The notes beneath the pieces are model-generated. The model was not told the DNA's origin, searched no databases, and worked only from the letters and a program-made list of their open reading frames with translations. A program made the position numbers and the translations under genes. This document shows, piece by piece, positions 1 to 20,000 of a DNA stretch of 20,000 nt. Within the stretch, counting starts at the first letter, position 1. Each line of letters opens with the position of its first letter. The DNA comes from an uncultured virus (IMG/VR IMGVR_UViG_2061766007_001281) (lineage: Duplodnaviria > Heunggongvirae > Uroviricota > Caudoviricetes): the IMG/VR virus record IMGVR_UViG_2061766007_001281; one strand, given 5' to 3'.

Positions 1-1463
1 GGTTACCGCCACGGCGTGATATGAACCGTATGTTCTGTAACACCTCGGCTCCGCGTGTGCCGTCAGATATGAGGTCACCTTCCCACAGCGGTTCACGTGT
101 CCGTTTCATAAACCAGTCCACGTCATAGAAGTCAAAGACCTTGTTACCTGCCGACTGGAACGACTCCTCAAAGCTGGCCGGTGCCTCATTGACCATCTGT
201 GAACGTCTGGTATAGTTCAGCTCCTCATAACGGTACCACTGTATAGCTTCCAACGGCGCACCTTCGTTCCACAGCCACCAGTAATAACGGCCGGCGCTGC
301 GCCACTTGCCTTCAGGTATCTCGTTATCACGTCCGCGATACAGCCACAGGACAAACTCCGTGAGGTCCTGTATGGGCATGGTGTCATGCGGTATGAAGTA
401 GAACGGTATAAAGAGCAGGTGGAAGTTGCTCTTACCAGCCAGCGCGTCATAACAGATGTCATGGAAGAAGTCATCCGATGTCTTGGCGGTGGATTCAAAG
501 ACCTGCATGGAGAACTTCTGCTGTTTGGGAATACCACCGCTGATGTCAGCCACAAGGTCCGCTGCGCTCTTGCCGGGCGTGTCAGGCCACACACCGACCT
601 CGGTATAATGCGCACCGCTGATACGACCTGAACGTAAGCTCTCAGGACGTTCGGCCGAACCGATATATATCACACCGGGCAGAATGACGTTACCCTGTGT
701 GTCTTTTATCTGATAGCCGTGTTTGTTACCTCCGTAATTACCCAGTTTGAGTTTGACACCATGAGGCAGTCCGAGGTCCCATGCAGGATAATCCTCAATG
801 GCTTTGTCAAGCATGTTGAGTACGTTATGTGCCGCATCCTGTACGTGGGCTGCCACCGCGAATGAGTGGTAGTTATCCCAGTGGGCCAGCAGCCAGAACT
901 GGAAGAAGATACAGAAGGTGGAACCTCCCCACTGACGTGCCTTATCCAGTACCACGTTGATAGGCTCACCCTCATATAAGAGGAACATACAGAGTTTGAG
1001 CACCTGGAGCTGCGCGTAATTGAGACGGAATCGGCCACGGCCTCCCAGTTTCTGGTCTATCTTGATACAGAACCAGCTCCAGCAGCAGAAGTCATACTTG
1101 TGACGTATGCGCCGTATCTCATCCTCAATATCCTGAAAGGTAGGTATGTCATCCGACTGCCAGCGGTGCTTGTCAATGAATTTCTGTATGCCGCCTGCAC
1201 GTAGTATGTTACGTATGAGTTTCACTTTCATCATACGTTTGGGTACGTACTGGATGGGTACGGCAAAGTCACGTATGCGCAACTGGCTGCGTTCCTCACC
1301 CAGCAGCTCCGCCAGNNNNNNNNNNNNNNNNNNNNNNNNNNNNNNNNGCATACATCTGACGGCGGCGCTCGTTCTCCGCGATGATACCGCTGACAGCAAC
1401 ACGCTCCTCCTCAGTCATGCTGATGAACGGATGGTCCTCCTCTTTCTTTTTCTTCTTTGCCAT
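1..1463 (-). CDS. terL: Phage terminase large subunit (ATPase domain; runs off the left edge)
   Basis: Manual translation; absent from the ORF track because there is no stop in the window. Begins MAKKKKKEEDHPF at ATG 1463, overlapping the upstream TGA as TGATG. Walker A LDKARQWGGST at ~917-949, Walker B AHYTEVGVW at ~588-614, coupling motif FESTA at 485-499, then NEAPASFEESFQSAG. Frame changes only across the N gap 1316-1347. Confidence 0.93.
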
Positions 1464-1918
1464 CACCGTCTCATTCTAAGGGTGGAGAAAAACAGGCCGC
1501 AGGCCAGTGACGCGATATGTGCCCAACCAGCCACACCAGGCAGAAAGACCATACCCAACGTCATGAGGTAAAAGATTATGATTGCAGGCTGCCGCCAGTA
1601 CCCTTTACGGAACACAGGTGTCATAAAACCCACACTGGCATACAAGAGGTTGCTGATTCCAACTACCGGATGGGGAGCCAGCGGCCACACGGCCATAGAT
1701 ACCAGCCAGGAGCAGAGCAGCAACCAGCCTTTATTTCGGAACCGTGGCGCGTAAAGCGCCCATACCGCAATCATGTTGACCGCGAGGTGGAAGATATTGG
1801 CATGATAGAGAGGATAAGCGGCAGCGCATAACCACGGCCAGCGGCTGTCAGTCATCCAGTCAGGGACACCTGTCAGACACAGCACGCAGCATATCACTAT
1901 AATCACTATCCTCATCAT
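1463..1918 (-). CDS. Rhomboid-family intramembrane serine protease (minimal, 151 aa)
   Basis: Hydrophobic multi-TM protein. H39-x4-H44-x3-N48 (YHANIFHLAVN) matches GlpG H145/H150/N154 spacing. GIS89NLLY93ASVG matches GlpG GLS201GVVY205ALMG. AH134IASLACG141 matches GlpG H254..G261. Confidence 0.82.
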   Translation of the reverse strand: MMRIVIIVICCVLCLTGVPDWMTDSRWPWLCAAAYPLYHANIFHLAVNMIAVWALYAPRFRNKGWLLLCSWLVSMAVWPLAPHPVVGISNLLYASVGFMTPVFRKGYWRQPAIIIFYLMTLGMVFLPGVAGWAHIASLACGLFFSTLRMRR

Positions 1919-2331
1919 CGTCTGGTCCTCATGTGTTTGATGGCGGCACGGCGCTCATAAATGATGATGTGCTTGGCACGTCCGGCAGATACGAAGAACT
2001 GGGGTGCCGGTTGCTCCACCAGCTCCTCCAGTACCAGCTCACGGCTGAGACGGCAGTGCGGGTGGGCTTTGAGGTATGCGTTATATGCGTCATACAGGTG
2101 CCATATACGCTGACGGCTGTTGCTGTTGAGGCCGATAAGTGACTGGTGGGCCATGAGACGGCCGATGAGGAGGGAGGCGGTACGTGCCGATATGTAATAC
2201 TGGGGTGCCGGCTGGCGGCGCGCGTAATCCGCTGCCTCGCCTATGCTGGCAAACCGCCTGGCACTGAGCGAGCGCACATAGACCTTGTATAAGTCACGGT
2301 CACGCTGGCGTTTGAGTTCGGTATCCTTCAC
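1915..2331 (-). CDS. Basic helical phage protein with an internal duplication; putative DNA-binding regulator or small terminase subunit
   Basis: 138 aa, GTG start, Arg-rich, repeated motif QPAPQYYIS / QPAPQFFVS. First gene of the terminase operon; overlaps the rhomboid start (ATGA). Confidence 0.6.
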   Translation of the reverse strand: MKDTELKRQRDRDLYKVYVRSLSARRFASIGEAADYARRQPAPQYYISARTASLLIGRLMAHQSLIGLNSNSRQRIWHLYDAYNAYLKAHPHCRLSRELVLEELVEQPAPQFFVSAGRAKHIIIYERRAAIKHMRTRR

Positions 2332-2355
2332 CTCTTTTTACCTGTCCTTCAACGT

Positions 2356-2384
2356 CTAAGTTACATTTTCTTGGGGCTAAGATA
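2356..2384 (-). promoter_or_regulatory. Candidate leftward promoter/operator: two TAnCTTAG boxes 21 bp apart
   Basis: Minus strand TAACTTAG (2363-2356) and TATCTTAG (2384-2377), each one mismatch from the Bacteroidota -7 consensus TAnnTTTG, 25-50 nt upstream of the GTG at 2331. Confidence 0.4.
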
Positions 2385-2409
2385 GACTACCCACCTTTCA
2401 CGGCTGCGG

Positions 2410-2417
2410 TATTTTTG
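2410..2417 (+). promoter_or_regulatory. Bacteroidota-type -7 promoter box for the scaffold/capsid operon
   Basis: TATTTTTG matches TAnnTTTG, 33 nt upstream of ATG 2451, followed by an A-rich leader without a Shine-Dalgarno site. Confidence 0.6.
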
Positions 2418-2450
2418 GTAGCAAGAAAGATAACATACAACATAAAAGCA

Positions 2451-3227
2451 ATGGCAAAAGCTGATAATGAGCAGATTAAATCCGGCAGAGAGCGTCTGCT
2501 GGAGAGAGCGCAGGGCCGTTATCCCGACCGCCACTTCGTAAGACAAGAGGGACAGGACGGACAAGACGGACAGCTGGACGACCTTGACGAAGCCATCAAT
2601 GAGATGATGGATGAGGATGCGTCACAGATTGCGACCAATGCCAGCATGAACGAGAAGCTGGCAAGTATCCTGTACCGCGATCCCAAGGTCGCTGATTTCC
2701 TTAACGTACTGATTGAGACCGGTGATCCGCGTGCCGCACTGGTGGAGACCTTCGGTGACGAGCTGGCAGAGCTGGCAACCGAGGAGGGCCGTGGGCGTTT
2801 CCAGTCACAGCTGGAGGGTTACCGTGAGCGTGTACGCAGAAGTGAGGAGCTGAAAGCCGAGGAGCAGAAGAACTGGGAGGGATTCCTGGAACGTCTGGAC
2901 AACTGGGGTAACGAGCGTAACCTGACCGATGAGGAGAAAGCGTCCATCGCAGTACGACTGATTGACATAGCACAGAAAGGCGGTGTCAACATGTATGACG
3001 AAGATGATTTCAACACCGTATGGCGTGGCGTACATTATGAGGGTGACGTAGAGGCCGCACGTAATGAGGGACTGATTGCAGGACGTAACGAGCATATTGA
3101 GGCCGCACGCCGTCAGCGTGCCGCCGCCAGCTCCGCAGGGATGCCGTCCATCAGCGGCGGTCGTGGTGCCAACATGCCGGCACCCAAAGCACCGCAGTCC
3201 AAGTCCGTATGGGATGAAGTAGAGTAA
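2451..3227 (+). CDS. Putative capsid scaffolding protein
   Basis: Acidic, coiled-coil-like 258 aa with a flexible tail ending SKSVWDEVE, immediately upstream of the capsid gene. Start moved from 2415 to ATG 2451 (after CATAAAAGCA, downstream of the promoter box). Confidence 0.6.
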   Translation: MAKADNEQIKSGRERLLERAQGRYPDRHFVRQEGQDGQDGQLDDLDEAINEMMDEDASQIATNASMNEKLASILYRDPKVADFLNVLIETGDPRAALVETFGDELAELATEEGRGRFQSQLEGYRERVRRSEELKAEEQKNWEGFLERLDNWGNERNLTDEEKASIAVRLIDIAQKGGVNMYDEDDFNTVWRGVHYEGDVEAARNEGLIAGRNEHIEAARRQRAAASSAGMPSISGGRGANMPAPKAPQSKSVWDEVE

Positions 3228-3254
3228 TACGTTAAACATTTTTTCAATAAAGCT

Positions 3255-4963
3255 ATGAAAAGACTATTTGAGAATCTTTGGGGCCACAAAATGAGTGTAC
3301 TGTCAGCTCTCCTCGTGGCCGTGGCCGTTCTGCTGGGNNNNNNNNNNNNNNNNNNNNGGTGGATCCGGTGCAGGAAGCAGCTTCACCCAATCCATCAACA
3401 GACATCAACCCTTATGACGCCAGCAGCAACCCCGGCGGCCGTCCAGCAGGTGAGGCAGCTATTCCTGACGAGCAGGGTAACAACACACAGATGCCTAACA
3501 ACCCCAGCAGCGCAACCAACCTGCGTGATGCCGGTCTGTTGGCAGAGGACTATGACGAGAAAACGGTAGAGTTCCGTAAGTTCCGTTTCCCCGAAGAGAC
3601 AATCATCGCACGTGTATGTAAGCCCGTCAAGGCAAAGGATTACGTACATAAGCACTGGGTAACCGGTTCAACCGACCTGGATGCCGTATATGGCGGTGCT
3701 GACATCTCCATCACCTATAACAGCAACAACGCAACCATCGCTATTGCCAAGAGCGCCATTGAGAACTATGAGATACTCACCGAGTACTCAGACGTAGTAG
3801 TAGAGGGTGTACGCGGTTATGCTAAGGATGACGGCGGCAATCAGATCGCAGACGGTGAGCTGACATTGTTCGTACTCAACTCCGACTATGACGGCGGCAG
3901 CAAGATTCTGTTTAAGGTTCTTAATCCTCCCACCGCCAGCGGTACCACCGTTAAGATTGAGGCTAACTGCCTGCTCCATGCTATGGCAACCGCTTGCGCT
4001 GAGTCACAGATGCACGTACAGAGTGACGCATTCATCCCTGTTGACGAGGAGTGCTACCTGCAGAAGAAGATTGAGACCGTTGTTGTCACCGACCGCTTTG
4101 AGGAGAGTGAGACCAAGATGTCTTGGAAGACACGTAACCAGCTGGCTTCCGCCAAGGAGAACTTCAAGCGTAAGTGCGCACGTTCACACTGGAACGGCCG
4201 CAAGTACCGTCATCAGGAGTTCGTCAAGGAGACCGGTGGCCGTGAGGACATCTTCCACGAGAAGGGTATCCTCCGTCAGATTCCTATGCTCTACACACAC
4301 GGAGCTGAGATGAATGACGATGACTTCCTGGCACTGACTTCACTTATGTTCACCATCAACGCCACCAACGACCATGCTTACGCATTCTGCGGTAAGAAGG
4401 AGTTGCAGCGTATCATCAAGTACGCCAACAGTTCCATCAAGCATAAGGATGTGGGTAAGGTAGAGGTTAACCGCTTCGGTATCAAGATACGTAACTATGA
4501 GGATAACTTCGGCGCATTGGAGTTCATCTGGTCACAGACACTGGATGACCTGGGTTACACCGACTTCATGGCAATCCTTGACCTGGAGAATGCCGAGCGT
4601 CCTTACCTCGTTAACGACAAGAAGACCGAGCGTGACATGAGCAAGACCGGTGAGGCACGTGAAGCTAAGGAGTACAACCTGGTACGTATTGACTGCGTGG
4701 ACCTCAAGGGCCATAACGCAGTACTGGCTTGCCCCTCAACCGTGGCTGCTACCAAGACCGCACAGCTGGGTATCATAGGTGCTACCTTCTCAGCCGTTTC
4801 TGAACTGCCTTCAGGTGACGGACACCCGACCGCAGCAGAGAAACTCCTCAAGTACTTCCTCACCGCTGATGATGACACTGCTGGATTCAAGCAGTATGAC
4901 ATTGTTGAGTGGGACAGCGACCTGAGCGCATGGAAACTCTTTGAAGGTATCGTAACCGTCTAA
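3255..4963 (+). CDS. Major capsid protein (probably HK97-like fold) with N-terminal hydrophobic leader
   Basis: Joined across N gap 3338-3357: MKRLFENLWGHKMSVLSALLVAVAVLLG...VDPVQEAASP. Capsid-like motifs YLQKKIETVVVTD, EKGILRQI and YEDNFGALEFIWSQTLD. Strong high-expression codon bias (AAC/AAG/TTC/ATC/CGT). Lies after the scaffold and before a terminator. Confidence 0.75.
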
Positions 4964-4980
4964 GCAAGACAAACCTGCAT

Positions 4981-5023
4981 AATAAGGGGGAGGAACCGAA
5001 AACTCCTCTCCCTTATTTCTTTT
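4981..5023 (+). terminator. Intrinsic terminator/attenuator after the capsid gene
   Basis: AATAAGGGGGAGGA (4981-4994) pairs with TCCTCTCCCTTATT (5004-5017), one G-U pair, followed by TCTTTT. Confidence 0.75.
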
Positions 5024-5051
5024 AATAACCAACAACAAACCAACAACAACT

Positions 5052-5585
5052 ATGGCAACTAAGATTTACGGAGTGGACGGACAGCGTGAGGCAATCATCA
5101 ACGTACCACTGGGAAACGGACGCAACTCAATGAAAGTGGAGTTCAAACGCGGCAACAACCAACGTGGCGCTTATTACAAACCTGCCACACACATGGCTTC
5201 ATCAGAGGCAGAGCAGGCCATGATTGAAAGCTCACCTATGTTCAAGACGGGATTTATACGTCTGGTCAAGACCATTGAGACGGAGGATGACGTGAAGAAA
5301 GCGGCAGAGCAGAAAAAGAAATCCGAAACCGGCGCGCGTAACACACGCCAGCAGTCACAGCAGACAAAGACCGAGACCGCACCGGAACAGGAGAATGAGA
5401 AAGACAATGACGACACCACCGATGCGAACGACACCACCGTCAGCATACCGGAGGTGACTACCATAGAGGAGGCGCGTGTAGCGCTGAAAGCACACGGAGC
5501 AAACGCAGGTGTGCTGATGAACGAGACCGCCATGAAGAACTACATGGCAAAACACGGAATCGTATTCCCCAACTTTGAATTCTAA
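5052..5585 (+). CDS. Hypothetical head-associated protein (N-terminal domain, charged low-complexity linker, short helical C-terminal domain)
   Basis: 177 aa ORF with an A/C-rich leader; follows the capsid gene. Confidence 0.6.
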   Translation: MATKIYGVDGQREAIINVPLGNGRNSMKVEFKRGNNQRGAYYKPATHMASSEAEQAMIESSPMFKTGFIRLVKTIETEDDVKKAAEQKKKSETGARNTRQQSQQTKTETAPEQENEKDNDDTTDANDTTVSIPEVTTIEEARVALKAHGANAGVLMNETAMKNYMAKHGIVFPNFEF

Positions 5586-5588
5586 GAT

Positions 5589-6242
5589 ATGATAAAGCTG
5601 TATGTTGACGAAGCGATAAGCCTGGTCCGTAAGAATATGGATGAGGTGGATAGCGGCGCGGATATGATGCTGGTAGAGCCGTCCGCCACGGCGTTGGATG
5701 AGGTGATAAGCCGTACCATACCCGAAGCGGTCAATATCGTCAACAGACAGGCACCGGTGAGCTTGCTGGAAGGTAGCGAGATACCAGGCACAGCCAAGGA
5801 GTTGGTGACGGCAAATGACATATACGCCACCAAGCTCAGTCCTGCCAACTCCCTGCGTCTGCTGCGTGTCAAAGCCAATGACAGCGATTATATTGTCACT
5901 ACTACGGTGCTGGCAGACAGCCCGGAGGGACGTATGCAGCTCAACTCTTATACGTGCGGACGCTCCGATCACCCTGTGGTGGTGGAGCATCCGGACGGTA
6001 CATACATGTATTACTCACATAACAGCAACCAGGGCACGCTCCCTGTCGCTTATCACATGCCGTTATGTGAGCTGGAAAGCGGTGCGCTGTACGGCGTGGA
6101 CGTGTCACCCTCACGTAAGTACTATCTTGTGTCAACAAGGGTGAAGGATGATATTGTGCGCCGACTGACAGCATTGGTGCTGACCATATACGGCCTCACG
6201 GAGAAGGCCAAGTTATTCATAACCGCAGTGAGCAATGAGTAA
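5589..6242 (+). CDS. Putative head-tail adaptor/connector protein
   Basis: 217 aa with helical N- and C-termini around a beta-rich core. Function inferred from position and architecture only. Confidence 0.45.
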   Translation: MIKLYVDEAISLVRKNMDEVDSGADMMLVEPSATALDEVISRTIPEAVNIVNRQAPVSLLEGSEIPGTAKELVTANDIYATKLSPANSLRLLRVKANDSDYIVTTTVLADSPEGRMQLNSYTCGRSDHPVVVEHPDGTYMYYSHNSNQGTLPVAYHMPLCELESGALYGVDVSPSRKYYLVSTRVKDDIVRRLTALVLTIYGLTEKAKLFITAVSNE

Positions 6243-7035
6243 TGAACCAGTTCTTAGTCAGACAGCGCAACATAACCTTCTCATGGCGGCTCGTCAACAG
6301 ACAGGGTGAACCGTTCTCACTGAGCGGATATGATTACCGTCTCGTCTATTACACCGGTCGTGGCACCAGCGGACCGATAACTACCACACTTACAGGTGAG
6401 CATCATAACGTCCTCAACTGGACGATGACACGTGAGGAGCAGATACAGGCAGGTGTTTACTCCCTCAAACTCGTCATATTCTTTGATAACACGCTGTACA
6501 CCATCGTCCGCTATNNNNNNNNNNNNNNNNNNNNNNNNNNNNNNNNNNNNNNNNNNNNNCGGCCGAGACACGTAACCCCCATACCTGGACACAGGAGAAT
6601 GAGGAGCAGGAGCCGTTCAGCGTGACGCTGTTCTCCACCGTGGGGGCCGGCGATTCGGACACCCAGTCCATCGCACATGAGGTGGATGAGCTGGTGAGCG
6701 CACGCATACGTGCGCAGCGATACATGGTTATAAATCAGTCACTGGGAGGTAACCTGAGCTGGAGAGACAGCGAGACGGTGACCTGTAACATTGTCAACGG
6801 ATATGGTGAGGACGTGACACAGCTCTATGTCAGGTGGTACGTGACACGTGACAGCGGTGACGAGGCCAGTGATGCCGTATGGAACGCGCTGCATACCAAC
6901 ACAGGACGTCAGTTCACGATAGCTTTTGACGACCTTAACATAGACTTCGTGAACAGAACCAGTAACCTGTTCACGGTGTGGGCTGTGCCAGGTACAGGTA
7001 ACCCCCTGAGCGCGGAGATGGAATACACATTTTGA
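6242..7035 (+). CDS. Tail-associated structural protein (BppU/Ig-like N-terminus)
   Basis: ORFs 6242..6625 and 6622..7035 join across gap 6515-6559; the downstream frame is open from the gap (AETRNPHTWTQENEEQEPFSVTLF...). N-terminus ITFSWRLVNRQGEPFSLSGY resembles baseplate-upper-like domains. Confidence 0.55.
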
Positions 7036-7055
7036 GTTAACATAAAGAATGAGAT

Positions 7056-8373
7056 ATGAGCAGTAACAGATTCACATCACAGAGACGGACGACCAAGCTG
7101 GTGTTCACACCACTGACGGTGACCTGTCAGCTGAACGTGGCCAACCCCAACTCACCGGCAGCACAGGAGTATGACGCTTATGACGACTCATACAACCCCG
7201 ACCACTCGGTCTATCCTGTCAAGATACATCCTGCGGTCATGGCGTTGGATAAGGACGGACTGGGATTTCCCCAGCATGTCAACCACCTGCTGTCAATAAG
7301 CAGCGGTGACCTTGTATGGTATCTGAATGGCAAAGCCATCGGCACGGTATGGACCGCACGTCCGACCAAGACCGGTGAGGGTGACTTCTGGATAGACACA
7401 CAGGCACATGACGAGCGTGGCACACTGTGGATATTCAAGAACTTCAACCCCGATGAGACGATGGACCTTTGTTTCAAGGGTACGTTCGTGGACTGGCGCA
7501 CACAGCAGGTTATCGTCATTGAGAGTGACCATATACAGCTGTCCTGCTCATCCAAGGCACCTGATGAGATAAAGATTACCGTCAGCAAGGAGATGTTCGA
7601 GTATGATCCGTTCTTTGACACCAAGCTGCTGTATGACTTCCTGACCGCACGTGGCATATCATACACACCATCCGTAGCAGGTAAGCAGTATCCGCTGGAG
7701 ATACGTATGGCTGTGCAGACCGGACGTACAGTGATACGTACCGCATCGGACCTGCTGGATGAGGGTATGTCAGTGCAGATAGTCAGACGTGGCGCATCCA
7801 CACCGCTGACACCAGGCAGTGACAGCGCACCGGAGCTGGTGACATTCTCATTCCCTATTATCACGCTGGACTGCCGTCAGATAGACAATAACGAATATAC
7901 CGTACAGCTTATCAGGGATAATGAGGTGGTGGCATCGGTGGATTTCATCGTGGTACGTCATACCACGATGCCGAGCGTGGAGCTTACCAAACCCATGCGT
8001 GGCGTGGATATTCCCTATGGTGAGGAGTTCTATGACAACCAGGCGTTCGTAGTGGCACAGGACGGCGCGCAGGTGGTGTACCCGGAGGTGTTCTACTTGA
8101 TTAAGTGGTACACACAGCTGTGGAAGACCAGCGGCCAGTCACCTGCTTATGCCAACGCCAAGGCATGGCAGATAGGTGAGAAGCTGCAAGNNNNNNNNNN
8201 NNNNNNNNNNNCTGGAGAACGTGCTGGATACACGTTTTGACGTGTACTTCGAGCTGGAGGAGCATGCGGTGATGGGACGTTGTAAGGACACCTGCATAGA
8301 GAGCAGCAGCGATCCCAACTATGAGACGGAGTATTATTTCACTGACGAGAACAATAACCACTTGATAATATGA
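7056..8373 (+). CDS. Tail-associated beta-rich structural protein
   Basis: ORF 7056.. continues after gap 8191-8211 in the LENVLDTRFDVYF...NNNHLII frame, whose stop overlaps the next start (ATGA). Confidence 0.6.
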
Positions 8374-8582
8374 TGCACTACATTGCTGTTGACGTGGACA
8401 GGGCACGGCGATTCGGCTTTGACACGACCAATTACATTGAGGCCGGCGGTAAGGTCATACTCTGCGAGAATGACATGCGTCTGGTGAACGCGGACATCCA
8501 GCAGGCGGCCGCAGCGCTGGAGGGTACTATCATGACGGCTGGTGAGACACAGGCATGGCTTAGGGAACAATTAAACACGTAA
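8370..8582 (+). CDS. Small hypothetical tail-module protein
   Basis: 70 aa, translationally coupled to the upstream gene, same codon usage. Confidence 0.6.
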   Translation: MMHYIAVDVDRARRFGFDTTNYIEAGGKVILCENDMRLVNADIQQAAAALEGTIMTAGETQAWLREQLNT

Positions 8583-8586
8583 TGAT

Positions 8587-9696
8587 ATGGAGAGAATAAC
8601 ACATGGAACTTTTGCCGTGAGCTTCATACGCAACGGCGATGTGATTACAGCCTTCACGGAGATACGTAAAGGCTCGTCATCAGACGGCACAGCTCTGGTG
8701 CAGATATGGGATTCGGATGCAGGCAGCGTGACCGGTGCCACCGATTGGAGCAGCGGACATGAGGAGCAGCAGCCGTGGATATACTTCCACGTCCGTTCAG
8801 CAAACGGATACCCGGTTGCGGTGGACAGCATGTCATTTGCATATAACGGCACCACACTCAGCTTCACAGGTGTCAACGCATCCACATGGACCACGGCAAG
8901 TAACGACAGCCGCTTCGCAGCCAAGATAATTGACGGTGTATGGTGCATCAAGATACAGGGTAACCTCATCGCTGCCGATGTGCTGGGTAACAAACAGCTG
9001 ACATATACCGTCAACTACACGTCACTGGGTATGTCAAGCAGCATATCAGGTAACGTGCAGATATGGCTGTTGTCAGGACAGGGCAGCGCGGTACGTATGT
9101 ACCTGGTGACCAACTACAAGGAGCTGTCACTGGCTAACCCGACCGCCACCGTCACCGCATACGCCATACTGGGTACCAACTTCATAACACTGGATGGTGC
9201 GGCAGGATATAACATCAAATGGTATCACACCGATCCGGAGGATAGCAGCAACCAGATTACTGCGGCTGCGACCGCCAGCAGCATCACCGTGACACGTGAC
9301 ATGATTGAGGGTTCGGACCTGATATTCGCCAAGCTCTATTACGGACAGAACCCTGTCGTGGGCGCACATATATCCATCAAGGACGTGGATGACGTGTACC
9401 AGGTCAAGTACACACCGACCAGCACCACAGGTAACTACGTGAGTATGGACCATAACGCGCAGTACACGCTGTCACTGCTTAAGAACCTCAGCCCTTACAG
9501 CCCGACCGGTGGTATCACATGGCTGTCACGTATCTATAACATACACTCCGAGCAGATGGGTAGCGCGATCAGCGGCAGCACCATAACGGTGACACCCGAC
9601 CACTGCAAGTACTGGGAGCTGGAAGATACCAACCATGAGGGACAGGTGGGTTATGCCGATGTGGATATATCCACCACCGCGACATTCAACGACTAA
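8587..9696 (+). CDS. Tail-associated protein with tandem Ig-like beta domains
   Basis: 369 aa, Thr/Ser/Gly-rich, Ig-like patterns YNIKWYH...SITVTRDMI and ITWLSR...TITVTPD. Confidence 0.6.
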   Translation: MERITHGTFAVSFIRNGDVITAFTEIRKGSSSDGTALVQIWDSDAGSVTGATDWSSGHEEQQPWIYFHVRSANGYPVAVDSMSFAYNGTTLSFTGVNASTWTTASNDSRFAAKIIDGVWCIKIQGNLIAADVLGNKQLTYTVNYTSLGMSSSISGNVQIWLLSGQGSAVRMYLVTNYKELSLANPTATVTAYAILGTNFITLDGAAGYNIKWYHTDPEDSSNQITAAATASSITVTRDMIEGSDLIFAKLYYGQNPVVGAHISIKDVDDVYQVKYTPTSTTGNYVSMDHNAQYTLSLLKNLSPYSPTGGITWLSRIYNIHSEQMGSAISGSTITVTPDHCKYWELEDTNHEGQVGYADVDISTTATFND

Positions 9697-9715
9697 TCAT
9701 TAAACAATTACGGAT

Positions 9716-11030
9716 ATGGATAAACAACTGACCGCCGTTGACTTCATCACTGAGATAGGTGATGACTACGGCATTTTCATGAACTCAGGTAACGGTGTCC
9801 GTCAGATGACGTTCAAGGACCTCAAAGGACACCTGACGGATAATGACGACCTGATACTGAACGAGCTGGCGTTCTATATGGACATCAACAAAGGCAGCTC
9901 CTTCTCATCCAACGCAGCGTCCAGGGTGGACGTGGGCGGTAACATGCACATGCGTCAGCTGTGGGAGGACGCCGGACGTTCCATCCTCATGGATGCCAAC
10001 GGTAACTACTGCGAGCTGAGTAAGCTGGATAGCCGTTACACCGTGGACGGCGAGTATATACTGACTGCCGAAGGTGCGCTCAAGAGCGCGTTCGCACATG
10101 GTGACATGATGAAGATAATTCCGCAGACTTACGGCCGTCTGCAGACCGTGGGAACCGGCGCAGGTCAGTTCATACGTCTGTGGCTGTCACTGGCTCCCCT
10201 GCCAGGCGGNNNNNNNNNNTTCAAGTGTTCTATTTCAGACAGCAAGCTGCGTTCACTGCCCGGTGTGGTGACGGCAGACACACATACCATCAAGAGCTTC
10301 TGGGATTTGGCACAGGCACGTTCCACCAACCACGGACTGGCCAACATGGACTTCCGCAATTACCTTATATTCCACATGATGTCCAAGTATGCATGGCGTG
10401 ACAGCCAGGCATGTAAGACCGGTGATAACAGCTTGGTATGGGGTGTGGGCTTGGACGGCTCAGAGAGTGCGTCTGACGCTTTCAACCGTCAGAAAGGTAT
10501 CAAGACCGGTGCCACACTCGCGCTGGGTGACCAGGACGGTAAGGCAGAGGTACTGGACAGCAACAGCGATACCGTACACTCAGTCAACGTAGCTGGTTTT
10601 GAGAACCCCTGGGGACAGAAATGGGAGATGGTACAGGGCCTCTGCTCCGTAGGTACGGACGTGTACTGCTGGCGTAGCAACTTCATGCCGTCAGAAAACC
10701 AGCCGACCGCAGCCACCTTCGTGGATGGTGAAGTGCAGATCGTGGAGCATGTCAAGCTGACACGTTCTACCAGACCGTCTAACACAGCTCCGCTGCCTAC
10801 CGCTATGAACATCGTGGCAGACGGCATACTGAAGGGTGTCTATTTCGTTCCTGAGACTACCAATACAGATATTGCCTATGGNNNNNNNNNNNNNNNNNNN
10901 NNNNNNNNNNNNNNNNNNNNNNNNNNNNNNNNNNNNNNNNNNNNNNNNNNNNNNNNNNNNNNNNNNNNNNNNTGCTTACTACGGTAGTTTGAACAAAGTG
11001 ACAACCGCACGATTCAAGCAGCTGGCATAA
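9716..11030 (+). CDS. DGR target protein: C-type-lectin (CLec/FGE-like) fold receptor-binding/tail fibre protein
   Basis: GFENPWGQKWEMVQG is the GxEN..GN.WE-type CLec motif. After gap 10882-10972 the gene ends (L)AYYGSLNKVTTARFKQLA* at 11030. Adjacent to the TR and RT. Confidence 0.85.
10882..10976 (+). repeat. DGR variable region (VR), almost entirely hidden in an N gap
   Basis: The largest gap (91 N) sits where the TR-encoded LWLFGG...ISARL segment belongs in the target. The first visible bases T-GCT match TR (CT)A-ACT with differences only at adenines, but only 4 nt can be compared. Confidence 0.7.
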
Positions 11031-11040
11031 CTTATTCAGG

Positions 11041-11064
11041 CCCGCGTCACTCAGGTGACGCGGG
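11041..11064. promoter_or_regulatory. GC-rich DNA hairpin/cruciform downstream of the DGR target (retrohoming cis element)
   Basis: Perfect 10-bp inverted repeat CCCGCGTCAC-TCAG-GTGACGCGGG, 10 nt after the target stop. No U tract, so a poor intrinsic terminator. Confidence 0.7.
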
Positions 11065-11173
11065 ACCGGAATATATTTTGAGAACATTGAATGTATTGTT
11101 AAACAGTTTTCTTTGAGACATCACAAAGAACAAATCCATTTTTCTCAGGGAAATGGTGGGCGTAGCGGTACTT

Positions 11174-11287
11174 AAGCTGTGGCTGTTCGGCGGCAACTCG
11201 AACAACGGTGCGAATTGCGGCCTCGCTTATGCGAACTCGAACAACGCTTGGACGAACTCGAACTCGAACATCTCGGCTCGCCTAACT
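11174..11287 (+). ncRNA. DGR template repeat (TR)
   Basis: Intergenic sequence reading LWLFGGNSNNGANCGLAYANSNNAWTNSNSNISARL from 11177, with 9 AAC and 1 AAT codons. Structural codons are A-free (TCG, GCG, GGC, CTC). This is the classic CLec DGR TR signature. Confidence 0.93.
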
Positions 11288-11498
11288 ATGTTAAGCAAGA
11301 AAAAACATCAGGATGCCAGTACTGCGTCATAGGAACGCATCCGGGTACCGTAAGCCTCGGCAGCGTGCGCGTATGTTAAGCACGTGATGGCCGAAACAAC
11401 ATTCACCTTGCGCGGATCAGGGCCAGCCCTGCCGCCTGTGACGTTAGTAAGCCGAAAGGATTTGAACACTTCACGCAGAAACGATAGCAAGAGTAAGA

Positions 11499-12920
11499 AT
11501 GAAAAGAGAAGGTCATATTTATGAGCAGATGGCCCAATGGGAGAACATCGTGGAGGCTGAGAAGGTATCTACCAGACGTAAGGCACGTAACATTGGAGTG
11601 AAACGACACGTAGCCAACCGCTGGCGTAACCTCACGGAGATACAACGACTGGTACTGGACGGAAAGATGTACACCGCAGAATACCAGCATGAGAAACGAA
11701 TCAGCGGACAGGATAAGGAGCGTGACATCGCAAAGCTCCGTTTTCATCCCTCACATATAGAACATCAGCTGCTCACTATGGCCGGAACACCGAGAGTGGA
11801 CAGGACACTGATACGGCACACATACGCGAGCCGTAAAGGATACGGACAGATTGCATGTGCAAGGTCTATCCGTAAGGTGGTACTCCGATACCGCGGACAG
11901 GAACGCTGGTATGCGCAGGGTGACATACGTAAGTACTATCACAGCATACAGCACACACTGATACGTAGTGATATGGAGCGTCTGTTCAAGGATAAGCGTT
12001 ACGTGGATGCTTTCATGGAGCCGTTCACACGTTTCGCACCTGATGGCGTGGGTATTCCGCTGGGTATCCGTCCCAGTCAGATAACAGGTAACCTGATACT
12101 GACAGGGTTTGACCATTACATGACCGAAGTGGTACATGCAGCCGATTACCGCCGTTACCTGGATGACTTCATGTTCACAGGAGCCACCAAAGGTGAGGTG
12201 AGACGTAAGATACGTATGGCGGAGGCATACCTGCAGAAGCGGTCCTTCTCACTGCATGAGCCGAAAGTAAGACGGCTCAGTGAGGGGCTGGATATGATGG
12301 GATACGTGTTCTATCCTGTACGTGACGGCATGTGGTGGAGACGTAAAGACAAGAGACGCTGGCTCAAACGGCGTGCCCATGTGCATAACCCCAAACGGCT
12401 GCGTGAACTGGATGATGCGGCGTGGGGTATGCTCAAATGGGGTAACAACCACGGACGTAGGATGTGGGAGAAGAAAACAGGCAGAGAGATAAAGATGGGA
12501 GTGAAGTATAAGAACAGCGGCATACAGAGGACGGAACGTGTGGACAGCAACGGCGTTCCGTTCATGGATGAGCCGCGTATGAGCATGCAGCCGTTACTGG
12601 GTAAGACGGTGGAGATTGACCGCTGGCTGAAAGGGGTATGTACCTCACAGGGGCCGGGCCGTTATGCGCTCCGTGTCCTGTTTATGGGTGACTGGTATAA
12701 GCTCATCGTCAACGCTGTGGAGATAAAGAACTTCCTTGATGATATGGAGAAGAACGGCGTGACACGTCTGAAAACCGTGTTCACGGATACCGGCTCACTC
12801 CATTACGCGGTGGATGAGAACCAGACGGAGATACTGGAAGTCAACGGCCGCAGGGTTATAGAGTATGAAGGTAAGGTGCTGTTTGAGGACACCAAGGAGG
12901 AAGTGGAATTCAACATTTAA
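11499..12920 (+). CDS. DGR reverse transcriptase with fused ~140-aa C-terminal domain
   Basis: Motifs HTYASRKGYG, QGDIRKYYHSI, GIPLGIRPSQ (DGR-type SQ), RYLDDF (YxDD at 12156-12167) and GLDMMGY. Lies 211 nt downstream of the TR. Confidence 0.95.
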   Translation: MKREGHIYEQMAQWENIVEAEKVSTRRKARNIGVKRHVANRWRNLTEIQRLVLDGKMYTAEYQHEKRISGQDKERDIAKLRFHPSHIEHQLLTMAGTPRVDRTLIRHTYASRKGYGQIACARSIRKVVLRYRGQERWYAQGDIRKYYHSIQHTLIRSDMERLFKDKRYVDAFMEPFTRFAPDGVGIPLGIRPSQITGNLILTGFDHYMTEVVHAADYRRYLDDFMFTGATKGEVRRKIRMAEAYLQKRSFSLHEPKVRRLSEGLDMMGYVFYPVRDGMWWRRKDKRRWLKRRAHVHNPKRLRELDDAAWGMLKWGNNHGRRMWEKKTGREIKMGVKYKNSGIQRTERVDSNGVPFMDEPRMSMQPLLGKTVEIDRWLKGVCTSQGPGRYALRVLFMGDWYKLIVNAVEIKNFLDDMEKNGVTRLKTVFTDTGSLHYAVDENQTEILEVNGRRVIEYEGKVLFEDTKEEVEFNI

Positions 12921-12932
12921 CATCATAACATT

Positions 12933-13346
12933 ATGAAGACAGGTATTTTACAGAGACGTTGGAGCGCACAGCTCCCGGAGGCATTTGACCGCGAGTGCCG
13001 TTACGTGCGTATGGACATCATCGCAGAGAGCCGAGAGGAGAACGGCGAGACCGTGAACGGATACTCCTATGTGGAGGTGCAGATAGACAAGCTGATTGAC
13101 TACGGACATATCAAGAGTCAGCTTATTGAAGCCGGTTATCCGCAGAAAGATGAGTTTGGACTGCTGATGAACGCGGTAAACGCATTCATAGGCTCCGTCA
13201 AGGGCGCAAGCAGCTGGGCTAACTTCAAGACTGCCGTAAATGAAGATGAGGCACTGGCTAAGTTCCAGGAGTTCTGCGAGTACCGTTCCATGTGTGCGGA
13301 TGCAGCCGCCACCGTGGTACAGAGCTATGCTAACATGATGCAGTAA
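12933..13346 (+). CDS. Hypothetical protein, possible tail-fibre assembly chaperone
   Basis: 137 aa: beta hairpin then helices (LIEAGYPQKDEFGLLMN...FQEFCEYRSMCADAA). Lies between the RT and the next tail gene. Confidence 0.5.
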   Translation: MKTGILQRRWSAQLPEAFDRECRYVRMDIIAESREENGETVNGYSYVEVQIDKLIDYGHIKSQLIEAGYPQKDEFGLLMNAVNAFIGSVKGASSWANFKTAVNEDEALAKFQEFCEYRSMCADAAATVVQSYANMMQ

Positions 13347-13362
13347 TCAAAGCAGGTAGGAC

Positions 13363-15789
13363 ATGACACGAAGAATCATATCAGGCCGTAACGCGGTGCG
13401 TTTCGTCAAAGATCCACCGCCAGGCGAGAAAGGTGACAGCCTCGTGAGTTTCACCGTCTATTTCAAGCTGACACGGACGCTGGAACCGCCGTCAACACTA
13501 TATGTGGATGAGGCACACGGCTGGTATGCCACCACCTCCGCGTCATGTCCGCGTGCCGCGACCGCCGAGTATCCGTTCCTGTGGGAGTATGACGTGTATG
13601 TCTTTGACAACGAGTCTCTCAACAAACAGGTGCTGAAACTGGCACAGACCATGCAGTCCGACATACGTCCTAACCTGCTGGAGCAGACGGCCTTTGAGCC
13701 GGGTTACATGGATAAATGGCAGAACGTAGGTCATAGCGAGGGTGCAATCAATGTGGACGTGCATAACGGTCATAACGCATACGGTCACATGCCTATCGCA
13801 CGGTGGCAGGACGGCAGTCAAAACTGGTATAACTATTACAACATGCTCGTCCAGCGTGTGATGAACGACCAGGAGGGCTGGACCAAACTCAAAGGTGATT
13901 CATGGTACACACTTTCCTTCTGGGCACGTACACGTATATATGAGAACGCCACAAGCAACCTATACGGCTTCAATTTCCGGACGCTACAATTGCATCCTGG
14001 CACATACCGTCTGACATTCAACGGTCACTGCTCTGCAGATGCGGTGAGTAAAGGCAACTACCTGGGTGTTGCTGTGTTCTTACAGGATGCACAAGATCAC
14101 TGGGTGAAGTCCTTATGCTCATGGTGGAACTCCAGCTCCATCCTGACAGAGACTGTAGATACGACCAAGACATGTCCAGGTACACTCACCATAACGGTAG
14201 AGGAGGAAGCAACCTATACCGCTAAGATAGGTTTCTATGCCTTTAAGAACGGATATGTCACTGGTGATCCGTTGGGTGACGTGACAATCAACTGGTGGAA
14301 ACTGGAGGATGTGTCGGATAATGACCACGGCTTGCTGAACGTATATTGTTACTCCAGCGTGCAGACCGAACCGCTGATGCCTGGTGCCACCTTCTTTGTG
14401 GATGGTAAGGTGATGGAGCATGCGCAGGAGATAGACGGCTGTACCGCGTTCCACCTGGCTGATGACGAGGGTGACAGCGAGGGCTGGACCAGACACTGGG
14501 TGGCATGGCGTACCAAGCAGGTGATACCGGAAGCCATACAAAACGTTCTGTGGCGCGGATTCAGGACCTACGTGGAGATAAGCCAGCCCAAGCTGGAGGA
14601 GGGTATCATGCCGACCGACTGGTGTCCTAATGACAACGATCCACAAGTGCATTACTCACATAACCCACGTGGTGACTGGTGGAGTACTCAAGCAGCACAG
14701 TTAGACGGTCATCCTGAGAAAGCGGTGTATCGTTATTACATGGGAATACGTGATGTTGTCAGGGCACGTACAGAGAACGCCAATGTCAAAACGTGGTTCC
14801 GTATGAAAAAACGTACCGATTCCAACGGATATACGTCAAATACAGAGCCGTATCTGGATACCGAACACTGGGAGAGAGCGTCACAGCTGAATTTCGCTGC
14901 ATCAGAGCTTATCATGGCGGAGCAGGCCGTGATAGAGAACGCTATCGTGCGTATGCTACGTACCAATGACCGTAACGGAGCAGATAAGAAATGCGTTGAG
15001 GTGAACGGCAATCAGATGTGTGTATATGACACCAACGGAAACCTTAAAGGTCGCTTGTGCGGTGAAAATATATCCAGTAGCGGTGTCGGACAAACACAGG
15101 CCGTGCCGACACTGAGTAACACAATGAAAGCCCAGGATAGGAACACTATCGAATATGAGGAGGATATTACTCTATGGAATTTTGAAGTCACTGCAACCAA
15201 CAACAAGGTTGTAATTCCTATGTTCCTTTTCCAGATGAGGCTCGCTGCAACAAAGATGTCACGATGCAGAGCTTATGCCTATCTCTATATGATGATAGAC
15301 GATACCGTATTGGAAGGTGACAGACGTAAACGCAGTTGGGACTATGGACAATTGCCAGTTGGGACTACATGGGAATATGGTGAATCTACCGGTTGGCTGG
15401 GAGAGCTGTTCAATTATCATGAGCTTAACCTATCGGTAGGACAGCACCGCTTACACCTTTACACCGCTGTTTACTTCCATGCCAATCAGGATTATCAAGG
15501 TCTCATGTTGTCATATCAGTACGGTCCCAATTCTTCCGGAGCGAACTATGTGTTGGATTATACCACTGATATTCTTGAGATAGGAGCCAACGGCTTGAAA
15601 GCTGTCTTTGGCAGTGCGCTCAGTATCGCTCAGTTCACCAAGGATAACAACGTATTGAAGATAGCGTTCCGTTCGCAGGGTTACGGCATAGAGATAACGC
15701 CGGACGGCATAAAAGTCTGGCTGAACAACACCGCCTACTGGCTGGGAAGGAACAACACCGGCCAGGCGACACTTACAGCTGTTACTTAA
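13363..15789 (+). CDS. Large tail/host-specificity protein with carbohydrate-binding-like (jelly-roll) domains
   Basis: 808 aa. Short collagen-like PPPGEKGD, and motifs PNLLEQTAF, WYTLSFWAR and PKLEEGIMPTDWCP typical of phage tail CBM-like domains. Confidence 0.7.
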   Translation: MTRRIISGRNAVRFVKDPPPGEKGDSLVSFTVYFKLTRTLEPPSTLYVDEAHGWYATTSASCPRAATAEYPFLWEYDVYVFDNESLNKQVLKLAQTMQSDIRPNLLEQTAFEPGYMDKWQNVGHSEGAINVDVHNGHNAYGHMPIARWQDGSQNWYNYYNMLVQRVMNDQEGWTKLKGDSWYTLSFWARTRIYENATSNLYGFNFRTLQLHPGTYRLTFNGHCSADAVSKGNYLGVAVFLQDAQDHWVKSLCSWWNSSSILTETVDTTKTCPGTLTITVEEEATYTAKIGFYAFKNGYVTGDPLGDVTINWWKLEDVSDNDHGLLNVYCYSSVQTEPLMPGATFFVDGKVMEHAQEIDGCTAFHLADDEGDSEGWTRHWVAWRTKQVIPEAIQNVLWRGFRTYVEISQPKLEEGIMPTDWCPNDNDPQVHYSHNPRGDWWSTQAAQLDGHPEKAVYRYYMGIRDVVRARTENANVKTWFRMKKRTDSNGYTSNTEPYLDTEHWERASQLNFAASELIMAEQAVIENAIVRMLRTNDRNGADKKCVEVNGNQMCVYDTNGNLKGRLCGENISSSGVGQTQAVPTLSNTMKAQDRNTIEYEEDITLWNFEVTATNNKVVIPMFLFQMRLAATKMSRCRAYAYLYMMIDDTVLEGDRRKRSWDYGQLPVGTTWEYGESTGWLGELFNYHELNLSVGQHRLHLYTAVYFHANQDYQGLMLSYQYGPNSSGANYVLDYTTDILEIGANGLKAVFGSALSIAQFTKDNNVLKIAFRSQGYGIEITPDGIKVWLNNTAYWLGRNNTGQATLTAVT

Positions 15790-15810
15790 TCACTAACTAT
15801 AAGTAAAACT

Positions 15811-16140
15811 ATGGTAGAAATGTTTTTGACGCTGACATTTGCGATAGCAGGTGTGGCAACGATGGCAAGTGAGGCCATTAAGAGAGTTATCAACACAGAC
15901 AACAAAGCCGTCAACGCGGTCGTCTCATGGGTAGTGGCAATCGCGCTCACCTATGGCGCGTGGTTTATCGGTTACACACCGGCTATCTCACAGCCTGCAT
16001 GGTTGTGGGTTCTGATTGAAGGTGTGCTTGTGGGCCTGGCTTCAACCGGTATCTATGACAAGGCCGTCATAAAGAAGATTTATGACTGGATATTCTCATG
16101 GATCAACGGCGAGAAGTGGTATGACAAGATTAAAGACTAA
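15811..16140 (+). CDS. Putative holin
   Basis: 109 aa, three hydrophobic helices, GLASTGIYD motif, charged C-terminus. Located at the end of the tail module. Confidence 0.65.
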   Translation: MVEMFLTLTFAIAGVATMASEAIKRVINTDNKAVNAVVSWVVAIALTYGAWFIGYTPAISQPAWLWVLIEGVLVGLASTGIYDKAVIKKIYDWIFSWINGEKWYDKIKD

Positions 16141-16148
16141 AGTGAGTT

Positions 16149-16254
16149 ATGGCAAAGAGCAGACGCAGCAGCAGCCGTGGCAAGNNNNNNNNNNCGGCCG
16201 CGTCCCATGGCAACCAAGATGGGTGTGACACGTAACGGACGCAGGACACACTGA
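16149..16254 (+). CDS. Very small basic protein (~35 aa)
   Basis: MAKSRRSSSRGK[gap 16185-16194]RPRPMATKMGVTRNGRRTH*. Fills the intergenic space; its stop overlaps the next ATG (TGATG). Not in the ORF track. Confidence 0.55.
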
Positions 16255-16623
16255 TGGACCGCAAGCGTGTAAACAGATATGCGGTATTGTGGATAAAGTA
16301 CCTGCCGATAGCGGCNNNNNNNNNNNNNNNNNNNNNNNNNNNNNNTCTTCGGCTTTAACTTTGAGGCCGTGGGCTACCTGTTCAACATTCTGGTGTTCAT
16401 AGGTCTGATACTGCTGTCATACGTGCTTCAGTTCTGTGCGTGGCACAGGTGTCTGATATGGTATGTGCTGGGCTGCCAGCTGCTTAACGCCTTTGACTAT
16501 TACATCGGGATACCGGTAAGCAACAAGGGATTCTTCATGATCCACGTGTTGCTTATCGGTATCACCATCATTGCACTGACTTATCATCATGTCAAGAAAA
16601 ACCAAAGAGGAGGAGCTGATTGA
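16254..16623 (+). CDS. Multi-pass membrane protein
   Basis: Starts MDRKRVNRYAVLWIKYLPIA, crosses gap 16316-16345, and continues FGFNFEAVGYLFNILVFIGLILLSYVLQFCAWHRCLIWY... About 4 TM segments. Confidence 0.65.
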
Positions 16624-16900
16624 TGTGCTGGACGGTGTGACCTCCGCTTTGAAGTCCGGCAACTCACATCTTTCGGACAGCCAGGCAGAGAGCGCGCTGG
16701 ATGCGCTTCATACGGTTATCAGTCCTGACGTGAGCAAATATGACGCGACACGTATCATGGGAGTGAGACGTACACGTTATGACGAGCTGGTAGCCGAGGG
16801 CCGTGCGCCCAAGGGTGAACACCGCATAGGGTTCAATGAGCTGCATTTCAACCGTCATAAGGTGGAGAAGGCAGCGAAAGAATATAACAGAAAGACATAA
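16589..16900 (+). CDS. Excisionase/AlpA-like winged-HTH DNA-binding protein
   Basis: C-terminal VSKYDATRIMGVRRTRYDELVAEGRAPKG...GFNELHF fits the MerR/Xis-like HTH pattern. Confidence 0.6.
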   Translation: MSRKTKEEELIDVLDGVTSALKSGNSHLSDSQAESALDALHTVISPDVSKYDATRIMGVRRTRYDELVAEGRAPKGEHRIGFNELHFNRHKVEKAAKEYNRKT

Positions 16901-16931
16901 CCGCTTGTAAATAGCTGATTTTGTTGTTAGT

Positions 16932-16982
16932 ATGGCGCTTTACGGTAATGATAGGATACCGTAGAGCGCCATCGTACTTTTG
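16932..16982 (+). promoter_or_regulatory. 16-bp inverted repeat abutting a Bacteroidota -7 promoter box
   Basis: ATGGCGCTTTACGGTA (16932-16947) and TACCGTAGAGCGCCAT (16957-16972), one mismatch, 9-nt spacer. TACTTTTG (TAnnTTTG) at 16975-16982, 47 nt before ATG 17030. Confidence 0.65.
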
Positions 16983-17029
16983 TGGCATAACCGGTTACAA
17001 TTCATTGTTTAACTAACTAAAAGTAGATT

Positions 17030-17891
17030 ATGTCAGAAATAGTACAACTCCCGGATAACAACTCCGGTAACGGCAACCTGCCGTTTTCTATTCCTATCGG
17101 TGGCGGTAACGGCCTGTNNNNNNNNNNNNNNNNNNNNNNNNNNNNNNNNNNNNNNNNNNNNNNNNNNNNNNNNNNNNNNGAACAACGGCGGCGGTTTCGG
17201 CGGTTGGGGTGGTAACGCTGGCGGTGCTGGGTTCCTCAGCAACCAGCTTAACAACGACAGCGGTCGTGAGCTTATCATGAACGCCATTAACAGCAACGGC
17301 GAGGCATCACGCAGCGCCATTCAGAACCTTGCAACCATGCTCGGTCAGGATTACAACACCGTCTTTGCCGCTGTACAGAACGTACAGAGCGCGCTGGCTA
17401 CCCTCGCCGCACAGCAGGGTATGTCAACACTGCAGGTGGTGAACGCTATCCAGTCGGGTGACGCTGCGCTGGCCAGCCAGTTCCAGAAGTGCTGCTGTGA
17501 CAACCAGCTTGCCATCTGCCAGCAGACCAACGCACTCCAGTCACAGGCAGACCGTAACACCAACTCACTGATGAACGCCATCGCAGGACAGAACACCCTC
17601 ATCACAAAGGAGTTCTGTGACCTCAAGGAGCGTGAGTTGCAGAATAAGATTGACGCTCAGGGTGACATCATCACCCAGCTGCGCGGTCAGATTGACAACG
17701 CCAACCAGAGCAATCAGATCATCGGTTACATCAACAGCGTGATTGCGCCGTTGCAGACCAAGCTGACCGAGATTGCAGGTAAGATTCCCAACACCGTACC
17801 CGTCCAGTATCCTAACCTTGTGGCTGTGAACAACACACCCTACAACGGCGGTTACTACGGTATAGGTATGGGTAACGGTTTCTCATTCTAA
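17030..17891 (+). CDS. Gly-rich N-terminus / Gln-Asn-rich coiled-coil phage protein with CCC motif
   Basis: Joined across gap 17118-17179: MSEIVQLPDNNSGNGNLPFSIPIGGGNGL...NNGGGFGGWGG...FQKCCCDNQLAIC. High-expression codon bias. Confidence 0.75.
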
Positions 17892-17904
17892 ACCATGTGC
17901 CGTT

Positions 17905-18243
17905 ATGGGATGCAACAATGTGACCGTAAATGTAGGCGGTGTGCCGTACATGGACGTGCGCAGCGTGCAGGTGACGACAGAGGAGGTGAACCTGGCACTG
18001 GGGTTCCGCCGTATCGCACCTGTGGGGCTGCTGGCTGTCCGTGTGGGCACTGCCATACCGGAGGGCACGACAGGGACGCTGCCTGTCATGCTGACACTCA
18101 ACGGTACGTCACGCCAGCTGACAACGCTGGGAGGGACGGCTGTCACTGCTGCGGACATTGCAGGAACCGGTGTGATACTGGTGTTCAATGACCTGTTCAA
18201 CGGTATCCTGCAGGTGGTATCGCCACTGACAGCGACAGCGTGA
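17905..18243 (+). CDS. Hypothetical small beta-rich protein
   Basis: 112 aa, Val/Thr/Gly-rich; tiles the operon. Confidence 0.65.
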   Translation: MGCNNVTVNVGGVPYMDVRSVQVTTEEVNLALGFRRIAPVGLLAVRVGTAIPEGTTGTLPVMLTLNGTSRQLTTLGGTAVTAADIAGTGVILVFNDLFNGILQVVSPLTATA

Positions 18244-18279
18244 GTAAACCAGAGTACTAACAACTAACAATTTATCAAC

Positions 18280-18804
18280 ATGGATTTCAATTCACTTGGG
18301 CAAGGCAGCCCATTCTATATACTGAGACGCACTGATTCCAAGCCGGTACTGGAAGTGGGCACCGTAAAGTCCAAGACCATGCCGCAGCCGATGTATCAGG
18401 CTCAAGCTGTGCCGACCGCGTTCAACGGCCTGAACGCACAGCAGGTGATAAGCATAACGGTGACGGTGGATAACAAGGATGAGGTCTTTCCTTCTGTGCC
18501 TGTAAACGTAGAGATTGCCGAGCGCGGTAAAGACACGTTCACAGGCAGCCGTGAAGCTATGCTGCAAGCGGTGGATGCGATGATGCAGGCTTCAAAGAAA
18601 GCACTGGGAGAGAAGAATTACCATGAGAACGTGCTGACCGAAGGGGAGAAGATGCTGGAGACGCTCAACCCGCGTTATGCGGAGGAGAAGAACCAGGCAC
18701 GTACCATGGCCGAACTTCAGAACAGGGTGAACGACCAGGACAAAAAGCTGGATGACATGAAAGCGCTGATGGATAAGATACTGACGGCTGTCCAGCCCAA
18801 GTGA
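18280..18804 (+). CDS. Hypothetical protein (beta N-domain plus C-terminal coiled coil)
   Basis: 174 aa, A/C-rich leader. Confidence 0.7.
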   Translation: MDFNSLGQGSPFYILRRTDSKPVLEVGTVKSKTMPQPMYQAQAVPTAFNGLNAQQVISITVTVDNKDEVFPSVPVNVEIAERGKDTFTGSREAMLQAVDAMMQASKKALGEKNYHENVLTEGEKMLETLNPRYAEEKNQARTMAELQNRVNDQDKKLDDMKALMDKILTAVQPK

Positions 18805-18829
18805 TTGTTTTCCTTCAAATACTACGATT

Positions 18830-19084
18830 ATGCCATACATTGTGATAAATGACAAGGACGAGCGCTCAGGTATGCGCTCTGACATGCGTGAGAGTATGCG
18901 TTCATCGCACATGCGCCATTATCCCATGCACTACAAGAATGACAGCTCCGAGTACCAGGAAGGTTACAGCAAGGGCTACATGGAAGGCTGGGAGGACGCA
19001 GAGAAGGAATTGTGTGACGAGAAGGACGGACAGATGCGTGAGGAATACAGGCGCAGACGCGACCGTATGGGACGTTACATGTGA
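18830..19084 (+). CDS. Small charged low-complexity protein (YQEGYSKGYMEG; ends RRRRDRMGRYM)
   Basis: 84 aa, preceded by an AT-rich leader and followed by a terminator. Confidence 0.65.
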   Translation: MPYIVINDKDERSGMRSDMRESMRSSHMRHYPMHYKNDSSEYQEGYSKGYMEGWEDAEKELCDEKDGQMREEYRRRRDRMGRYM

Positions 19085-19092
19085 TTTTCATC

Positions 19093-19125
19093 GGGCCGGT
19101 GGGCTGTTGGTCCACTGGCCTTTTT
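19093..19125 (+). terminator. Intrinsic terminator
   Basis: GGGCCGGTGGGC-TGTTG-GTCCACTGGCCT stem with G-U pairs, running into a T tract (TTTTT, 19121-19125). Confidence 0.7.
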
Positions 19126-19151
19126 ATAAACGATTACAGAGCAAAAAAGAT

Positions 19152-19547
19152 ATGCAATACATAATGTCAGAGGGTGAGGCCCTGTATATGGACCAGAACA
19201 AAGGACGGTTCAGCAAGGCAATGGCTGAGTGGGCCATATCATCCATGCGCAGGAAAGACGAGAACGACACGCTCAGACCTATCACACGACACTCCATTGA
19301 GGAGCTGGAGGAGCTGATGCGTCAGATGGGTATGCACATAAAGGAGGAGGACCTCTACACCGCGTGGTACCTGTACAACATGTGTTATGCGGATTATCCC
19401 AAGTGCCTGCCGAGCAAACAGGCAATCGCCTATTTCATACAGGAGACTCTGTATGATCCGGACTGCTGCCCGGAGGCGGTGCTGGCCTGTTTCCGTGCCA
19501 AGATGGACGCTATGGATATTCCGATACACTGGGAGAGGATGATATGA
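19152..19547 (+). CDS. Hypothetical helical protein (YLYNMCYADY motif)
   Basis: Likely true start is ATG 19152 after GCAAAAAAGAT; 131 aa. The track's extension to 18849 overlaps another gene and a terminator. Confidence 0.7.
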   Translation: MQYIMSEGEALYMDQNKGRFSKAMAEWAISSMRRKDENDTLRPITRHSIEELEELMRQMGMHIKEEDLYTAWYLYNMCYADYPKCLPSKQAIAYFIQETLYDPDCCPEAVLACFRAKMDAMDIPIHWERMI

Positions 19548-19937
19548 GGACCAAGTATATTGACGTGGACGGCTTTTGGGGCGTGGTGCTGTGCTATGAC
19601 CTGGACTGGGACGATGAACGGAAGGTCAGGGCATACCTGCGCTCCTTTGGTCTGAAAGAGGACAGGATTGACTACTGCGTGGATACCGTGCTGGGGCGGA
19701 TGAACTGCGCGTGTTGCGTGAGTGACTATGAGACCACCATGAGTCTGGTGCTGATTGGTTCCACCACGGATAAGGAGCAGCTGGTGGACAGCCTGGNNNN
19801 NNNNNNNNNNNNNNNNNNNNNNNNNNNNGCTGTCTGTATTCTACGGCTTTCCGCTGGGAAGTGAGGATGCAGCATATACTTTAGGGTTCCTGATGCGTGA
19901 GGGTATGAAAGCGGTTATGCCAACATGCATATCATAA
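19544..19937 (+). CDS. Hypothetical protein, possible zincin-like metallopeptidase
   Basis: Joined across gap 19797-19828: ...DKEQLVDSL[gap]LSVFYGFPLGSEDAAYTLG... An HExxH would be expected in the gap but cannot be seen. Confidence 0.5.
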
Positions 19938-20000
19938 AAAGCATGAGTGTTGCCAGTCGCCGCTGGTGCCGGACGTTTGATTTATACCTACACTCATGCC

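Follow-up and report, generated by a model that had tools for sequence, protein, structure and literature searches.

In the 20,000-nucleotide stretch of DNA analysed here (the window; IMG/VR record IMGVR_UViG_2061766007_001281, from an uncultured virus of the Caudoviricetes), an intact rhomboid gene accompanies a major capsid gene whose product begins with a leader that looks like a Sec signal peptide, and this pair is conserved, and to all appearances vertically inherited together, in a very large phage lineage; Pfam scans turned up no phage protease family besides the rhomboid. That the phage rhomboid cuts the capsid leader is plausible, at rather less than an even chance in our judgement, but the findings do not demand it, and host signal peptidase competes for this role on equal terms. 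The features concerned are collected in Table 1.

Table 1. Features of the window around the rhomboid and capsid genes
Feature	Position	Strand	Remarks
Large terminase gene	2..1463	-	N-terminal two thirds in window, rest beyond window edge; frame broken by N run
Phage rhomboid	1463..1918	-	151 aa, six predicted helices, Ser89/His134 dyad; stop overlaps terminase ATG
138-aa protein, phrog_27246	1915..2331	-	PHROG match E 4.2e-13
Acidic scaffold-like protein, phrog_22323	2451..3227	+	258 aa; E 7.8e-23; core family
Major capsid protein precursor, SU10/DUF5309-type HK97 fold	3255..4963	+	Leader, linker and core
Signal-peptide-like leader	3255..3358	+	Basic n-region, hydrophobic h-region; c-region and small-residue site inside N run
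Acidic Pro/Asn/Ser-rich disordered linker, leader to capsid core	3359..3520	+	Sequence; pLDDT of L001 homologue

The rhomboid and its operon

The earlier note, made from the letters of the window, had described a rhomboid with an intact catalytic dyad, coupled to the terminase gene, and both points held. The reading frame matches Pfam Rhomboid (E 2.9e-8, 34.5 bits against a cut-off of 22.6), residues 89 and 134 are Ser and His, and H39, H44, N48, G87, S89, N90 and H134, which include the His/His/Asn set of TM2 besides the dyad, do not vary among 22 phage rhomboids with 30-81% identity to that of the window. E. coli GlpG chains are the best Foldseek matches of its AlphaFold model (pLDDT 84.7; TM-score about 0.7, probability 1.00), and the product is an intact six-helix rhomboid with a predicted GlpG-like fold; a profile search against PDB sequences gave no match even at E<=1. 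The best NCBIfam match of the phage rhomboids is the rhombosortase TIGR03902, at 16.8-29.2 bits far under the cut-off of 84. With GlpG and AarA (MEROPS S54, PF01694) the phage protein shares the six-helix core, the G-x-S-x serine of helix 4, the histidine of helix 6 and the His/Asn of helix 2, and its predicted fold superposes on GlpG, whereas it is only 151 aa long, has a much shorter first loop, and is phage-encoded in a packaging operon.

As for the coupling, the rhomboid stop TGA (1465-1463) overlaps the ATG (1463-1461) with which the N-terminal part of the terminase gene begins. The two reading frames of this gene (1296..1466 and 2..1402) are collinear with a single ORF of 709+ aa in the relative L001, and a full-length relative matches phrog_24361 'terminase' (E 6.9e-9), while a Pfam scan of the gene in window and relative matched no family; on this modest evidence it probably encodes the terminase. 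The 138-aa ORF shares 4 nt with the start of the rhomboid gene, is the immediate upstream neighbour of that gene in representative genomes from each of the three phage groups considered below, and belongs to a core family present in 4/4 genomes compared; its product may be a DNA binder of the small-terminase kind. The next gene, which diverges from the rhomboid operon, adjoins the capsid gene on the upstream side, and position and composition suggest that it encodes a scaffold.

The capsid precursor and its leader

A capsid start at ATG 3255, and not at 3278, had also been claimed. Taken by itself, the window has a leader ORF (3255..) that is out of frame, across a 20-N run, with the capsid ORF (called from 3278), as if the leader stood outside the capsid gene, but this artefact is hardly credible: the protein P0005, 98% identical (523/534) to the window capsid core and with the window leader as its first 28 residues, is a single 571-aa protein with leader and core in one frame, the relatives L001 and L002 (77% identity) carry one 574-aa ORF from the homologous ATG, and a second N run splits the terminase likewise when compared with L001. 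The one-frame genes of P0005, L001 and L002 thus indicate that the 20-N run is not length-faithful, and the upstream start is confirmed by the leader being in frame with the core in 120/120 homologues among the matches listed. Residues 1-28 of the leader are visible in the window; the remainder was read in frame from relatives.

The HK97-fold identity of the core was supported by a match to Pfam SU10_MCP (E 2e-11) and by Foldseek matches of its model, which is weak overall (pLDDT 59.4), to the HK97-fold capsids VP1 (E 9e-12), phicrAss001, P1 and SU10. The likeness to SU10-type capsids (PF17236, formerly DUF5309; PDB 7z45 and others) is thus one of family, above cut-off, and of fold, and compared with their core the window protein is extended at its N-terminus by a leader and an acidic linker, about 100 residues in all. 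The basic stretch and hydrophobic segment noticed earlier proved to be part of a wider pattern, namely a basic N-flank, a short hydrophobic core, a small-residue site and an acidic disordered linker, that looks like a Sec signal peptide; the charges suggest an N-in orientation, and the putative cut lies downstream of the hydrophobic segment. This pattern occurs in 126 of the 150 best cluster representatives and is kept down to about 20% capsid identity. Disorder of the linker, as proposed, is indicated by its sequence and by pLDDT <50 at residues 27-53 and 68-113 of the L001 capsid model (the region homologous to the linker), and short motifs are conserved inside it. At the putative site, phages that carry the rhomboid always have Ala as P1, groups 1 and 2 have Phe or Val as P4, P2' is mostly Asp or another polar or small residue and not hydrophobic, and F-x-M-A is present in 118/120 close homologues among the matches listed. 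F-x-M-A resembles the Ac-FATA inhibitor named in the GlpG entries 4qnz and 4qo0.

Co-inheritance of the pair and leaders without a rhomboid

Leader and rhomboid occur together across three deeply diverged phage groups, whose capsid proteins are as little as about 20% identical. The clades of the capsid tree reappear in the rhomboid tree with the minimum number of changes, 6, which points to vertical inheritance; the pairing put forward earlier is real. The rhomboid lies beside or near the leader-bearing capsid gene in 28 of 29 group-1 loci (at the opposite end of the 29th contig), and in group 3 it lies about 10 kb from a capsid gene that still has its leader. A rhomboid-seeded survey yielded a capsid gene in 56/80 loci, with the leader in 56/56; the other 24 hold no capsid gene. 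Among about 11 core gene families common to four genomes of the three groups, the rhomboid is one and all others are virion or packaging genes; only two core proteins have a hydrophobic N-terminus, and of these N-termini the capsid leader alone is scored transmembrane in all four genomes.

The expected co-occurrence failed in the other direction, as homologous phages and prophages carry the leader without a phage rhomboid, an observation that the earlier note itself had named as one that would refute its proposal. Two nested sister clades do so, including nine prophage loci in Bacteroidales genomes. No rhomboid was found upstream of eight unique leader-bearing viral loci with at least 3.5 kb of upstream sequence, nor by Pfam Rhomboid at E<=1 in any of 12 records of rhomboid-less viral loci (10-78% complete, one 93% record being chimeric), nor within about 10 kb around in 80 metagenome loci, 69 of which have the leader. 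In ten Bacteroidales genomes, 9/11 capsid loci lack a rhomboid elsewhere on their contig (37-406 kb) or up to 180 kb away, and all nine have the leader, one broken by a stop. In the rhomboid-less L151, no gene separates the terminase from its immediate neighbour, a homologue of the 138-aa gene. The flank charges of the leader are alike with (+2.9/-2.6) and without a rhomboid (+3.1/-2.5). The absence of a conventional prohead protease, noted from the window, extends to a Pfam scan of 54 of the 56 called ORFs of a 97%-complete, 62,260-bp relative; this absence is ordinary in phages that, like P22, encode their scaffold in a gene of its own.

Possible fates of the leader

On the route we infer, the capsid protein would be made as a membrane-targeted precursor, whose Sec-type leader would bring the N-terminus into the inner membrane with the basic N-flank remaining cytoplasmic. 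Leader and early linker might insert as a hairpin loop. The site of conserved small residues, which reads G-x-x-G-F-A-M-A before a V in the window group, would thereby come to the outer leaflet, at the level of the catalytic centre of a GlpG-like rhomboid, and the long acidic disordered linker would let the folded HK97 core remain cytoplasmic. A cut at the site would free the subunit for scaffold-assisted assembly. In the window phage and most of the lineage, cutting or clearing of the leader would most likely fall to the phage's own rhomboid, putatively co-transcribed with the terminase; host enzymes would have to do the job in clades that lost it. The proposal of a membrane tether with release by the rhomboid is favoured by the conserved pair and by the lack of another protease family in the Pfam scans, while leaders without a phage rhomboid and the reversed orientation of the leader mean that rhomboid cleavage of the capsid is not required.

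Among known systems, Providencia AarA offers a precedent, as this rhomboid removes a short N-terminal segment from a single dedicated partner, TatA. Classical rhomboid substrates have the reverse geometry to that of the N-in leader with its hydrophobic segment upstream of the cut, and the proposed capsid substrate thereby differs from those of the TatA type. With the rhombosortase/GlyGly-CTERM system (TIGR03902) the phage pair shares a small rhomboid matched to one signal class of Gly-rich motif, hydrophobic segment and basic cluster, whereas the capsid signal is N-terminal, a mirror image, and its cargo is a cytoplasmic capsid protein. In prohead maturation, the delta domain of HK97 gp5 is cut by gp4 and the propeptide of T4 gp23 by gp21. 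These too are HK97-fold capsid proteins with an N-terminal piece, here presumably removed before or during head maturation, but their propeptides are soluble and cut inside the shell by soluble prohead proteases, a family not found here by Pfam, while the window leader resembles a Sec signal peptide.

It is possible, again at less than even odds, that every one of these phages relies on a host enzyme, signal peptidase I or another, for removal of the leader, and that the rhomboid has another target, such as a Gly/Ala/Ser-rich core protein, a factor in lysis or exclusion, a membrane protein of the host or spent leader peptides. The leader has n-, h- and c-regions, N-in charges and Ala at -1, a geometry canonical for signal peptidase I, and the group-1 site, A-M-A, fits the A-x-A of that enzyme too. 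Rhomboid-less clades keep leaders ending in A-x-A-like strings; the host genomes would have signal peptidase, and carry rhomboids of their own. However, the substrates of signal peptidase I are exported, whereas a capsid protein has to remain in the cytoplasm, and in many group-2 leaders -3 is Met, Phe or Tyr, which are poor for this enzyme. A candidate for an alternative substrate is the core protein L128:9356-9946, in which basic residues follow a hydrophobic N-terminus rich in Gly, Ala and Ser, the orientation of classical rhomboid substrates, but it is also present in the rhomboid-less L151 and therefore explains the rhomboid distribution no better; no protein family restricted to rhomboid-bearing phages was found in the core-family comparison of the four genomes and L151.

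It seems improbable that the leader stays uncleaved or uninserted, as a hydrophobic procapsid assembly element, a delta-domain-like scaffold helper or a part retained in the virion. HK97-type capsid proteins often have N-terminal assembly domains, and the linker motifs would suit such a role, but the conserved basic, hydrophobic, small-residue and acidic pattern is that of membrane targeting and not of a coiled-coil scaffold domain, and a separate scaffold-like gene already exists. Still less probable are two starts, the first ATG giving an exported or membrane form and the Met at the leader end a cytoplasmic subunit, for which hepatitis B precore/core is a precedent. Met-Ala ends the leader in 45/45 unique genes of the three groups and in 118/120 close homologues, many genes of these phages begin Met-Ala, and the start of some database proteins is set at precisely this Met. 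Nevertheless, in the 45 unique genes the internal ATG is preceded by sequence with an A+T of 0.39, compared with 0.76 before the first ATG, and distant relatives often lack the Met: 45 of 126 leader-bearing representatives have no Met-Ala after the hydrophobic core, several visibly with Phe, Leu, Val, Thr or Cys ahead of Ala, and rhomboid-less prophages have Leu, Ile or Ala there. Both observations make an internal start unlikely.

The phage carrying the window is a gut Bacteroidales phage, and its temperate relatives of group 2, with capsids only about 20% identical to those of the window group, include the cultured Bacteroides phages BS-TP4 (PQ571277), BKO1-TP3 (PQ571269) and BF1-TP2 (PQ571263) (Gut Microbes 2025, PMC12694917). 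The searched passages of that paper contain no occurrence of 'rhomboid', 'signal peptide' or 'mass spectrometry'. BS-TP4 and BF1-TP2, in both of which GenBank annotates the rhomboid, have the gene order seen here, namely small protein, rhomboid and terminase, and divergently the scaffold-like gene and the leader-bearing capsid gene; BKO1-TP3 is counted as a relative from its capsid protein match alone. These cultured relatives make the idea that a phage rhomboid may act on the capsid protein testable.

Gene layout and the phage rhomboid

The rhomboid of the window matched Pfam PF01694 (MEROPS S54) with 34.5 bits (E 2.9e-8; cut-off 22.6 bits), and a Pfam rhomboid match was also found in the records of 5/5 relatives. 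Its catalytic layout is that of a rhomboid, with G-x-S-N carrying Ser89 on helix 4, His134 on helix 6, and His/His/Asn on helix 2. G87, S89, N90, H134, H39, H44 and N48 are unchanged across 22 phage rhomboid sequences 30-81% identical to that of the window, thus the intact Ser89/His134 dyad claimed earlier is confirmed in the window and invariant in this set. The AlphaFold model (pLDDT 84.7) has seven helices, and a Foldseek search with it returned E. coli GlpG chains with TM-scores of 0.64-0.75 at probability 1.00, which points to a six-helix GlpG-like fold. The fold search was required, since a PDB sequence search with a profile of the rhomboid alignment gave 0 matches at E<=1 and solved relatives thus had no sequence match. 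The equivalog score of rhombosortase (NCBIfam TIGR03902; 84 bits) was missed by both the window protein (16.8 bits) and its counterpart in the related locus L065 (29.2 bits). Taken together, the protein is a real, minimal and probably active rhomboid. By the positive-inside rule, its loop charges would put both termini in the cytoplasm and the active site toward the periplasm, like GlpG.

Features of the window, with selected genes of related phage loci
Feature	Coordinates	Strand	Remarks
138-aa protein, phrog_27246	1915..2331	-	first of three minus-strand genes overlapping head to tail
Rhomboid, 151 aa	1463..1918	-	second of the three overlapping genes
Terminase-like gene		-	ATG overlaps rhomboid stop, runs off the window; collinear with 709+ aa ORF of relatives
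Acidic scaffold-like gene, 258 aa, phrog_22323	2451..3227	+	divergent from rhomboid genes
Capsid gene		+	after scaffold-like gene; divergent from rhomboid genes
Reverse transcriptase	11499-12917	+	Pfam RVT_1, E 2.5e-10; amid tail or structural genes
Small core protein	L128:9356-9946	-	homologues e.g. L151:5886-6491; Gly/Ala/Ser-rich hydrophobic N-terminus, then basic residues
Polyvalent protein, 7630 aa	L127:4953-20000 + L128:1-7842		LPD38, polyvalent-protein kinase, RadC-like JAB, SNF2 helicase, ParB-like
Second module of viral record G022	~17.5-23.8 kb		portal, ClpP-like protease, second capsid gene

The 709+ aa ORF of a relative matched the PHROG 'terminase' family (E 6.9e-9), and no Pfam family was matched by the terminase-like gene of either the window or the relative. 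Of the 10 N runs in the window, both that are comparable with relatives, in the terminase-like and capsid genes, show frame shifts, thus the runs do not give true lengths. In the 138-aa protein encoded upstream of the rhomboid, each half holds a similar '...Q-x-A-P-x-Y-Y-I-S...' element and aligns to the other half's counterpart in locus L151, which suggests an internal duplication. Farther 3' of the capsid gene lie structural genes and a reverse transcriptase, and the latter probably belongs to a diversity-generating retroelement; such an element is reported for the cultured relative BS-TP4 in PMC12694917.

A capsid protein with a signal-peptide-like leader

Several lines of evidence suggest that the putative virion shell protein is an HK97-fold, SU10-type capsid protein. 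Its core matched Pfam PF17236 (SU10_MCP) with 44.4 bits (cut-off 24.1), relatives matched the same family with E values down to 4.5e-45, and Foldseek matched the model to the capsids of VP1 (E 9e-12), phicrAss001, P1 and SU10 at probability 0.97-1.00, with low TM-scores due to a model pLDDT of only 59.4. It is also the sole match to a Pfam capsid family among 54 ORFs scanned of a 62-kb relative. Across a run of 20 N in the window, the leader ORF that opens at ATG 3255 is out of frame with the core. The database protein P0005, however, is a single protein of 571 aa, 98% identical to the core and identical to the 28 visible leader residues, and in the related loci L001 and L002 one ORF of 574 aa spans leader and capsid core. 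The earlier note had started the capsid gene at ATG 3255 and joined the leader to the capsid in one repaired frame, and both proposals are borne out by these relatives.

The leader was present in 120/120 capsid homologues among the matches listed (51-93% identity), and ends in F-x-M-A in 118 and in F-A-M-A in 115 of these 120. Across 65 unique leaders, the N-terminal flank carries a charge of +2.9 and the next 20 residues -2.6, on either side of an uncharged stretch with a median of 19 residues; an acidic Pro/Asn/Ser-rich stretch, disordered in the model, follows. This is the predicted anatomy of a Sec signal peptide, with a basic n-region, a hydrophobic h-region and an acidic or neutral mature start. 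All features of the leader say that it would insert into the inner membrane with the N-terminus inside. HK97-fold capsid proteins are regarded as soluble and cytoplasmic, and as matured by soluble proteases or none. Membrane insertion is puzzling for a protein that has to build heads in the cytoplasm.

Leader and rhomboid across related phages

Three deeply diverged groups of rhomboid-carrying phages were distinguished, with the window in group 1 and the cultured Bacteroides phages in group 2. Searches from the capsid protein found the rhomboid at the same place in 28/29 viral loci, and on the 29th contig it lies at the opposite end. Searches from the rhomboid found 105 viral contigs that encode a relative, of which 80 were retained; a capsid gene is present in 56 of these, always with a leader (56/56), and the other 24 are without a capsid gene. 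Capsid proteins of groups 2 and 3 are 18-21% and 30-31% identical, respectively, to those of the window's group. The group-3 rhomboid is encoded ~10 kb away from the capsid gene, whose product still has the leader. Approximately 11 families are common to four genomes that represent all three groups: capsid, scaffold-like, 138-aa protein, rhomboid, terminase, portal, 929-aa structural, giant polyvalent, adaptor-like and 226-aa proteins, and a small protein that begins with a hydrophobic stretch rich in Gly, Ala and Ser. In trees built with FastTree and rooted at the midpoint, the rhomboids fall into the clades of the capsid tree with as few changes as possible, an agreement that favours old vertical inheritance over repeated capture. 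Two other core families deserve mention. Judged from its sequence, the small protein has the classical orientation of a rhomboid substrate, and its homologues occur with and without a phage rhomboid; the polyvalent protein has homologues of 5391-5772 aa that are core genes in all three groups.

The host labels of MAGs (Bacteroidaceae, Prevotella, Cryptobacteroides, Segatella and Paramuribaculum) and three cultured Bacteroides phages point to Bacteroidales as the hosts. Bacteroidales-type phage loci were also seen in assemblies labelled 'Staphylococcus sp.' (L121, on a 2.6-Mb scaffold) and 'Bacilli bacterium' (L119), possibly due to binning or scaffolding errors. In the cultured-phage collection, neither the DNA nor the capsid protein of the window found a match, and the temperate phages BS-TP4, BKO1-TP3 and BF1-TP2 were matched only by group-2 and outgroup capsid queries. 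Prohead proteases (Pfam families S78/U35, S77 and S49/ClpP types) were found neither in 54/56 ORFs of the 97%-complete 62-kb relative nor among 30 ORFs scanned from the loci L151, L165 and L168, and none is annotated in BS-TP4. The Pfam scan of the near-complete relative thus agrees with the earlier note, which saw no conventional prohead protease between terminase and capsid.

The expectation that leader and rhomboid would co-occur across relatives, on the other hand, failed: viral and prophage loci keep the leader without a phage rhomboid. A profile search of 1.84 billion proteins recovered 1017 cluster representatives of the capsid family, and a conserved signal-peptide-like leader was found in 126 of the best 150 of these. 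Among loci of more distant members, the rhomboid is at its usual place in 15/30 and absent there in 15/30, and eight unique rhomboid-less capsid genes with >=3.5 kb of upstream sequence still carry the leader. A Pfam Rhomboid match at E<=1 was obtained in 0/12 rhomboid-less records, which are incomplete. In locus L151, a homologue of the 138-aa protein (E 2e-6) directly adjoins a terminase 32% identical to that of group 1, leaving the rhomboid slot empty. In the capsid tree, the genes without a rhomboid make up two clades that branch from within the rhomboid-carrying ones, for which the simplest reading would be an ancestral rhomboid with at least two losses. The record G022, rated 93% complete, was dropped as a rhomboid-less genome because it also holds another head module, unrelated to the first, that includes a ClpP-like protease. 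The SU10-type genes for scaffold and capsid lie at the two ends of this 'provirus' (L173-L175), and the presence of both modules suggests tandem prophages or a chimera.

In gut metagenomes, a rhomboid was found within ~10 kb in 0/80 related loci, and the leader in 69/80. In many gut prophages (L183-L262), the scaffold-like gene, the capsid gene with its leader and the next three genes stay together as a block; within 10 kb upstream, neither the usual terminase gene nor that of the small protein was found, thus the head block occurs in more than one genome architecture. Such a capsid gene was present in 19/301 sampled Bacteroidales genomes, 10 of which, with 11 capsid loci, were examined. A small rhomboid lies 1.5 kb upstream in 2/11 loci, and in 9/11 none was found, the search covering the contig (37 to 406 kb) or a distance of 180 kb; the leader is carried by 9/9 of the latter, one gene being broken by a stop. 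For the supposedly 'leaderless' database capsids, the fetched loci that show the 5' end all have an in-frame upstream hydrophobic segment; in L161, also among these loci, the capsid 5' end is missing. The representatives may thus be mis-called starts or fragments. The capsid gene of one metagenome locus, L241, seems to start without a leader. Flank charges are alike in leaders with and without a phage rhomboid, which, together with the retention of the leader in rhomboid-less loci, indicates that the leader can do without a phage rhomboid. The hydrophobic stretch is longer in rhomboid-less leaders (median 26 vs 19; Mann-Whitney p=0.013), a difference that was given no weight since it comes from two clades and is uncorrected for kinship.

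Candidate enzymes for leader removal and a putative membrane step

That the phage rhomboid processes the capsid leader is the reading we prefer, although tentatively and with considerable doubt. It is favoured by the rhomboid being a core gene of the packaging operon, by the finding of no other protease family, and by the residues at the putative site. The rhomboid motif of Strisovsky et al. 2009 reportedly consists of a small P1, a hydrophobic P4 and a hydrophobic P2'. The constant Ala at P1 of the leader fits this motif, and at P4 groups 1 and 2 have Phe or Val and part of group 3 has Gly; the Ala at P1 and the Phe or Val at P4 compare with the Ac-FATA inhibitor named in GlpG structure entries. 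At P2', however, Asp, Ala, Ser and Gly predominate in place of a hydrophobic residue. The classical layout of a rhomboid substrate, with a transmembrane helix after the cut and the N-terminus outside, is likewise not that of the leader, whose hydrophobic segment precedes the putative site and whose charge pattern predicts the reverse, N-in orientation. The existence of rhomboid-less clades also speaks against the phage rhomboid as the enzyme.

That a host enzyme removes the leader, the rhomboid having an unrelated job, is in our estimate only slightly less probable. Signal peptidase I takes small residues at -1 and -3. Residue -1 of the leader is almost always Ala, and the A-M-A of group 1, with Ala at -3, also suits signal peptidase, which speaks against the rhomboid. 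In group 2, however, -3 is Met, Thr, Phe, Tyr, Leu or Ile, and signal peptidase should disfavour Met, Phe or Tyr there, which argues for the rhomboid. An uncleaved leader serving as an assembly element trails behind these two possibilities. So does a two-start arrangement using the internal ATG, and such an internal start is unlikely given its G+C-rich upstream context (A+T 0.39 vs 0.76) and the relatives without Met at the leader end.

We propose, as a possibility that we rate unlikely as a whole, that head assembly in a very extensive lineage of tailed Bacteroidales phages includes a membrane step, in which the leader first anchors capsid subunits in the inner membrane and intramembrane proteolysis by the phage rhomboid or host enzymes then releases them. 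The anchored subunits might be arrested translocation hairpins with the acidic linker threading back, a geometry that would reconcile membrane insertion with head building in the cytoplasm. Following the loop model of Sec insertion, the leader would enter the membrane as a loop together with the initial part of the acidic linker, the small-residue site would reach the outer leaflet, and the folded capsid core would remain inside. The active sites of host signal peptidase I and of a GlpG-like rhomboid both lie on the outer side. A cut at the small-residue site would let the acidic linker slide back, the phage rhomboid acting in phages that have one and host enzymes in those that have lost it.

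The literature searches found no paper that pairs a rhomboid encoded by a phage with a capsid protein, and none on a signal peptide of a Bacteroides phage capsid protein. The accessible text of PMC12694917, in which the cultured relatives were isolated, names neither a rhomboid nor a signal peptide. PMC9548881 was the only paper found to name DUF5309, and its accessible text simply lists a DUF5309 protein as one of the outer-membrane proteins predicted for Liberibacter crescens. A membrane-targeted capsid protein raises the questions of the site of head assembly, of how the protein escapes export and of what takes the leader off, and the natural rhomboid-less sister clades together with three cultured Bacteroides phages make the matter directly testable. 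As a vertically inherited core gene of a packaging operon, the phage rhomboid would give its protease family a new role and, if the proposal is true, would be the first intramembrane protease in the virion morphogenesis of a tailed phage.
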